Sequence record: CP132210.1
Length of the DNA stretch: 64,000 nt
Strand: one strand, 5' to 3'
Origin: a plasmid
The notes beneath the pieces were generated by a model. It searched no databases, was not told the origin of the DNA, and saw only the letters and a list, made by a program, of their open reading frames with translations. Positions 1 through 64,000 of the stretch are shown in pieces. Both the position numbers and the translations under genes were made by a program. Every line of letters begins with the position of its first letter. Position 1 is the stretch's first letter.

Positions 1-1101
1 ATGGACCACCAGCTAGAAAGTATTAACGGAACAATCATGAGTAAGAGAACCAAAGACAAAGACCTGGAGAAACTCGACGTTATCAAAGACTCACCGCAAA
101 TGAGCCTGTTTGAGATCATTGAATCTCCGGCCAAGAAAGACGACTACTCCAACACAATCGAGATCTACGATGCGTTACCTAAGTACATTTGGGACCAAAA
201 GCGCGAGCACGAAGACCTGTCCAACGCCGTAGTGACGCGACAATGCTCCATTAGAGGTCAGCAGTTCACGGTGAAGGTGAAACCAGCCATCATCGAGAAG
301 GACGACGGGAGAACCGTGCTGATCTACGCGGGACAGCGAGAGGAAATCCTTGAAGATGCTCTACGCAAGCTCGCAGTAAACGGGAAAGGCCATATCATAG
401 AAGGCAAGGCTGGGGTCATGTTCACTCTGTACGAACTCCAGAAGGAGCTCTCGAAGATGGGGCACGGGTACAACCTGACAGAGATCAAGGAGGCAATTCA
501 GGTTTGTCGTGGCGCAACACTAGAATGTATCAGTGATGACGGAGAAGCCTTCATCAGCTCCAGCTTCTTCCCGATGGTGGGATTGACCACCAGAGGTGAG
601 TTTAGGAAGAAAGGTGGGAACGCCAGATGCTATGTGCAGTTCAACCCACTGGTAAACGAATCGATCATGAATCTGTCGTTTCGCCAGTACAACTACAAAA
701 TCGGAATGCAAATCCGCTCCCCCCTTGCACGGTACATCTACAAGCGAATGAGCCACTACTGGACTCAAGCATCTCCAGATTCACCATACACTCCATCGCT
801 TATCAGCTTCCTAACCCAGAGCCCTCGTGAATTGAGCCCACGAATGCCCGAGAACGTCAGAGCCATGAAGCTCGCCCTGGAGGCCCTCATCAAGCAAGAG
901 GTCATAAGCGACTACGACGCGAACCAGATCAAGGATGGCCGCAGAGTAATCGACGTGCGGTACGTCATAAGGCCTCATGAGAACTTCGTGAAGCAGGTGA
1001 TGGCATCCAACAAGCGTAAGCAGCAGACAGAGCTACGAGCTATCAAGCACGGTACAATTGACCACGACATCATTGATGAAAGGCAGAGTAAGGGTAGATA
1101 G
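1..1101 (+). CDS. repA: Plasmid replication initiator RepA (iteron-binding)
   Basis: Full-length 366-aa ORF starting at the window edge. It is immediately followed by an array of about 14 direct repeats (iterons). Size and arrangement match IncA/C-type RepA with downstream iterons. Confidence 0.75.
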   Translation: MDHQLESINGTIMSKRTKDKDLEKLDVIKDSPQMSLFEIIESPAKKDDYSNTIEIYDALPKYIWDQKREHEDLSNAVVTRQCSIRGQQFTVKVKPAIIEKDDGRTVLIYAGQREEILEDALRKLAVNGKGHIIEGKAGVMFTLYELQKELSKMGHGYNLTEIKEAIQVCRGATLECISDDGEAFISSSFFPMVGLTTRGEFRKKGGNARCYVQFNPLVNESIMNLSFRQYNYKIGMQIRSPLARYIYKRMSHYWTQASPDSPYTPSLISFLTQSPRELSPRMPENVRAMKLALEALIKQEVISDYDANQIKDGRRVIDVRYVIRPHENFVKQVMASNKRKQQTELRAIKHGTIDHDIIDERQSKGR

Positions 1102-1131
1102 CCCCTAGAAGCTCCCGATCCCCCAGAGAAA

Positions 1132-1155
1132 AGAAGGCGCGTCAGCGCCTTTTTT
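1132..1155 (+). terminator. Intrinsic terminator after repA
   Basis: AAGGCGCgtcaGCGCC stem followed by a T7 run directly after the repA stop. Confidence 0.6.
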
Positions 1156-1206
1156 TATGCCAAGAGGAACGCACCACCAGGTAGGGCCACAAGCGGAATG
1201 TCTCCG

Positions 1207-1964
1207 TATGTGGGTGCTCTGCACGGATAGAGTGAATTGAGCCCAGATACAGCCGGGGTGGGACTCTATATATGGGGTCGTTGCACGGTAGGTGCAAACG
1301 GAGTCTCTTTATCGTGCAAGTGGAAGCCATGATGAAGGAGAAGCGCAATGTTGCCTCAGCGGTTCCCGTAGAGTGGTTCCCGTAAACCATTGATAGTTAA
1401 GGGTACGGAATGTGGGGGGCTTGCACGTTATGAGGTTTGATATGTGGGAACGTTGCACGAAAGCAGGTCGCCAACCAGTAGATATGTGGGAAGCCTGCAC
1501 GGTTGACTAAGCAGAACAAAGATTGACAGATCAGGACAAAGCCAAAAAGGTAGTCAAACTGACCCCACCAGCCAAAAAGGTGATCACGCTCACACCGGAA
1601 GAGGCTAAAAGTTATCCACATTTTCTGTGCATAAACTGGGTTTTGGTATGTGGGTACACTGCACGATCACATATGGGTACGCTGCACGGTGCAAAAAACG
1701 ACCAAAATTGATATGTGGGTACGTTGCACGTTAAGGAAGTGGTATATGGGGCGACTGCACGAATAGCCTCAAATATATGGGGATGCTGCACGGATACCAG
1801 ATCTGATATGTGGGAACGCTGCACGAAAGCTCTGTTTTGTAAGGATTTTGTGGGTAAAACAGAGGTCCGGTGTGGATAACATCTAACAAGATCCTGGGGG
1901 ATATGGGAACGCTGCACGGCAACCTATGGGAACGCTGCACGTAACTATATGGGGTTGCTGCACG
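1207..1964. repeat. oriV iteron array: about 14 copies of (T)ATGTGGG(A/T)ACG(C/T)TGCACG(G)
   Basis: Direct repeats seen starting at about 1207, 1268, 1409, 1441, 1482, 1647, 1670, 1711, 1743, 1773, 1806, 1901, 1924 and 1945. Spacing is irregular (2-60 bp) and all copies are in the same orientation. The array sits immediately downstream of repA. Confidence 0.85.
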
Positions 1965-1965
1965 G

Positions 1966-2100
1966 AAGAAAGATGAAAAGATCTTTAGTATCAATCTGTT
2001 GAGACACAATTAAGTGCTCCTAACCTGTATTTAACCGCTTTTATCCTTTATACGAAGATCTAAAGATCTTTATATTTATCCTATGGATCGTTGAACAGAA
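1966..2100. promoter_or_regulatory. AT-rich DNA-unwinding region of oriV with GATC clusters and partial DnaA boxes
   Basis: A/T-rich tract next to the iterons. It contains four GATC sites (agatct repeated) and two TTATCC(T/A) partial DnaA-box matches (about 2041 and 2083). Confidence 0.45.
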
Positions 2101-2118
2101 AACAGTCCGCGCTGTTTT

Positions 2119-2574
2119 TTAGAAAAAAGTCTCGTATGCGATCCCAAAAAGGATGAGTATCACCAACAAGGTGATCATCGACAGCACAAAGTAACCAGAC
2201 TCGTACATGATCGTTTTGATCAGGGAGGCTGCGCTGACGGATCTTCCAGAGATCCTCCCAACGATCCACTGAAACGCAACAAACGAACCAAGCCCACAAA
2301 ACAGCACTACCACCACAGAGACCAGAGTATGCTCTCTTAGAACTGACTCACTCAGGAAGCCATGCTGTATCCCCAGCAAGGCGAGCCTACCAATGCCAAA
2401 CCCCAGACCCAATGCAACAACTCCACGTACCAGCACGACTTTCAGCGACTGGAACCATGTCAGCTCTAGATCCATCCCCTTCCGGGAAGACCGGCGCACA
2501 AGCACCATAGATATTCCCAAACCCACAAACACCAAAAGAACAAAATCCAACATTGACACCTCTGCACAAATCAA
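2119..2574 (-). CDS. Small integral membrane protein (about 4 TM), translationally coupled to the upstream PP-loop gene
   Basis: Hydrophobic 151-aa ORF. Its ATG overlaps the TGA of the 2571..3686 gene in an ATGA arrangement. Confidence 0.5.
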   Translation of the reverse strand: MICAEVSMLDFVLLVFVGLGISMVLVRRSSRKGMDLELTWFQSLKVVLVRGVVALGLGFGIGRLALLGIQHGFLSESVLREHTLVSVVVVLFCGLGSFVAFQWIVGRISGRSVSAASLIKTIMYESGYFVLSMITLLVILILFGIAYETFF

Positions 2575-3686
2575 TCAGAACCACAGGCCTCACGGCCAAA
2601 TGCGCCACCAGGGAGAAACCACTTTTGCCCCTCAGGCACAAAAATCGGGAGCGTGTAATCGCCTCTGGATACCTGCTCTAACGCCTCCACATCACTAATT
2701 TGTATCGGCGCAACAGCGGAACCTAAATCCATTACGTCGATTCTTTTTCTTGATACCGTTACCCCAAAGGTTTGTTCATACAGTGCAATCTTCCCAGCTC
2801 TATCAGGCCAGTAGTGCCGGATCGTGGACCAGATACGCTGTGAGTTGTAAATGCAGGTCATGCACGACGACCGGTTCCAACCAAGACGATAAGGGACTGG
2901 AGCCAAGATGCGGTGACGTTCGATCACTTCCCATACTTCCTCCTCAGTCCAGTGAAGAACTGGCCTCCAGGCATCCACTAACCGTGCAGTATTCCCATAT
3001 CTTCTGTCACAGGCGTGGGCCTCAAGTTGGTTGTACCTGGATCGATTTGCACTCTCCTCTCTGCGCTCACCAGTGATGAAAAGGATCTTCTTCCCCTTGA
3101 AGCGATCCTGGTTGTTGAGAGCTCTGCGGCCAACATCAATCTTCAAGGCTGATGAGCACCACCTTGTTTGCAATGATGGCGACTGTTGAGGGAAACGAAG
3201 GCGAGTACCCGGCTTAGAACGCTTATGGTCTCTAGGCAGCACCAGGAGCCCCTCAGGAGTTTCTACGCGATGGGGGTGGCTGTAAGCATTCTCCTTGAGC
3301 ATTTCGCCCTCAAAACCGCCCTCAAGCCACGAGAAGAACATTGGTATGCCCAGTTCCTGCCCAAGCTGACGGCAGTAGTCACGCATGAAGGCCCAATCCA
3401 TCAACGAACTACCCTCCTGACCATCAACATCATGATGCCAGAACTCCACCTTTGACTTATCAACTCCCATGTCCACCAGCCGCAAATACGCAGCTATTGA
3501 GTCTTTGCCACCAGATAGGCACACAATGATGTGGTCATATCGACTCAAATCCACATCCGGCGCTGAGAAGTACGTAGTTCTATCGTCACAACGCTGACCG
3601 GAAGGTCTGCCGGTCAGTACCGACTCCAGGGATGGCAGCACCACTTGGTCATCAAACAAATCCCCTTGGTTTTCTCGTCTCAACAT
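2571..3686 (-). CDS. PAPS-reductase-family (PP-loop ATP pyrophosphatase fold) protein, orphan
   Basis: SGGKDS PP-loop motif near the N-terminus (CLSGGKDSIA). C-terminal Cys pair (SCMTC). 371 aa. No dnd or cys partner genes nearby. Confidence 0.75.
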   Translation of the reverse strand: MLRRENQGDLFDDQVVLPSLESVLTGRPSGQRCDDRTTYFSAPDVDLSRYDHIIVCLSGGKDSIAAYLRLVDMGVDKSKVEFWHHDVDGQEGSSLMDWAFMRDYCRQLGQELGIPMFFSWLEGGFEGEMLKENAYSHPHRVETPEGLLVLPRDHKRSKPGTRLRFPQQSPSLQTRWCSSALKIDVGRRALNNQDRFKGKKILFITGERREESANRSRYNQLEAHACDRRYGNTARLVDAWRPVLHWTEEEVWEVIERHRILAPVPYRLGWNRSSCMTCIYNSQRIWSTIRHYWPDRAGKIALYEQTFGVTVSRKRIDVMDLGSAVAPIQISDVEALEQVSRGDYTLPIFVPEGQKWFLPGGAFGREACGSD

Positions 3687-3734
3687 AGGTCGCTCATTTT
3701 TCTTTACTGGGTTGTTTTTATGTTTTACAGTATT

Positions 3735-3754
3735 ATAAAGTGATGCTGTAAAAG
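3735..3754 (-). promoter_or_regulatory. Conserved promoter motif ATAAAGTGATGCTGTAAAAG (minus-oriented copy of CAGCATCAtTTTAT), upstream of the PP-loop gene
   Basis: 18 of 20 identical to the copy at 17943..17962. Reverse-complement copies at 14351 (parA promoter) and 17735. Confidence 0.45.
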
Positions 3755-3914
3755 TAAAGTATTCAGAGCGACTAATTACTCAGGATGAACTTGGTAGGCA
3801 CCAGAAAGCAATTCAAAGGTGGTTTTTCGGTGAGTTGTGTTCGGGGCGGCGTGTTGCTGTTGACTGAAAAACACCAATAGATGGCATTTGGGTGGAGTTT
3901 GAGTTTAAGGGGTG

Positions 3915-3936
3915 GATATGTGGGAACGTTGCACGG
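3915..3936 (+). repeat. Solitary iteron copy about 2 kb from the oriV array, overlapping the leader of the 3953 operon
   Basis: ATATGTGGGAACGTTGCACGG is identical in pattern to the oriV iterons. It lies 17 bp upstream of the RBS/ATG of the 3953 ORF. Confidence 0.7.
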
Positions 3937-3952
3937 TTAAAGGGAGCCGCAC

Positions 3953-4561
3953 ATGAAAACGATAAAGCGGTTCATCGTGTGGGTGAATTATGGCCTTGAG
4001 GGGTGGAGCATTTTCGGATCGAGTGATGACTGGGATGAGGCGTTATCTATCCGTTCGGAAGCGATCGACGAATGCAATATTGATGAGGATGACATCATCT
4101 TGGCGGAAAACAAAAACGAGCTGGTGGTGAAGCCAGCGGCCAAGCAAATGACGGAATGGCACCGGGAGCTGGAAGCCGTCCTAATGACCTTGGATGACTG
4201 CCAGATGGAATGTGACGGGATGACATGGGCAGTTAGTCACCTACTCAATGAAGCCGGTGTCCCGCATAACTGCATGTATGGCTTTGTACGAAACGAACAG
4301 ACCAAGGACATCGTGACACCGCATTTCTGGGTTGTCCTGGATGATGGGTGGTTGGTGGATCTGAGGCTGCGCATGTGGCTTGGCGATCACAACAACATTC
4401 CTCACGGGGTATTCCATCCCGATAACGAGCCTGGATTCTTCTACAAGGGGGATCCGGTTCAAAACCATAAAGGGATGAGACTGGGCAAGGCGGTCCTGGA
4501 CATTATGACCGAAGGAAAACTTTCACATGTGAAAGTTCCTGAACGACAAGACGGAGAGTGA
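3953..4561 (+). CDS. Hypothetical protein (202 aa, acidic N-terminus); first gene of a 6-7 gene same-strand cluster
   Basis: RBS AAGGGAG 6 nt before the ATG. No recognisable motifs. The 3' end contains a copy of the dispersed palindrome. Confidence 0.55.
   Translation: MKTIKRFIVWVNYGLEGWSIFGSSDDWDEALSIRSEAIDECNIDEDDIILAENKNELVVKPAAKQMTEWHRELEAVLMTLDDCQMECDGMTWAVSHLLNEAGVPHNCMYGFVRNEQTKDIVTPHFWVVLDDGWLVDLRLRMWLGDHNNIPHGVFHPDNEPGFFYKGDPVQNHKGMRLGKAVLDIMTEGKLSHVKVPERQDGE
4518..4537. promoter_or_regulatory. Dispersed palindrome copy 1 (AACTTTCACATGTGAAAGTT), intragenic
   Basis: Perfect 20-bp palindrome, one of 7 copies in the window. It encodes LSHVKV in the host ORF. Confidence 0.6.
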
Positions 4562-4565
4562 CAGC

Positions 4566-5087
4566 GTGGAACTGGATTACGACAAGTTAGTATCAAACAC
4601 ACATCTGGAGGCTGCTGGCTGGGGTATGGATGCCTTCAACCACTCCAACCCATTTGAGAGCCATGTCATCTATGTACGTGACTATCGTAACGATCACATC
4701 CGCCTGTTCACTATCAAGCAGGCTGATTTCGACACGATAAAGCAGCCACCCCACCTTACCTCCGACATGCTGGCCTCAGTGATTGCTGAGTTCATCTCAA
4801 AGGCAGCAAAAGGGACGTTGAATACGAAGGAGTCAAATACGCTGGCCCCCGCCTTGGTTGGTTATGCCAAATCAACAGAAACCTACCGGAGCTGGCGGAG
4901 AATGTCAGAGGTAGGAGAGCGACTGCATATGGTCATCAACATTTACGCCGGTTCTGGGCTGTTGAGGCCTTTCATTGCTCGTGCTCAGGAGACTGTACTG
5001 ACTACCCAAGAGGTGTTGGTCTTCTCATCGCAGGTTAAAGACCTGGATGTATCCAATCATCCTGAGTGGTTTAGGGGCCGGAGGTAG
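4566..5087 (+). CDS. Hypothetical protein (173 aa)
   Basis: GTG start with GGAGAG RBS. Tightly spaced after the upstream gene. Confidence 0.45.
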   Translation: MELDYDKLVSNTHLEAAGWGMDAFNHSNPFESHVIYVRDYRNDHIRLFTIKQADFDTIKQPPHLTSDMLASVIAEFISKAAKGTLNTKESNTLAPALVGYAKSTETYRSWRRMSEVGERLHMVINIYAGSGLLRPFIARAQETVLTTQEVLVFSSQVKDLDVSNHPEWFRGRR

Positions 5088-5089
5088 TC

Positions 5090-5611
5090 ATGAAGGCTGT
5101 TCTCTGGATATTCGTCTTGATCATCGCCCCTTTCGTCATTGCGAAAGTGGACCAGTGGCGCAAACGCGGCATTGGTGACACCTGGGCGTGGTGGAAATCA
5201 GAGAACATGCCTTATGAGCTGCGCTCGGCAACGCTGTTTTTGTCCGAACAGGACGTATCGACCACCCTGCCTGTGCCCATGCACGGCAGGGTTGACCAGG
5301 TGTATCAAACCAAAGGTGGGGTTCTCATCCCCCTGGACACAAAGCTGCGCCAAGCAAACCACATCTTTGAGTCGGACATTATCCAGCTCTCGGTTTACCG
5401 GGTAATTCTGTCACACAAGTACAAGGCTCCCGTTGCCAAGTACGGCTATGTCCGAACCGTTGTTGAAACAGCGGACGGGGATAGAGTCCGTTACATCAAG
5501 ACAAACCTTCTCAGTGAAAGAGAAGTGATCAAGCTGTGGCACCGCTACCAATCCATCCGCTATCGCAAGGTAAAACCTACCTGTTCCTGTGGCGGAAAGT
5601 TTCACATGTGA
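5090..5611 (+). CDS. Membrane-anchored NERD-like / PD-(D/E)xK nuclease-fold protein
   Basis: N-terminal TM helix. HGRVDQVYQTKGGVLIPLDTK fits the NERD/PD-(D/E)xK pattern (G-x-V-D ... hhhhh-D/E-x-K). C-terminal CSCGG. RBS GGAGG. Confidence 0.5.
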   Translation: MKAVLWIFVLIIAPFVIAKVDQWRKRGIGDTWAWWKSENMPYELRSATLFLSEQDVSTTLPVPMHGRVDQVYQTKGGVLIPLDTKLRQANHIFESDIIQLSVYRVILSHKYKAPVAKYGYVRTVVETADGDRVRYIKTNLLSEREVIKLWHRYQSIRYRKVKPTCSCGGKFHM

Positions 5612-5613
5612 AA
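5600..5613. promoter_or_regulatory. Dispersed palindrome copy 2 (TTTCACATGTGAAA core, 14-bp perfect), at the stop codon of the 5090 gene
   Basis: Same core as the other six copies. The flanks are imperfect. Confidence 0.5.
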
Positions 5614-5632
5614 GCTCTGGGTTGAATTAGGG

Positions 5633-5649
5633 TTGCCCGAATTGGGCAG
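5633..5649. promoter_or_regulatory. Activator-box-like inverted repeat copy 1 (TTGCCCGAATTGGGCAG)
   Basis: Member of the 7-copy TGCCCAAAATGGGCA family. It lies about 75 bp upstream of the 5708 start codon. Confidence 0.5.
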
Positions 5650-5707
5650 TTCGGCGGGGTTGCATTTTTGAGGAGTCCTGTAGGCTGGTTGCTATAGGAG
5701 GTGAATA

Positions 5708-6181
5708 GTGGCCCAGCTTAAACATAACCGCTTCGTCATGTTGGGTGCCTTGGTAGCGACTGTTGTAGCTGCCGCCAATGGTTTGAGTTTTATCACCCTT
5801 ATGGCTGGTGGAATAACCCTTCTCCAGTTCGTGGCATGGAAGCAACAAGATGCGATCCGGAGCCGGTTTAAAGCCGCGAAGGATGCGTTTGAAGCGTTGA
5901 ATGTCATAGCGTTTGACAAGCACTGGGTAGGCTCAACCGCGAAGGTCGCCAAGGTGTCGAGCACGAGCACCCCTCCCGAACGACTGGATAAGCCTTGGGC
6001 GGTGCAAGTTCTGGCCGTAACCAGTGGTGGGGCGTGGTTCGCAGTGGACCTGCAAGTGACCTGCACCGACAAGGTTCAGATGCTTTACCTCCACCGCCTT
6101 AGTGAAAAGACAGCAAAGACAATGCTGGCCTTCGATCTCGAAGTGTATGAGCGATTTTTCGGAAAACCTGATGTTGCATGA
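5708..6181 (+). CDS. Hypothetical membrane protein (157 aa)
   Basis: GTG start with AGGAGGTG RBS. N-terminal hydrophobic segment. Confidence 0.45.
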   Translation: MAQLKHNRFVMLGALVATVVAAANGLSFITLMAGGITLLQFVAWKQQDAIRSRFKAAKDAFEALNVIAFDKHWVGSTAKVAKVSSTSTPPERLDKPWAVQVLAVTSGGAWFAVDLQVTCTDKVQMLYLHRLSEKTAKTMLAFDLEVYERFFGKPDVA

Positions 6182-6192
6182 GGACAATGTGA

Positions 6193-6485
6193 TGGAAAAA
6201 GTCAAAAACGTAGATGCCGTTGAATTCACGGCAGCAGATAAGAAGGCGATGACCCATGCGGCTTACGCCCAGTGCTTCTTTGTTCTGGCCCAAGCAATAG
6301 CGTTTCCTTCCTTGGGGATGGCTGGCGCTATGGTTGCAGCTATGTGCGGCATGATGCCGTGGTTGACCAAGTTTGCCAAAGAGGCCCCCTCGAAAGCCTT
6401 TGGCATGGTGATGGCCTCGCTCGGCTTGGCACCTGTGTACGGAAAGCTCTGTGAGCTGGTGGTCAGTGCGATTCAGGGAGCTTGA
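6193..6485 (+). CDS. Small hydrophobic protein (about 97 aa)
   Basis: ATG at 6193. The product is Ala/Met-rich and hydrophobic. The start is uncertain. Confidence 0.35.
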
Positions 6486-7344
6486 GTTTATGGGGGTAGT
6501 ACGAGTTCCCTACCTCTTGGCTGAGCTGAAAGAACGCGGATGTGCTGATGAATCTGCTCTGGCGAAGGTTATGCAGCCAGGATGCCGGATTGAAGGGGAA
6601 GATCTGCGAAAGTTGGCCGCCAAGTTAGGGGTTGAAGTGTCCGAACTGGCACCTGCACCAGAGAACGAGGCCAATACCCGGTTCAAAGCAAAACTGAGAG
6701 GAGGTTTGGCCTCCTTTCTTTTTGAGTACGACGGCTGTTTCCGACATGCCGAAGGCTCCAGTCATGCAGAAATGTTGGGGATCGAGCAAGAAGACGATAT
6801 TGGCCTTCCGAGTAGAGCTGCGGACGCCATGCTCCTGGAGAAGACGCTTTATCAAGTAATCGCTCGGGCTAAGTACATGCTTGGCAAAATCGACGGCAAG
6901 TTTGTCAGGTCAGAACAGGCAATCGAGTTCCGTGAGCAGCTTGCTCCTGGGATCTTCAAGCCAGGTTATAGAGGCTTCCGATTTAAGGAGGCTGCTGCTG
7001 GTGATCTGCCTACTGTCATGATTGACGGTAGGAAGTTCAATTGCATTGCCAGCATAGCCAGAGCACATGGACTTGATCCGGTAACGGTGCGTAGGCGCAT
7101 TGCGGACACCGGGAAGGACGCAGACAAACTCACCAATGATGAGTGGAAACTCATCCTCGCCAAGAAGAAAGGTAAAGGGAAGCCCTTCACCTATCTGGAC
7201 AGGACCTACAGCAACATTGCTCAGTTCTGTCGTGAGCATCAGCTCAACACCAACCTTGTTTACCAGAAAGTCAAAGACCGGGCTGATAGCGCTGATGAAG
7301 AGTTCTGGGGACTGATAATCGAAACATGCAAAAGGAAAATCTAA
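6451..7344 (+). CDS. Hypothetical protein with C-terminal HTH-like segment (start uncertain: 6451 or 6490)
   Basis: Long ORF. GRKFNCIASIARAHGLDPVTVRRRI resembles an HTH. The stop abuts the sppA RBS. Confidence 0.45.
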   Translation: MSWWSVRFRELEFMGVVRVPYLLAELKERGCADESALAKVMQPGCRIEGEDLRKLAAKLGVEVSELAPAPENEANTRFKAKLRGGLASFLFEYDGCFRHAEGSSHAEMLGIEQEDDIGLPSRAADAMLLEKTLYQVIARAKYMLGKIDGKFVRSEQAIEFREQLAPGIFKPGYRGFRFKEAAAGDLPTVMIDGRKFNCIASIARAHGLDPVTVRRRIADTGKDADKLTNDEWKLILAKKKGKGKPFTYLDRTYSNIAQFCREHQLNTNLVYQKVKDRADSADEEFWGLIIETCKRKI

Positions 7345-8303
7345 TGGCAGAAAGCAAAGAGCTCCCCTGGGAGAGAGAGCTTATTGAGAAGTACATGTTC
7401 ACCCTGCATAAGGAGCAGGTGAAAGATCGCCGCTGGCGGGCTCTGTTGCGTGTGCTTCGCGCATCAGGTTTCGTGCTTCTCATGATCGGCTTCATCATCT
7501 TAGCGTCTAATCCGGGCGGGATGCCGTGGCAAAGCACCAAAGCAGGAGCCCCTCACACCGCGTATATCAACATCCGTGGTGAAATTGCTGCCGGTACACT
7601 GGCAGATGCTGATCACCTTATCCCGTCTATCCAAGCCGCATTCGACAACCCGAACTCCCAAGCCGTTGTACTTCGCATAAACAGCCCTGGCGGTAGCCCC
7701 GTTCAAGCTGGGCGGATTTATGAAGAAGTTAAAGCGCTGCGAGCGCTTCACCCAGAAAAAAAGGTCTACGCCATCATTGATGACATCGGTGCGTCTGGCG
7801 GCTACTACATCGCCTCTGCTGCGGACGAGATCTATGCTGACCGCGCAAGTCTGGTCGGCTCTATCGGCGTCATCAGCTCAGGGTTCGGATTCACTGGCCT
7901 GATGGACAAGCTCGGCATCGAGCGCCGGGCGATCACTTCCGGAGAGCACAAAGCTCTTCTCGATCCATTCTCCCCTCTTACCTCTGACATGAAGACATTT
8001 TGGGAGGGCGTTCTATCAAAAACCCACCAGCAGTTCATCGAGCGAGTGAAGGCTGGTCGAGGTGATCGACTGAAAGGCGACCAAGAGGTGTTTTCTGGGT
8101 TGCTTTGGAATGGGGAGCAGGCCAAAGACATTGGGTTGATTGATGGCTTGGGGAGTTTGAACTCCGTGGCGCGAGACGTCATCCACCAGAGCAACCTAGT
8201 GGACTACACCCCAACCGAAGACATCATCCGGCGACTGACCCAACGAGCGAAGCTCGAAGCCAGTTCCTTCGTGCAAGAACTCAGTGCTGTGAAAGTTTAC
8301 TGA
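7345..8303 (+). CDS. sppA: Signal peptide peptidase SppA (S49 family, short 36K-type)
   Basis: S49 protease core (INSPGGSP..., GASGGYYIA..., SLVGSIGV) after an N-terminal TM segment. AAGGAA RBS 7 nt upstream of the ATG at 7345. Confidence 0.8.
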
Positions 8304-8318
8304 TAGGAGAAGTTTGAC

Positions 8319-9179
8319 ATGCCAGAACAAAATACCAAATCGCTACGCCTCGGGGTTATTGCCGCCATTATTTTGGGACTCGCAGGAACCGGGTTCGGCA
8401 TTTACCAGTTCGTGAAAGAGAAGGAGCTGGCGCAAGAGATCGCTAACGTGAAGTCCACGGTCAACCAGGTGAAGGGCACCGAAGGTGTCACTTTCAAAAG
8501 CAAAGCAGAGTTTGAAGCTGCGGTGGCCGAAAGCATCAACAAGTTTGTCGCGCAGAAACAACAAGCCGACATCGATCAGAAGTATGCCAAGTTTGAGGCA
8601 GCTCCTGAGAAGGTCGATGACGGTAAACACATCTACGGGGCCCCTGGTGCTAGGTTCACACTGGTGGAGTTCTCCGATATGGAATGTCCGTTCTGCAAGC
8701 AATTCCACGACACACCCAAGCAAATTGTTGATGCCAGCAAAGGGAATGTGAATTGGCAGTGGAAGCATATGCCTCTCGATTTCCATAATCCGACAGCTCA
8801 CAGAGAAGCATTGGCCGCTGAGTGTATTGCTGAGCAGAAAGGCAACCGAGGCTTCTGGGTCTTCGTGAATGACATTTTCCATCACAGCCAAGGTAACGGT
8901 GCTGGGGTTGCTGACTTGGCCTCTGTTGTTACTGGTGTTGGCGCTGATCTGGATGAGTTCCGGGACTGCCTCGGTTCTGGCAAGCATGAAGACAAGGTTG
9001 AGGCTGACATCCAGAAGGCCAAGAGCTATGGCGTTAACGGGACTCCGGCCACATTTGTAGTGGACAACCAAACCGGCAAGAGTCAGCTCCTCGGCGGCGC
9101 TCAACCGGCACAAGCCATCATGGCTGTGATGCGAAAAATGATGATTGAGTCGCAGCCAGACGACTCAGCAAGCCAATAA
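8319..9179 (+). CDS. Membrane-anchored DsbA-like thiol:disulfide oxidoreductase
   Basis: N-terminal TM helix, coiled segment, then a thioredoxin fold with CPFC active site. Confidence 0.7.
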   Translation: MPEQNTKSLRLGVIAAIILGLAGTGFGIYQFVKEKELAQEIANVKSTVNQVKGTEGVTFKSKAEFEAAVAESINKFVAQKQQADIDQKYAKFEAAPEKVDDGKHIYGAPGARFTLVEFSDMECPFCKQFHDTPKQIVDASKGNVNWQWKHMPLDFHNPTAHREALAAECIAEQKGNRGFWVFVNDIFHHSQGNGAGVADLASVVTGVGADLDEFRDCLGSGKHEDKVEADIQKAKSYGVNGTPATFVVDNQTGKSQLLGGAQPAQAIMAVMRKMMIESQPDDSASQ

Positions 9180-9180
9180 G

Positions 9181-9198
9181 ACTTTCACATGTGAAAGT
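9181..9198. promoter_or_regulatory. Dispersed palindrome copy 3 (ACTTTCACATGTGAAAGT), intergenic
   Basis: Perfect 18-bp palindrome 2 bp after the dsbA-like stop. Confidence 0.6.
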
Positions 9199-9395
9199 CG
9201 GGTTCCTAAGGGGCCTGACTTTCGCTATGAGGTGTACCAATGGAGTTACAAAAAGCAAAAGAGGCTCTCGATAGCCATTACCCTCACAAGGCGTCAGCCT
9301 CTTTGAGGCTTGTCTTCCACCAGCCTGGAGGGATTGGTGAAACCCCTACCGTAGGGGGGAAAGCAATTCATGCTGGGTTTGATAGGGAGTGAGAA

Positions 9396-9842
9396 ATGCT
9401 AAAACGCGGAATTATCAATCTTGCTGCGAGTTACATCATTGTCGATGCCCTACTCCGTAGTGCAGCAATTTGGATCTTTGGCTTGCCCTTCTCGGTTGGT
9501 AGCGCTTACGCCACTGGTGAGGCAAGTTCATGGGTCGTCTACCTAGCCATATCTGGCGCAATGACACTCTGTTCCATCGTAACAGCCTACCTGCTCGTGA
9601 CCTATCACAGATGGGGGTTAATGACAGCCAGGGTCTGGTTGCTATTGAGTGCATGTCTAAACGGCTATGCCGTCTACCTGAGTAGCCACAACACCCAGTT
9701 TGTGGTGGCACTGCTTTCCAGCCTGTTTATTGCTTTGTGGATGCTCAAGACCCTTGAACAACCAGCAGTGAAGGGGACGTACAAGGTAATCGCAGATCTT
9801 CACCATCAGCTATGGGGAATGTTGAAGGGGCAAACACAATGA
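9396..9842 (+). CDS. Integral membrane protein (148 aa, about 4 TM)
   Basis: Hydrophobic profile. Coupled to the next gene by an ATGA overlap. Confidence 0.45.
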
Positions 9843-10357
9843 CGACGAATACTCAAAACGCGAACACCAACCGGGATATGTCTTTACGCAACATGCTCGT
9901 CCCCGCTCTTTTGTTCTACGTGATGATGACGGCCATGTTTCTGGGACTTGACGCATTCATGGATCAGACCACCAGCATGAACCTGCCATTCATGCCGTTC
10001 CTTGTTTCGATGGTGTGCTTTACCAGTGATGCACGTCGAGCGTGGGACTGGCGAAACGGGCTCAAAGTTGTGGTCGTATTGACTGTGGTAGCCATGCTGT
10101 TTGCATTCGCCTATCAGCTCGCGGTCGGAAAGGTGAGTCTCTTTGGGGTTGGTATATACCCGGTCACAGCCTTCCTTTTGTTGGCAATCACCTGGGTGAT
10201 TCGCGCTATCGGAAAGACGGCACCATTCCAGTTCCTTGGGAGGCGCTTGGCGCGAATTGGTGCATCGAAGTGGGTCCAACGCACCGTCGCAGTCATGGTG
10301 CTCGCTGGGGGGCTTGCCATCACCGTTTATGCGTACTGGCTTAACCAAGGTAGCTAA
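9839..10357 (+). CDS. Integral membrane protein (172 aa, about 5 TM)
   Basis: ATG overlaps the upstream TGA. Hydrophobic profile. Confidence 0.45.
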
Positions 10358-10587
10358 TGATGATTATTGCAACTAAGGGCGGCTTGCTGGTGGCCGCAGA
10401 ACTAATCAAGGAAGAGGCCGGGTACTGGCTACTAAAGCCTCGTGACCAAAAGATGCCGATCAGGGTGAATAAGCAGGATCACAATAAACGTGCGTTCACG
10501 CATATGGGCGACGCCCTTCGCTGGGCCGGTGATCCTGAGCTTGCCAAGCAGTTCGATGCTGAGGGGGAAATACATGCAAATTCGTGA
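10357..10587 (+). CDS. Small hypothetical protein (76 aa)
   Basis: TAATG overlap with the upstream stop. No motifs. Confidence 0.3.
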   Translation: MMIIATKGGLLVAAELIKEEAGYWLLKPRDQKMPIRVNKQDHNKRAFTHMGDALRWAGDPELAKQFDAEGEIHANS

Positions 10588-11431
10588 CGACATGACAAAG
10601 TTGTTTGAGGCATTCGGTGATCCAGAAGAAGTCACCCGAGAAATGCTTCTGGGACAGGCGGAACTCATTCATACGATCAGCGATAAGTGTCAGAGCACAG
10701 GCCTGTTTCTGGATAGTCAGAAGCGTTTCAACCAGTTCGTTCAAGAGATCGAGGCTGACGACAAGGTTGAGGATCGGTTGCTTCATGCTTGGTGCTGGGT
10801 GCTGGACCGAATAGTGAAGGCTCCAACATCCTTTCACATGGATGGTGCTGTAATTTTGACAATGCCTCTGGTTGCCAGATACCTACCTCCGGTTGAACGT
10901 GAGCCGGAAACTATCGTGGTGAATCTCGATGAGGACTACAAGGCTCCTGTTGGCAACCAAACGCTCTGCGAGCTCATTATGGAACGGCGGCATTGGCCGC
11001 GAGGGGCAACGTGTGCGACCCAAGAAGCGGACGGGGCAGTTCTCTACTGGGACGCCCCGGTTGATGTCGTTGAGGAAGGCAGAAAGGTCGCCGGTAAGCA
11101 CGGCATGATGGCCGAAGTCGGGTTAAAGCATCAGGTCGATGCTTGGTATGCAGACATGGATGAGACTCGGCTCGCAACCGACTGGAACTCCGCCGTCATC
11201 ACGCCCCACTGCTTGTTGCTTTCCTACCTGGATATGCTTCAAAGGAACAACGTTCCATTTTGTGAAGGAGTTCAACTGGCTGCTCAATGGGTGAAGCAAC
11301 TTGGAGGGGAGTCTCGTGAAGGCACCGAGGATGCGCCGGGAACTGAGGTTACGGTGCTTTCCCTGGGAAGAGCCACCGCTCATTGTTTTAAACCGTATCC
11401 AGACACAAAAAACTTCTATTACGAGGCCTAG
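10574..11431 (+). CDS. Hypothetical protein (285 aa)
   Basis: ATG preceded by GAGGGGGA. The longer upstream extension lacks an RBS. Confidence 0.4.
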   Translation: MQIRDDMTKLFEAFGDPEEVTREMLLGQAELIHTISDKCQSTGLFLDSQKRFNQFVQEIEADDKVEDRLLHAWCWVLDRIVKAPTSFHMDGAVILTMPLVARYLPPVEREPETIVVNLDEDYKAPVGNQTLCELIMERRHWPRGATCATQEADGAVLYWDAPVDVVEEGRKVAGKHGMMAEVGLKHQVDAWYADMDETRLATDWNSAVITPHCLLLSYLDMLQRNNVPFCEGVQLAAQWVKQLGGESREGTEDAPGTEVTVLSLGRATAHCFKPYPDTKNFYYEA

Positions 11432-11480
11432 GCCAAAGCTCTACCTACTGGGGGGAGCAAGTAATTTGGATGGAGTGATT

Positions 11481-11999
11481 ATGAGGTTAGGTATTTTTGG
11501 GGTGGCAGCCTCCCTAGCAGCAATGCTGGTGGTTGCCCCTCAGGTATGGGCAGAAACCTTCAATGCGAGGGTTGTGGGCGTTTCTGACGGTGATACAGTC
11601 ACGGTTTTGACTGAACGAGACTGTGACTCAGGGGAAGATTGCCAGAGTGGCAAAGTCCAGTACCGGGTAAGGCTGGCGGAAATCGACACCCCTGAGAAGA
11701 AGCAACCCTACGGCTCTAAGGCGAAACAAGTATTGTCCGATCTGGTGTTTGGTCGAATGCTCAAGGTTGAGAGGATCGACAAAGACCGTTATGGCCGCTT
11801 GGTAGCCAACCTTTATGTTGATGGCAAATGGGTCAATGCCGAAATGGTCCGCTCTGGGAGTGCGTGGGTATACCGGCAGTACGCCAAAACACCAGAGCTG
11901 TTCCAGCTAGAAGCCGAGGCTAAAGCCGATAAGCGAGGCCTTTGGGCATTACCGGAATCAGAGAGAACTCCCCCTTGGGAGTGGCGAAGAAAGCACTAA
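11481..11999 (+). CDS. nuc: Secreted thermonuclease (staphylococcal-nuclease/SNase fold)
   Basis: Signal peptide MRLGIFGVAASLAAMLVVAPQVWA. SNase motifs VSDGDTV, LAEIDTPE and RYGRLVA. Confidence 0.8.
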   Translation: MRLGIFGVAASLAAMLVVAPQVWAETFNARVVGVSDGDTVTVLTERDCDSGEDCQSGKVQYRVRLAEIDTPEKKQPYGSKAKQVLSDLVFGRMLKVERIDKDRYGRLVANLYVDGKWVNAEMVRSGSAWVYRQYAKTPELFQLEAEAKADKRGLWALPESERTPPWEWRRKH

Positions 12000-12056
12000 C
12001 CACACACCAGTGTATACGGGTGTAAATAGTAACCAAGAAACCAAACAGGAATAACG

Positions 12057-12329
12057 ATGAACAAAAGCGAACTGATTATGAAAGTGGCCGAAGACGCAGA
12101 CATCAGCAAAGCACAGGCCGAAGCTGCGGTGAATGCGCTGATCAACTCTGTGACTGAGGAGCTTAAATCAGGTGGGACTGTAGCGCTCACAGGGTTTGGT
12201 ACTTTCCACGTTAAGTCGCGGGCAGCGAGAACCGGGCGGAATCCCCAGACTGGAGAGAACATCCAGATCGCCGCTGCTAACATCCCTGGGTTCAAAGCTG
12301 GTAAGGGGTTGAAAGACACCGTGAATTAG
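12057..12329 (+). CDS. HU/IHF-family DNA-binding protein
   Basis: MNKSELI...GFGTF...RNPQTGE signature of the HU-beta family. 90 aa. Confidence 0.85.
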
Positions 12330-12332
12330 TTG

Positions 12333-12411
12333 TTATTCATGTGTCACATGAATAAGGTTTACATAAGGCTCCCTTCGTGGGAGCCTTATTCATGTCTGAC
12401 ATGAATAAGGG
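12333..12411. promoter_or_regulatory. Twin palindromic operators flanking a hairpin: TTATTCATGTG-T-CACATGAATAA (12333..12355) and CCTTATTCATGTC-T-GACATGAATAAGG (12385..12411)
   Basis: Two perfect palindromes of 23 and 27 bp share the half-site TTATTCATGT. They flank the GGCTCCC/GGGAGCC hairpin and overlap the start of the 12392 ORF. Confidence 0.6.
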
Positions 12412-12715
12412 GGTGGGGGTGAGGTTGTCATCAACTCAGAAGGATGTTTTGTTCATTCTATATGCAATTGAAGTCGGTGGAAAAGCCGAGCCTGTACCAG
12501 GTATGAAAATGCTGTCGATGATCAACTCAGCTCGCCAGAGCTGTATTCATGGAACGAACTTCCGAACGTCATGCCACACGCTGGTGGATAATGGCTTATT
12601 GGACAAGTACCGGGACGAAACTTCTCTAAAGCTGGCCTTTAAGCTGACCGACGAGGGCAGGGGGCGTGCAGGAGAGATATACCGCAAAAGGTTGGAAGAA
12701 GAGCTGGAGAAGTAA
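12392..12715 (+). CDS. Putative small winged-helix transcriptional regulator
   Basis: 112-aa ORF downstream of the twin operators. The start is uncertain (12377, 12392 or 12401). Confidence 0.35.
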   Translation: MSDMNKGVGVRLSSTQKDVLFILYAIEVGGKAEPVPGMKMLSMINSARQSCIHGTNFRTSCHTLVDNGLLDKYRDETSLKLAFKLTDEGRGRAGEIYRKRLEEELEK

Positions 12716-13023
12716 TACGTCCCATAACGGGGAGTATCGAGTTAGTGTCATCCCTTAAAATAGAGTTTCATCCTTGCAAATAAAGTCTCACCCTACGTGG
12801 CTGGGCGAGCGAGTATGAGGCTGGCGAGTACAGGCTGCTGTGATCGCCGCAGCAAGCAACTGATCGAGGAAAAAATATGCCGATGAGTAACGACTTAAAG
12901 AAGGAAATTGAGCGTGGAATTCAGTTGCTCGAACTGCTGACTACGGCCAGGTTATCGAGTTTGAATGTGATCTTGGTGTCGTGACAGTAGAACCCAAGCA
13001 GCAACCGCTGCAAAGTTGAGGGG

Positions 13024-13398
13024 ATGTTTGTGGAACACACAGAAGGCACTTGGGTCGTCAACGAAAAGCACCCTGCTCGTAGCAACGACGCTGAGGTTAT
13101 CATCGAGCAGAAGGGGGGGAGCGCCCCTATCGCGATCTGCCCACCTATTTATGGTAGCCAGCAGAAAGCTAACGCCCGGCGCATCGTGGTCTGTCAGAAA
13201 ATCTGCCGAGGTTACTCGACAGATGAACTCGAACAGAGAGGGCTCGTTGCCCTCGTCGGTGACGAGCTGCTGAAACAGGAAGGACTGCTCAAGAGCATCA
13301 GGGAGAGAATCCGCGACTGGTCTTCGATGACCCCAGCGGACATGAAAGCCGCTCTGTCTGACATTGAGGACGAGATCTCCGCAGCCGAACTGCTGTGA
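13024..13398 (+). CDS. Hypothetical protein (124 aa)
   Basis: ORF only. Confidence 0.35.
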   Translation: MFVEHTEGTWVVNEKHPARSNDAEVIIEQKGGSAPIAICPPIYGSQQKANARRIVVCQKICRGYSTDELEQRGLVALVGDELLKQEGLLKSIRERIRDWSSMTPADMKAALSDIEDEISAAELL

Positions 13399-13527
13399 GC
13401 GCGATATACGACCTATGGCTGAGGCAAAGCTTAGGGAGTTGCAGAAAGGAATAACCGGCGCTGGATAGCCTGTGACATCTTTCTTGTACTGTGGGTGGTG
13501 GAACGCTCAATTAAGAGAAGAATACCT

Positions 13528-13977
13528 ATGAGTTTAAGTTTTATAGCAAGAGTCTTGCGCCAATTGGCAATTATGTTTGTCTTCACCGTGCTGGTGGGGG
13601 CCGGTTTTATCTACTATGTCGGTAAACAGCATCAGCAGGCAGCAATTGACTTTTGGGGGGAGCAATACCAGCCTGATGCCATCTCTACCCAAATTGATTG
13701 GGGGTTTATCGGTAACTTGGTTATTCCTCGCGGGGGGCCAATTATTTCTCCGAGCATTGCTGGAGTGTGCCCTAATACACCACTTCCCGTAGTGCCTCTT
13801 AAAATCGGTCCTGATGGCCGGAGCTACGTTCTTTGCGGCATTGGAAGTGAGGCCGTAGCTACCAGCTTTGATGTCAATGCCATCGAAGATGAAGAGATGC
13901 GGAAAACATTAAGAACGATGTTTGAGGAAGAATTAGAGAACGGCGTTAAGGGGGATAGATGGACGTCCAAGAGCTGA
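13528..13977 (+). CDS. Membrane-anchored hypothetical protein
   Basis: ATG at 13528 with a purine-rich RBS. TM helix LAIMFVFTVLVGAGFIYYV. Confidence 0.4.
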   Translation: MSLSFIARVLRQLAIMFVFTVLVGAGFIYYVGKQHQQAAIDFWGEQYQPDAISTQIDWGFIGNLVIPRGGPIISPSIAGVCPNTPLPVVPLKIGPDGRSYVLCGIGSEAVATSFDVNAIEDEEMRKTLRTMFEEELENGVKGDRWTSKS

Positions 13978-14267
13978 ACCGGATGATAGCTGAGGCCTAC
14001 AGCCGAGATCAGCAAAAGCCTGAGCTGGTTTCGTTCAAAGAAGTGAGTCGCTGGGGGCGTAAGTACGGTTTCCCCGTCGTATGCACACTAGCCGATCAAA
14101 GTGAGGAAAAGCAGATTCACTGGGCTGCCAGTTTGCTCATTCAAGTCGCCGGTACTTGGCCGCGTGAAGATATGCCGGAATTGCTAACACCGGAACGGGG
14201 GTCCGCCCTATTCAACGATGCCGAGCAGTTATTGGCGAACGGGCTTGGGGCAGCAAATCAATTGTAA
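13959..14267 (+). CDS. Hypothetical protein (102 aa)
   Basis: ORF, followed by an intrinsic terminator. Confidence 0.35.
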   Translation: MDVQELNRMIAEAYSRDQQKPELVSFKEVSRWGRKYGFPVVCTLADQSEEKQIHWAASLLIQVAGTWPREDMPELLTPERGSALFNDAEQLLANGLGAANQL

Positions 14268-14293
14268 TGACAGCACAAACCTTGTCATCAAGC

Positions 14294-14320
14294 GGCCTTT
14301 ATGGCCGTTTTTTTGTTTCA
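14294..14320 (+). terminator. Intrinsic terminator
   Basis: AAGCGGCCtttatGGCCG followed by T7. Confidence 0.55.
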
Positions 14321-14350
14321 AGTTTGTTTTGACAGAACCATAATTAGATA

Positions 14351-14395
14351 TTGCAGCATCATTTTATGATCGCTACAATCTTTCACATGTGAAAG
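14351..14395 (+). promoter_or_regulatory. parA promoter (TTGCAG-N17-TACAAT) with dispersed palindrome copy 4 (CTTTCACATGTGAAAG, 14380..14395) at the +1 region
   Basis: Good sigma70 hexamers with 17-bp spacing. The 16-bp perfect palindrome lies immediately downstream of the -10, about 45 bp before the parA start. The spacer carries the CAGCATCATTTTATGA motif. Confidence 0.6.
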
Positions 14396-14443
14396 TTTGG
14401 GGGTGGTCTGGATCACCTGCGAGAAACCAAAATAGAGGTGGGT

Positions 14444-15229
14444 ATGGCAAAAGTAATCAGCTTCGCCAACCAGAAAGGCGGGGTGGGTAAGAGTACCCTC
14501 TGTATCCAGCAGGCCTTTTATCTGGCGTTACAGAAGAAAAAGAAAGTGCTGGTCTTGGATATGGATGGTCAGGGGAACACATCCTCTCGACTGGCCCCCA
14601 GACGAGAGCTTGAGGATGACGACTATGAACCAATCCTCACTGGAACCAAAACCGCAGAGCTGTTCGCTTACGAGCTGGATGGTATTGAGGTCATGCACTG
14701 TCCTTGCGGGGCTGACCTCATTCACACGCCGAAGAACGATCCGGATCTGTTTGAGATGGAGGCTGTGCCTCTTGACCAGGCTATGAATCCGGCTCGCCAT
14801 TTGGCTGAGCTGTTTGAGAACTACGACTACGTGCTGATTGATTGCCCGCCTAGCCTTGGCAGAAAGCTGGTGGCTGCATTGGTGATGTCTACCCATGTGG
14901 CATGTCCAGTAAAACTCTCTGGCTTCGCTGTGGACGGCGTAGAAGGTCTCCTAAACACGATTATCGGTGTGCGCGAGGCATACAACCAGGATTTGGAGAT
15001 CCTGGGCATTGTGATCAACGACATGGATCGCTCTGTCAATCACGACAAGGCCCTCAAGGCGCTGGAGAACACAGTTCCGGATCTGCTGTTTGAGAACAAA
15101 ATTATGCACCGGCCTCCGCTCGATACGGCGACCACGGATGGCGTCCCTGTCTGGGAGCTTCGCTATGGACATGTCGCGGCCAAAGAGGTTGAGGCGGTGT
15201 TGGAAGAACTATTAGAGAAGGTGGGCTAA
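14444..15229 (+). CDS. parA: Partition ATPase ParA (Walker-type)
   Basis: KGGVGKST deviant Walker A. 261 aa. Immediately upstream of parB. Confidence 0.85.
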   Translation: MAKVISFANQKGGVGKSTLCIQQAFYLALQKKKKVLVLDMDGQGNTSSRLAPRRELEDDDYEPILTGTKTAELFAYELDGIEVMHCPCGADLIHTPKNDPDLFEMEAVPLDQAMNPARHLAELFENYDYVLIDCPPSLGRKLVAALVMSTHVACPVKLSGFAVDGVEGLLNTIIGVREAYNQDLEILGIVINDMDRSVNHDKALKALENTVPDLLFENKIMHRPPLDTATTDGVPVWELRYGHVAAKEVEAVLEELLEKVG

Positions 15230-15232
15230 GCG

Positions 15233-16411
15233 ATGGCATTGAACAATTTAAAAGGCCTGTCCGAACTTGCTAAAGCCGCCAAAGGCAAGAAAGGCAAAGA
15301 GGTTCTTACCGTCCCTGTTGACGACGTTGTTTCCAAGGTACAGGTGCGTAAGCGCTTCCGTAACATTGAAGATCTGGCGGCCACCTTGCTGACCGAAGGG
15401 CAGCAGTCTCCGATCATCGTGTTTCCGAAGAACGAAGAAGGCAAGTTCGTTATCCAGAAAGGGGAGCGGCGTTGGAGGGCTTGTAAACACGCTGGTATTG
15501 AGACTATCGACCTGGTGGTTAATGATAAGGTCCAGAACAACCTGGACGAGACTGCTGGTGAGTTGATCGAAAACATCCAGCGGGATGATTTGACTCCGGT
15601 AGAGATTGCCGAGGCGTTAAACCTGTTTGTTGAAGAAGGTTGGAAACAAAAGGATATTGCTGATCGTCTTGGTAAGAATATCACTTTCGTATCTACGCAT
15701 CTGTCGTTGCTCAAGCTACCTGACTGTGTGCGCGAGTTGTACGATAATGAAGTATGTTCTGATACAGAAACCTTGAACAATCTCCGTCTTCTGTTTGAGC
15801 TTAACGAAGAAAGATGTCGCGCCGTCTGCGCTGTAGCTATGTCTGACGGGATTACCCGTAAACAAAGCCGTGAGATGTTGAATGATGCCAAACGCATCAA
15901 AGAAGAAATGGAAAAAGGTCCTCTGACGGGCTCCGACCAGAATGATAAACCTGGCGCTGGTAACACCGACGAGCAAGCCATTAACTCTGGGAGTGGCACA
16001 TCGGTACATATCGGAAATGGCGACCAGAGCCCTGCCAACATGGAACTGGAAGGGGGGGCAAATCTCGGTGGTCAGGGCGATGATGACCAAGACCATTTTC
16101 TTGACGAAGAGGGTAAGGGCAAAACTCCTGTCCGGCAGCCAGTTAACAATGGTAAGAGCAAAGATGAAGAAGGTGGCGATGCTCTTCCTCCTCTGCCGAA
16201 GGATAAGGAATGGAAGAACGTCAGGGCTGATAGTTTGATTTTTGCTGTCAACGTTAATCTGGATGGCGAGACCAAACGTGGAGTCATCATGACCGACCGT
16301 GTTGCTCTGGTTCCGGCTACAGTCTGGGTTAAAACGCTCGATGGCGAAGGCAAGGAAAAGCACGTTCATGTGCCTGTGTCAGACATTGAACTTCTGAGTG
16401 TTGAAGGCTAA
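15233..16411 (+). CDS. parB: Partition protein ParB (ParB/Srx N-domain plus HTH)
   Basis: GQQSPIIVF...GERRWRA ParB box II-type motif. 392 aa. Follows parA. Confidence 0.85.
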   Translation: MALNNLKGLSELAKAAKGKKGKEVLTVPVDDVVSKVQVRKRFRNIEDLAATLLTEGQQSPIIVFPKNEEGKFVIQKGERRWRACKHAGIETIDLVVNDKVQNNLDETAGELIENIQRDDLTPVEIAEALNLFVEEGWKQKDIADRLGKNITFVSTHLSLLKLPDCVRELYDNEVCSDTETLNNLRLLFELNEERCRAVCAVAMSDGITRKQSREMLNDAKRIKEEMEKGPLTGSDQNDKPGAGNTDEQAINSGSGTSVHIGNGDQSPANMELEGGANLGGQGDDDQDHFLDEEGKGKTPVRQPVNNGKSKDEEGGDALPPLPKDKEWKNVRADSLIFAVNVNLDGETKRGVIMTDRVALVPATVWVKTLDGEGKEKHVHVPVSDIELLSVEG

Positions 16412-16459
16412 TGAAGGAGGCTCAGCCGGATAGGTTGGGCCTGTCAAGAACAGGTGAAT

Positions 16460-16732
16460 ATGAAGATCTCACAGGACATGAAAAGAAAATTTGCTTTGGT
16501 GAATGCCCTGTCTAAAACGGAGAAGCCAAGTCTCCAGGACCTTCACAAGGCAACAGAAATTCCTGAATCAACGATCAAGAGACAGTTGTCTGCTCTGCGT
16601 GATGAGTTCGGAATGAATATATTGTTCGTCAGGGAGTCTACCGGCGAACGGGGGGCCACCGGCTACTATATGCTGACAGACTGGGGGATCTTAGACAGGT
16701 CTTCGTTCTTGAACCGGTACGGAAAGATGTAA
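16460..16732 (+). CDS. Small winged-helix DNA-binding protein following parAB (third partition-operon gene)
   Basis: HTH-like LQDLHKATEIPESTIKRQLSALRDE. About 90 aa. Same operon as parAB. Confidence 0.5.
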   Translation: MKISQDMKRKFALVNALSKTEKPSLQDLHKATEIPESTIKRQLSALRDEFGMNILFVRESTGERGATGYYMLTDWGILDRSSFLNRYGKM

Positions 16733-16759
16733 GTTGCCATTGGGCTGCGCATTGAATGG

Positions 16760-16788
16760 AAAACCCGCCATCTGGCGGGTTTTTTTTA
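16760..16788. terminator. Bidirectional intrinsic terminator between convergent genes
   Basis: AAAACCCGCCatctGGCGGGTTTTTTTT. Confidence 0.65.
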
Positions 16789-17454
16789 TGCGGCTACGGT
16801 TGCGGCGGATACGGAGTGTTTCTCTGCGTAGTAGGCGATGTTCTTGGTTCGTCTGCTAAGTGTGTCTATGCCGACGATGCTCAGCATGTTGGGAGTGGTA
16901 TTACGGGACTCGAAGTAATGGAATAGCTGGATCATGCAGCATTTAACCATAAGCGGATCGATGTCTTCCAGGTAGATTGAGGCTTCTCTCAATGCTTCTG
17001 GGCCGTGGTTCTCGATCAGGTTTTCCATCCAGTGAATGGCGTTGATGCCGGAGCCACAGCAGGGCTCATAGAAGTTTGCCGAGGACTGTGAGCCAATAAT
17101 GAGTGACATCAAGCGCCCAATCTCTGGAGGAGTGGGAAAGTAATTGGTGCCCTTTTTATGGAAGCCAGACATGCTGAGGACGTAGCCCAAAACATCGCTG
17201 GTGGGGTCTCGCTTCATGGCGGCAGACAGGACATGAGAGAGCTCGAAGGCGACCGGTTGAAGTTCTGCCGGGATCTCCTCCTTGGCCGGGTATAGGCCAG
17301 TCTGTAAGTATGCCCATCGGTCAATAAAGGCCTCAACAAACCGAGAAGTGCCCATGCGGAATCGGGACTGCTCAATGAGAGATAAAGCCTTGGATATAAG
17401 TTGTTGTGTTTCTGGTGACATAAGCGCTCCAGTTTGTTCTGACGAAACATTCAA
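16786..17454 (-). CDS. Truncated N6-DNA-methyltransferase-like protein (motif X and motif I present, no NPPY/F catalytic motif)
   Basis: NYFPTPPEIGRLM (motif X-like) and FYEPCCGSGINAI (motif I, D/EPxCGSG). 222 aa. No NPPY or DPPY motif. Confidence 0.55.
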   Translation of the reverse strand: MNVSSEQTGALMSPETQQLISKALSLIEQSRFRMGTSRFVEAFIDRWAYLQTGLYPAKEEIPAELQPVAFELSHVLSAAMKRDPTSDVLGYVLSMSGFHKKGTNYFPTPPEIGRLMSLIIGSQSSANFYEPCCGSGINAIHWMENLIENHGPEALREASIYLEDIDPLMVKCCMIQLFHYFESRNTTPNMLSIVGIDTLSRRTKNIAYYAEKHSVSAATVAA

Positions 17455-17508
17455 GAGGTAGAAACGAAGAACCCCGCCGAAGCGAGGTTCTTTGCTTTCC
17501 TGATCACC

Positions 17509-17652
17509 TTAATGGCGAAGCAAAGATGTCTTGATAAAGTCGGGGCAACCGGACATTTCCCGGTTGATGAAGTCCTGACGTTTCGCCAGCGGCCATTTCA
17601 TGAACGCCGCGAGCGGGATGCGCTTATTCGTGTTAGCATTGCCTTGCAGCAT
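17509..17652 (-). CDS. Small ORF (48 aa) with strong RBS
   Basis: AAGGAG 8 nt upstream of the ATG on the minus strand. Below the 60-aa ORF-track cutoff. Confidence 0.25.
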   Translation of the reverse strand: MLQGNANTNKRIPLAAFMKWPLAKRQDFINREMSGCPDFIKTSLLRH

Positions 17653-17787
17653 AACAAAGCTCCTTAATTGCTTGATTGTGTTGTAAGGGCTGCAACGAAG
17701 GTCGAAGAGCGATGCGGCCCTTATTTATGATTATTACAGCATCATAAAGTAATATCAACAGATAATAAAATGGTGTCTAGAATCAAA

Positions 17788-17805
17788 ACTTTCACATGTG
17801 AAAGT
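17788..17805. promoter_or_regulatory. Dispersed palindrome copy 5 (ACTTTCACATGTGAAAGT)
   Basis: Perfect 18-bp palindrome in the divergent promoter region between the MTase-like gene and the 17970 operon. Confidence 0.6.
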
Positions 17806-17856
17806 CTCTGCGCAGCTCACTACGGGCACCCCAACCTCCCAAATAACTTTCCAATC

Positions 17857-17871
17857 TGCCCAAAATGGGAA
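17857..17871. promoter_or_regulatory. Activator-box-like inverted repeat copy 2 (TGCCCAAAATGGGAA)
   Basis: About 100 bp upstream of the 17970 start. Confidence 0.45.
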
Positions 17872-17942
17872 CGCAAGCGCCCGATAGAAAGTAATTGTCA
17901 GTGAGATATTGACTGAGCGTAATATGGTTATATCATGGGGTC

Positions 17943-17962
17943 ATAAAATGATGCTGTAAAGT
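17943..17962 (-). promoter_or_regulatory. Conserved promoter motif copy ATAAAATGATGCTGTAAAGT
   Basis: Same motif. Lies in the divergent region 17455..17969. Confidence 0.45.
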
Positions 17963-17969
17963 GGTGCGT

Positions 17970-18404
17970 ATGCCAAAGCCAAAGCAAGAGAATCACCTCC
18001 GTTTGAAGAAACCTTGCGCCAACTGTCCATTCAAGAAGGAAGGCGCTATCGAGCTGGCCCCTGGGCGATTAGAAGGCATCATCAACGACATTGTTGAAAA
18101 CGACATGACGACGTTTCATTGCCACAAGACAGTGCATTCAAAGTCAGGTGGTGAATGGGATGAAGAGGGTAACTATGCGCCGTCTGGACAAGAGTCTATG
18201 TGTGCCGGTGCTGCGGCCTACTTGATGAAAATAGGCAGGCCGACAGTGGCGATGCGAATTGCCTTTGCGTTGGGTTATGCAAAGGTGTCCGACTGGGACG
18301 AGGCTCAAGCGCAGGTGATCGAACCTTTGGTACAAGGGGGCGGAGATGAGTCGGCGATATGCGGTAGTGCCGCATCCGAAACTGATCAGCATGGAATCCA
18401 TTGA
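17970..18404 (+). CDS. Cys-rich hypothetical protein (CxxC...HCH)
   Basis: KPCANCPF and FHCHKT clusters. The start may be the GTG at 17961 or the ATG at 17970. Confidence 0.45.
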   Translation: MPKPKQENHLRLKKPCANCPFKKEGAIELAPGRLEGIINDIVENDMTTFHCHKTVHSKSGGEWDEEGNYAPSGQESMCAGAAAYLMKIGRPTVAMRIAFALGYAKVSDWDEAQAQVIEPLVQGGGDESAICGSAASETDQHGIH

Positions 18405-18433
18405 ATTTATCGAACCTATCACTGAGGAAGAAA

Positions 18434-19108
18434 ATGGACGAGAACAAGCTCAACATTGAGACGGTCGATGGGCACAACGAGCTGGTAGTCAGCATTCTGT
18501 CCAGAATGGTAGGCCTGAGTGACGAGGAGAAGCAGACAATGTTGTCCTGCCTTCCGGACACCGGCAAACAAACAATCACCCAACTCTATGAGACGCTGCG
18601 TTCTCAAGGGCACCTGGAGCTGGCTGAGAAAATCGAACCATGCGTCCAGCAGGGTGCCTATGGGCCGATCTTCGATAACGCTAACGCGAAGGTGTTCGTT
18701 CGGGACGAAGCGCCTTTTTTCTGTATGGATGAAAATCCGCTGAGCTGGAATGACGCTAAAGCAATCCATCGCTTACGGATGAGCGTGACATGTGTCTCAG
18801 GGGCAGGCGGCTGGATCATCGGTGAGCGCTTTGATGACCGCTTTGATACCGAAGTAGGCGGAACACAGCTTATCGTCACCCAGTCGCTCAATGAAAAAGG
18901 TGAGATCGAAGGCGGCCTTCCCTCCTCGATGTCGCTGAATGGCCTTGCCGCGTTCCCTAAACGGCCAAGGACTCCTCAAATCGTCGATTACCAAGAAGAC
19001 AAGCGATACACGCTTGAGGAAGCGGAGGCTATCCCTGAGCTCGCTCCAGTTGTTCAGCGGCTGAAAGAGCGTGTTGCAGAGTATGAAGAGAGACGCGCCC
19101 ATGATTGA
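18434..19108 (+). CDS. Hypothetical protein (224 aa)
   Basis: ATG with GAGGAAG RBS. Confidence 0.45.
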   Translation: MDENKLNIETVDGHNELVVSILSRMVGLSDEEKQTMLSCLPDTGKQTITQLYETLRSQGHLELAEKIEPCVQQGAYGPIFDNANAKVFVRDEAPFFCMDENPLSWNDAKAIHRLRMSVTCVSGAGGWIIGERFDDRFDTEVGGTQLIVTQSLNEKGEIEGGLPSSMSLNGLAAFPKRPRTPQIVDYQEDKRYTLEEAEAIPELAPVVQRLKERVAEYEERRAHD

Positions 19109-19607
19109 CCTGACGTGCCGCCGCTGTGCTGGTTCCGGTGTTTATGACTTGTCCCCTTCCAAAGAAACCTGCGGTATGTGCCAGGGGCATCGGAGATTTA
19201 CTGATGCCAAGGCAATGCTGGTTGCTGCCATCGAGCTGGCGAAGAAGCAACGCGAACCTGTTATTGAAGTCGTGGTGGGGCTGGTACTCAAAGGGGTTGA
19301 TGTTAGAGGGAAGGAGCCTGGAGAGCTGTTCAAAGCTGCACAGGCCTTTAATGCCCCAGGGCACAACTTATTGCGATACGGGTGGGATGCCTGGGAGCTC
19401 TATGCCCTCCATGAAGGAGTAAGCCCTGATCTTGCCTCACTTGGCCGAAGTGTGATGCGCGAGTGGTATAGCCATTCATGGGGCCGATTCAGTGAGGAAG
19501 TAGGTTTTAGCGCAGCCGAGAGCATGATCAAACAGGCCAAAGACAACCCGGAAAAAGCAGAAGAGCGCTGGGAGTTCCTACTTAGTGAAGAATGGATGGT
19601 GGAGTAA
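19101..19607 (+). CDS. Protein with DnaJ-CR-type zinc-finger repeats (CxxCxGxG x2)
   Basis: CRRCAGSG and CGMCQGHR near the N-terminus. Confidence 0.45.
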   Translation: MIDLTCRRCAGSGVYDLSPSKETCGMCQGHRRFTDAKAMLVAAIELAKKQREPVIEVVVGLVLKGVDVRGKEPGELFKAAQAFNAPGHNLLRYGWDAWELYALHEGVSPDLASLGRSVMREWYSHSWGRFSEEVGFSAAESMIKQAKDNPEKAEERWEFLLSEEWMVE

Positions 19608-19613
19608 TTGTCG

Positions 19614-19936
19614 TGACAGAACAAACCAATAAGAAGTTGATGCTGGATGAATCTCCAGATATGACCCTGCAATTCAAGTGGAGAAAGTTTGGTGGTGCGA
19701 TTTTTACTGCCACGCAAGCAATGGAACACATCAGGGAAGGGCGTAAGATCGGGCCGACTCCAGCAGGGATGCTGCCCCAAGATGTGTGGCTGAATCGGCT
19801 GATCGCTATGGAAGAGACCCTGCCACGAGGGAAATTTTTCGACAGGTTCCGCCGCCGCGACAAGAGTGAGCAGTATGACTTGGCCGCCGATCATCTCCGC
19901 CTTGTCGGACAGAAAAGCGATAGAGGGGGGAGATGA
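19614..19936 (+). CDS. Hypothetical protein (start uncertain)
   Basis: GTG with GGTGGAG RBS. ATGA-coupled to the MTase gene downstream. Confidence 0.3.
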
Positions 19937-21378
19937 AAGCCCAAGCGTTACCGATCGTCTCCCCCTCCGTAGTGACCAAACAACTTGCGTTCAATCGAGT
20001 AGGTGATAAACGCAAGGTTAGAGTTTCGTCCAACTTTTTGGATGTTATGGGGTTCAAGCCTGGGATGGGTATAGCCGTTGAGCCGGGGGAGAGAATGAGC
20101 GGTTTTTCGGTGATCCCGGCGACCGATGAACTACAGACACACCTGGTTTATCAGCGCCGGTATCAACCAAAGAGTCGCTCCAACAACCCGCTGGAAACCG
20201 TTATTGAGTTTTCGGGACAAGGGCTCATAGATAAGTGCTTCCCTCGCTATACAGAGCGTTTCCACGTCGAAATGCGAAAAGGCCGAGTAGTCTTCACTCC
20301 TGTCGCAAACAGGGTCTTTGCCATTGCGGATCGGTTCAGAAAAACCAGTCCTTTCCGTGCCTTTGTGGCATTGACTGGCGGGGTAGACATTCATGTTATG
20401 GAAGCGCTTGGCTGGAAGGCTGAGATTGTTCTGGAGCATCGTCCAGTTGAAGCCAGAGACAGAGCATCCGGGCGGAACCTGAGTGAAGTACATGCGCTCA
20501 ATACGCTGGTGAACAGCTCCCCGCGTATCCTGCTGAATGAAGACATTCATCACCTGGAGCTGGATCGCCTTGGAGACTTGCTGGCGGAGTGCCCACCAAT
20601 TGGTTTGGCCCATTACTCGTTGGGGTGTGATGACCACTCAAACGCCAAAAGTCCAAGGGACAAAGAGCGTTCTCTTGAAGATCTTTCCACCATGCTCGAC
20701 ATGGTTTACCCGGCACTAAAACAGATCGAGGTCATGAACCCTGCCGTCGTGCTGGTGGAAAACGTCCCGAACTTCAAAGCATCCGGGGCTGGGGCGATGA
20801 TGGGAACGACACTGCGGCGGATGGGGTACTTCCTCACTGAGATGGTTTTGAACGGTCTGGATTTCGGCGCTTACCAGGGGCGAGAACGCTATTACATGGT
20901 GGCGTCGGTCTTCCCTGGGTTCGTTCCACCGAAACCTGAGCAGAGAGCTGGTGGAAGATTGTGGCCGGTGATCGAGAAGCACCTCGGGGATTGTGCAGAC
21001 GTCACAGCGTTGAAGTCAATTCAGGCCAGAGAGTCAACTTCTCGCAGGATGCCTGCGTTCTTGACGAGAGAAAGCACCAGTTGCCCGACCATCCTCAAGT
21101 CTCAGGATCGTGGGGTAAAGGATGCAGTGTACATCCAAGACGGTGGCCGCATTTACAAGCCATCGGTCGATCTGGTTCAGGAGCTGATGTCGATCCCTGA
21201 TAGCTTTGATGTTTCGTGGATGGCAAAAGAACAAGCGACAGAAACGCTTGGACAGAGTGTGGATTACAGATTGCATTCAGCGGTCATGGCCGCAGTTCGG
21301 GATCACCTGAATGTGAATTGCGGTCGCCATACCGTGGTGCAGCACGGTATCAGAAGTAAGGGGAGTATATTGCCGTGA
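19933..21378 (+). CDS. DNA (cytosine-5)-methyltransferase-like protein with atypical motif IV
   Basis: Motif I-like FVALTGGVD, motif VI ENVPNF, motif VIII QGRERYYMV and motif X GQSVDYRLHSAV. The catalytic region reads SLGCDD rather than the canonical PCQ. There is a roughly 140-aa N-terminal extension. Confidence 0.7.
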   Translation: MKAQALPIVSPSVVTKQLAFNRVGDKRKVRVSSNFLDVMGFKPGMGIAVEPGERMSGFSVIPATDELQTHLVYQRRYQPKSRSNNPLETVIEFSGQGLIDKCFPRYTERFHVEMRKGRVVFTPVANRVFAIADRFRKTSPFRAFVALTGGVDIHVMEALGWKAEIVLEHRPVEARDRASGRNLSEVHALNTLVNSSPRILLNEDIHHLELDRLGDLLAECPPIGLAHYSLGCDDHSNAKSPRDKERSLEDLSTMLDMVYPALKQIEVMNPAVVLVENVPNFKASGAGAMMGTTLRRMGYFLTEMVLNGLDFGAYQGRERYYMVASVFPGFVPPKPEQRAGGRLWPVIEKHLGDCADVTALKSIQARESTSRRMPAFLTRESTSCPTILKSQDRGVKDAVYIQDGGRIYKPSVDLVQELMSIPDSFDVSWMAKEQATETLGQSVDYRLHSAVMAAVRDHLNVNCGRHTVVQHGIRSKGSILP

Positions 21379-21432
21379 AATTGCGGATGTTCAAACCATG
21401 CTTTACAGCGGCACCTTTTGGGGAGCGGAATT

Positions 21433-22050
21433 ATGCTTTTTGATAAAAATGTAGAATGTCACTCGTTCGTAATGGGAGCCAGTGGTAAGGGTAAGTCTGT
21501 CTTCTCCGAACAAGTACGGAAGAATGCGAGACTACGCGGAGATCTGCTGGTGGATACTGATATGCTCCGGGAAGGGCGGGGGTTGAGACCATACGAGCAT
21601 GAGTACGCTCGCCGCTTAGTTCTGGGGCTAAGTGGACCCTTGCCGCGTGAACTGCGTGGGAAGCTGGTGACGCTTATCTCTGATGTATCCAGGCCTAAGA
21701 AGGTAAAACGTCAGCCAAATCAATTTGTTAAGACTGCGAATGGAGTCGCCCTTGACCGCCAATTGGTGGCTGATGCAAGAGAACAGTTGGAAATGCAAAC
21801 AGGCATCTGGCTCAAACAGCCGGAGCTCATCGCGCTGATGGAAGAATCTGGCATAGATGAAACATTGGCCGAGTTTGGTGAGGCTGAGACGCAGATCAGA
21901 GAAATGTTGGCGGATGCGTTGGCTATGAAACTGGTGGGCCGCTCCTGGCCTATGTGTGGCGCTCTTTGTAATGCAGCAGATAAGTCCAACGTCAGTTTCT
22001 CCGCCGAACTTGATGTTGCTGCCAAAAAAGCTGGATACATGGTTCGTTAA
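21433..22050 (+). CDS. Small P-loop NTPase-like protein
   Basis: Walker A GASGKGKS 15 aa from the N-terminus. GGAGCGG RBS. Confidence 0.45.
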   Translation: MLFDKNVECHSFVMGASGKGKSVFSEQVRKNARLRGDLLVDTDMLREGRGLRPYEHEYARRLVLGLSGPLPRELRGKLVTLISDVSRPKKVKRQPNQFVKTANGVALDRQLVADAREQLEMQTGIWLKQPELIALMEESGIDETLAEFGEAETQIREMLADALAMKLVGRSWPMCGALCNAADKSNVSFSAELDVAAKKAGYMVR

Positions 22051-22093
22051 ATGGGATTTGGTGTGGACAAAATAGATCGGCAAAGTTGGCTTG

Positions 22094-23288
<1,195 letters not shown>

Positions 23289-23512
23289 CTAGGCAAGCTC
23301 GATGGTCGGCATTCGTGGTCGTGTGGAGATGACTGCTTCTATTGGACTGATGGGGCCAACATTGTGACCAGTGATCTTGCTGGTACAATTCCGTTTTGTC
23401 GTGTCACTCTCGCCCCACGACAGAGCTTTAGACCCAGAACTATCAAAGCCTTGACTAGGACGGACGCAAAGCGGGCGATTGTCGAGGCGTTGTGTTGATC
23501 GAGGAGAAACGG

Positions 23513-23818
23513 CAAGTGCAAGAATTCACAACAGACCCCATTGAGGGCGAAGTATGCGAGGCGCTTGCAGCCTACAAATGGGCGTTGATACAGACAAGCT
23601 ACAGAAGCCTTTGGCATCGCCTACTGTGTAGCTTGGGCGACAAGGTGGCTATCAGCCATGCTGCCGCGCTTGAACGAGCAGAAAAACACGCTCAGCAAGT
23701 TGTCAGCAAAACACCTGGGCATCGTGCAGCGTTAGAGAGGATTGTTAGGCAGCAGCCAGAATACGTGGCTCGAAAGGATCGCCTTCTCGACCTACTCAAC
23801 AAAACGTTCCAACCATAG
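23513..23818 (+). CDS. Hypothetical protein (start uncertain)
   Basis: GTG 8 nt after GAGGAG. Confidence 0.3.
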   Translation, partial: QVQEFTTDPIEGEVCEALAAYKWALIQTSYRSLWHRLLCSLGDKVAISHAAALERAEKHAQQVVSKTPGHRAALERIVRQQPEYVARKDRLLDLLNKTFQP

Positions 23819-24097
23819 GAATGACAGATGACCCGTGAAAGAAAAATGCTTGTTGCCTCCATCATTGTTTCCGCAGCGGCCTGAGGGAGGGGAAAAGCGT
23901 GGTAGCGACAAGGCGTATGCGATGGCAGGGGGATAATGCAGTTGATGTGGCAGACCTTCTACCAGACCATAATTTTCACCATAAAGATGGAGAACTGATC
24001 ATTCACCAGAACTGCGGTGAAGTCAGGATACCGAAAGGGGGATGGTTCATCGTCGATGATGCTGGCTATGCCCATAAAGATGATTAAGGAAAACAGC

Positions 24098-24388
24098 ATG
24101 GCCGCTCATATAGAGGTAATCAAGACGCTCACCATCCCAGACTATGACGTTGAAATGTGCATTGTGTCTGTGAGTGGCGAGCTGTTTATCATGTCACCTG
24201 ATTTTGATACACGCATCCCCTATTGCGGGACACTGGATCTTGATGATGGCGTCATCGCGGTGATCATGGCTGAGGCATACGAAAAGGTTCTTGAACTGTC
24301 TATGGCTGAGTTTGAACTCCAGCGCATTTCCATTTTCGGGGCGCTAGAAAACGCACTCGGGTCTGCTGACCAGTGCATCAAGCACTGA
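24098..24388 (+). CDS. Hypothetical protein (96 aa)
   Basis: AAGGAAAA RBS before the ATG at 24098. Confidence 0.4.
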   Translation: MAAHIEVIKTLTIPDYDVEMCIVSVSGELFIMSPDFDTRIPYCGTLDLDDGVIAVIMAEAYEKVLELSMAEFELQRISIFGALENALGSADQCIKH

Positions 24389-24404
24389 GATAGGTAAAAC
24401 GACC

Positions 24405-24620
24405 ATGAAGGTAAGGGATCTGAAAGCTCTGCTTGAAACAATGCCAGGTGAAGCAGATGTGGTTTGGCAAAACGATGATAGCACTGAGGATGTCATTCGC
24501 TGTGAGAGTGGCATGTACTCAATCGTGGATAGCGTTGAAAAGATCACCAACTCCAGACTCACGCAGGTTTTTTGGGGCCCTGTTGTGGTCCTAGGTAAGC
24601 AAAGGAAAAACACCCCATGA
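24405..24620 (+). CDS. Small protein (71 aa) coupled to the downstream AP2 gene
   Basis: ATGA overlap with the 24617 gene. Confidence 0.35.
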   Translation: MKVRDLKALLETMPGEADVVWQNDDSTEDVIRCESGMYSIVDSVEKITNSRLTQVFWGPVVVLGKQRKNTP

Positions 24621-25033
24621 GTAAAGAGCTTTCTCTGGCGGCGGAGAACGGGGCAGAAGTGAGCGAGCTCCCTAATGGACTATCCTTTAATGCCTCAACA
24701 GGCCAGTGGCGGGCGCAGTACAAGGGTCAGAGGATCACTTACAGCACTGCCCGCTATGGGGACATGGCTAAGGATTTGGCGCATAGTGCGCTGAAACGGA
24801 TGCTGGCCGGGAATTTTGACCCAGTAGCTGATGATCTACTTCTCAAGTATTCATGGCGCATGGACGATGCGGCTACGCAGTTGGGCCTATCGCTTGGTCA
24901 GCTTAGACAGTGGATGCTGACGGGGATAGTCAACGGTAAGGAGATTCGCTCCCCCAAACGTGATGTTCAGGGGGTAGACCGGATCAGCGGGCATGAGCTA
25001 ATGATGGCACAAGAGCGTTTGCGGCTTGAGTAA
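24617..25033 (+). CDS. AP2-domain DNA-binding protein
   Basis: QWRAQYKGQRITYSTARYGDMAKDLAHSALKRM fits the AP2/ERF-type beta-sheet DNA-binding domain pattern. Confidence 0.5.
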   Translation: MSKELSLAAENGAEVSELPNGLSFNASTGQWRAQYKGQRITYSTARYGDMAKDLAHSALKRMLAGNFDPVADDLLLKYSWRMDDAATQLGLSLGQLRQWMLTGIVNGKEIRSPKRDVQGVDRISGHELMMAQERLRLE

Positions 25034-25046
25034 GAGGAAAATACAG

Positions 25047-25073
25047 GGGCCGTCATAAGCCCCCCCTTTTTTA
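25047..25073. terminator. Bidirectional terminator between convergent genes
   Basis: GGGGCcgtcataaGCCCC followed by T6. Confidence 0.55.
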
Positions 25074-25472
25074 ATTTTCTAAAAGCGAGCAGTCGAGATC
25101 GGATAGCGCCTTTTCATAGGCGCTTTTTTCATTTGCCTTCCGCAGCTCTGCCATTTCAACAATGAATGGGGTTAGGGCCAATGATTGTGGCTCCCAAACA
25201 CGATTACACATATCGGCCATACGGGCATTCACATCAGTAATGACATAAATATATTCAGGAAGATCTTTTAGGCTTCCCAAAGCCTTAGCCATCTCAACTG
25301 CTTCCGTGGTCTGATAGCTATGGATACTTTTCAGTCCCAGGGTAAGAGGCATTATGTTTTGTGCCAAATAACTTGCTGACGTAGCCATTAATCCAGATGA
25401 AATACCGCTACTGGTATTTTGGGTAATGGCTGAGGTTGTTAATATGGAGGCCAATAATATTGATCCAAACAT
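25071..25472 (-). CDS. Exported hypothetical protein (133 aa)
   Basis: Signal-peptide-like N-terminus MFGSILLASILTTSAI. Last gene of the topB operon. Confidence 0.4.
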   Translation of the reverse strand: MFGSILLASILTTSAITQNTSSGISSGLMATSASYLAQNIMPLTLGLKSIHSYQTTEAVEMAKALGSLKDLPEYIYVITDVNARMADMCNRVWEPQSLALTPFIVEMAELRKANEKSAYEKALSDLDCSLLEN

Positions 25473-25482
25473 GGTTAATACC

Positions 25483-27672
25483 TCATTCTAAGTCTGATTT
25501 TTTGAATGGCATTGTGCCTTTGCAGTCTGGATAAGCGGTACAACCCCAAAACTTAGATGCTCGTTTTTTACCTGGAGCTTTCCCTTTTCTAAGGCGCATC
25601 GGGCTGCCGCAATCCGGGCAGTCTGGGCAATCCTCAGCAGCGATACGCTTCTCAGGTTTGCCCCTGTTGTCTGGGAATGTCTTTTTGCAAGCCTCATTCT
25701 GACAACCCCAGAAGAAGCCGTTCTTCCCTTTGATTCTGTGGATCTCTCCACCACAGTTGAAGCATTCATGCGAGGGCGGTTTTGCGCCTTCAAATGCTTT
25801 AGCCATTGCACCACCTTCTTTGGTCAGAACTGGTGCCGCCACTTTGAGCTGTTCAACCATTTGGCAGATCCATGTCGAAATCTGTTTCATGAAGACAGAC
25901 ATGTTTCCTGAGCCTGTGGCAACCTTCTCAAGCTCCTGCTCCCAAGCCGCAGTCATGCCTGGTGATTTGATGGCTTGTGGAAGAACTGCAATGAGTGCAT
26001 GAGCCTTATCGGTGGCAAGTAACACCTTCTTCTGGCGTTTGAAATACCCTTTATCAACTGCGCCCTGGATGATGCTTGCGCGTGTTGCCGGAGTGCCCAA
26101 ACCGGCTGTGTCTTTGAGGATTTGCTTGAACTTCTCCTCAGTCACGAATCGGGCGATATTCTCCATTGCAGCGAGCAATGTGGCTTCGGTGAAGTGCGGT
26201 GGTGGCCGCGTCATTTTGTTCGCCAGTTCTGCGCCATTAAGCAAAGCTGGTTCGCCTTGGCTAACCCTGGGGAGCTTCTCTTGTTCAACCGGCGCATCGG
26301 TGTCTTCCCACTCATCCTTAGGGCTGCTTTCGCTGTCAGAGGAAAACAGAACCTTCCAGCCTTGTTTGGCCGGGGTCTTACCAGAAGCTGCAAAGAGGTG
26401 ACGCCCACACTGCACTTCGATAGCGGTTTTGGTGAACTCGAACTCGCTGTAGAACTGGGCGATGTAGAAGCGACGGATGGCGTCGTAAAGATTGAGCTCG
26501 ATCTCAGACATGGCATTTATGTCTGTTCTGGCCGGAGTGGGAATGATCGCGTGGTGCGCGGTCACTTTTGAGTCATTGAATACCCTGGCCTTGCGATGAG
26601 GGTCAGCACCAGCCACCAGCCCTGAGACGTTCTGATCGGAAAAAATGAGCGCCTGGAGAATGTCCGGAATGTCTTCCTTTTGGCTCTCTGGCAGATAGCG
26701 GCTATCGGTGCGAGGGTAGGTTGTCGCTTTGTGTGTCTCGTATAGAGCTTGGGCTGCATCCAGTACCTGCTGGGCGGTATACCCCCATCGTTTGCTCGCA
26801 TATTGTTGCAGCGACGTCAGATCGAAGGGGAGGGGCGCTGACTCTTTACCTGGTTTGGTTTCTGCTTTGCTGACAACCGCACTGGCACCCTTGACCTGCG
26901 ACGCTACCTGCTCGGCATAGGCCTTATTGACGCACCGGCCTAGCGCGTCACTGCACTCTTCTGGTGGTATCCATTGGGCGGCAAATTGCCCATTCTGGAC
27001 GGACACGTTCACTCCTAGTGTCCAGTATGGTGAGGGAGTGAAACCGGCGATCTCTCTGTCACGTTGACACACCAGCGCAACGGTTGGCGTGATAACCCGT
27101 CCAACGTGAAGAGTGTGTTGGAAACCTACATTTCGGGCCAGCACAGTGTAAAGGCGGCTCACGTTCATCCCAACGAGCCAGTCAGCGCGTTGTCGAGCCA
27201 AAGCGGCATAGTAGAGTGAGACCGTATCCTTGCCGTCCTTAACGTTGCTCAGCGCTTTCTTGATGCTTGACTCATCGAGTGCTGTCAAGCAAACCCGACG
27301 AATAGGGCCTGCGTAGCGGAAACGATCCAGAAGCGAGCGGGCGATAGCCTCACCTTCGCGGTCATAGTCCGTGGAGATGTAAATGGTGCTCGCCTTTTTG
27401 ACCAGTCCTTCAATGATTTTGTACTGTTTGAACACACTCTTGCGAACGTTGTACCGCCATGACTCTGGTGCAATAGGGAGGGTGTCCAGTGACCATGACT
27501 TGTAGCGTTCGTCATAATCGTCTGGCATATATAATTCCAGGAGGTGGCCGAACGCCCAGGTAATTACTCGGCTTCCTCCATCATGGAGAAACCCATCACC
27601 TCTTTGAGAGGCCTTCATTACGCCAGCCAGATCTTTGGCCTGAGAAGGCTTCTCACAGATATAAAGGTCCAT
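25483..27672 (-). CDS. topB: DNA topoisomerase III
   Basis: TOPRIM N-terminus (MDLYICEKPSQAKD...), type IA topoisomerase core, C-terminal zinc-ribbon repeats (CxxC x4). 729 aa. Confidence 0.85.
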   Translation of the reverse strand: MDLYICEKPSQAKDLAGVMKASQRGDGFLHDGGSRVITWAFGHLLELYMPDDYDERYKSWSLDTLPIAPESWRYNVRKSVFKQYKIIEGLVKKASTIYISTDYDREGEAIARSLLDRFRYAGPIRRVCLTALDESSIKKALSNVKDGKDTVSLYYAALARQRADWLVGMNVSRLYTVLARNVGFQHTLHVGRVITPTVALVCQRDREIAGFTPSPYWTLGVNVSVQNGQFAAQWIPPEECSDALGRCVNKAYAEQVASQVKGASAVVSKAETKPGKESAPLPFDLTSLQQYASKRWGYTAQQVLDAAQALYETHKATTYPRTDSRYLPESQKEDIPDILQALIFSDQNVSGLVAGADPHRKARVFNDSKVTAHHAIIPTPARTDINAMSEIELNLYDAIRRFYIAQFYSEFEFTKTAIEVQCGRHLFAASGKTPAKQGWKVLFSSDSESSPKDEWEDTDAPVEQEKLPRVSQGEPALLNGAELANKMTRPPPHFTEATLLAAMENIARFVTEEKFKQILKDTAGLGTPATRASIIQGAVDKGYFKRQKKVLLATDKAHALIAVLPQAIKSPGMTAAWEQELEKVATGSGNMSVFMKQISTWICQMVEQLKVAAPVLTKEGGAMAKAFEGAKPPSHECFNCGGEIHRIKGKNGFFWGCQNEACKKTFPDNRGKPEKRIAAEDCPDCPDCGSPMRLRKGKAPGKKRASKFWGCTAYPDCKGTMPFKKSDLE

Positions 27673-27905
27673 TAAGCAGCTCCTTTCATCTTTAATTCCA
27701 GATTCGCCAGCTCAGTCCAGCTTTGTGCCATAACTTTTACCTCGGGGTAGTCTCTGGAAAGGTTATTCAGGACTCCAGAAATGACATAGGCCGCTTCGCG
27801 GGAATTACCCCTCGAACCGGCCTCCTGGAGCATGATTGATAAAGCGTCGAAGAGCTCAGCCTTACGGTCTGGCTCTGTGTAGTTTTTTATTTCAGAGCTT
27901 TGCAT
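27672..27905 (-). CDS. Small hypothetical protein (78 aa) in the topB operon
   Basis: Internal ATG start (MQSSEIK...). Overlaps the neighbouring stops. Confidence 0.3.
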   Translation of the reverse strand: MQSSEIKNYTEPDRKAELFDALSIMLQEAGSRGNSREAAYVISGVLNNLSRDYPEVKVMAQSWTELANLELKMKGAA

Positions 27906-28504
27906 GGGTTCACCACTGAATAGGGACGCACTGATTCGCGCACAATGCGGCGGTCTGCGTCGGTTACAGACTGGCTGGTGCAAAAATGCGTCCAGGCATT
28001 CAGATAACCTTGATAGGTATGGGTGGGTGGAATGCAACCGGTCACAACGTCCTTGGGGATGTTTGTGGCCCCCTCGGCTTCTACAAAACGCCAGTCGTGC
28101 TCATCCATACCTTTGCCGCCATTGCAATAGCGTTCCCAGCGTGACAACTCGTACAGCGAATAGCCTTTGCCTTTATTCATGGACTTGAAGGTATTGATGG
28201 CTTCGTTCACATCCTCGTTCTGGTTGATCCACACTGGAGCCTTATCTGAACCAGTGGAGTCATCTTTGACCTTGTTCACCATTGCGCTGACATTACCGTC
28301 GCCCAGCACATGGATATAACCAGGTTGGCGTAATGCAGCGCCACCGCGCCCCATGTTGTCCCATGACATAGACAGTTCACGGCTAACTCGGGCCGGTTTG
28401 TCATTTTCGGCAGAGGCGATCTGGGGCTGAGTTTTTGGCTCGGAAGTGTTAGAGGCACACCCGGCCATAAGTGCCACTCCCAGAACTGCTATCAGTTGTC
28501 TCAT
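27887..28504 (-). CDS. Lipoprotein (first gene of the topB operon)
   Basis: MRQLIAVLGVALMAGC lipobox signal peptide. The longer upstream extension has no signal peptide or RBS. Confidence 0.55.
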   Translation of the reverse strand: MRQLIAVLGVALMAGCASNTSEPKTQPQIASAENDKPARVSRELSMSWDNMGRGGAALRQPGYIHVLGDGNVSAMVNKVKDDSTGSDKAPVWINQNEDVNEAINTFKSMNKGKGYSLYELSRWERYCNGGKGMDEHDWRFVEAEGATNIPKDVVTGCIPPTHTYQGYLNAWTHFCTSQSVTDADRRIVRESVRPYSVVNPCKALK

Positions 28505-28578
28505 CGTGTCGTTCCTCATCAAACATTGGCGATGAGCCCATTCTAAAAGGGGGGGAGTGGAAAGCTGGTTTCTCAAAC

Positions 28579-28594
28579 TGCCCAAATTGGACAG
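28579..28594. promoter_or_regulatory. Activator-box-like inverted repeat copy 3 (TGCCCAAATTGGACAG) in the traI/topB-operon divergent region
   Basis: About 90 bp upstream of the traI start and about 75 bp from the lipoprotein start. Confidence 0.5.
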
Positions 28595-28671
28595 ATAGGC
28601 GTGTGTGAGATTTAAAGGTGTTTTGAGAGCATGTAGCGACGAGAAATACGATAGGAATATGGTCAACCTAC

Positions 28672-31635
28672 ATGCTGAAAGCCCTGCACAAATTATTTGG
28701 TGGGCGAAGTGGAGCGATCGAAACCGCGCCAAGCGCCAGAGTGTTGCCGCTTAAAGACGTGGAAGATGAAGAAATCCCTCGATACCCGCCTTTCGCCAAG
28801 GGCCTGCCAGTGGCCCCATTAGACAAGATACTGGCAACCCAAGCCGAACTGATTGAGAAAGTGCGGAACTCCCTCGGTTTCACAGTGGACGACTTCAACC
28901 GGCTTGTTTTGCCGGTGATTCAGCGGTATGCCGCGTTTGTTCACCTGCTACCTGCTTCCGAATCACACCACCACCGTGGTGCTGGTGGCCTATTCCGGCA
29001 TGGGCTTGAAGTAGCCTTTTGGGCAACTCAGGCATCTGAGTCGGTAATTTTTTCAATCGAAGGGACGCCTCGGGAACGCCGCGACAATGAACCTCGTTGG
29101 CGACTGGCGAGCTGTTTCTCCGGGCTGCTGCATGACGTGGGTAAACCTCTCTCAGATGTGTCTATTACAGATAAAGACGGTTCGATCACATGGAATCCTT
29201 ATTCAGAATCACTTCATGACTGGGCGTACCGTCACGGAATAGATCGTTACTTTATCCGGTGGCGCGATAAGAGACACAAAAGGCATGAGCAATTTTCCCT
29301 GCTGGCTTGGCATCGAATTATTCCGGCTGAGACGCAAGAGTTTCTTTCCAAGTCAGGTCCTTCCATCATCGAGGCAATGCTGGAGGCGATCTCGGGAACC
29401 AGCGTTAATCAGCCTGTGACCAAGCTGATGCTTCGTGCTGACCAAGAGAGCGTCTCTCGGGACCTTCGCCAGAGTCGTCTCGATGTAAACGAGTTCTCTT
29501 ATGGTGTGCCTGTCGAACGGTACGTTTTCGATGCCATCCGCCGCTTGGTTAAAACCGGAAAATGGAAGGTCAATGAGCCAGGTGCGAAAGTTTGGCACCT
29601 GAACCAAGGTGTTTTCATCGCCTGGAAACAACTTGGCGACCTCTACGACTTGATCAGCCAAGACAAGATCCCCGGTATTCCACGAGACCCTGACACGCTG
29701 GCTGACATTCTCATCGAGCGTGGTTTTGCTGTACCAAACACGGTGCAGGAGAAGGGGGAGCGTGCGTATTACCGCTACTGGGAAGTTTTGCCTGAGATGC
29801 TCCAGGAAGCTGCTGGTCCGGTGAAGATCTTGATGCTCCGTCTCGAATCAAACGACCTGGTGTTTACGACTGAGCCTCCTGCGGCTGTTACTGGGGAAGT
29901 TGTTGGCGATGTTGAAGACGCTGAGATTGAGTTCGTTGACCCAGAGGAAGCTGACGAGGACCAAGCAGAAGGTGACGCTGGTCTGAACAATGACATGTTG
30001 GCCGCAGAGCTTGAAGCTGAGAAGGCTTTAGCTGGCCTTGGCTTTGGTGATGCGATGGCGATGCTGAAAAGCACCTCAGACATAGCCGAGGAAAAGCCAG
30101 AGCAAGAGGATACAGAATCAACTGAATTGCCTAAGCCTGACGCAAGCAAGAAGGGCAAGCAGCAGAGTAAACCGGGTAAAGCAAGAGCGGAGAAACAACC
30201 CCAGAAACCTGAGGTAAAAGAAGATTTGTCCCCTCAGGACATTGCCAAAAACGCACCTCCGTTGGCGAATGACGATCCGTTGCAAGCACTCAAGGATGTT
30301 GGGGGCGGGCTGGGAGACATCGACTTCCCATTTGACGTATTCAACGCATCGGCAGAAACAGCTTGCACTGACGCAACAAACCTTGCAATCCCAGATATAA
30401 CAGAGCCCGTAAAGCAAGAGGAACAACCAAAACCGGACTTCGTTCCACAAGAACAAAACTCCCTGCAGAACGGTGACTTCCCAATATTCAGTGATTCTGA
30501 TGAACCGCCATCGTGGGCAATTGAGCCGCTCCCGATGCTGACTGATACACCAGAACAAACAATACCCGCGCCAGATATGCAACATGCGGGCAAACCTAAG
30601 GAGCTTGAGAAAGACGCAAAGACCTTGCTCTCTGAGATGTTGGCTGGGTACGGGGAAGCATCGACGTTGCTTGAACAGGCGATCATGCCTGTTCTGGAAG
30701 GCAAAACGACGTTGGGAGAAGTCCTATGCCTGATGAAGGGGCAGGCAGTTATTTTGTACCCAGAAGGTGCCCGGTCGCTGGGGGCTCCGTCAGAGGTTCT
30801 CTCTAAGCTGTCCCACGCCAATGCGATTGTTCCTGACCCGATTATGCCAGGTCGCAAAGTTCGTGATTTCAGCGGGGTGAAAGCAATTGTGCTGGTGGAT
30901 CAGCTTTCAGATGCGGTCGTGGCGGCCATTAAGGATGCTGAGGCTTCAATGGGGGGATACCAGGAGGCCTTTGAGCTTGTCTCTCCCCCTGGCTCGGGCG
31001 TAAGCAAGAACAAATCAGCCCCGAAACAGCAGAGCAGAAAAAAGACGCAGCAACAGAAGCCAGAGGTTGATGCCGGAGCCGGGTCTGAACAAAAGACGAA
31101 AGACAAGAGCCTCCAGCAACAGCCGAAAGAAAAGCAGGGCAACGTTGCTTCTTTGGTTGAAGAGCAGAAGCGCAAACCGGTCCAAGACCAAGAAAAACAG
31201 AACGTGGCTCGCCTTCCTAAGCGGGAAGCTCAGCCAGTGGCTTCTAAGCCAAAAGTTGAGCACGAGAGGGAATTGGGGCACGTCGAGGTGCGAGAAAGGG
31301 ACGAGCCCGAGGTTAGGGAGTTTGAGCCGCCGAAGGCGAAAACAAACCCGAAAGACATCAACGAGGAAGATTTCTTGCCGTCTGGTGTTACCCCTGAAAA
31401 AGCGCTCCTGATGCTCAAGGATATGATCCAAAAACGCTCTGGAAGATGGCTCGTTACTCCGGTCTTGGAAGAAGACGGCTGCTTGGTCACTAGCGTCAAA
31501 GCCTTTGACATGATTGCCGGGGAAAACGTCGGGATCAGTAAACACATCCTCTATGGATTGCTGAGCAGGGCACAAAGACGCCCTTTGCTCAAGAAACGTC
31601 AAGGGAAATTGTATTTAGAGGTAGATAAAGCATGA
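28672..31635 (+). CDS. traI: MobH-family relaxase TraI
   Basis: HD-type metal site HHHRGAGGLFRHGLEV. 987 aa with a long acidic/Lys-rich C-terminal low-complexity region. Followed by traD. Confidence 0.85.
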   Translation: MLKALHKLFGGRSGAIETAPSARVLPLKDVEDEEIPRYPPFAKGLPVAPLDKILATQAELIEKVRNSLGFTVDDFNRLVLPVIQRYAAFVHLLPASESHHHRGAGGLFRHGLEVAFWATQASESVIFSIEGTPRERRDNEPRWRLASCFSGLLHDVGKPLSDVSITDKDGSITWNPYSESLHDWAYRHGIDRYFIRWRDKRHKRHEQFSLLAWHRIIPAETQEFLSKSGPSIIEAMLEAISGTSVNQPVTKLMLRADQESVSRDLRQSRLDVNEFSYGVPVERYVFDAIRRLVKTGKWKVNEPGAKVWHLNQGVFIAWKQLGDLYDLISQDKIPGIPRDPDTLADILIERGFAVPNTVQEKGERAYYRYWEVLPEMLQEAAGPVKILMLRLESNDLVFTTEPPAAVTGEVVGDVEDAEIEFVDPEEADEDQAEGDAGLNNDMLAAELEAEKALAGLGFGDAMAMLKSTSDIAEEKPEQEDTESTELPKPDASKKGKQQSKPGKARAEKQPQKPEVKEDLSPQDIAKNAPPLANDDPLQALKDVGGGLGDIDFPFDVFNASAETACTDATNLAIPDITEPVKQEEQPKPDFVPQEQNSLQNGDFPIFSDSDEPPSWAIEPLPMLTDTPEQTIPAPDMQHAGKPKELEKDAKTLLSEMLAGYGEASTLLEQAIMPVLEGKTTLGEVLCLMKGQAVILYPEGARSLGAPSEVLSKLSHANAIVPDPIMPGRKVRDFSGVKAIVLVDQLSDAVVAAIKDAEASMGGYQEAFELVSPPGSGVSKNKSAPKQQSRKKTQQQKPEVDAGAGSEQKTKDKSLQQQPKEKQGNVASLVEEQKRKPVQDQEKQNVARLPKREAQPVASKPKVEHERELGHVEVRERDEPEVREFEPPKAKTNPKDINEEDFLPSGVTPEKALLMLKDMIQKRSGRWLVTPVLEEDGCLVTSVKAFDMIAGENVGISKHILYGLLSRAQRRPLLKKRQGKLYLEVDKA

Positions 31636-33497
31636 CAATGAGTTATGACCCGCTCGCCTACGAGATGCCGTGGCGGCCCAACTATGAAAAAAATGCTGTA
31701 GCAGGCTGGATGGCAGCTTCCTGCGCCGCTTTGGCCGTAGAGCAAGTCAGCACTATGCCTTCGGAACCCTTCTATTGGATGACCGGGATCTGTGGCGTGA
31801 TGGCAATGGCTCGTTTGCCCAAGGCTATCAAACTTCACCTGCTCCAAAAGCATTTGAAAGGCCGCGACTTGGAGTTCATTTCCATAGCGGAGCTCCAGAA
31901 GTACATCAAGGACACGCCGGAGGATATGTGGCTTGGTAGTGGATTCCTGTGGGAAAACCGCCATGCTCAGCGCGTTTTTGAAATCCTGAAACGCGACTGG
32001 ACTTCTATCGTAGGCAAAGAGTCTACGGTCAAGAAGGTTGTCCGGAAGATACAGGGTAAGAAAAAGGAACTGCCAATCGGACAGCCCTGGATTCACGGGG
32101 TAGAGCCAAAAGAAGAGAAGTTGATGCAGCCGCTCAAGCACACCGAGGGGCATTCGCTGATCGTTGGGACCACTGGCTCGGGCAAGACCCGTATGTTCGA
32201 CATCCTGATTTCACAGGCCATTCTCCGTGGTGAGGCCGTAATAATCATAGACCCGAAAGGGGATAAAGAGATGCGGGACAATGCTCGACGTGCCTGTGAA
32301 GCTATGGGACAGCCGGAAAGGTTCGTCTCATTTCATCCGGCATTTCCAGAAGAATCGGTGCGTATTGACCCTCTGCGTAACTTCACCCGAGTGACTGAAA
32401 TCGCTAGTCGTTTGGCCGCACTGATCCCGTCAGAAGCTGGGGCTGACCCGTTCAAGTCATTTGGCTGGCAAGCACTAAATAACATCGCGCAGGGTTTGGT
32501 TCTTACTCATGATCGCCCCAACCTGACAAAGCTCCGCCGCTTCCTTGAGGGAGGTGCTGCTGGCCTGGTTATCAAGGCTGTTCAGGCCTACTCCGAACGA
32601 GTGAAACCTGACTGGGAGGCAGAAGCAGCGGCCTATCTGGAGAAAGCGAAAAACGGTTCGCGTGAGAAGATTGCTTTCGCGTTGATGAAGTTCTACTACG
32701 ACATCATCCAGCCTGAGCACCCGAACTCTGATCTGGAAGGCTTGCTGTCGATGTTCCAGCATGACCAAACCCACTTCTCCAAGATGGTGGCGAACCTTCT
32801 GCCGATCATGAATATGCTGACGTCCGGGGAGCTCGGCCCTCTGCTATCTCCAGACTCATCTGATCTGAGTGACGAACGCCAGATCACCGACTCCGCAAAA
32901 ATCATCAACAACGCTCAAGTAGCTTATCTGGGGCTCGACTCCCTGACAGACAACATGGTTGGTAGTGCTATGGGGTCCATCTTCCTGTCAGATCTGACAG
33001 CGGTTGCCGGTGACAGATACAACTACGGCGTCAACAACAGACCCGTAAACATCTTTGTGGATGAGGCTGCTGAGGTGATCAACGACCCATTCATTCAGCT
33101 TCTGAACAAAGGTCGCGGGGCGAAACTTCGTCTCTTCGTGGCGACTCAGACTTTTGCCGACTTCGCTGCCAGATTGGGCAGCAAAGACAAAGCGCTCCAG
33201 GTGCTGGGGAACATCAACAACACTTTTGCTCTGCGTATTGTCGATGGTGAAACCCAGGAATATATCGCGGATAACCTGCCAAAGACCCGGCTCAAGTACG
33301 TCATGCGGACTCAAGGCCAGAACACGGATGGTAAGGAGCCCATCATGCACGGAGGCAACCAAGGTGAGCGTTTGATGGAGGAGGAGGCGGATCTGTTCCC
33401 TGCCCAGTTGCTGGGGATGCTTCCGAACCTGGAATACATAGCCAAGATTTCAGGCGGAACAATCGTAAAAGGCCGTCTGCCCATATTGACCCAGTAA
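31632..33497 (+). CDS. traD: Type IV coupling protein TraD
   Basis: Walker A GTTGSGKT. N-terminal TM segments. 621 aa. Confidence 0.85.
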   Translation: MTMSYDPLAYEMPWRPNYEKNAVAGWMAASCAALAVEQVSTMPSEPFYWMTGICGVMAMARLPKAIKLHLLQKHLKGRDLEFISIAELQKYIKDTPEDMWLGSGFLWENRHAQRVFEILKRDWTSIVGKESTVKKVVRKIQGKKKELPIGQPWIHGVEPKEEKLMQPLKHTEGHSLIVGTTGSGKTRMFDILISQAILRGEAVIIIDPKGDKEMRDNARRACEAMGQPERFVSFHPAFPEESVRIDPLRNFTRVTEIASRLAALIPSEAGADPFKSFGWQALNNIAQGLVLTHDRPNLTKLRRFLEGGAAGLVIKAVQAYSERVKPDWEAEAAAYLEKAKNGSREKIAFALMKFYYDIIQPEHPNSDLEGLLSMFQHDQTHFSKMVANLLPIMNMLTSGELGPLLSPDSSDLSDERQITDSAKIINNAQVAYLGLDSLTDNMVGSAMGSIFLSDLTAVAGDRYNYGVNNRPVNIFVDEAAEVINDPFIQLLNKGRGAKLRLFVATQTFADFAARLGSKDKALQVLGNINNTFALRIVDGETQEYIADNLPKTRLKYVMRTQGQNTDGKEPIMHGGNQGERLMEEEADLFPAQLLGMLPNLEYIAKISGGTIVKGRLPILTQ

Positions 33498-33507
33498 GAG
33501 CAGAGCT

Positions 33508-34092
33508 ATGTGTGACAAGAAGTATAGAGATTATGAGGTAGCCATCATGGTCGATGTGAACCCGTTTGACCGGGTTATGAATGAGTTGAAAAGTCGTGGC
33601 CGCAAGAACGCTCATATCCTGAGCATCCTTCAATTCGACTGGCCCGCATCGGAGGTCATCATCGAGAAGCTGAGCTGTTACATCACAGATGGGATTAAGG
33701 CCAATCAGCAGCCTGTGATTTACCCGATCATTGAAGAAGCTCTGCATCGCTACAGCCAGCTCGTGTTTCATGAGCAGAGAGAAAAGTATGAGGACCCGGC
33801 CAGAATAGGGGCATTTCTGGAAACCCTGATCACTGAAACTTGCCGGGCGTTGGAAGTGCAAATTGTCGATAGTGGTGGCGATTCATGGTCTGTCGATTCA
33901 GGAGAGTCGTTCTCACTTTGGCTTTCTTCCCATCCAGGAGAACTATCCATTAACCCGCAGCCTCATGAGGATGAGACCTCTTTGCGTGGCTTGCTGTATG
34001 AGCTCATCACCTGTGAGAGTGTGAAAACTGTTTTAAGGAGAACCGACTATGAAGAAGCCGTGGTTACTGGTCGCATGGCTGCTGGTTATTGA
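33508..34092 (+). CDS. Hypothetical protein (194 aa) downstream of traD
   Basis: ORF only. Confidence 0.45.
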   Translation: MCDKKYRDYEVAIMVDVNPFDRVMNELKSRGRKNAHILSILQFDWPASEVIIEKLSCYITDGIKANQQPVIYPIIEEALHRYSQLVFHEQREKYEDPARIGAFLETLITETCRALEVQIVDSGGDSWSVDSGESFSLWLSSHPGELSINPQPHEDETSLRGLLYELITCESVKTVLRRTDYEEAVVTGRMAAGY

Positions 34093-34678
34093 GCTGCTGG
34101 CGATATTGCTGTTGATCCCTGGCGACTGGACAGACAAAGCCATCAAAAGGGAATCCGTGCTGGTGGAGCAGAGTCTTGGGGTCGAAGCAAGAGACTGGAT
34201 ACAGAGCAAAGCATCTACCTGGTTTAGATCGAGCGTTATTGATTCCGGTTTCTATGAGGGGATGTACCAAACGCTGATCCCATCAGAAGAGGAACGCCAG
34301 AAGTCCAAGGGAATGCAGGATATGGGGCAGGGCTGGTTTGTTTGGGTCAAAGGCCGCATGGAAGCTTTTGTCAACGTCATTTACCAGTTCTACACACGGT
34401 TAGCGCTATTGTCCGCGTGGGCTCCCTATATGCTGATCCTGTTCGCGCCTGCGGTATATGACGGGATGATGACATGGCGAATTAAGCGGACCAACTTCGA
34501 TTATGCGAGTCCGGTTCTCCATCGTTATAGCGTTCGCGGAACGATGTACCTGATGGTCGGATTGTTCATCGCGTTCTTCATCCCCATAGCGCTCGATCCG
34601 GTTGTCATTCCGATAACAATGATGACGTGCTGTGTCCTCATTGGCCTGACGTTCGGCAACCTCCAGAAACGGGTATAG
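34049..34678 (+). CDS. Integral membrane protein (209 aa)
   Basis: MKKPWLLVAWLLVIELLAILLL TM helix and further TM segments. Confidence 0.5.
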   Translation: MKKPWLLVAWLLVIELLAILLLIPGDWTDKAIKRESVLVEQSLGVEARDWIQSKASTWFRSSVIDSGFYEGMYQTLIPSEEERQKSKGMQDMGQGWFVWVKGRMEAFVNVIYQFYTRLALLSAWAPYMLILFAPAVYDGMMTWRIKRTNFDYASPVLHRYSVRGTMYLMVGLFIAFFIPIALDPVVIPITMMTCCVLIGLTFGNLQKRV

Positions 34679-34688
34679 GGAGGGGGAG

Positions 34689-35135
34689 ATGAGCTACTCC
34701 GTTATGAATCAAGATGGGGTGCATATGTGCGACATCCCATTGAGCGTCTACCAGGTGATACGTCGCCAATCCCTATCTGCGGGGTGGCTTTACTGGGAGC
34801 AGGGCTTGAATTTGGTGAAGGTGCTCATTGCTTGCGTCGTCAAAATGTTCTTTGTGATGCCGGTGATCTGGTTCTGGGTGCTGGTGGCGTGCCGCCTAAT
34901 TGAACCTGAACGCATCTCTGACGTGTCAGGACTTTTATCTCCGGACGTGATCGGGTGGGCCGCTGGCGCGGCCATCACCCTCATTATCTTTTCCGTTTTT
35001 ACACGCCCTGCTATGTACGGATACCACAACTATTTCAAGCAGCATATTTGCTCAAGAATAAAGCAAGTAACGCCGGAACTCAGGACAGTCACTGGGCCAC
35101 TGTTCTTCTACCGAAACGAAATTGGAACGATATAG
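34689..35135 (+). CDS. Integral membrane protein (148 aa)
   Basis: Hydrophobic profile. Confidence 0.45.
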   Translation: MSYSVMNQDGVHMCDIPLSVYQVIRRQSLSAGWLYWEQGLNLVKVLIACVVKMFFVMPVIWFWVLVACRLIEPERISDVSGLLSPDVIGWAAGAAITLIIFSVFTRPAMYGYHNYFKQHICSRIKQVTPELRTVTGPLFFYRNEIGTI

Positions 35136-35144
35136 AGAGGAACC

Positions 35145-35522
35145 ATGAAAGTAACCAATAAATTCCAACTGCTGGCACTGGGGCTGTTTATGGCCGGTAG
35201 TGCCATAGCATCTCCCGATGTACTGAATGACGACGCAAAGCTCAAGAACCTTGAGAAGGTGTGTCCTGACTGTGAGATGGTTGCAAGAGATGTACTCAAC
35301 CTTCGGGTTGAAAACTGCCAGCTAAAAAACACCTCCAGTGCAATGATGATAGCCACTATGCAAAGTGATCCCATGTTTTCGTTTATGCTGGCGGTACACA
35401 CGGCGGCTGGTGGAGATGCCTATAAAACAGTGCTGGGGGCTGCTGCCGCCCATGTTGACTGCGAAAACCCGTTGAGCTGGGTCAAGTTGACCCAACAAGC
35501 AATTAAAGGAGGCAAAGCCTAA
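35145..35522 (+). CDS. Exported protein (125 aa, signal peptide)
   Basis: MKVTNKFQLLALGLFMAGSAIA signal peptide. Confidence 0.45.
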   Translation: MKVTNKFQLLALGLFMAGSAIASPDVLNDDAKLKNLEKVCPDCEMVARDVLNLRVENCQLKNTSSAMMIATMQSDPMFSFMLAVHTAAGGDAYKTVLGAAAAHVDCENPLSWVKLTQQAIKGGKA

Positions 35523-36184
35523 TGAGCAAAAGCGATTTCTTTTTTGGCAAAGTGTATAACGGAAGCGATGGAGCCACTCTAGGACTTAGTGATTTGGAAC
35601 CTCTGACGCGAAAGGTGTCAGCAGCGTTCTTCACCGCACAACTGAATAGAATGTTGAAAGAGCATGGTGGCCGGTTAACGATCAGCGATGGAACCTCATA
35701 TCCCCGCTTTTGGAGCTTCATCGACAAGGTTGATCCGGAGCAGGTTGGTTTCGTCGAGATCTACGCTCGTCAGGATGTTAACGATAGTGTTGAAGCAACA
35801 CTGGCGTGTGACATCGTTTTGGTAAATGGTGTAATAACCGTTAAATCTCACTGGTGTGCCTACAAAGACGTCCGAGCTGGCGAAGTGATCTCCACATTAC
35901 TCGTCCCTTTGCATTTGAAAGCCCTACAGGACAAGGCTTATATCCGTTGGGATAATGGCGAAACGGAACCGCTGCTTCAAGATGACGATCACAAGGCTGA
36001 GCTTGAGAGGGTATTTAAGGTTTCCAAGTACCCATCGGCTATGACCTGGGGCGATACGGTTGACCAAAATGCCAAGGCGTACATGATGGACCTTGAGTGC
36101 GCTACGGACGTTGGTCGTCGCGGTGTCTCGTCAGAACAAGCATGGGATGCTTATCAGGAACTCCGACACAACAAAACAATGTGA
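35522..36184 (+). CDS. Hypothetical protein (220 aa)
   Basis: ORF, followed by a hairpin and a palindrome copy. Confidence 0.45.
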   Translation: MSKSDFFFGKVYNGSDGATLGLSDLEPLTRKVSAAFFTAQLNRMLKEHGGRLTISDGTSYPRFWSFIDKVDPEQVGFVEIYARQDVNDSVEATLACDIVLVNGVITVKSHWCAYKDVRAGEVISTLLVPLHLKALQDKAYIRWDNGETEPLLQDDDHKAELERVFKVSKYPSAMTWGDTVDQNAKAYMMDLECATDVGRRGVSSEQAWDAYQELRHNKTM

Positions 36185-36207
36185 AACAAGCGGCCATTGG
36201 CCGCTTT

Positions 36208-36229
36208 AAACTTTCACATGTGAAAGTTT
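36208..36229. promoter_or_regulatory. Dispersed palindrome copy 6 (AAACTTTCACATGTGAAAGTTT, 22-bp perfect)
   Basis: Follows the GCGGCCAttGGCCGC hairpin. It is the longest copy. Confidence 0.6.
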
Positions 36230-36272
36230 TTCGCCCTTCTTTCCTACCCCGCACGAATAAACCTTATCGCGG

Positions 36273-36288
36273 TGCCCAAAATGGGCAG
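36273..36288. promoter_or_regulatory. Activator-box-like inverted repeat copy 4 (TGCCCAAAATGGGCAG) upstream of the traL operon
   Basis: 90 bp upstream of the small ORF at 36363 that leads the traL-traA operon. Confidence 0.5.
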
Positions 36289-36362
36289 CAACAGCACTGT
36301 GCCAAGATTGTTCAATTAAGAGACGATTGCTCCGGGATAATGACAAGTTATTTGGAGGGTCT

Positions 36363-36506
36363 ATGTCCGCACATGCTCATGCCAGAGAAAGTGAAAGCTC
36401 ATCTGGTTCATTCGTCTCCTGGCAACTCCTTGTCTGGCAGGTGATGTTCGCTATCGGTGTCGTTGCTGGGGTTAACCTGGAACACACCTACAATTTTCTT
36501 GGTTAA
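36363..36506 (+). CDS. Small membrane protein (47 aa)
   Basis: GGAGGG RBS. Hydrophobic C-terminal half. Below the ORF-track cutoff. Confidence 0.3.
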   Translation: MSAHAHARESESSSGSFVSWQLLVWQVMFAIGVVAGVNLEHTYNFLG

Positions 36507-36518
36507 GGGGAGGGTGGT

Positions 36519-36866
36519 GTGAACGTAAATAAACAGTTTTTTTGGTTCCTGATGAATGCGGTACTGATGTGCATCTTCATCATTCCTGTAGCAGTCGCGT
36601 TTTGGTTGTCAGCTTTTGCGGCAGGTTTCGACTGGGGTCAGTGGGTTAACCTGGCTGCTGATGCAGCCAGCCGAGCTGCAAGTGACCCGGCCAAGGCTTT
36701 GGGAACGGTTCAGACCTACTGGGGCATCCTCAGTTTCTTCCTATTGGCTGCGTACAGTCTGCTGTTCAAGTTTAGAGCCAATGCCAACGAGTCAGTCGAG
36801 CTTGCTGCTGTGGTTGGCGTTTCGGCTTCGAGAAAAGACTCGGAAGCAACTCCTCAAAATCAATAA
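36519..36866 (+). CDS. Membrane protein (115 aa)
   Basis: GTG with GGGGAGGG RBS. Two TM helices. Confidence 0.45.
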   Translation: MNVNKQFFWFLMNAVLMCIFIIPVAVAFWLSAFAAGFDWGQWVNLAADAASRAASDPAKALGTVQTYWGILSFFLLAAYSLLFKFRANANESVELAAVVGVSASRKDSEATPQNQ

Positions 36867-37008
36867 CCGCTCCAGTAAACGCAAAAGAGGTGGCTCAGGC
36901 CGCCTTTTTTATTTGTCGCTGGAAGTGCCCGAAAAGGGCGCGAAGCCGTGGCAGAAAATCAGTGACCCTGAATGAAAATACAGGCCACAAGGAAAAAAGA
37001 GGGTTGCT

Positions 37009-37290
37009 ATGAAGCCTGTAAAGATACCGCGTCGGGTCGATGAGCCCCCGCATCTGCTGTTGTGGAGCGCAGATGAGCTGGCCCCGATGCTTTTGGGGCT
37101 AACGATAGGAGTCGTCATCGGTAAAGCTCTGGTCTGCTTTTTAGGGGGGTTGCTTGTAACCAACCTTTATCGCCGGTTCAGAGATAACCATCCGGATGGA
37201 TACCTGCTCCACATGATCTACTGGGCCGGGTTTATCGTGACCAAGGCCAAATCTCTCAAGAACCCGTTTGTCCGGAGGTATTTGCCTTGA
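37009..37290 (+). CDS. traL: Type IV secretion pilus-assembly protein TraL
   Basis: IPRRVDEPPHLLLWSADEL motif typical of F/H-type TraL. 93 aa. Confidence 0.75.
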   Translation: MKPVKIPRRVDEPPHLLLWSADELAPMLLGLTIGVVIGKALVCFLGGLLVTNLYRRFRDNHPDGYLLHMIYWAGFIVTKAKSLKNPFVRRYLP

Positions 37291-37913
37291 ACCTGAAAAA
37301 GTATCTCAAGACCTGGGAAGGAACCCAAACAGAAAATAAGTGGGGTCGAATCTTCCAGGGTGGTCTTATCGTTATCGTTTTCCTGCTGGTGATCCAAGTA
37401 TTTAGCAAGGAAACCATCGTCACTCTCCAGCCTTTCACGCTTACGGAAGAAGCCTGGGTGACGAAAAGCAATGCCTCTCAGTCATACAAGGAGGCTTGGG
37501 CCTTCGCTTTTGCTCAGCTCCTTGGCAACGTGACTCCCGGAACCGTGGACTTTGTGAAGGAGCGGATCACCCCGCTACTCTCCCCGAGCATCTATCAGGA
37601 CGTGATTGATGCCATCGAAATTCAAGCTCAACAAATCAAGAACGACCGCGTAACTATGCGGTTCGAGCCTCGTTTTGTTGAGTACGAGCCCAAGAGCGAC
37701 AAAGTGTTTGTCTACGGATATTCCTATGTCAAGGGGGCTTCTTCTAATGAAGATCGTAGCGAACGCACCTATGAGTTCGCTCTCAAGATTTCAAACTACG
37801 CGCCAGTGCTGGACTACATCGAAACCTATGTGGGAAAGCCACGCACCAAAACTGTTTTGGAGCAACTCCAGCGTAAAGAAGAGAATCGGAGAAAGCATGA
37901 AGAGCAACGCTAA
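37287..37913 (+). CDS. traE: TraE
   Basis: 208 aa with a single N-terminal TM. Positioned between traL and traK. Confidence 0.75.
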   Translation: MNLKKYLKTWEGTQTENKWGRIFQGGLIVIVFLLVIQVFSKETIVTLQPFTLTEEAWVTKSNASQSYKEAWAFAFAQLLGNVTPGTVDFVKERITPLLSPSIYQDVIDAIEIQAQQIKNDRVTMRFEPRFVEYEPKSDKVFVYGYSYVKGASSNEDRSERTYEFALKISNYAPVLDYIETYVGKPRTKTVLEQLQRKEENRRKHEEQR

Positions 37914-38814
37914 ACTTTCGCTCCTGGCGCTGTCCTTGGCGCTCGGAACATCACTGGCTTATGCCTCGGATGACATTCCTATTGTTCCGGCAAGCGTTAT
38001 GAAAAAAGACGTCCCAGCATATGTTTCGTCAGGGCAAGTCACAAATGAAGTAATGGGGAGTGTGAATGAAAACCCCGTGCTGACCATGAAGCCTGGAGTG
38101 AACCAAATAATCCCGATTGCAATTGGTCATCCGAATCGTGTGGTCACACCGTTTGGCAATCCGGAGATTGTATCCACTTCACTGACTGGAGGAACCGATG
38201 CCGGTCAATGTGGGGAAGTCTGTATCAAAGAAAACGTGGTCTATGTCGCTACGGATAAGCAATATCCCGTGACAATGTTCATTACAGAAAAAGGCTCAGA
38301 AGCTCAGGCGCTAAGCCTAACGATGGTTCCTCGTCGGATTCCACCGCGAGAAGTATTTCTCAGACTCGATGGGAATGTAGGAATCAGCGGCGCATTAGCT
38401 AACTCCAAGGCGGAGAGTTGGGAACAGAGTCAGCCTTATGTTGAAACGATTCGCTCGGTGTTTCGTAAGGTTGCCCTTGGTGAAATCCCCCAAGGTTACA
38501 CGATGAACCGTATCCCTACTGGAGCCGCAGTGCCTAGCTGTTCTCATCCGGGGATTAAGGTGGATTTCAGCAAGGGGCAATACATGATGGGCCACCACCT
38601 GAACGTCTTCATTGGCGTGGCCCAGAACGTTTCTAGTCAGCCCATCGAGTTCAAGGAGGCCTTGTGCGGAAGCTGGGATGTGGCTGCGGTGACTACATGG
38701 CCGCTTAACGTACTTGAACCAGGCCAGAAGACTGAACTGTATGTAGCGAAGAAGCAAATGCGTGGCATCTCGTCTACTTCTAAGCGCCCATCGCTGCTGG
38801 GGGGTGCCCAATGA
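37897..38814 (+). CDS. traK: TraK (secretin-like)
   Basis: Signal peptide MKSNAKLSLLALSLALGTSLAYA. Gene order. Confidence 0.7.
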   Translation: MKSNAKLSLLALSLALGTSLAYASDDIPIVPASVMKKDVPAYVSSGQVTNEVMGSVNENPVLTMKPGVNQIIPIAIGHPNRVVTPFGNPEIVSTSLTGGTDAGQCGEVCIKENVVYVATDKQYPVTMFITEKGSEAQALSLTMVPRRIPPREVFLRLDGNVGISGALANSKAESWEQSQPYVETIRSVFRKVALGEIPQGYTMNRIPTGAAVPSCSHPGIKVDFSKGQYMMGHHLNVFIGVAQNVSSQPIEFKEALCGSWDVAAVTTWPLNVLEPGQKTELYVAKKQMRGISSTSKRPSLLGGAQ

Positions 38815-40127
38815 TTAAGCAGTTTTGGACAGGATTAGATCCCAACAAAAAGCGGTGGGTTGCTATTTCTGGTGGCGTTTTCGTTCTTTTTACTGTCGTA
38901 ACAATCTTCTCTGGAGAATCGAAGCAAGAAGAGAAGCGCGGTCGGCAAGAAACTATCAAGCATGTCCTTACTGACAAAAATACCCGTGAGATCGGCATAG
39001 ATTCGCTTTCTGCCGATGTGAAAATGGTGTCTCGTGAAAATTCGGATCTGAAAAAGGAGCTGGAGAGAGTTAAAAGAGAGCTGGGGGAAACGAAGGAAAC
39101 TGCCGGTAAATCCAGCGATGTCGGTAGGGAGATTTCTCGCTTACGCCAAGACCTTGAGAGCTTGACGCAGAAAAATATTGAGCTTGCCAAGAAGGTTGAT
39201 AGCGGTGCTTCTGGTGGAAAAAAAGCTTCACCATCAGGGGATACCAGATCCGATGTCAATGGCACACCTGGCGGTGATGCTCAGTTCGTAGAGAAAAAGT
39301 TGGACTACAAAGACCCGGCATCTTTCTTCCGAGAAGCACCGCTCCCGGACTCGAAAGGTGGCGCTCCTGCAACTGGAAAAGGTGATGGCCGCGATGCCAC
39401 CAAGCCCGGCATCCAGATTGTGAGCTACTCACAGAAAACTCCAGAAGTTGATGTGAAAGAGGGAAAAGATGATGAGTCCCTCTACCTGCCATCAGGCTCG
39501 ATTATGACGGGTGTGCTTATCAATGGTATGGATGCGCCAACTTCCCAGGGAGCGAGGAGAGACCCATTCCCATCAACCCTTAGGATTCAAAAAGAAGCCA
39601 TATTGCCTAATCGTTTCCGTGCGGATGTCAGAGAGTGTTTCCTGATTGTTTCGGGCTATGGCGACCTTAGTTCTGAACGGGCATACCTACGTGGTGAGAC
39701 ATTTTCTTGTGTCAGGGAAGACGGAGGGGTGATTGAAGCAAGGCTTGACTCTTATGCGGTGGGTGAAGACGGAAAGGCAGGTGTTCGAGGCCGTGTTGTG
39801 TCGAAGCAAGGGCAAATTATCGCCAAGAGCCTGATGGCGGGATTCCTCGGTGGCGTGTCGGAGGCCTTTGATGTCAACCCTGTGCCTGTCGTTAACACCA
39901 ACCCAGGGTCAACTACACAGTATCAATCTGTGTTCTCTAACCAGATGTTGCAGGGGGCTGCCGTGAAGGGGGCGAGTAAAGCTCTGGATCGTATCGCTCA
40001 ATTCTATATCGACATGGCAGAGGGCATTTTCCCTGTAATAGAAGTCGATGCTGGCCGTCAGGTGGACATCATTGTGACAAAGGGAACCAATCTACAAATT
40101 CGTTCCACCGGGGGCGCTAAGAAATGA
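38811..40127 (+). CDS. traB: TraB (VirB10-like)
   Basis: N-terminal TM, coiled coil and a Pro/Gly-rich linker. 438 aa. Confidence 0.75.
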   Translation: MIKQFWTGLDPNKKRWVAISGGVFVLFTVVTIFSGESKQEEKRGRQETIKHVLTDKNTREIGIDSLSADVKMVSRENSDLKKELERVKRELGETKETAGKSSDVGREISRLRQDLESLTQKNIELAKKVDSGASGGKKASPSGDTRSDVNGTPGGDAQFVEKKLDYKDPASFFREAPLPDSKGGAPATGKGDGRDATKPGIQIVSYSQKTPEVDVKEGKDDESLYLPSGSIMTGVLINGMDAPTSQGARRDPFPSTLRIQKEAILPNRFRADVRECFLIVSGYGDLSSERAYLRGETFSCVREDGGVIEARLDSYAVGEDGKAGVRGRVVSKQGQIIAKSLMAGFLGGVSEAFDVNPVPVVNTNPGSTTQYQSVFSNQMLQGAAVKGASKALDRIAQFYIDMAEGIFPVIEVDAGRQVDIIVTKGTNLQIRSTGGAKK

Positions 40128-40702
40128 AAAATCTGAACATTTTGACCAGAAAGGGCAGTTACAGAGGCGAGGCTCAAAAGGAGCAGGCAGTAAGATCCGC
40201 AAAGATGTTGGGAATGGGAGCAGTTCTTCTTGTTCTGTCGGGTTGCTCCTCTTTCAACATCGGTAGCGATGAGTATGGCTGTCCGGGAATGCCGAGTGGC
40301 GTTCAGTGTATGTCAGCGAGAGATGTTTATTCCGCAACTAATGACGGAAACGTCCCTCGCCCAATGAAGCCTGAGGAAGTCAAGGCCAAAGCGGAAGCGG
40401 ATGGCGGAGGTTCCTCTGACGTTTCAGTGAGCTCATCTAACTCCGGGGATTCAGTTATCGACAATTATGTCGCGCCGCGTCTTCCGGATCGCCCAATTCC
40501 AATTCGCACACCTGCGCAGGTTATGCGGATTTGGGTAGCTCCCTGGGAGGACACCAATGGTGATCTCATCGTGACAGGGTATGTCTACACCGAAATTGAG
40601 CCTCGCAGGTGGGTAATTGGGGATGGCGCGCCGCAAAGTGAGCCAGTTTTGAGACCGCTGCAAACGGTAACACACGAACCGAAGTCTGAAACAACTAAAT
40701 AG
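40124..40702 (+). CDS. traV: TraV lipoprotein
   Basis: LVLSGCSS lipobox. 192 aa. Confidence 0.7.
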   Translation: MKNLNILTRKGSYRGEAQKEQAVRSAKMLGMGAVLLVLSGCSSFNIGSDEYGCPGMPSGVQCMSARDVYSATNDGNVPRPMKPEEVKAKAEADGGGSSDVSVSSSNSGDSVIDNYVAPRLPDRPIPIRTPAQVMRIWVAPWEDTNGDLIVTGYVYTEIEPRRWVIGDGAPQSEPVLRPLQTVTHEPKSETTK

Positions 40703-40714
40703 GAGATGTTCTTG

Positions 40715-41098
40715 ATGAACGAAAATCAGTTGGCGAATGCCTCAAGTAAAAAAAATGCACTCTTCCTCTTGTTGGGGGTGATGGTCGTCGCCTTTCTGCT
40801 GGTGCCTGATCAGGCACACGCAGGCAATGGTGGTGGAGCGTTTGAAGACGTATGGGTAACTCTCAAAGATTGGACTCAAGGTACTTTGGGTCGAATCGTT
40901 GCGGGTTCGATGATCTTGGTCGGCATTGTCGGCGGTATCGCTCGCCAGAGCCTCATGGCTTTTGCTATGGGTATCGGTGGTGGTATGGGCCTGTACAACT
41001 CTCCGACCGTAGTGGAGTCCATCATGTCTGCCACCCTGGAAAATGCGGAGAAGGTTATCCCGACGGTTGTACAACTCAGCAATGGCTTGGGCCTGTAA
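40715..41098 (+). CDS. traA: Pilin subunit TraA
   Basis: Long leader, then two hydrophobic segments with a Gly-rich C-terminus. AGGAG RBS 9 nt before the ATG at 40715. Confidence 0.65.
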   Translation: MNENQLANASSKKNALFLLLGVMVVAFLLVPDQAHAGNGGGAFEDVWVTLKDWTQGTLGRIVAGSMILVGIVGGIARQSLMAFAMGIGGGMGLYNSPTVVESIMSATLENAEKVIPTVVQLSNGLGL

Positions 41099-41131
41099 AA
41101 GCCACTTCGCCATTAATGGTCGATTGATATG

Positions 41132-41160
41132 GGCAGCCTAAACGCTGCCCTTATTTTTTG
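41132..41160 (+). terminator. Intrinsic terminator after the pilin gene
   Basis: GGGCAGCctaaacGCTGCCC followed by TTATTTTTT. Confidence 0.6.
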
Positions 41161-41286
41161 GGAAAAAATCTAGTCATAACAAATTTCAACTCTTTCCTCA
41201 TTTGCTCAAAAAGGGCACTTTCACAGCCCATGTTTATGCACTCCTTCCCGTAACCTCCAGCATTGGGTTCTTGTAACTCAAAACGA

Positions 41287-44200
41287 ATGGAGAATGCGAT
41301 GATCAATTTCAAGCCTAAACTTCCGGCGTTGCTTGGCGCTCTGGCGGTTCTTACCGCTGGTGCTGCTCATGCAGAGCTGCTGGAGTACACCTTTAAGGCT
41401 CCAGATGGTGCTCAGCGGTCTCTGCCTCCGAATGCCAACTATGCCAACCCGACGGGCAACGTTTCGTTTGCTCTGAGTGCAGGTATTGATCGCAAGGTCA
41501 AAGTATCGGTGCGTCGGTCTGATGGCACGGTGGTTTCAACGGCGACCAGCCACCTTCTTGGTGCTACGGATCGCATCACAGTGGGTGGAAAGTCTTACTA
41601 TGGTGCGGAACTACAACTAGCGGCTCCTGCTGCTGGCTCATATACAATCAGAGCGGAAATTCTTGCATCTGACGGTTCTACCGTTCAGAGCGATGATTAC
41701 CCTCTGACCGTGGATGTGACCCCTCCCAAGTACACCTCACTTGCGCCAGTCTATGGTTCATACGGACAGGTTATTAGCGGTGATGTATGGAAACTCGGCA
41801 CTGGGGGCGCAGAGGAGAATGCCTTTTTAATTTCAGGCATCTCTGATGATTCTCCAGTTAAAGAGGTTAAAGCTAAGCTGTACCGCCAAGATGGTTCACT
41901 CTACAAAGATGTATCAGTGAACTACGATGATGCCAACAAACAAGCCAGACAGTATTTTGAAAGTGGCTTTTTCCCTGCGTCTGATTTGGATGAAGTGTTC
42001 ACTCTTCAATTCCAGCTCAGTGATAGCGCAGGGAATAGTTACCTTTCACCACCGCAAAAGGTGATGTTTGACAACCTAACAAATGCACCGTCTTCGCCGT
42101 TTGGTGTCTATGACCCGGCCAGCTCAAGCACATTGGGGCCAGGGTTATCTGGGTTTGTTGCCTATAAGGCTGGAATGACGGTTAAAACCAACCCGATCAA
42201 GTTGGCATGGCGCGTTCCGCGTAATAATTGGCATGAATACCGCGAGGGCGGCATCAACATGGTCAACTCTTTGGGAGAAATGACCAAGGTTGGTGAAGAT
42301 GGTAACTACGTTTACCTCGTCACAACGGCACCTTATGGAAATACAGATGGAAACTATTGGCGGTGGGTGAATTTTGGTCAGTGGGGTGGCGGGGTCATAA
42401 CTTATGACCTTTCGCTGTCTCCATCTGCACCCCAGAGTCCCAAGTTGCTTGGTGTTGATTACAACTACAGCGACATAGGGTGGTCGAACATGTACCGCTA
42501 TTGGGTAGACAGCTCCGTTCTGCCCGTCACAGTGAGCAGCATCCGGGTTAAAGTAGAACCAAGGCCTTACGTTCAAACTGCGGTGCATCGGGGAAGCTGT
42601 GAAGTGCCTGTCGGTCAAGATAGCTGTGTGATTGCTAACAGCTTCACTATGTCAAAGGGAACGACAGGGTATATCCACGACAATGCAACAGTCTTCAATG
42701 CAGATCAGTCTCTTCGCTCAAACCCTCTTTGGGCAGAAGTAAACTGGAACGATCAGCATTATCCTCAGTTAAGCCAGCAGTACGACCAAAACAATAAGGT
42801 ATTTACCTTATTCGTTAACCAACCTGGACGAGGCGCGTACTTTGATAGGCTGCGTCTGCGCAGTGCCTGGATCGAAGATAGCAAAGGCAACAAGCTGTCT
42901 CCGACCGGGGGGCTAATTGCCAATAACTGGGAGAACTACACCTATCAGTGGGATCTCAAAACTCTCCCCGAGGGGCAATACAGTCTTGTTGCCGCAGCAG
43001 AGGAAATGCACGGACCTTTAACTCGGCAACCCATGTTCCAGATTACGTCCGATAAAACGGCCCCAACACTGACGATCAGTGTTGCAGATGGGGCTGCGAT
43101 TCAGACACTGGACGATGTGGTCATTACTTTGGCTGATGCTATTGACCCGTCACCTAAGCTGACCTCTATTGCCCTTGTTGGAGGCCCGGCGAATGACAAA
43201 GTTCAGTTGTCCTGGCGTGAAGAATCGAAAGGGCGATTCCGTCTTGAGTATCCGGTAATGTTCCCGTCGTTGAAGGAAGGGGAGTCATACAGGCTGACTG
43301 TTTCCGGGGCGGATGCGCAGGGCAATGCGGTTAAAAAGGTGGTTGGTTTCGAGTACAAGCCTCGCCAAGTAATGCTGGCAGATGGTATGGATGGCAAGGT
43401 AATGGTCCCCGCTGTCACTCATGAATTTGTTCATGCAGATGGCAAGCGGATCATCGAGACCAAGCCGCTGACGCTCAGTGATGGTGCTATCGTGACAGGT
43501 TCATACGACGTGTTTGCGACCCTCCGTTCTGATGCGAAAGTGCCGCTGGTGGTGAATGGGGTGCGAATCGAGCCGGGCCAGACAATGGGGATCATGAGCC
43601 AACATGACTTCGGTGCATCAGGGGGACGTTTGAGTATCCCTGTCAAACCGGCTATCCCTGATGTGGTCGGTTCATCCAGCCTTCTTGTCATGACTTCTGC
43701 GCCTAACTCACCAATCCTCGTTGTGGACATTAATACCTGGAAAGGGGCGGCTAAACTCTCTGCTGAGTCGTGGACAATTCGCCAGGTTATCGACCCGGTG
43801 AAAATCTATGCCTTGCCGGAAACAGGGGTTCCTTGCCGGTTCACCACGAAGGCAGATGTTGCTATGGCCGCAGATCCGATTCGTGACCCAGTATGTTTGC
43901 TACAGTGGGACAGAACTCCGGATGAAGCTGAACAAACCACCCAAGACACCAACGGTATGAAGGTGGCAGGGCTGGTGGGGCAAGCAGTAAGCATTGGGGA
44001 GCAACCTGTCGAATACAGCTTATACCTGTTCAGTGGTGACGGTTCCAAGGTGAAAGTTGGCTCAGGCTCACAGAACCTGACTGTAACTACAGCCTATGGC
44101 TCCGTTGGCTACACCCCGATTGATGACATTGCACAAGTGAATCGTGTCATTGAAAACTTTAATGTGAACCTCAAGCAGAACAAGGGGCCAGACTGCTCTA

Positions 44201-46785
44201 TAACCCTCAGTGCAGACCGGGCGAAGAAAGAGGCCGCAAGCAAGGGGGCCGGGAGTGCCAGTAGAACCTGTCTGTTTGAGTGGCAGCAGATCCCTGATGG
44301 GTTGCTCCAGGAACAGCTATCGGAATCCCCTTCGCTTTCTGGTTCATTGGCCTCCAACGGCAATCATCCACTGGGATGGCGGGTAAGCATTTTCACCCGT
44401 AATGGTACACGGGTGACGTTGAACGACCAGACGTTCAACATCGAAGCTGTTGATCCACCAGCTCCGACTGTTGAACTGTCATCTAAATTCAACTTCAAAG
44501 ACAACATCTACATGGTGCCGATGACAGGTAACTACCTGGGGGATGCCATAATCAGCTCTGAACGCGCTGATCTGGATATTGCCATCTCGCGCAACTCTGG
44601 TGTCCTGGAGTCTGAAACTTTCGCTCCAGGATGGGGAGCCACCAATAAGGTGTATCGTCGCATAAATACTGATGAGCGAGCTTTGTGGGAGGAGACTACT
44701 TACAAGGTGAATGCGGCGTACAACAAGGTCCCTGATGTGAAAACGGAGGCGATCTATCGGGCTATCGCAGCACCTTCTGACAGCATCCGTCCTGTCGTTG
44801 AAGTTGATGGTGATAACGCGATTGACACTCAGGCATTGCCTGTTCGCGTCCTCATTCGTGATCAGTACAAACCTGATGGTGGTTATGACGCCAACACAAT
44901 GGGTGTGTGGAAAGTACGTCTGATTCAGCAAAAGGCCTACAACGAGACGGTTGCTCTCACTGATTATGCGGAAGCATCAAACGGAGAAGCTCAGTTCTCG
45001 GTCGATCTGTCTGGCGTGGATACTTCCTCTGTCCGCATAGCGGCTGAGGCTGTTTTGGACAGCCCCGTTGAAGGTTACAACAGAACAGAGCTGTCCATCA
45101 GGCCTGCTTTCTTAACTGTGCTTCGTGGTGGAGCCATCGCTGCTGGAGTAGAGGCTCGCAAGTTGTCTGGTGAAGCCCCGTTCACCGCTGTGTTCAAGCT
45201 GGCTCTGGATAACCGTCAAGATCTCCGTGCTACCGGCCAGGTGGTGTGGGAAACCACGAAGGATGACGGTAAAACTTGGGAGCAGTTCATCCCGGAAGAG
45301 CGTTACAAGTATCAGCTTGTGAAGACCTTCGACAAGGGGGAGTACCAGGTTCGAGCCAAAGTGGTGAACGTAAACTCAGGCGCGGAAAAATACACCGAAG
45401 CGGTCAGTGTTGTCGCTTACGACAAACCGGATATTGCTGTTGTCGGCCCGACCACGTTGTTTGTGGGAAGTGAAGGCAAGTACACGGCGAGTCTGGCGCT
45501 GAACGATGAGCCGATCACGGATGGCAATGCCGTTGTTGAGTGGTCCACTGACGGTGGAAAAACCTACTCACATAAAGGGAACAGCATCACGCTTTCAAGT
45601 GATGAAGAAACCCGATACCGCCTGTGGGCTCGTGTGCGTTCTGCTAATGCACCGGCTGATGACGACTATGCCTATGACGTTGCTAAAACGGCGGTTGACT
45701 TCCGAGCTGTGAAGGCACCCCGCCCTTATGTGGTAGGGCCTCAAGTCATTGAGACGGGCAAGAAGTATGTGTTCAGTGCCAAAACCAGCCTGCCTTACCG
45801 TGGTATGGACGTGAAGCTGAACGGGTTCTTCACGCTGCCTGATGGCTCGATTGTGGAGGGTGATACCGCTGAGTACGTGCCTTCGGACAATGACCTCAAC
45901 CAGGCAACTGTAGAAACGAAGTACACCACCTGGATCGAAGGATACCGCGATAAGGGTGCAGAAGCCTCGCATAGTCTACGCTCCCGCGTTTGGCAGTATG
46001 TGTGGCCGGGCTTCGCAATGCAGGTCCGGAAGAGCGCGGACGCGGCTCCTGCGACGATCACTGCGTCAGTACGGCCAATTGCCTTCAACGGTAAGCTGGA
46101 AGAGCCTACCTACGAATGGGAGTTGCCGGAAGGGGCCGTGATTCAGGATAAGAAGCAAGATATTGTCAGGTCCTTTGTGGTCAATGAGCCGGGCGATTAC
46201 AACATCAAGGTGACTGTTCGTGATGCTCGCGGGCATGAGGCTGTGATCGAGAAATCGTTCAAGATCGACCAGTCCAAGCCCTACGCCATTGACCTGCAAT
46301 ACTCTGGCTCGAATAAATACGAGCGTGAGCCTTTGGATGTACTGTTGAGACCGTACATTTCTGGCGGCCACCCACGCGACCGTATTTTGACTCATGTTTA
46401 CTCGGTCGATGGCACACCGTTGGAAAACAGCGGTTACTACGGCAAAGCAACTCTTCGCGCTGGTGAGCACAGCATCAAGCTGAAAATAACCTCAGAGATG
46501 GGGCATGAAGCTGAGGGTGAGGTGAGCATCAATGTGGCAGAGAACAAGTTGCCCGTGTGTAGCCTGAAATCACGAGAGACCGTTGGATCGTGGATCGTCT
46601 ATGCGAACTGCGAAGATACCGATGGACGCATGAAGTCCTACGAATGGACCATTGCCGGTGAGTTGAAGAGCATCAGCTCTGATCGAGTAACTATCAGCAA
46701 GGGACCCAATAAAACGATGCCGACCATATCTCTGGTTGGAGTCGATGACTCAGGTGGCAGATCCGAAGCTGTTACGATGAACTAA
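41287..46785 (+). CDS. Giant exported Ig-like/beta-rich repeat protein (orf1832-type IncA/C backbone gene)
   Basis: Signal peptide KPKLPALLGALAVLTAGAAHA. About 1830 aa of beta-rich repetitive sequence with no enzymatic motifs. Positioned between traA and dsbC. Confidence 0.75.
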   Translation: MENAMINFKPKLPALLGALAVLTAGAAHAELLEYTFKAPDGAQRSLPPNANYANPTGNVSFALSAGIDRKVKVSVRRSDGTVVSTATSHLLGATDRITVGGKSYYGAELQLAAPAAGSYTIRAEILASDGSTVQSDDYPLTVDVTPPKYTSLAPVYGSYGQVISGDVWKLGTGGAEENAFLISGISDDSPVKEVKAKLYRQDGSLYKDVSVNYDDANKQARQYFESGFFPASDLDEVFTLQFQLSDSAGNSYLSPPQKVMFDNLTNAPSSPFGVYDPASSSTLGPGLSGFVAYKAGMTVKTNPIKLAWRVPRNNWHEYREGGINMVNSLGEMTKVGEDGNYVYLVTTAPYGNTDGNYWRWVNFGQWGGGVITYDLSLSPSAPQSPKLLGVDYNYSDIGWSNMYRYWVDSSVLPVTVSSIRVKVEPRPYVQTAVHRGSCEVPVGQDSCVIANSFTMSKGTTGYIHDNATVFNADQSLRSNPLWAEVNWNDQHYPQLSQQYDQNNKVFTLFVNQPGRGAYFDRLRLRSAWIEDSKGNKLSPTGGLIANNWENYTYQWDLKTLPEGQYSLVAAAEEMHGPLTRQPMFQITSDKTAPTLTISVADGAAIQTLDDVVITLADAIDPSPKLTSIALVGGPANDKVQLSWREESKGRFRLEYPVMFPSLKEGESYRLTVSGADAQGNAVKKVVGFEYKPRQVMLADGMDGKVMVPAVTHEFVHADGKRIIETKPLTLSDGAIVTGSYDVFATLRSDAKVPLVVNGVRIEPGQTMGIMSQHDFGASGGRLSIPVKPAIPDVVGSSSLLVMTSAPNSPILVVDINTWKGAAKLSAESWTIRQVIDPVKIYALPETGVPCRFTTKADVAMAADPIRDPVCLLQWDRTPDEAEQTTQDTNGMKVAGLVGQAVSIGEQPVEYSLYLFSGDGSKVKVGSGSQNLTVTTAYGSVGYTPIDDIAQVNRVIENFNVNLKQNKGPDCSITLSADRAKKEAASKGAGSASRTCLFEWQQIPDGLLQEQLSESPSLSGSLASNGNHPLGWRVSIFTRNGTRVTLNDQTFNIEAVDPPAPTVELSSKFNFKDNIYMVPMTGNYLGDAIISSERADLDIAISRNSGVLESETFAPGWGATNKVYRRINTDERALWEETTYKVNAAYNKVPDVKTEAIYRAIAAPSDSIRPVVEVDGDNAIDTQALPVRVLIRDQYKPDGGYDANTMGVWKVRLIQQKAYNETVALTDYAEASNGEAQFSVDLSGVDTSSVRIAAEAVLDSPVEGYNRTELSIRPAFLTVLRGGAIAAGVEARKLSGEAPFTAVFKLALDNRQDLRATGQVVWETTKDDGKTWEQFIPEERYKYQLVKTFDKGEYQVRAKVVNVNSGAEKYTEAVSVVAYDKPDIAVVGPTTLFVGSEGKYTASLALNDEPITDGNAVVEWSTDGGKTYSHKGNSITLSSDEETRYRLWARVRSANAPADDDYAYDVAKTAVDFRAVKAPRPYVVGPQVIETGKKYVFSAKTSLPYRGMDVKLNGFFTLPDGSIVEGDTAEYVPSDNDLNQATVETKYTTWIEGYRDKGAEASHSLRSRVWQYVWPGFAMQVRKSADAAPATITASVRPIAFNGKLEEPTYEWELPEGAVIQDKKQDIVRSFVVNEPGDYNIKVTVRDARGHEAVIEKSFKIDQSKPYAIDLQYSGSNKYEREPLDVLLRPYISGGHPRDRILTHVYSVDGTPLENSGYYGKATLRAGEHSIKLKITSEMGHEAEGEVSINVAENKLPVCSLKSRETVGSWIVYANCEDTDGRMKSYEWTIAGELKSISSDRVTISKGPNKTMPTISLVGVDDSGGRSEAVTMN

Positions 46786-46800
46786 GGTTCACACCTCTCA

Positions 46801-46828
46801 AAGCCCGGCTCAGTCCGGGCTTTTTTTT
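46801..46828 (+). terminator. Intrinsic terminator after the giant ORF
   Basis: AAGCCCGGctcagtCCGGGC followed by T8. Confidence 0.7.
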
Positions 46829-46844
46829 GTATCGCGCTGGAGTT

Positions 46845-46860
46845 GTCCAAATTGGGCTAT
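46845..46860. promoter_or_regulatory. Activator-box-like inverted repeat copy 5 (TGTCCAAATTGGGCTA) upstream of dsbC-traC
   Basis: About 89 bp upstream of the dsbC start. Confidence 0.45.
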
Positions 46861-46933
46861 TACAGAGGCGAGTCTGTTTCCATCCCCCAGATAAACTGCC
46901 CAGCATCGAGTAATCCAATCTTAGGGGAGAGAC

Positions 46934-47641
46934 ATGCGGACAAAATTACTTGGGGCGCTGATGGTGTTCGGAATTATTACCGGCCCGGCTCATGCGTCGT
47001 CGAAATTGGAAATCACGGATCCCAGGGCTGCAAAGATAGAGGACATCGTAAAACTACCCATCAATGGGGTCCGGGCCGTCCAGAGTGATGGGCAAATCAT
47101 GTTCCTCTCTGAAAACGGGCGATTTGTTATTTCAGGACAAATCTACGACCTGTGGAGCAAGAAGCCACTCAATACGATGTCACAGATGCGAGATGTGGCG
47201 GAACGCCTTCACTTCAAGAGTATGGGGATGGACGTTGACACTCTGAATACCATTTCAATGGGGCGTGGGGGCAAAGAGGTCGTGGTTTTTGTTGATCCTC
47301 GCTGCACCGTCTGCCACAAGCTCATGGACGAATCAAAGTCTCTGGTCGATGAGTACACCTTCAAATTTGTCGTGATCCCTGCCCTTGGGGCTGAGTCCAA
47401 CCGCCTTGCAAAAGGCTTGTACTGCGCGAAAGACAAAACAAACGCGCTCGATGCGTTCATGAACAACACCCTGGCTTCGCTTCCTTCAAAAGAAACCTGT
47501 GACCCCGCTCAATATGACCAAACGCTGCTCACGGCCCACTTCATTGGGATTGAAGGCGTTCCGTTCGTAGTTGCTCCGGATGGCCGCGTCAGCAAAGGGC
47601 GTCCGAAGAACCTGAAATCATGGTTGGAGAGTGCTGAATGA
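46934..47641 (+). CDS. dsbC: Periplasmic thiol:disulfide isomerase DsbC-like
   Basis: Signal peptide. CTVCHK active site within a thioredoxin fold. 235 aa. Confidence 0.8.
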   Translation: MRTKLLGALMVFGIITGPAHASSKLEITDPRAAKIEDIVKLPINGVRAVQSDGQIMFLSENGRFVISGQIYDLWSKKPLNTMSQMRDVAERLHFKSMGMDVDTLNTISMGRGGKEVVVFVDPRCTVCHKLMDESKSLVDEYTFKFVVIPALGAESNRLAKGLYCAKDKTNALDAFMNNTLASLPSKETCDPAQYDQTLLTAHFIGIEGVPFVVAPDGRVSKGRPKNLKSWLESAE

Positions 47642-50085
47642 TCATAACCATCAAAAAGAAACTCGAAGAAACGTTGATCCCGGAGCACTTGCGAGCAGCC
47701 GGGATTATTCCTGTCTTGGCCTATGACGAAGACGATCATGTCTTCCTTATGGATGACCAAAGTGTAGGCTTTGGTTTCATGTGTGAGCCCCTGTGCGGTG
47801 CCGATGAGAAAGTGCAGGAGCGAATGAATGGCTTCCTGAATCAGGAATTTCCGTCGAAGACTTCGCTCCAGTTTGTTCTGTTCCGCTCACCGGACATTAA
47901 TCAGGAGATGTACCGGATGATGGGGTTGCGTGATGGTTTTCGTCACGAACTGCTGACATCTGTCATCAAGGAACGAATCAACTTCCTCCAGCACCACACG
48001 ACAGATCGCATCTTTGCTAAGACCAGCAAAGGTATCTACGACAATGGCTTGATACAAGACCTCAAACTGTTCGTTACGTGCAAAGTACCTATAAAGAACA
48101 ACAACCCGACGGAGAGCGAACTCCAGCATCTCGCACAAATCCGCACGAAGGTCGAGTCATCGCTTCAAACTGTTGGCCTGCGTCCCCGAACAATGACGGC
48201 GGTGAACTACATCCGGATCATGAGCACCATACTGAATTGGGGGCCGGATGCTTCATGGCGACATGACTCTGTGGATTGGGAGATGGATAAGCCTATCTGC
48301 GAGCAAATCTTCGATTACGGCACCGACGTGGAAGTCAGTAAGAACGGCATCAGGCTGGGTGACTATCACGCGAAAGTGATGTCCGCTAAAAAGCTACCTG
48401 ATGTTTTCTATTTTGGTGATGCGTTGACCTATGCAGGGGATCTCAGCGGAGGTAACTCCAGCATCAAAGAAAACTACATGGTTGTGACCAATGTATTTTT
48501 CCCTGAGGCCGAAAGCACGAAAAATACTCTGGAGCGCAAACGCCAGTTCACTGTAAACCAAGCCTACGGGCCAATGCTCAAATTCGTGCCGGTGTTGGCG
48601 GACAAAAAGGAGAGTTTCGACACTCTCTATGAGTCCATGAAAGAGGGGGCCAAGCCAGTCAAGATCACCTACTCGGTGGTTTTATTTGCCCCAACCAAAG
48701 AACGTGTTGAAGCGGCAGCGATGGCCGCACGAAACATCTGGCGTGAGTCTCGGTTTGAACTTATGGAGGATAAGTTCGTTGCTCTGCCAATGTTCCTCAA
48801 CTGCCTGCCATTCTGTACCGACCGAGATGCAGTACGAGACCTATTCCGCTACAAGACCATGACAACCGAACAGGCGGCTGTGGTCCTGCCAGTGTTTGGG
48901 GAGTGGAAGGGGACCGGGACCTATCATGCGGCGCTGATTTCCCGCAACGGCCAGCTCATGAGTCTGTCTCTTCACGACAGTAATACCAACAAGAACCTTG
49001 TGATCGCAGCCGAATCGGGCTCGGGTAAATCCTTCCTTACCAACGAACTGATTTTTTCCTATCTGTCTGAGGGGGCCCAAGTCTGGGTCATTGATGCTGG
49101 GAAGTCTTATCAGAAGTTGTCGGAAATGCTCAATGGCGACTTCGTTCACTTTGAAGAAGGAACGCACGTCTGCCTCAACCCGTTCGAGCTCATACAGAAC
49201 TACGATGACGAAGAAGACGCGATTGTCAGCCTCGTTTGTGCAATGGCCTCGGCCAAGGGCTTGCTGGATGAATGGCAAATCTCTGCGCTGAAACAGGTCC
49301 TTTCTCGTCTGTGGGAAGAGAAAGGTAAAGAGATGAAGGTTGACGACATCGCTGAGCGCTGCCTGGAGGAAGAAAACGATCAGCGCCTCAAGGATATTGG
49401 TCAGCAGCTCTACGCCTTTACATCGAAGGGGAGCTACGGGAAATACTTCTCTCAAAAGAACAACGTCAGCTTCCAGAACCAGTTCACTGTACTGGAGCTC
49501 GATGAATTGCAAGGACGTAAACACCTGCGTCAGGTTGTTCTCCTCCAGCTCATCTACCAGATCCAGCAAGAAGTCTTCCTGGGTGAACGAAACCGCAAAA
49601 AGGTCGTCATCGTGGATGAAGCATGGGACTTGCTCAAAGAAGGTGAAGTTTCCACGTTTATGGAACACGCCTACCGTAAGTTTCGTAAATATGGTGGCTC
49701 CGTTGTTATTGCAACTCAGTCCATCAACGACCTCTATGAAAACGCCGTGGGTCGTGCCATAGCGGAGAACTCGGCCAGCATGTACTTGCTCGGCCAAACC
49801 GAAGAAACAGTTGAATCTGTTAAGCGCAGCGGTCGTCTGACCCTTTCAGATGGCGGGTTCCACACCCTTAAAACCGTACACACCATCCAAGGCGTGTACT
49901 CAGAAATCTTTATCAAATCGAAGAGCGGTATGGGCGTCGGGCGTTTGATCGTGGGCGACTTCCAGAAGCTGCTTTATTCGACTGACCCGGTGGACGTCAA
50001 CGCCATCGACCAATTTGTGAAACAAGGCATGAGCATCCCTGAGGCTATCAAGGCTGTGATGCGAAGCCGTAAACAGGCTGCATAA
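47638..50085 (+). CDS. traC: Type IV secretion ATPase TraC (VirB4-like)
   Basis: Walker A ESGSGKSF. Walker B VVIVDEAW. 815 aa. Confidence 0.85.
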   Translation: MIITIKKKLEETLIPEHLRAAGIIPVLAYDEDDHVFLMDDQSVGFGFMCEPLCGADEKVQERMNGFLNQEFPSKTSLQFVLFRSPDINQEMYRMMGLRDGFRHELLTSVIKERINFLQHHTTDRIFAKTSKGIYDNGLIQDLKLFVTCKVPIKNNNPTESELQHLAQIRTKVESSLQTVGLRPRTMTAVNYIRIMSTILNWGPDASWRHDSVDWEMDKPICEQIFDYGTDVEVSKNGIRLGDYHAKVMSAKKLPDVFYFGDALTYAGDLSGGNSSIKENYMVVTNVFFPEAESTKNTLERKRQFTVNQAYGPMLKFVPVLADKKESFDTLYESMKEGAKPVKITYSVVLFAPTKERVEAAAMAARNIWRESRFELMEDKFVALPMFLNCLPFCTDRDAVRDLFRYKTMTTEQAAVVLPVFGEWKGTGTYHAALISRNGQLMSLSLHDSNTNKNLVIAAESGSGKSFLTNELIFSYLSEGAQVWVIDAGKSYQKLSEMLNGDFVHFEEGTHVCLNPFELIQNYDDEEDAIVSLVCAMASAKGLLDEWQISALKQVLSRLWEEKGKEMKVDDIAERCLEEENDQRLKDIGQQLYAFTSKGSYGKYFSQKNNVSFQNQFTVLELDELQGRKHLRQVVLLQLIYQIQQEVFLGERNRKKVVIVDEAWDLLKEGEVSTFMEHAYRKFRKYGGSVVIATQSINDLYENAVGRAIAENSASMYLLGQTEETVESVKRSGRLTLSDGGFHTLKTVHTIQGVYSEIFIKSKSGMGVGRLIVGDFQKLLYSTDPVDVNAIDQFVKQGMSIPEAIKAVMRSRKQAA

Positions 50086-50099
50086 CCAGGGAGACTGTA

Positions 50100-50417
50100 A
50101 TGGACCTTAAAATCATCGCAATTGCCTCCATTCTTGGTGCTGCTGGTGGCTTCGGTGCCAGCTATTACGTGATGAGCGAACAAACGGCAAACATCCAGCA
50201 GCGTTTGAATCAAACCCCGCCAGTGGTTGTGGTGGACTTCGCTAAAGTGGCATCGGCATATCCTGCCGGTGCCTCTCAGGCGGAAGTGGAAAAGCTGATG
50301 GTCAAGACCAATGACGCAATTTTGAAGTTGAAGGACGCAGGTTACTTGGTGCTTGACGCAAGTGCTGTAGTCGGTGCGCCAAGTGACGTGTACCTCCCTG
50401 AGGAGGTGCTGAAATGA
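50100..50417 (+). CDS. Small exported/membrane protein (105 aa)
   Basis: N-terminal hydrophobic helix. Confidence 0.4.
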   Translation: MDLKIIAIASILGAAGGFGASYYVMSEQTANIQQRLNQTPPVVVVDFAKVASAYPAGASQAEVEKLMVKTNDAILKLKDAGYLVLDASAVVGAPSDVYLPEEVLK

Positions 50418-50944
50418 AATTCTCATTCAAGACGTATTTCGTCAAAAAGGAATCCTGGAAGCGTTTCGGGCTTAAAGCCGGTGTGACGCTGCTGGTTCTC
50501 TGGGGGGCTGGTGCGGCTTTTGCCAGCCGCTACCGTATTGGTATTGACCCTCAACAGGAGAAGTGCCTGCCGGGTTACACCTTCTTCCTCATTGATCTGA
50601 AAGACCAATCTCTGGAGAGGGGGGCTGTTTACGCCTTCCACGCTAAGAACATGCAACCTTTCTACAAGGACGGAACTCGCATGGTAAAAATCCTCACCGG
50701 TATGCCGGGGGATAAAGTCGAGATCAACGATAAGTGGAAGATCACCGTCAATGGTGATGTCGTCGGGGAGGGGCTCCAGCTTGCAGGGAAACTACATCTG
50801 CCCGAGAGCCACTTTTACGGCAAGGCCACACTGAAAGAGAACAACTACTGGTTTATGGGCAAAAGCCTATTCAGCTTCGACTCACGCTACTGGGGGACTG
50901 TGAAAAATGATCAGATCATTGGCCGCGCATATCCCCTGTTCTAA
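50414..50944 (+). CDS. traF: TraF/TrhF signal-peptidase-like (S26 family)
   Basis: S26 peptidase-like beta-rich core. Positioned before traW. Confidence 0.65.
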   Translation: MKFSFKTYFVKKESWKRFGLKAGVTLLVLWGAGAAFASRYRIGIDPQQEKCLPGYTFFLIDLKDQSLERGAVYAFHAKNMQPFYKDGTRMVKILTGMPGDKVEINDKWKITVNGDVVGEGLQLAGKLHLPESHFYGKATLKENNYWFMGKSLFSFDSRYWGTVKNDQIIGRAYPLF

Positions 50945-52175
50945 GAGCGTTATTGTGGCGCTGATCTTCTCTGTGGCTGGCGGAGGGGCATCCGCTCAAG
51001 AGTCTCCGCTGTCAGAACAAGATAGGGCGTTTATTGAGCAAGGAAAGCAAATTGCCCAAAAGGCCCAGAGGATGGAAATGCCATCTCTGTTGCAGAACCA
51101 ACACATGGATGATGCTCAGGCCGAAGCTAAGGCGTTGTTCAATCAGCTCCAATCTACTAACCCGACGCTCAAGGAGATGCACCGTAAGCAGGCTGAAAAA
51201 GGCATCTACTCCGACCATCGGATATTGGTTTTCGCGTCTTTGTCGCTTGGCGAACAGGGGTTGGATGATGTCCTAACCGCTGTGTCGGGTCAGTCTGATG
51301 CGGTGATTGTGTTCCGTGGTGTTCCAGAAGGCATGAATCTGGGGCAGGGGGTTAAGTCTATTCAGGCTCTGGCGGCCAAAAAAGACCCTGTGCCAAACGT
51401 CATCATCAACCCAACTTTGTTCAAAACGTACAAAATCACAGCCGTTCCCACGATTGTGATGCTTGAGGATGAGCCGTTGCCCGGCGAGCAACCAAATGTC
51501 GTTGCCCAAGTTTCCGGTTTGTCCGACCCAGTATGGTTGGCTCGGGAAGTGGATAACGGAGAAAAAGGCGATCTCGGCGTTAAGGGGCCGGTGGAGAAAA
51601 TTAGCGAGCCAGACCTCATTGAGGTTGCCAAGAAACGCCTTGCCAATATCGACTGGGAAGAGAAGAAGAAGCTCGCTGTTGAGCGGTTCTGGACCAAGCA
51701 AAACTTCAATGAGCTACCCAGAGCGCCCAAATTTCGAACCAGAGAAATTGACCCCAGTGTCATGATCACCAGTGACATCAGCACTCCAGATGGCACAGTG
51801 TTCGCTCACGCGGGTGACGTGATCAACCCGTTGTGCGATCCGAAAGAAGTCTGCAAACCTGGAACACGGCCATTTACCCAAGCTGTCGTTGTCTTCGACC
51901 CGTTGGACAAAAAGCAGATGGAGCTGCTCGCCAAGAAACTGCCTGAAATTAAGAAGGAGCCTGGAGTTCAGCGGATCACCTATATCGCTACAAAGTTCGA
52001 TAAAGACAAAGGCTGGGACTCCTACAAGAGTGTTACCGACAGCTTTGATGCGCCGGTATATCTACTGACCCCTGATCTGATTACCAGGTTCGAGCTGGAG
52101 CACACTCCAAGCGTGATTACAGCCAGAGGCAAGAAGTTTCTCATCCGCGAATTTGCTGAGGAGGGCGGTGAATGA
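50907..52175 (+). CDS. traW: TraW
   Basis: Signal peptide. 422 aa. Gene order. Confidence 0.7.
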   Translation: MIRSLAAHIPCSKSVIVALIFSVAGGGASAQESPLSEQDRAFIEQGKQIAQKAQRMEMPSLLQNQHMDDAQAEAKALFNQLQSTNPTLKEMHRKQAEKGIYSDHRILVFASLSLGEQGLDDVLTAVSGQSDAVIVFRGVPEGMNLGQGVKSIQALAAKKDPVPNVIINPTLFKTYKITAVPTIVMLEDEPLPGEQPNVVAQVSGLSDPVWLAREVDNGEKGDLGVKGPVEKISEPDLIEVAKKRLANIDWEEKKKLAVERFWTKQNFNELPRAPKFRTREIDPSVMITSDISTPDGTVFAHAGDVINPLCDPKEVCKPGTRPFTQAVVVFDPLDKKQMELLAKKLPEIKKEPGVQRITYIATKFDKDKGWDSYKSVTDSFDAPVYLLTPDLITRFELEHTPSVITARGKKFLIREFAEEGGE

Positions 52176-52849
52176 TTTTTTCCCCGGCTTTACAGCAAAT
52201 TAAGGACGTCGGAACAGGCTCGTTTGTTGCGGCTGAGGTTTTGGCTCGTTGGTGCTGCGAAGGCCAGATGCTTACTCCATCGGAGTTGTCATCACCTCCT
52301 AATTGGGGCTTGGTAGATATTGAGATTGCCAGGTTCATTCAAGATAACCTTTGCCATTGCAGTGAGGAATATCAGGCTATTTTTGTTAATGTGTCAGAGC
52401 AGACTTTGAAATCTGACATCATCTTTCATACGTGGGCTCAGATAATTAGGGCAATCACGAAGAATTATCCATTAAGGCTTGTCATCGAGATCACTGAGGG
52501 GGTTCAAGACAAATCTCTAGCATTTAGATGGAGCTCTCTTACTGCGATGGGGGTTAATCTAGCTCTTGATGATTATGGAGACAAAAACTCTTCAATGGCT
52601 CGCTTGCTTAGCTACGACTGGAATTATTGCAAATTCGATGCGAGAAAACTGAGTTCATTTGAAGATTATTCAGCCATTCTTCATTGCCGACGTAAAGGCA
52701 TCCATCTTATTGCGGAACAGGTTGAGACACCACCATTGGAAGAGAATGCCAAATTACTTGGTTTGGTATGGCAACAAGGTTTCCTTCATGGGAAGCCGAC
52801 TGTTATAGAGAAAAGTTTGAATCGAGCAAAGGTCTTACCATTATGCTGA
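52172..52849 (+). CDS. Stand-alone EAL-domain protein (putative c-di-GMP phosphodiesterase)
   Basis: EVLARW (EAL signature variant), EITE, DDYG, KFD and AEQVET...QGFLHGKP motifs in canonical order. 225 aa. Embedded between traW and traU. Confidence 0.7.
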   Translation: MIFSPALQQIKDVGTGSFVAAEVLARWCCEGQMLTPSELSSPPNWGLVDIEIARFIQDNLCHCSEEYQAIFVNVSEQTLKSDIIFHTWAQIIRAITKNYPLRLVIEITEGVQDKSLAFRWSSLTAMGVNLALDDYGDKNSSMARLLSYDWNYCKFDARKLSSFEDYSAILHCRRKGIHLIAEQVETPPLEENAKLLGLVWQQGFLHGKPTVIEKSLNRAKVLPLC

Positions 52850-53847
52850 AATTCATGAAATTAACTGTGTTTGCACTTGCACTGTTTAGTGGGGTAGTGA
52901 AAGCAGAGCCGGGTTGCCAGAATGCCGAGGTGATTGGTGGGAAGCTGATAACAGATATATGTTGGAGTTGCCTATTCCCTATAAAAATTGCAGGGGTGTC
53001 AATTAGTGGTGGAGGCGGTGTTGTGCCTAGTGATGCGGTTACATCACCCCTATGTGCCTGCAATGATAATCTGGGTGTTCCAAGGCCAGGGGTAACTACG
53101 TCTATGTGGGAGCCTGCAAGGCTTATTGAGTTCCAAAGAGTCCCAGGATGCTCCTCTGTGTTGAATGGCACTCGTTTCCCATTTGATCGAACAAATCAAG
53201 GTCATCATGGAATGGGGGATATGGATGGGGGTGATGGCTCTTTTATGCACTACCACTATTATGCGTTCCCCCTGCTTATTATGCTCGATATGTTCATAAA
53301 AGAGAGCTGTAATGCGGATGGGTACATGGATCTAGACATCATGTATCTTTCTGAGGTGGACCCGACTTGGAACAATGACGAGCTCGCTTTTTTTACTAAC
53401 CCAGAGGCTGCGGCAGTAGCAAATCCAATCGCCGCAACAGCCTGCACTGCCGATGCTATTTCTTCTACGGCAGGAAAACCACTCAAGCAGCTTTTTTGGT
53501 GCGCTGGTTCATGGGGGGCGCTATACCCCCTAAGTGGAAACCAAAATGGCGGTAAGGGGGTTATACGTGACAGCAGCCTTCTAACTACTCGTGTTTTGGC
53601 CGCGTTGCACCGGAGAGGGTTGGCGTGGAAGACTATGGGCTCAGATGCAATGTGTCGTGGAGTGATAAGCCCGACACTTCCAAAAACACAATACAAGTTC
53701 ACGTTGTTACATCCAGTTCCTGAGACAAACTCATCTCATGTGATAGGGGAGTCGGCCTTGACTTGGGGGCTATCGAGGACAATTCCATCAATAGGCCAAG
53801 ACCCTATCTATACCATTTGGAGGTGGAACGACTGCTGCAATAATTGA
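52843..53847 (+). CDS. traU: TraU
   Basis: Signal peptide MLKFMKLTVFALALFSGVVKA. Conserved CWSCLFPIKIAGV. Overlaps the EAL gene stop. Confidence 0.75.
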   Translation: MLKFMKLTVFALALFSGVVKAEPGCQNAEVIGGKLITDICWSCLFPIKIAGVSISGGGGVVPSDAVTSPLCACNDNLGVPRPGVTTSMWEPARLIEFQRVPGCSSVLNGTRFPFDRTNQGHHGMGDMDGGDGSFMHYHYYAFPLLIMLDMFIKESCNADGYMDLDIMYLSEVDPTWNNDELAFFTNPEAAAVANPIAATACTADAISSTAGKPLKQLFWCAGSWGALYPLSGNQNGGKGVIRDSSLLTTRVLAALHRRGLAWKTMGSDAMCRGVISPTLPKTQYKFTLLHPVPETNSSHVIGESALTWGLSRTIPSIGQDPIYTIWRWNDCCNN

Positions 53848-53864
53848 TCGTTAACTCCGTCAAT

Positions 53865-53889
53865 GAAAAGCCGTGCGTTGCACGGCTTT
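53865..53889 (+). terminator. Intrinsic terminator after traU
   Basis: AAAAGCCGTGCgttGCACGGC followed by TTTT. Confidence 0.55.
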
Positions 53890-53919
53890 TGCATTTCAAG
53901 ATGTATGTTTTACGCAGAG

Positions 53920-53935
53920 TGCCCAAAATGGGCCA
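53920..53935. promoter_or_regulatory. Activator-box-like inverted repeat copy 6 (TGCCCAAAATGGGCCA) upstream of traN
   Basis: About 70-80 bp upstream of the traN start. Confidence 0.5.
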
Positions 53936-53997
53936 CTAGGCATACTAACGTGGATTTCTCTCTGGGGTAGCATCTGAGTGTCAGAATGGAGATGAAT

Positions 53998-56736
53998 ATG
54001 CGAAGTCACACCCTAGTCATGAGAACCGTCGCCTCATTGCTTTCCATAACCATTTCCGCGTTGCCGGTACATGGTTATGCCAGTAGTTCGAGTGCGGCGG
54101 ATATAGCCACTGTAGGCAAAGATGCTCAATCATTTGGACAGAGCTTATCTAACTCATTCAAGTCAAACTCTGGAACTGTTCAGGATGGCACTATTTCAAT
54201 GCCTACGTTGAAAGATGGTCAGTTCCAAATGAATGGTGGTGAACAAGTTAATGTTAATGATCTGTTCCCAGGGACAAGTAGTAAAAATAACAAACCAGAC
54301 AGCTATTATTTCCCCGACGCCAATAAGCCAAGCGTTGATAACCTACAGGGCATGTATGATTCTGGTAGCGACATGGATAATGTTGGCAACTCTTCTCAGG
54401 GGACACTCTGGTCCGATGCTAATAGCTCTAATCCATCAATTTCGGGTGCTGCATATAAAGTCCTGCTTGATGCAACAAATCGTTCTCGCCCGGACTTTTC
54501 TAATGATCCAGTTTTGAATCTAAGTAAAAAAACCTATGAAAATATGGATCTTATTGCTGGTGGTTTTGGTGATTGTTCTGCTGAAACAACTATTAATGAA
54601 GGAACCATAAATGCTCACGTCCCTGAGTATGAGCGTTGTCAGCGAGTAGTAAAACCTGCTGGTGATTGCGATATTATCCATTCCTTGGGAATAACAAGTG
54701 ATGTTCAATATGTATATGTCGGTTCTGTAGGTCGAACTTGGGTCACTGTTAAATTTGACCTTAAAAATGGTACGTGGGAACCAATTGCACCCTCTGATGG
54801 TGCTCAAAAAGTCGCGCAAATACCAAAAGTAGATTTCAATGCCATGTGCAGTGGTGCCGTTAATTTTAAGACCGATCTTGTTGGTTCTTGGGATTGGGCT
54901 GAGCATGGCCTACCCGGAAAGATCGACTCGACTGTTATCTATAGAGTTAACCAATATCCAACTTGTGAGAATGGTTTGGTTGGGGTTGTACAGATCCAGG
55001 ACACTACGGAATCAGATGACCTAGAGTGGATTCTTGGTGGGAAGTTTGCTTTTCGATTCACCAAGCAAGTTGAGGACCAATGGACTCCGCAGACTTGTAT
55101 TGATGATGCAAAGAAATTGAATGATGGGTTTTGTAAGGGAACGATAAGTGTTACTGAGGGGGCCAGAAATGAAAACGACTGTATTACAGTTAATGGCTCC
55201 AGCATTTGCCCTGGTGATCCATTCTTCAATTCACTGAAACCATCGCCGTTGCCAGGTATTCCAAGGCTCGCACAGAAAGTCAGGGTATCAAAACTCCAGT
55301 GCGACTTTAATGTGGGGCAAATGGAATGCTGGACTGACCCTCAAGGGGTAAAACATTGCCCTAACAATGATGGTGGAAATGTAAACAGTTGCGCGGCACT
55401 AGAAGGCAATCCTAAATGTGGCTTCATCAGCTCTGAGTGTATTGGTGGTGCCCAAGGCCCATCGGGCCAATGTTATGTATTTAAGGATACTTACGATTGT
55501 GGTGTGGATGTCAAAGTCCCAACTCTCGATAAGAACACTGAGTACAAGTGTGGTGGTCCGATCCGTTGCATGGGGGATGATTGCTTAGCAATAAATAAAT
55601 CTCAGAGTACCGATTTCGCCAGAGCAACAGCCTTACTTAATGCTGCTCAGTTTTTGACACAAGATATGAAGTGTACCGATAGCGCAACCGAAGAGGGGGG
55701 GGATGGAAATATTGATCAAGGATGTACGGTTTTTGGCGGCGAATCCGGTGAATGTAAAATAGCTGTAGGTGGTGTATCGGATTGCTGTGAAAAGCCTTCA
55801 AATATATCTCTAGCTGATTACCTAAACTTGATCATGGCTGTTCCCAAGCTAGATGGTGCGGTAATGGGGTTACAAGATGGTAATGCCATGAAGGGCGCTT
55901 ATCAGGTTCTTCGAGATCCTGTAATGGAAGGTTGGACTGAGGTAACAAAGCCATTTACGAGCTATATTGAAAATATATCCGGTTCTGTGGACTCATTTAT
56001 GGAACCAGTGAACCAGGTGATGGATCAACTTATTGAGCAGCTAAAAGAGCAGGTTAAAGAAGTCATGATGGACGTCTTTAAATCTGCTGGGCAAGATGCC
56101 GCGACAGAGCAAGCTGCTGCTGCCGCATCGGAACAAGCCGCAGAACAGATGATGCAGACCGCAACGACATGGCTCAGTACAGCGATGACAATCTATACGG
56201 TCTATGTTGTCACAATGGTAATGATCCAAATGATTTATAAATGTGAGGAGTCTGAGTTCACAATGAACGCCAAAAGGGCGTTGAAGAATTGCACTTATGT
56301 TGGTTCTTATTGCAAATCCAAAGTATTGGGCGCTTGCATAGAGGAGCGTGAGGCTTATTGCTGCTTTAACTCTCCTCTTTCCAGAATAATTCAAGAGCAA
56401 ATTCGGCCACAACTCGGCCAATCTTTTGGTGATCCCAAAAGTCCCCAGTGTGGTGGTATTTCTCTGGAGAAAATTGCAGACATAGATTGGAACAAAGTTA
56501 ATTTGGATGAGTGGTTGGGGATTTTGCAGCAAAATGGCAAGTTCCCTACGCCTGGATCAATAAATATTGACTCGCTAACTGGCGCTGGTAGTGACTTCAA
56601 TATTAATGGGGATCGAAAGAATGCCCAAGAGAGAGCGTTACAGAGGCTTGATGGAATAGACATCGACGCCAAGAGGAAAGAGGCAACAAATCGCGTTAAT
56701 CCTCAAACAGGCGCGCCAAATAATAATGGTGGATAA
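53998..56736 (+). CDS. traN: TraN (Cys-rich mating-pair stabilisation protein)
   Basis: Signal peptide. Many Cys residues in the C-terminal half. About 912 aa. Confidence 0.8.
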   Translation: MRSHTLVMRTVASLLSITISALPVHGYASSSSAADIATVGKDAQSFGQSLSNSFKSNSGTVQDGTISMPTLKDGQFQMNGGEQVNVNDLFPGTSSKNNKPDSYYFPDANKPSVDNLQGMYDSGSDMDNVGNSSQGTLWSDANSSNPSISGAAYKVLLDATNRSRPDFSNDPVLNLSKKTYENMDLIAGGFGDCSAETTINEGTINAHVPEYERCQRVVKPAGDCDIIHSLGITSDVQYVYVGSVGRTWVTVKFDLKNGTWEPIAPSDGAQKVAQIPKVDFNAMCSGAVNFKTDLVGSWDWAEHGLPGKIDSTVIYRVNQYPTCENGLVGVVQIQDTTESDDLEWILGGKFAFRFTKQVEDQWTPQTCIDDAKKLNDGFCKGTISVTEGARNENDCITVNGSSICPGDPFFNSLKPSPLPGIPRLAQKVRVSKLQCDFNVGQMECWTDPQGVKHCPNNDGGNVNSCAALEGNPKCGFISSECIGGAQGPSGQCYVFKDTYDCGVDVKVPTLDKNTEYKCGGPIRCMGDDCLAINKSQSTDFARATALLNAAQFLTQDMKCTDSATEEGGDGNIDQGCTVFGGESGECKIAVGGVSDCCEKPSNISLADYLNLIMAVPKLDGAVMGLQDGNAMKGAYQVLRDPVMEGWTEVTKPFTSYIENISGSVDSFMEPVNQVMDQLIEQLKEQVKEVMMDVFKSAGQDAATEQAAAAASEQAAEQMMQTATTWLSTAMTIYTVYVVTMVMIQMIYKCEESEFTMNAKRALKNCTYVGSYCKSKVLGACIEEREAYCCFNSPLSRIIQEQIRPQLGQSFGDPKSPQCGGISLEKIADIDWNKVNLDEWLGILQQNGKFPTPGSINIDSLTGAGSDFNINGDRKNAQERALQRLDGIDIDAKRKEATNRVNPQTGAPNNNGG

Positions 56737-56739
56737 ACG

Positions 56740-56768
56740 AAGGGGCCCTAAAGGCCCCTTTTCTTTGT
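56740..56768. terminator. Bidirectional terminator between traN and the convergent lipoprotein gene
   Basis: GAAGGGGCCctaaaGGCCCC followed by TTTTCTTT. Confidence 0.6.
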
Positions 56769-56774
56769 CGCTGT

Positions 56775-57635
56775 TCATGCTTCTGGGTAAACAAATAACT
56801 CAGCCTTTCCCTGACCAAGAAGGTAAGGGAACCCAACTTTGTCGCCACTCTCCAGTTCCACTGATTTTGGAGCAAGGTAAAGATAGGACCAAGCTGGTAG
56901 CTGTTTGCTAATAGCGGCGTAGATCGCTTGCTGAGGAGCATGGCTTGCTGTTCCATTGCCGACTTTCACAAAGTTGTAGTCAGTCTCATGTCCTGATGTG
57001 AAGGCATACGCTGTGCCTTGGACACCAGAGACAAAATCAGGCGCGGTCCCAATGCGAGGCTCCACGATATTTACTTTGACTGAACACATGTCAGCCACCT
57101 TACTTTGTCCGTTCACCCACGTAGGGCAACCCCATTCGTTCTTGTAGAACTGATAGGTGAGACGACCGTCTTTGTCATACAGAAGTGTGAAATTCGCACC
57201 CAAGTCAGTCAGAGCTGACTCGATGGAAACTTTCACATGTGAAAGAAGTTTGCCCTGAGCATCTGCCGGTGACGCAGCTTCTTTAGCAGGCATCCAGGCG
57301 ATCAAGCTATTGCGAGCTCCGTGCTGTTTAGGACCGATGGCCCAGTTGGCAAGGTTGACTAAGCCACCTTGCCAGTCGGTCATACCAACCTGAGGGGACA
57401 TATAGCCAGACAGCACGTAGGCAGCACCAAACGTTTTGGTGTCGGTCAAGCGTTCCAGCTTGTCACGCGGAACCGAAGCGTCTTGAATGCCTGTTACCAG
57501 GCCACCGGCCTCTGCGATGTTGTAAGCGCGACTGTGATTGGTTTTGTACGCTGCGGGTTCGTAACTACTGGTGGATGCACAGCCAGACAGAGCTGCTACA
57601 ACTAGAGCCACAGTGGTGATTGAAGCATGTTTCAT
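56775..57635 (-). CDS. Lipoprotein (286 aa)
   Basis: VVAALSGCAST lipobox. Palindrome copy 7 lies inside the CDS. Confidence 0.55.
   Translation of the reverse strand: MKHASITTVALVVAALSGCASTSSYEPAAYKTNHSRAYNIAEAGGLVTGIQDASVPRDKLERLTDTKTFGAAYVLSGYMSPQVGMTDWQGGLVNLANWAIGPKQHGARNSLIAWMPAKEAASPADAQGKLLSHVKVSIESALTDLGANFTLLYDKDGRLTYQFYKNEWGCPTWVNGQSKVADMCSVKVNIVEPRIGTAPDFVSGVQGTAYAFTSGHETDYNFVKVGNGTASHAPQQAIYAAISKQLPAWSYLYLAPKSVELESGDKVGFPYLLGQGKAELFVYPEA
57231..57246. promoter_or_regulatory. Dispersed palindrome copy 7 (CTTTCACATGTGAAAG), intragenic
   Basis: Perfect 16-bp palindrome inside the lipoprotein CDS. It again encodes LSHVKV. Confidence 0.55.
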
Positions 57636-57707
57636 GTTGTTCTCCGTTCTTACCTGATTTGCTTCGATAATATCACGGCATCATAAAATGCAACCATAAA
57701 AGGCGTA

Positions 57708-57733
57708 AAAAAGCCCCTCCGGAGAGGGGCAAA
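57708..57733 (-). terminator. Intrinsic terminator (minus strand) after the 57747 gene
   Basis: On the minus strand: GCCCCTCtccgGAGGGGC followed by TTTTTT. Confidence 0.6.
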
Positions 57734-57746
57734 GGTTTGGGCAGGG

Positions 57747-58397
57747 TTATGCGGCTTTCTCGTCATCAGTTTTTGCAGCTTCGGCTGCGAGTTCGTTGTC
57801 GCCGGTTACAGATTCCGGGGCGGCCTGGGCTACTTCCCCTTCTTTGCCCTTGGTGTGGGCGGAAATGCGGGCTCGTTTCTCGATGCCGATGATGCGACCG
57901 GCCAGTTTAATAAGACGTTGCTGCCATTGATACGTGGCGTCGGTGCGCTGTTTGCTGGTCAGTACAGTGTTCAACCAGAGGGTATCAACGATCCCCATCA
58001 GGGTATCCAGCTTGCGGATCAGGTGTGCAAACTGGGCAACTTGGGGAGAGTTGATCTCGATGGTGTATTCGGTCGGGTTGGTGTAGCCGGGCATCATGTC
58101 GATGCCGTTGTCTTCCATCAGCTTGTTGAGCTGGGCGGTAGCTTTGTCCAAGTCTTCGGAAACCTTGGCGATGTGCTCCAGGATGACGGTTTCAACCTGG
58201 TCAATTTCGTCCTGCTCACCGATGATCCGAAGAATAACGTCGATGGAAAACAGGGAGTTGGATACTCGCTCAAAGCTGCGTTCCATGACGCGCTGGGCCT
58301 GGAGGCTGTTTACTTTCAGAGCTTGTTTGAAAACAGGGCGAGAGTAGTGGTTGTTGCGGTCGCTGCTTGTGCCTACTGCTGCTTGTGCTTCTGCCAT
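57747..58397 (-). CDS. Hypothetical antiparallel-helical protein (216 aa) between traN and the recombination module; candidate regulator
   Basis: Predicted all-helical with an acidic C-terminal tail. Its position corresponds to where IncC plasmids encode an accessory regulator (AcaB), but no motif confirms this. Confidence 0.45.
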   Translation of the reverse strand: MAEAQAAVGTSSDRNNHYSRPVFKQALKVNSLQAQRVMERSFERVSNSLFSIDVILRIIGEQDEIDQVETVILEHIAKVSEDLDKATAQLNKLMEDNGIDMMPGYTNPTEYTIEINSPQVAQFAHLIRKLDTLMGIVDTLWLNTVLTSKQRTDATYQWQQRLIKLAGRIIGIEKRARISAHTKGKEGEVAQAAPESVTGDNELAAEAAKTDDEKAA

Positions 58398-58477
58398 TAG
58401 AGATACTCCTAAGTTGAGGTACAGATAAACGCACAGAAAGGATAAATGCGGTCAATCTGTAACCTGACATCCCGAAG

Positions 58478-58493
58478 TGCCCAAAATGGACAG
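58478..58493. promoter_or_regulatory. Activator-box-like inverted repeat copy 7 (TGCCCAAAATGGACAG)
   Basis: In the divergent region, 80 bp from the start of the 57747 gene and about 200 bp from the 58689 gene. Confidence 0.45.
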
Positions 58494-58564
58494 TTACAGC
58501 GTTTTATGTTTAGTCAAGGTGAGCTATATTTAAGCCATCTTAGTCGCTCTGCGGCTATAAGTGA

Positions 58565-58688
58565 GATAGCTGGTCTCCGAAAACAAACAGCATCTAGTCT
58601 TATGCCGTATGGCATTTCTTAACCCCAAACCGGGGGCTTCTCCCGGTTTTTCGGGTGTTGCCCCTGCTTTAACTATAGGAGCAACACC
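58565..58688 (+). promoter_or_regulatory. Leader module U1: conserved GATAGCTGGTCTCCGAAAACAAACAGCA box, small palindrome, terminator-like hairpin, RBS-sequestering hairpin
   Basis: AAACCGGGggcttctCCCGGTTTTT hairpin. GGTGTTGC...GGAGCAACACC pairs across the RBS, ending 1 nt before the ATG. Confidence 0.5.
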
Positions 58689-59009
58689 ATGCACATCATC
58701 ACTTTCATTGTAGTTCTGCTTGCATCTCTGGGCGCATTGTACGTGGGCGCGAAGGCATTTGCTTATTCCTTCATCGTTCTCGCTAAAGTGTTCCAGCGTA
58801 TCGGTTTGTTCCTTTGGAACAAATTTGCAGTTCCTGCAATGCGGTCTGTGCAGGCCGTCATCAAAGAACGCGCTGCTAAGGCTAAACAAGCCAAAGCAGT
58901 CGTTGGGCCTGAGGTAACTCAAGCTCAAGAAGTCGCTAAACAAGAACCTGATTGGGATTATCTCGAAATTCCGACTTACCTGCGTAAAGGAAAGGACCTT
59001 GTTTGGTAA
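58689..59009 (+). CDS. Membrane protein carrying an FtsZ C-terminal-peptide mimic
   Basis: N-terminal TM helix or helices (MHIITFIVVLLASLGALYVGAKAFAYSFIVLAKVF), a Lys/Ala-rich linker, and C-terminal ...KQEPDWDYLEIPTYLRKGKDLVW. Compare the E. coli FtsZ tail KEPDYLDIPAFLRKQAD. Confidence 0.55.
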   Translation: MHIITFIVVLLASLGALYVGAKAFAYSFIVLAKVFQRIGLFLWNKFAVPAMRSVQAVIKERAAKAKQAKAVVGPEVTQAQEVAKQEPDWDYLEIPTYLRKGKDLVW

Positions 59010-59040
59010 TAACTGTCGCTGAGCAATCTTCGACACTTTC

Positions 59041-59103
59041 AAACCCATCGGGGCAATCATTCCCCGATGGGGATGTTGCCCCTTTTTAATTGGGAGCAAC
59101 ATC
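59041..59103 (+). promoter_or_regulatory. Leader module (short form): palindromic hairpin plus RBS-sequestering hairpin
   Basis: CCCATCGGGGcaatcattCCCCGATGGGG is a perfect 10-bp-arm hairpin. GATGTTGC...GGAGCAACATC pairs across the RBS. Confidence 0.5.
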
Positions 59104-59205
59104 ATGGAGATCATGGAGCTCGCTATCATCGTTTTGTGCATCCCTACAGGTTGGGCAATCTCTCGTCCTTTCGTGAGAATTGCTGAATCGTTCGGCTGCT
59201 GCTGA
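59104..59205 (+). CDS. Small hydrophobic peptide (33 aa)
   Basis: MEIMELAIIVLCIPTGWAISRPFVRIAESFGCC. Sits directly behind a leader module with the same RBS geometry as the neighbouring genes. Confidence 0.3.
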   Translation: MEIMELAIIVLCIPTGWAISRPFVRIAESFGCC

Positions 59206-59320
59206 TAGTCAACGCAAAGGGAGGGGGTCCCCTCTCTTTCTGGTCAAGCCTCTGTGGCTTGTCCTCCAAGCCTTCTGGTGTCAGTTGGCTTTGACGACAA
59301 GCTACAGGGGGAATGTCGAA

Positions 59321-59505
59321 TGCAACAGAATATTCATGTTTACGACGATCACGCTGGCATCATCTATCTATCTGATGGACGCGAGGTGAAATTTGATCCG
59401 AAACTGTACTCCAGCTCCTACCAGGCGCACAGCGAAGCAGTGAAGTGGGCCAAAGAAACCGGGGTCATTGGTCAAGACGACGATGTGGCGATGTTCGTCC
59501 ATTGA
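59321..59505 (+). CDS. Small protein (61 aa)
   Basis: Internal ATG (MQQNIHVYDD...). The longer ORF-track extension lacks an RBS. Confidence 0.3.
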
Positions 59506-59583
59506 GGGAGTAGCCTCCAGAGAGGGGCTACTCTCCTCGTTTCCTAAAAGTCTACTTACTCATGGTGAAGCCATCAGTAAGCA

Positions 59584-59724
59584 GATTTTGTCCTCTCTGA
59601 GGGCGAAAACGTGCGATAGCTGGTCGCCAAAAACAAACAGCAAATTAACGTTAATTTTACTAGCCCAACCGGGCGCATCCGCCCGGTTCGGGACGTGGTG
59701 CGCCTGTCAAAATAGGAGCGCACC
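59584..59724 (+). promoter_or_regulatory. Leader module U2 (95-bp core 59584..59678 repeated at 63906..64000), hairpin and RBS-sequestering hairpin
   Basis: Contains the GATAGCTGGTCGCCAAAAACAAACAGCA box, CCGGGCGcatccGCCCGG hairpin, and GGTGCGCC...GGAGCGCACC pairing across the RBS. Confidence 0.55.
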
Positions 59725-60694
59725 TATGTCTCAATACTCTCAATTTTCAGTAAGCAAGGTTTTCGGTATGCCAAGCATTCCGGAGAAGGTAACTGCCATC
59801 GGCTACGCTGACGGTTCAAACCCCTTCATCCCTGCCACTGATACAAACTACGTTTTCCGCAAAGAGTTTCTGCGAGAGGTCTTGGCCTATCTCAAAGAGC
59901 CTGGCGGTGACGCATTGTTCGTAACCGGACCTACCGGGTCCGGTAAAACCTCAGGTATCACCGAGATCGCTGGTCGTCTTAACTGGCCTGTTCAGCAAAT
60001 CACTGCCCACGGGCGGATGGAACTGACAGATCTGATTGGACATCATGCTCTGGTCGCGGAAAAACCGGGTCAACCGCCTGTCATGAAGTTCATGTATGGA
60101 CCTCTGGCAGTCGCTATGCGTGAAGGCCATCTTCTCCTCATCAACGAGGTTGATTTGGCTGACCCTGCCGAGCTGGCTGGTCTCAACGATGTTCTTGAAG
60201 GACGTCCTCTTGTGATCGCTCAGAATGGTGGGGAAATCATCAAGCCACACCCGATGTTTCGTGTGGTCGTTACTGGTAACTCTACGGGGTCCGGTGATGC
60301 TTCTGGTTTGTACCAGGGGGTGATGATGCAGAACCTCGCTGCTATGGATCGCTATCGTTTTACCAAAGTAGGGTATGCGGATGAGGAAGCTGAACTCAGC
60401 ATTCTTGGCCGTGTTACTCCGAAACTTCCGGAAAATGTGCGGAAGGGGATGGTTCGGATTGCTAATCAGGTCCGCAAACTGTTTCTTGGTGAAAACGGAG
60501 AAGATGGTCAGCTCAGCATCACCATGTCCACCCGGACGTTGGTACGTTGGGCAAAACTGTCTCTTGCGTTCCGTGGTGCCCCCAACGCCCTTGAATACGC
60601 TCTGGATCAAGCTCTGCTTATCCGGGCGGCCAAAGAGGAGCGTGAAGCCATCCTGCGTGTTGCGAAGGATGTGTTTGGGGATCAGTGGCGCTAA
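59725..60694 (+). CDS. CobS-like MoxR-family AAA+ ATPase
   Basis: Walker A GPTGSGKTS. Walker B LLLINEVD. Sensor TGN. 323 aa, typical of the phage/plasmid CobS-like family. Confidence 0.75.
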
Positions 60695-60705
60695 GGGGGG
60701 GACGC

Positions 60706-61611
60706 ATGAAGAAAAATGACTGTTTGTGCCGTCGTTACACATTCACGGATGCGTCAACGTCGGAAACATTCGAGGTATTTATTGGCTACAAAGTTCTCCG
60801 AGAACCCAGCCCCTCGGGGCCAGGCCAATTCACGATGGTGAAGCTAAACCGAACCGTCACGGATGGAAAAGCTGAAAACTGGTCTGAGACAAAGCTCGAA
60901 GTACCATTTGAAGCAAACGGCCCGGACACGATCCCAATGTCCTACAAGGACAAAGAAAGCCAGTATGTGTCACAGTTTCTCAGCCAGGGGTACACCTTTC
61001 TGGATGAGGTGCTGGTAAACGCAGAGACACAGACTGTGCTAGAAGGGGGGGGTGTTTCAGCCGGACAAGCAGCCAGCTTGGGGTCTATCAACTGGCTGTT
61101 ATCTCCGCCTTCTGAGTTACCTCCAGGTGACATAAACCTCTTCAAAGGTTTTGTTACTGGGGTTTTTGCCAAAGGAGCCAGTTTAATCGGCTTTGAGGTT
61201 GCTCGGAACGAAAGCTCAAACGACTTGCTACCCAGTGTGCTGATGCGTACTGACAGCGGTTATGAGCTTGGGGTTAGCACTGGGCTAGGCGAGAACACTA
61301 TCCATCCAGCCACGCTGGAAGGCGCTGGTGAACTCCGCCCGGAACATGGTCACAAACCCCTGCTGATGCTGATTTACCTGCAACAACGTTTCGCGGATGA
61401 CTTTTCAAACGTAGAGAAGCCGCTGGTGGCATTCTGTGATGAACAGGGTGATACCTTCGACTACGAGCGTTTTGATTCACTAAAACCCCTCATTGAACGG
61501 TTTGGTTTCAGCTATGACGAAGTAAGAGCAGATGCAGAAAGGCTTGGCCTTGTATCTGAGCTGATTCGCCTAGCAGAGATCGACGCCGAACAAGAGGATC
61601 TCTTTTTTTAA
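60706..61611 (+). CDS. Hypothetical partner protein downstream of the CobS-like ATPase (302 aa)
   Basis: No VWA/MIDAS motif recognised. Start at MKKND. Confidence 0.45.
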   Translation: MKKNDCLCRRYTFTDASTSETFEVFIGYKVLREPSPSGPGQFTMVKLNRTVTDGKAENWSETKLEVPFEANGPDTIPMSYKDKESQYVSQFLSQGYTFLDEVLVNAETQTVLEGGGVSAGQAASLGSINWLLSPPSELPPGDINLFKGFVTGVFAKGASLIGFEVARNESSNDLLPSVLMRTDSGYELGVSTGLGENTIHPATLEGAGELRPEHGHKPLLMLIYLQQRFADDFSNVEKPLVAFCDEQGDTFDYERFDSLKPLIERFGFSYDEVRADAERLGLVSELIRLAEIDAEQEDLFF

Positions 61612-61699
61612 CCCTTGCGGGGCTTACTCCCCAACATGGGCTTGGCCCTCTCCAAGTAATTTGGAAGTCAATTTGGTTGGCGGGTAACTCCGCCAACTC

Positions 61700-61780
61700 T
61701 TACTAAACCCCACGGGGGCACCAATGCCCCGATGGGGAATGGTGTCCTCTAAACGTTCATTCGTGAATTGGAGAAACACC
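61700..61780 (+). promoter_or_regulatory. Leader module upstream of bet (two hairpins)
   Basis: CCCCACGGGGgcaccaatgCCCCGATGGGG hairpin. TGGTGTCCTC...GAGAAACACCA imperfect pairing across the RBS. Confidence 0.45.
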
Positions 61781-62776
61781 ATGTCAACTGATAGCAAATC
61801 CCTTATAACCCGCATTGCCTCTCGGTACGGTGTTGATAGCACCAAGTTTTTTGAAACCTTGAAAGCAACTGCGTTTAAGCAACGTGATGGCTCCGCTCCA
61901 ACCAACGACCAAATGATGGTTCTTCTGGTTGTGGCAGAGCAATACAACCTTAATCCGTTTACTCGGGAGATCTATGCGTTTCCTGATAGACAAAACGGGA
62001 TCATCCCGGTAGTGGGTGTTGACGGTTGGAGCCGCATCATCAACGAGCATCCCCAGCATGATGGTGTCGAGTTCGTGTATGCGGACAAGATGGTCAGAAT
62101 GGAGGGAGCAAACGTTGATTGCCCTGAGTGGATAGAATGCGTGATTTACCGTAAGGACAGATCACGCCCTATCCGGATCAAGGAGTTCATTGACGAAGTT
62201 TACCGAGGGCCAGCGCATAAAAATGGGCAAAACGGCCCTTATGTTGTCAATGGCCCTTGGCAAACACACACCAAGCGTCAACTCCGGCACAAGTCACTGA
62301 TCCAGTGTTCTCGTGTCGCGTTCGGTTTCAGTGGTATTTACGACCAAGATGAAGCAGAACGTATCCGTGAAATGGAGCAGGCATCAGCCATTAACCCGGC
62401 CATTGCAAGCCTCCCTTCACCGGCACAAGTTCATAGCCAGGAGCCTTTGGCTATTGAGCACAAAGAGCTTGACCCGATCCTAATCAAACTCGCAAATCGC
62501 GCTATTGCTGAAAACGCATGGTCTGCGGCGCATGAGTATTTGAAGGGACGGTATGAGGGTTCGGAACTGCAATATGCGACTCAATTCCTTCGTGAGAAGG
62601 AGATGGATCAAATGGAGCCTCCGAAACCTGACTACCAGGAAGCGCACGAGCAAGCCTCCACTGCTGGTGGTTCTGCGAATGCCGAACCTGTTGCCGCCGA
62701 AGTCGTGCCACCTTTGAGTGACGAGGACATGCTCCTTGTTGCAGAAGAGGAGGGTGCGCAAGGCTGTTATTACTAA
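61781..62776 (+). CDS. bet: RecT/Red-beta family single-strand annealing protein Bet
   Basis: RecT-family core (...LNPFTREIYAFPDRQNGIIPVVGVDGW...). C-terminal acidic tail. Confidence 0.8.
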   Translation: MSTDSKSLITRIASRYGVDSTKFFETLKATAFKQRDGSAPTNDQMMVLLVVAEQYNLNPFTREIYAFPDRQNGIIPVVGVDGWSRIINEHPQHDGVEFVYADKMVRMEGANVDCPEWIECVIYRKDRSRPIRIKEFIDEVYRGPAHKNGQNGPYVVNGPWQTHTKRQLRHKSLIQCSRVAFGFSGIYDQDEAERIREMEQASAINPAIASLPSPAQVHSQEPLAIEHKELDPILIKLANRAIAENAWSAAHEYLKGRYEGSELQYATQFLREKEMDQMEPPKPDYQEAHEQASTAGGSANAEPVAAEVVPPLSDEDMLLVAEEEGAQGCYY

Positions 62777-62838
62777 CCCCAACGGGGGGGACTCCCCCGC
62801 AGGGGGAGGTCTCCCTCCTAACCACTGGAGAGAGGTCC
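62777..62838 (+). promoter_or_regulatory. Leader module upstream of exo
   Basis: CCCCAACGGGGGGGACTCCCCCGCAGGGGG G/C hairpin, then a partially self-complementary segment over the RBS. Confidence 0.4.
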
Positions 62839-63849
62839 ATGAAAATAGTCAACCTATCGCAACGCGAGGAAGATTGGCTTGCTTGGCGGCGTCAAGGTGT
62901 AACAGCCACTGACGCCGCTATCCTGCTCAATCGGTCTCCGTACAAAACCCGATGGAGGTTGTGGGCCGAGAAGACTGGGTATGCGCGTGAAGTCGATCTG
63001 AGTCTCAATCCGCTGGTTCGCCGGGGGATAGAAAACGAAGATGCTGCAAGACGCGCTTTCGAGGAGAAGTATGATGACATGCTGCTCCCCGTCTGTGTCG
63101 AATCGGTTCAATACCCGCTCATGAGGGCCTCCCTGGACGGCCTGAGAGACAACGGGGAACCCGTCGAGCTGAAAAGCCCGAGTGCGACTGTTTGGGAAGA
63201 TGTTTGTGCAGAGAAAGCAAACAGCAAGGCATATCAGCTTTATTACCCGCAGGTGCAACACCAGCTCCTGGTAACGGGTGCCAAGCAAGGCTGGCTAGTC
63301 TTCTACTTTGAAGGTCAGATTCAGGAGTATCCAATACTCCGAGACGAAGCCATGATTCAAGAAATCTTGGCCGAAGCTAAAAAGTTCTGGCAACAGGTAG
63401 TAGACAGGAAGGAGCCCGACAAAGATCCGGAAAGAGACCTCTACATACCGCAAGGTGAAGAGGTCAATCGCTGGATTGCTGCTGCTGAGGAATACCGCCT
63501 CTATGATGCAGAGATTCAGGAGCTGAAACAGCGACTGGCTGAGCTTCAAGAAAGGCAAAAACCTCATCTCGACACAATGAAGTTCCTCATGGGGGAATAC
63601 TTCCATGCCGACTATTGCGGTGTGATGGTGACGAGATACAAAGCGGCTGGCCGGGTAGACTACAAAAGGCTGTTGGCAGATAAGGCGTCGGGCGTGAAGC
63701 CTGAGGATGTTGACCAATACAGAGAGAAGTCATCAGAGCGGTGCCGCGTAACGGTTACTGGTTCGGTGAAGCCACGGTACATTGTTGATGAGGACGTATT
63801 GGCTCCTCTTGATGATTTGCCGGAAGAAGTAGAGACATTCTACTGGTGA
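62839..63849 (+). CDS. exo: YqaJ/lambda-Exo-family 5'-3' exonuclease
   Basis: WLAWRRQGVTATDAAILL...SLDG..ELKSP motif set of the YqaJ viral recombinase exonuclease family. 336 aa. Confidence 0.8.
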   Translation: MKIVNLSQREEDWLAWRRQGVTATDAAILLNRSPYKTRWRLWAEKTGYAREVDLSLNPLVRRGIENEDAARRAFEEKYDDMLLPVCVESVQYPLMRASLDGLRDNGEPVELKSPSATVWEDVCAEKANSKAYQLYYPQVQHQLLVTGAKQGWLVFYFEGQIQEYPILRDEAMIQEILAEAKKFWQQVVDRKEPDKDPERDLYIPQGEEVNRWIAAAEEYRLYDAEIQELKQRLAELQERQKPHLDTMKFLMGEYFHADYCGVMVTRYKAAGRVDYKRLLADKASGVKPEDVDQYREKSSERCRVTVTGSVKPRYIVDEDVLAPLDDLPEEVETFYW

Positions 63850-63905
63850 GTGGGGGGGTCCCCCGCTTTCCCTTGGTGATTCTGAGAGTCGCCAACGGAA
63901 AGCAA

Positions 63906-64000
63906 GATTTTGTCCTCTCTGAGGGCGAAAACGTGCGATAGCTGGTCGCCAAAAATAAACAGCAAATTAACGTTAATTTTACTAGCCCAACCGGGCGCAT
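63906..64000 (+). repeat. Leader module U3, a near-identical direct repeat of 59584..59678 (truncated by the window edge)
   Basis: 94 of 95 bp identical to U2 (one C/T difference). Confidence 0.9.

Follow-up and report, generated by a model that had tools for sequence, protein, structure and literature searches.

The locus raises the question of whether a conjugative plasmid encodes a membrane protein whose C-terminus copies the docking peptide of the host division protein FtsZ. The window, meaning the whole 64,000 nucleotide stretch of plasmid DNA that was analysed (sequence record CP132210.1), shows 100% identity to conjugative plasmids of the IncA group, among them pR210-2-VIM. An earlier note on this DNA had described one of its ORFs as a membrane-anchored protein ending in a near-perfect mimic of FtsZ's C-terminal peptide. 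That overall interpretation is partly supported by the sequence comparisons presented here. The product is a putative small inner-membrane protein that may bind the host division machinery, functional mimicry by it is plausible, and such mimicry, taken as a whole, is the best explanation at a probability of about 0.4.

The 106 amino acid ORF is real, with an ATG start codon, the sequence AGGAG 8 nt 5' of it, a double TAA stop, and exactly the amino acid sequence that had been quoted for it, ending in QEPDWDYLEIPTYLRKGKDLVW. Hydropathy and AlphaFold2 also bear out the layout proposed for it, a membrane anchor followed by a flexible linker and a C-terminal peptide (Table 1). AlphaFold2 predicts a single confident helix from residue 2 to 46 (pLDDT 88-97). 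Within this, residues 3-21 have a Kyte-Doolittle 19-residue mean of 2.4 and a pLDDT of 94-97, and the second, weaker part, with its hydrophobic stretch at residues 23-43, contains K33 and R37 and is expanded or duplicated in distant family members. The pLDDT falls below 50 at residues 51-56 and again at 69-84; in the tail, residues 96-104 are modelled as a short helix of low confidence. Between helix and linker there is a short motif; the family alignments show an almost invariant R52 in it, together with conserved A56, V57, and I58. There are no Lys or Arg residues before residue 22 and ten in residues 22-69, and the positive-inside rule would accordingly place the tail in the cytoplasm. Searches of Pfam, NCBIfam, and PHROGs gave no significant match for the window protein, its tail, or two distant relatives. 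A tubulin-type GTPase domain is absent, the protein having just 106 residues, no Pfam or NCBIfam match, and a BLASTP alignment to FtsZ that covers its last 26 residues only.

Table 1. Features of the vcrx087 orthologue and its surroundings, with window coordinates.
Feature	Position	Strand	Basis or remark
acaB, activator of transfer genes, divergent neighbour	57747..58397	-	PDB 6n8b AcaB, E 1.6e-124
Divergent acaB / vcrx087 promoter region	58398..58626		96% identical to IncC pSN254
Leader hairpin 1, GC-rich stem-loop then U run, terminator-/attenuator-like	58627..58649	+	RNA fold; conserved in IncC
Leader hairpin 2	58654..58688	+	Pairs Shine-Dalgarno AGGAG (58677-58681), ends at base preceding ATG
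Complete ORF, 106 aa + stop	58689..59009	+	IncA orthologue of vcrx087; annotated hypothetical protein WP_012766334.1
Predicted TM helix, residues 3-21, IITFIVVLLASLGALYVGA	58695..58751	+	Kyte-Doolittle and AlphaFold2; no K/R on N-terminal side
Second, weaker hydrophobic/amphipathic helix, residues 23-46, continuous with TM helix	58755..58826	+	Kyte-Doolittle 1.3-1.5
Conserved motif R-S-x-Q-A-V-I, residues 52-58	58842..58862	+	Family alignments
Variable linker, residues 59-87, Lys/Ala/Glu/Gln-rich, predicted disordered	58863..58949	+	16% mean identity; pLDDT 40-52
Conserved C-terminal peptide, residues 88-106, DWDYLEIPTYLRKGKDLVW	58950..59006	+	FtsZ alignment and family conservation
Downstream cistrons of the operon	59726..63849	+	Annotation of identical IncA record
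AAA_5/CbbQ_C ATPase, vcrx089	59726-60694	+	Identical IncA record
vcrx090-like	60706-61611	+	Identical IncA record
bet	61781-62776	+	Identical IncA record
exo	62839-63849	+	Identical IncA record

The gene is the orthologue of vcrx087 and the opener of the hde (host defence evasion) operon. In IncC plasmids vcrx087, vcrx089, and bet are co-transcribed, vcrx087 being the first cistron of an establishment/anti-defence transcript that includes bet and exo (PMC7498323). The gene order of the window is that of the IncA and IncC records, and the synteny is kept in distant relatives; distant family members also adjoin divergent AcaB-like genes. The acaB and vcrx087 promoters of IncC are divergent and AcaCD-dependent, that of vcrx087 being also constitutive and boosted by AcaCD (PMC8373056). 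The sequence GTGCCCAAAATGGACAG in the intergenic region is a candidate AcaCD box. A simple sigma-70 scan of this region returned no site at its thresholds; a near-canonical promoter has been published for the IncC gene (PMC8373056). The two-hairpin leader has an RNA fold z of -3.9, and the same module precedes the ORFs at 59104, 59726, and 61781. There are four paralogous leader modules, and the placing of the gene behind a repeated leader, co-oriented with the AAA (CbbQ-like), bet, and exo genes, was correct. The literature searched describes vcrx087 as being of unknown function, and a dedicated mutant was not found there. Depletion in a TnSeq screen was seen in vcrx089-093 only and vcrx087 was not singled out (PMC7498323), so vcrx087 is probably dispensable for transfer or for CRISPR/restriction evasion under the published conditions.

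The reference for the tail comparison was the C-terminus of E. coli K-12 FtsZ from NC_000913.3 (...AKEPDYLDIPAFLRKQAD). When the ORF was aligned to full-length FtsZ by BLASTP, one meaningful alignment was obtained. It joins residues 78-103 of the ORF to 361-383 of FtsZ, at the extreme C-terminus, with 14/26 identities, 25.8 bits, and a pairwise E of 2e-4. Within the tail of the window protein (DYLEIPTYLRKGKDLVW), residues 90-103 (DYLEIPTYLRKGKD) align ungapped to FtsZ 370-383, the docking peptide DYLDIPAFLRKQAD, with 9 of 14 residues identical and 3 more conservative. The match spans the whole ZipA-bound peptide, D370 to D383. The likeness is real, but 'near-perfect' is too strong a term for a tail that has its family's own G101, Trp, and hydrophobic -LVW end.

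The ungapped comparison of DYLEIPTYLRK with DYLDIPAFLRK has a BLOSUM62 score of 47, the second best score in the window being 26. The exact null for a score of 47 gives a per-position P of about 1e-10, and some 5e-6 such scores are expected over all six-frame segments of the window; the P holds for one peptide chosen in advance. In all six frames of the window the pattern [DE][IV]Px[FY][LI][RK], taken from the literature, matches once, at EIPTYLR of this ORF. Likewise, phmmer with the 25-residue FtsZ tail against the 1187 six-frame segments found this ORF only (E 0.007, the next being 3.9). Chance does not account for the likeness within the window, on these comparisons, because of the P of about 1e-10 per position and because the ORF is the sole match. 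A database-wide search would lack significance at such similarity, the E for the ORF against a whole proteome being near 1. When the PDB was scanned with a profile of the family tail, the top rank went to a chance segment inside a folded chitinase (E 0.08), and the three full-length gammaproteobacterial FtsZ chains reached just E 0.24-0.64; phmmer with the 39-residue tail against PDB sequences gave no match. A tblastn search of plasmids and phages with the FtsZ tail returned genuine ftsZ in mislabelled chromosomes only, and is too insensitive to find this ORF in databases of such size. A protein search with a 40-residue FtsZ tail returned FtsZ fragments only, in which EPDYLDIPAFLRKQAD is invariant and the linker drifts.

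It is possible that the likeness has no functional meaning, the ORF encoding an unrelated small membrane protein, for example of the membrane-perturbing or exclusion type, with a C-terminus that folds back on the protein or the membrane. The marginal database-wide E-values would fit this, as would the lack of domain or family matches (Pfam, NCBIfam, PHROGs) and of any phenotype in the published screens. Yet the linker is variable and predicted to be disordered, so that the tail would be presented as a free peptide, and its boundaries, C-terminal position, and key residues coincide exactly with a known docking peptide. Exact FtsZ tails are also present on independent proteins of mobile elements, and this explanation is considered improbable.

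The protein belongs to a small family that only A/C-like plasmids and Pseudomonas megaplasmids carry. The gene is carried by 814 plasmid records, 812 of which are conjugative. The IncC version is 94-95% identical to the window protein, and in relatives with identities as low as about 20-35% no other segment is as well conserved as the tail, with a mean pairwise identity across the family of 62% in the tail core and 16% in the linker. Outside the tail the protein evolves very fast. In P0029 the family member is 26-27% identical and its neighbouring ATPase is 77% identical to that of IncC; in P0017 the corresponding values are 35% for the family member and 72% for AcaB. The tail consensus is W-x-x-[YFL]-[DE]-[IV]-P-[TA]-[YF]-[LI]-R-[KR]-G, nine consecutive positions of which are compatible with the FtsZ motif. 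Residues P95, R99, and G101 are invariant, and W89, [YFL]92, [DE]93, [YF]97, [LI]98, and [LI]104 are conserved. Tails of the RRG type are also found in metagenomic family members. Between IncA and IncC, codons 88-101 contain five synonymous and no non-synonymous changes, and the non-synonymous changes cluster in the linker at codons 66, 73, and 79. The tail peptide, judging from these codons, is under purifying selection. The hosts of the family members are Gammaproteobacteria, the FtsZ of which has the same terminal peptide. Enterobacterial, Vibrio, and Aeromonas versions end in -LRKG where FtsZ has -FLRKQAD, and the Pseudomonas clade has -LRRG where Pseudomonas FtsZ has -FLRRQAD. This K/R co-variation of plasmid tails with host FtsZ is no more than suggestive, being a single clade contrast.

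Other features of the family weigh against mimicry. The Trp six residues N-terminal of the Pro and the hydrophobic -LVW end are kept in the family, and E. coli FtsZ has neither. The FtsZ tail of Thermotoga maritima (DIPAIYRYGLEGLL) may have an R-x-G and a hydrophobic end in common with the family, a resemblance given no weight here. Since W89, G101, and -LVW are foreign to gammaproteobacterial FtsZ, they suggest a binding pocket that is, at least partly, a different one. The equivalent of FtsZ I374 is Ile in the window protein and I or V in all IncA, IncC, Vibrio, and Aeromonas-type members. Five lineages (P0017, P0019, P0020, P0026, and the Pseudomonas clade as a whole) have E, Q, T, or K there, and a polar residue at this position weighs against mimicry.

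These same observations would be expected if the tail were a docking peptide for some other partner, which the protein anchors at the membrane, and if its likeness to FtsZ were convergent or incidental. Candidates for such a partner are, within the operon, the MoxR/CbbQ-type AAA+ ATPase Vcrx089, the partner of Vcrx089, Vcrx090, the downstream VWA/DUF3150 proteins, or another host protein. CbbQ/MoxR-type AAA+ ATPases engage partner proteins via adaptors, and the synteny of the family with the AAA_5/CbbQ_C gene is tight in both A/C-like plasmids and Pseudomonas megaplasmids. In addition, the chance match to the folded chitinase, of similar strength, demonstrates that such likeness is possible without function. 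Against this reading, at the sensitivity of tblastn the ATPase family is present in 1444 plasmid records and the window protein in 814, the gene upstream of the ATPase is an unrelated one in a Providencia plasmid, and the family member in L017 adjoins acaB and then ArdA-like and Toprim genes rather than the ATPase. The fit of nine consecutive consensus positions to the FtsZ motif and the per-position P for the window protein likewise speak against a different partner, which is judged unlikely.

Functional FtsZ-tail mimicry can be set against what is published on the FtsZ tail, on which ZipA, FtsA, MinC, SlmA, ZapD, and ClpX dock (PMC4117426). The 14-mer alone binds ZipA (20 uM), FtsA (50 uM), and SlmA (81 uM), and competes with FtsZ for SlmA (PMC4117426). 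Free FtsZ fragments 354-383 are growth-inhibitory in vivo (PMC11831152). A decoy of the FtsZ tail is physically reasonable, given this inhibition by fragments and the binding of the 14-mer to ZipA, FtsA, and SlmA. Residues I374, F377, and L378 are critical for ZipA, FtsA, MinC, and SlmA; with I374K the binding of SlmA is lost, and the other three partners also depend critically on I374 (PMC4117426). The plasmid tail keeps the equivalents of I374, F377 (as Y), and L378, and also of P375, R379, and K380. The D, P, and F residues are fully conserved in FtsZ tails (PMC9939409); the acidic residue, Pro, and aromatic of the plasmid tail are at these conserved positions, and its motif ends 7 residues before the stop. 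The tail has E at the position of D373, and FtsZ-D373E is resistant to MinC-MinD with ZipA and FtsA function kept (PMC4117426), so MinC is an unlikely target. FtsZ itself has a disordered linker with a C-terminal 'grappling hook' (PMC9939409). The predicted layout of the plasmid protein would echo this, having a disordered linker and, in the model, a weak helix that starts after the Pro as in ZipA-bound FtsZ.

Because ClpX is one of these partners, the tail might instead be mainly a turnover or quality-control signal, either a ClpX recognition element of the FtsZ type or a non-polar -LVW degron for ClpXP or FtsH. Such a signal would ensure rapid loss of a small membrane protein that might be toxic, or would engage ClpXP in restriction alleviation, a process in which ClpXP degrades HsdR. 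The conserved hydrophobic C-terminal tripeptide, the anti-restriction function of the operon (PMC7498323), and the inclusion of ClpX among six FtsZ-tail partners (PMC4117426; PMC3983244) are in keeping with it. But the likeness sits in the DYLxIPxxLRK core, not in FtsZ 379-383, which is implicated in ClpX recognition, and a degron needs no 12 or more conserved positions, making this quite improbable.

Under the preferred reading, FtsZ-tail mimicry, the gene would encode a small bitopic inner-membrane protein with its N-terminal helix in the membrane and its K/R-rich linker and C-terminus facing the cytoplasm. Its sole strongly conserved soluble element would be the C-terminal short linear motif that copies the FtsZ CCTP. 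The tethered tail would fill the CCTP-docking pockets of ZipA and FtsA chiefly, and possibly of SlmA, and would compete with FtsZ filaments for their membrane anchors. Tethering may concentrate the tail in the two-dimensional compartment of its receptors, offsetting a weak (tens of micromolar) monovalent affinity. Division could then be transiently delayed or re-tuned during plasmid establishment or AcaCD-triggered transfer, and the gene might be to the plasmid what the kil genes beside the recombination genes are to lambdoid phages. At low dose, the protein could alternatively just be recruited to the divisome. It is not assured that some thousand molecules of ZipA or FtsA could be titrated stoichiometrically, because a monovalent CCTP binds weakly and the leader that sequesters the Shine-Dalgarno sequence argues for low translation. 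In this scheme we infer how the protein is oriented, what it binds, and what follows for the cell; the expression pattern, the binding and inhibition by isolated FtsZ tails, and the tolerance of D373E by ZipA and FtsA are taken from published papers; and the ORF, its conservation and selection, the likeness of the motif, the layout, and the place in the operon are shown by the present analysis.

Scans of the viral contigs of IMG/VR found unrelated phage proteins with exact FtsZ tails. These include a 67 amino acid protein ending ...PLDIPAFLRKQAD (L115) and one of 72 amino acids ending ...EYLDIPAFLRRQLA (L049). The gene for the latter lies between a CI-like repressor and RecT/YqaJ, which is the place of kil in lambda. 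Other phage proteins (L063 and L074) have the ends ...LDIPAFLRRQGG and ...RRQSK, and phage MT-A70 methyltransferases end ...DDGLDIPAFLRR. None of these proteins has a tubulin signature, and the motif is at or near the C-terminus after a linker. Copying of the tail by mobile elements seems to recur, since unrelated phage proteins end in FtsZ tails and one of them is at the kil position. That it constitutes a recurrent, undescribed strategy of mobile elements, comprising plasmids, kil-placed phage proteins, and phage methyltransferases, is somewhat doubtful. If true, decoys or hitch-hikers would reach the hub through which the Z-ring is tethered and positioned (ZipA, FtsA, SlmA, MinC, ZapD, and ClpX) and the establishment of an element would be coupled to host division. 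A/C-like plasmids and Pseudomonas megaplasmids would use membrane-anchored display (the vcrx087 family), temperate phages exact copies on small soluble proteins encoded beside RecT/YqaJ in the manner of kil, and some phages DNA methyltransferases of the anti-restriction type. Most DIPAFL-type DNA matches in the viral contigs were discarded as out-of-frame artefacts (a conserved phage gene; 27-codon frames without Met, ...FDIPAFLSKA). A CsrA-like identity for the 67 and 72 amino acid proteins, considered for their MLI... starts, was given no support by Pfam.

IncA and IncC plasmids rank among the major carriers of genes for carbapenemases and multidrug resistance, and the gene belongs to their conserved backbone. 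The literature searched describes no FtsZ-tail mimic encoded by a plasmid or a phage; for plasmids this agrees with the earlier note. If the tail engages ZipA, FtsA, or SlmA, it would provide the first naturally occurring decoy for the docking peptide of FtsZ, a new means by which a plasmid could time host division around its entry or transfer, and an evolution-optimised ligand for the ZipA/FtsA pocket sought by drug programmes. The phage proteins with exact FtsZ tails suggest that the idea may generalise.

Compared with the FtsZ CCTP/CTC, the window peptide is similarly C-terminal, after a disordered and poorly conserved linker, and the likeness is one ungapped block. It differs in being carried on a membrane helix rather than on a tubulin-like GTPase, and in having an invariant Gly for Q381, a five-residue longer end (-KDLVW), a conserved upstream Trp, and an I374-equivalent that is unconserved across the wider plasmid family. 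Of the small proteins with which mobile elements inhibit division, lambda Kil, Rac KilR, DicB, and T7 Gp0.4 act on the FtsZ core or via MinC/ZipA and do not copy the FtsZ tail. The lambda kil gene also encodes a similarly small protein in an early operon, beside Red-type recombination genes (bet and exo here), and a transient block of division would be the expected outcome in both cases. These inhibitors have no sequence relationship to the window protein (PHROG, Pfam, NCBIfam), which differs from them in being membrane-anchored. ZipA is a bitopic inner-membrane protein with an N-terminal anchor, a long flexible linker, and a cytoplasmic C-terminal interaction module. The window protein has a like layout but presents a tail-like ligand instead of a receptor domain, a mirror image without homology. 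The phage FtsZ-tail proteins are borne by mobile elements too, that of L049 in an operon with RecT/YqaJ, but they are soluble and unrelated in their remaining sequence, and the match of their tails to FtsZ is far closer and takes in the Q-x-x end. In laboratory FtsZ C-terminal fragments and synthetic tail peptides, as in the window protein, the tail is detached from the polymerising core; the plasmid tail is instead natural, diverged, membrane-tethered, and selected on a plasmid.

The 106-aa ORF at 58689-59009 (+) begins with ATG, has AGGAG 8 nt before it and is closed by two TAA codons, and its translation agrees with the residues quoted in the earlier note. The 901 nt around it match IncA conjugative plasmids, pR210-2-VIM among them, at 100% identity, and over 700 IncC plasmids at 90-95%; the ORF is labelled a hypothetical protein in these records. 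The divergent gene upstream is acaB, on the far side of which is the lipoprotein gene sfx (vcrx085), placed between traN and acaB in a 2024 paper. With acaB and then sfx as its neighbours, the ORF is the IncA counterpart, by orthology, of vcrx087 on the IncC plasmid pVCR94. This has been termed a "gene of unknown function"; its promoter and that of acaB form a divergent, AcaCD-dependent pair, and the vcrx087 promoter has constitutive activity too (PMC8373056). By reverse transcription, vcrx087, vcrx089 and bet are on a single mRNA, probably starting from Pvcrx087 (PMC7498323). The hde anti-defence operon shields the incoming plasmid, vcrx089-090 acting against type I restriction and ssb/bet/exo mending CRISPR-Cas breaks (PMC7498323). 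TnSeq depletion was limited to vcrx089-093 (PMC7498323), so vcrx087 would be dispensable for those evasion phenotypes under the conditions of that screen. A search of full-text literature, most subscription journals being outside its coverage, returned no relevant link of IncC or vcrx087 to FtsZ and nothing relevant on FtsZ-tail mimicry by plasmids or phages.

The protein is strongly hydrophobic at residues 3-21 and moderately so at 23-43, which includes K33 and R37. AlphaFold2, with the family alignment as input, gives a single confident helix at 2-46 (pLDDT 88-97), a linker of low confidence (pLDDT <50 at 51-56 and at 69-84) and, beginning right after the Pro, a brief and weakly predicted helix at 96-104. 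The N-terminal membrane helix and flexible linker proposed earlier are borne out. There are no K/R before residue 22 and ten in the following 48 residues, therefore the positive-inside rule would place the linker and the tail (residues 88-106) in the cytoplasm. A second conserved motif, R-S-x-Q-A-V-I (residues 52-58; 58842-58862, +), lies just past the hydrophobic region and is retained by most family members.

When 1.84 billion representatives were searched exhaustively with an HMM, just 16 clusters emerged, to which a further profile search added a Pseudomonas clade and others. All full-length members have one or more N-terminal hydrophobic helices, a linker variable in length and sequence, and then the tail, W-x-x-[YFL]-[DE]-[IV, sometimes E/Q/T/K]-P-[TAS]-[YF]-[LI]-R-[KRQ]-G-x-x-[LI]-[VA]-[W or other hydrophobic residue], in which P95, R99 and G101 never vary. 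Averaged over pairs of members, identity is 62% in the core, 51% in the tail, 33% in the membrane part and 16% in the linker. Between IncA and IncC, codons 88-101 have 5 synonymous and 0 non-synonymous differences, the non-synonymous changes being located in the linker. The protein evolves far faster than its neighbours: one relative with ~27% identity has an ATPase 77% identical to that of IncC, and another with 35% identity has an AcaB that is 72% identical. That the tail serves as a degron is improbable.

The E. coli K-12 FtsZ C-terminus in the genome record is ...AKEPDYLDIPAFLRKQAD. When the ORF was compared with full-length FtsZ by BLASTP, one alignment stood out (ORF 78-103, FtsZ 361-383; 14/26 identities, pairwise E 2e-4); lacking a GTPase domain, the protein is no homologue of FtsZ. 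Ungapped, DYLEIPTYLRKGKD and DYLDIPAFLRKQAD share 9 identities and 3 conservative changes. The 11-residue core scores 47 with BLOSUM62, the runner-up in the window 26, and under an exact null this score has a probability of about 1e-10 per position, ~5e-6 being expected over all six-frame segments; the ORF is also the sole phmmer match of the 25-aa FtsZ tail among 1187 such segments (E 0.007), although these P and E figures are valid for a peptide picked beforehand and matches of equal strength arise by chance at database scale. Searched against all of the PDB, the family tail profile matched an internal chitinase segment best (E 0.08), followed by three full-length gammaproteobacterial FtsZ chains at their extreme C-terminus (E 0.24-0.64). 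The resemblance is real in that it is significant in the window, but, being at chance level database-wide, its statistics alone do not prove a common function. A resemblance without function is unlikely. The likeness to the FtsZ tail pointed out in the earlier note is borne out by these identities and by the core score, but near-perfect is too strong a word for it; against mimicry stand invariants peculiar to the family, namely W, G and the hydrophobic end.

In the published description of the FtsZ tail, a disordered linker leads to a conserved peptide of 8 residues, of which D, P and F are invariant (PMC9939409); fragments comprising FtsZ 354-383 are reported to be growth-inhibitory in vivo (PMC11831152). 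The FtsZ 14-mer by itself binds SlmA-SBS at 81 uM, ZipA at 20 uM and FtsA at 50 uM; I374K and L378E abolish SlmA binding, and D373E, I374V, A376P, L378V and K380M give MinC-MinD resistance with ZipA and FtsA function retained (PMC4117426). In the ORF protein I, L, R and K are retained, F377 is replaced by Y and D373 by E; by analogy its tail should suit ZipA, FtsA and perhaps SlmA, and should be poorly recognised by MinC. Counting against mimicry, the I374 position is polar or charged in five lineages, including all Pseudomonas members. The Pseudomonas members form a megaplasmid clade of 121-aa proteins (P0060, P0062-P0065, P0067), encoded directly upstream of the AAA ATPase, and their tail, WDHYEKPTYLRRGLLISV, has Lys at this position. 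Host FtsZ tails are invariant, EPDYLDIPAFLRKQAD, across the Enterobacterales and relatives while linkers drift, and that of Pseudomonas is DYLDIPAFLRRQAD. The Pseudomonas plasmid clade has -LRRG, with RR as in its host FtsZ, versus -LRKG in the enteric and Vibrio clades; this match to the host is suggestive, although it is a single contrast.

Gene order is conserved in A/C-like plasmids: traN-sfx-acaB lie on one side and the vcrx087-type gene is followed by a small ORF, AAA_5/CbbQ_C, RecT and YqaJ. Of the 814 plasmid records with the family gene, 812 are conjugative; the ATPase family is in 1444 records. At L017 the family gene adjoins an acaB homologue (54% identity), and next to it on the other side, where the ATPase would be expected, come a weak ArdA-like ORF, then genes for a Toprim/DUF7146 protein and for one resembling FlhC (AcaC-like); a 1259-aa WD40-repeat ORF is upstream. 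It is possible, if doubtful, that the tail docks onto an operon partner or onto some other protein of the host.

Four leader modules are present in the window, each with a GC-rich hairpin and then an SD-pairing hairpin ending at or just inside the start codon (fold z-scores -3.9 to -5.8), which bears out the repeated leader reported before the ORF. The stems vary in sequence between copies with pairing retained. A 32-nt direct repeat (58561-58592/59611-59642, 91% identity) is ahead of two of them. Such a structure has been mentioned for vcrx089 only (PMC7498323). The 33-aa ORF is probably a real micro-protein, as judged from IncC pSN254, where its frame is kept over a 9-nt deletion and synonymous changes are seen.

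Coordinates of features in the window and in retrieved loci (L numbers)
Feature	Location	Strand	Remarks
Two-hairpin leader, ORF (vcrx087-like)	58627-58688	+	One of four paralogues
Two-hairpin leader, 33-aa ORF	59044-59103	+	One of four paralogues
Two-hairpin leader, AAA ATPase (vcrx089)	59667-59730	+	One of four paralogues
Two-hairpin leader, bet	61708-61782	+	One of four paralogues
Unannotated hydrophobic 33-aa ORF, MEIMELAIIVLCIPTGWAISRPFVRIAESFGCC	59104-59205	+	Own leader module in front
acaB	57747-58397	-	Divergent, upstream of ORF; PDB 6n8b, E 1.6e-124
Pseudomonas luteola megaplasmid family member, ...WDHYEKPTYLRRGLLISV	L018 3297-3662	+	Directly upstream of ATPase gene
Family member, ...LAFLEIPTYLRKGDEILF	L017 4917-5297	+	Contig labelled Mycoavidus MAG
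72-aa soluble protein, ...EYLDIPAFLRRQLA	L049 6912-7130	-	Exact FtsZ-type tail; metagenomic phage contig
CI/LexA-like repressor, RecT, YqaJ fusion	L049 7727-8578, 5538-6527, 3958-5541	-	Neighbours of 72-aa gene
67-aa phage ORF, MLILKGKPGEIKQ...PPDDVPLDIPAFLRKQAD	L115 7365-7568	-	Last 12 residues, LDIPAFLRKQAD, as in E. coli FtsZ
Small phage/prophage protein, ...GLDIPAFLRRQGG / ...LDIPAFLRRQGG	L063 1965-2171	-	Homologue of L074 protein
Small phage/prophage protein, ...HLDIPAFLRRQSK / ...RRQSK	L074 7228-7560	+	Homologue of L063 protein
Methyltransferases, ...DDGLDIPAFLRR	L062/L064 (460-aa ORF, L062 3750-5132), L065, L069, L072, L073; also L066, L070, L071, L075, L077, L067, L068	+ (L062)

IMG/VR was scanned with DNA patterns coding for FtsZ tails, and exact FtsZ tails were found at the end of proteins that have no tubulin signature; a 26-nt pattern gave 16 matches against an estimated <1 by chance. 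The 72-aa gene of L049 is between the repressor gene and RecT with the YqaJ fusion, the position that kil has in the lambda pL operon; tblastn found no relative of its product in INPHARED phages. The 67-aa ORF of L115 has no Pfam match, and its contig has a C5 DNA methylase, a MazG-like gene and a reverse transcriptase adjoining two Lcl_C-domain genes, read as a diversity-generating retroelement. The L063 and L074 proteins have a coiled-coil-like N-terminus, and the L074 gene is ~1.2 kb from a phage integrase gene. Phage DNA methyltransferases (MT-A70, ParB_N + MT-A70, N6_N4_Mtase) have ...DDGLDIPAFLRR, in some past Pro-rich linkers 9-21 residues before the C-terminus, in others ~105 residues before the end or internal. 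None of these proteins is related to the vcrx087 family. They make the copying of the FtsZ peptide by mobile elements more credible, and beside them vcrx087 is the more diverged example.

Many other IMG/VR matches were dropped as out-of-frame artefacts. A recurrent 27-codon Met-less frame, ...CIFRYFDIPAFLSKA, in many phage contigs (L021-L048, L050-L060, L078 and others) almost certainly comes from reading a conserved phage gene out of frame, and can mislead motif scans like this one.

The most likely role of the ORF protein, with a probability of about 0.4, is that of a membrane-tethered ligand for inner-membrane receptors of the FtsZ tail, mainly ZipA and FtsA. The tethered tail would compete with FtsZ filaments for the membrane anchors or, alternatively, the protein would ride the anchors to the division site. 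Its synthesis would be constitutive and low, and higher with AcaCD on or when a new host first expresses the operon. Tight control of a dose-sensitive product would fit the leader, in which a terminator-like hairpin precedes an SD-pairing one that reaches the ATG. Domain and family searches matched the protein to no known division-inhibitor family. The ORF protein would work like Kil, an early modulator of division, but would differ from it in acting as a decoy of the peptide by which FtsZ docks, a mode of action that has not been described for any natural protein.
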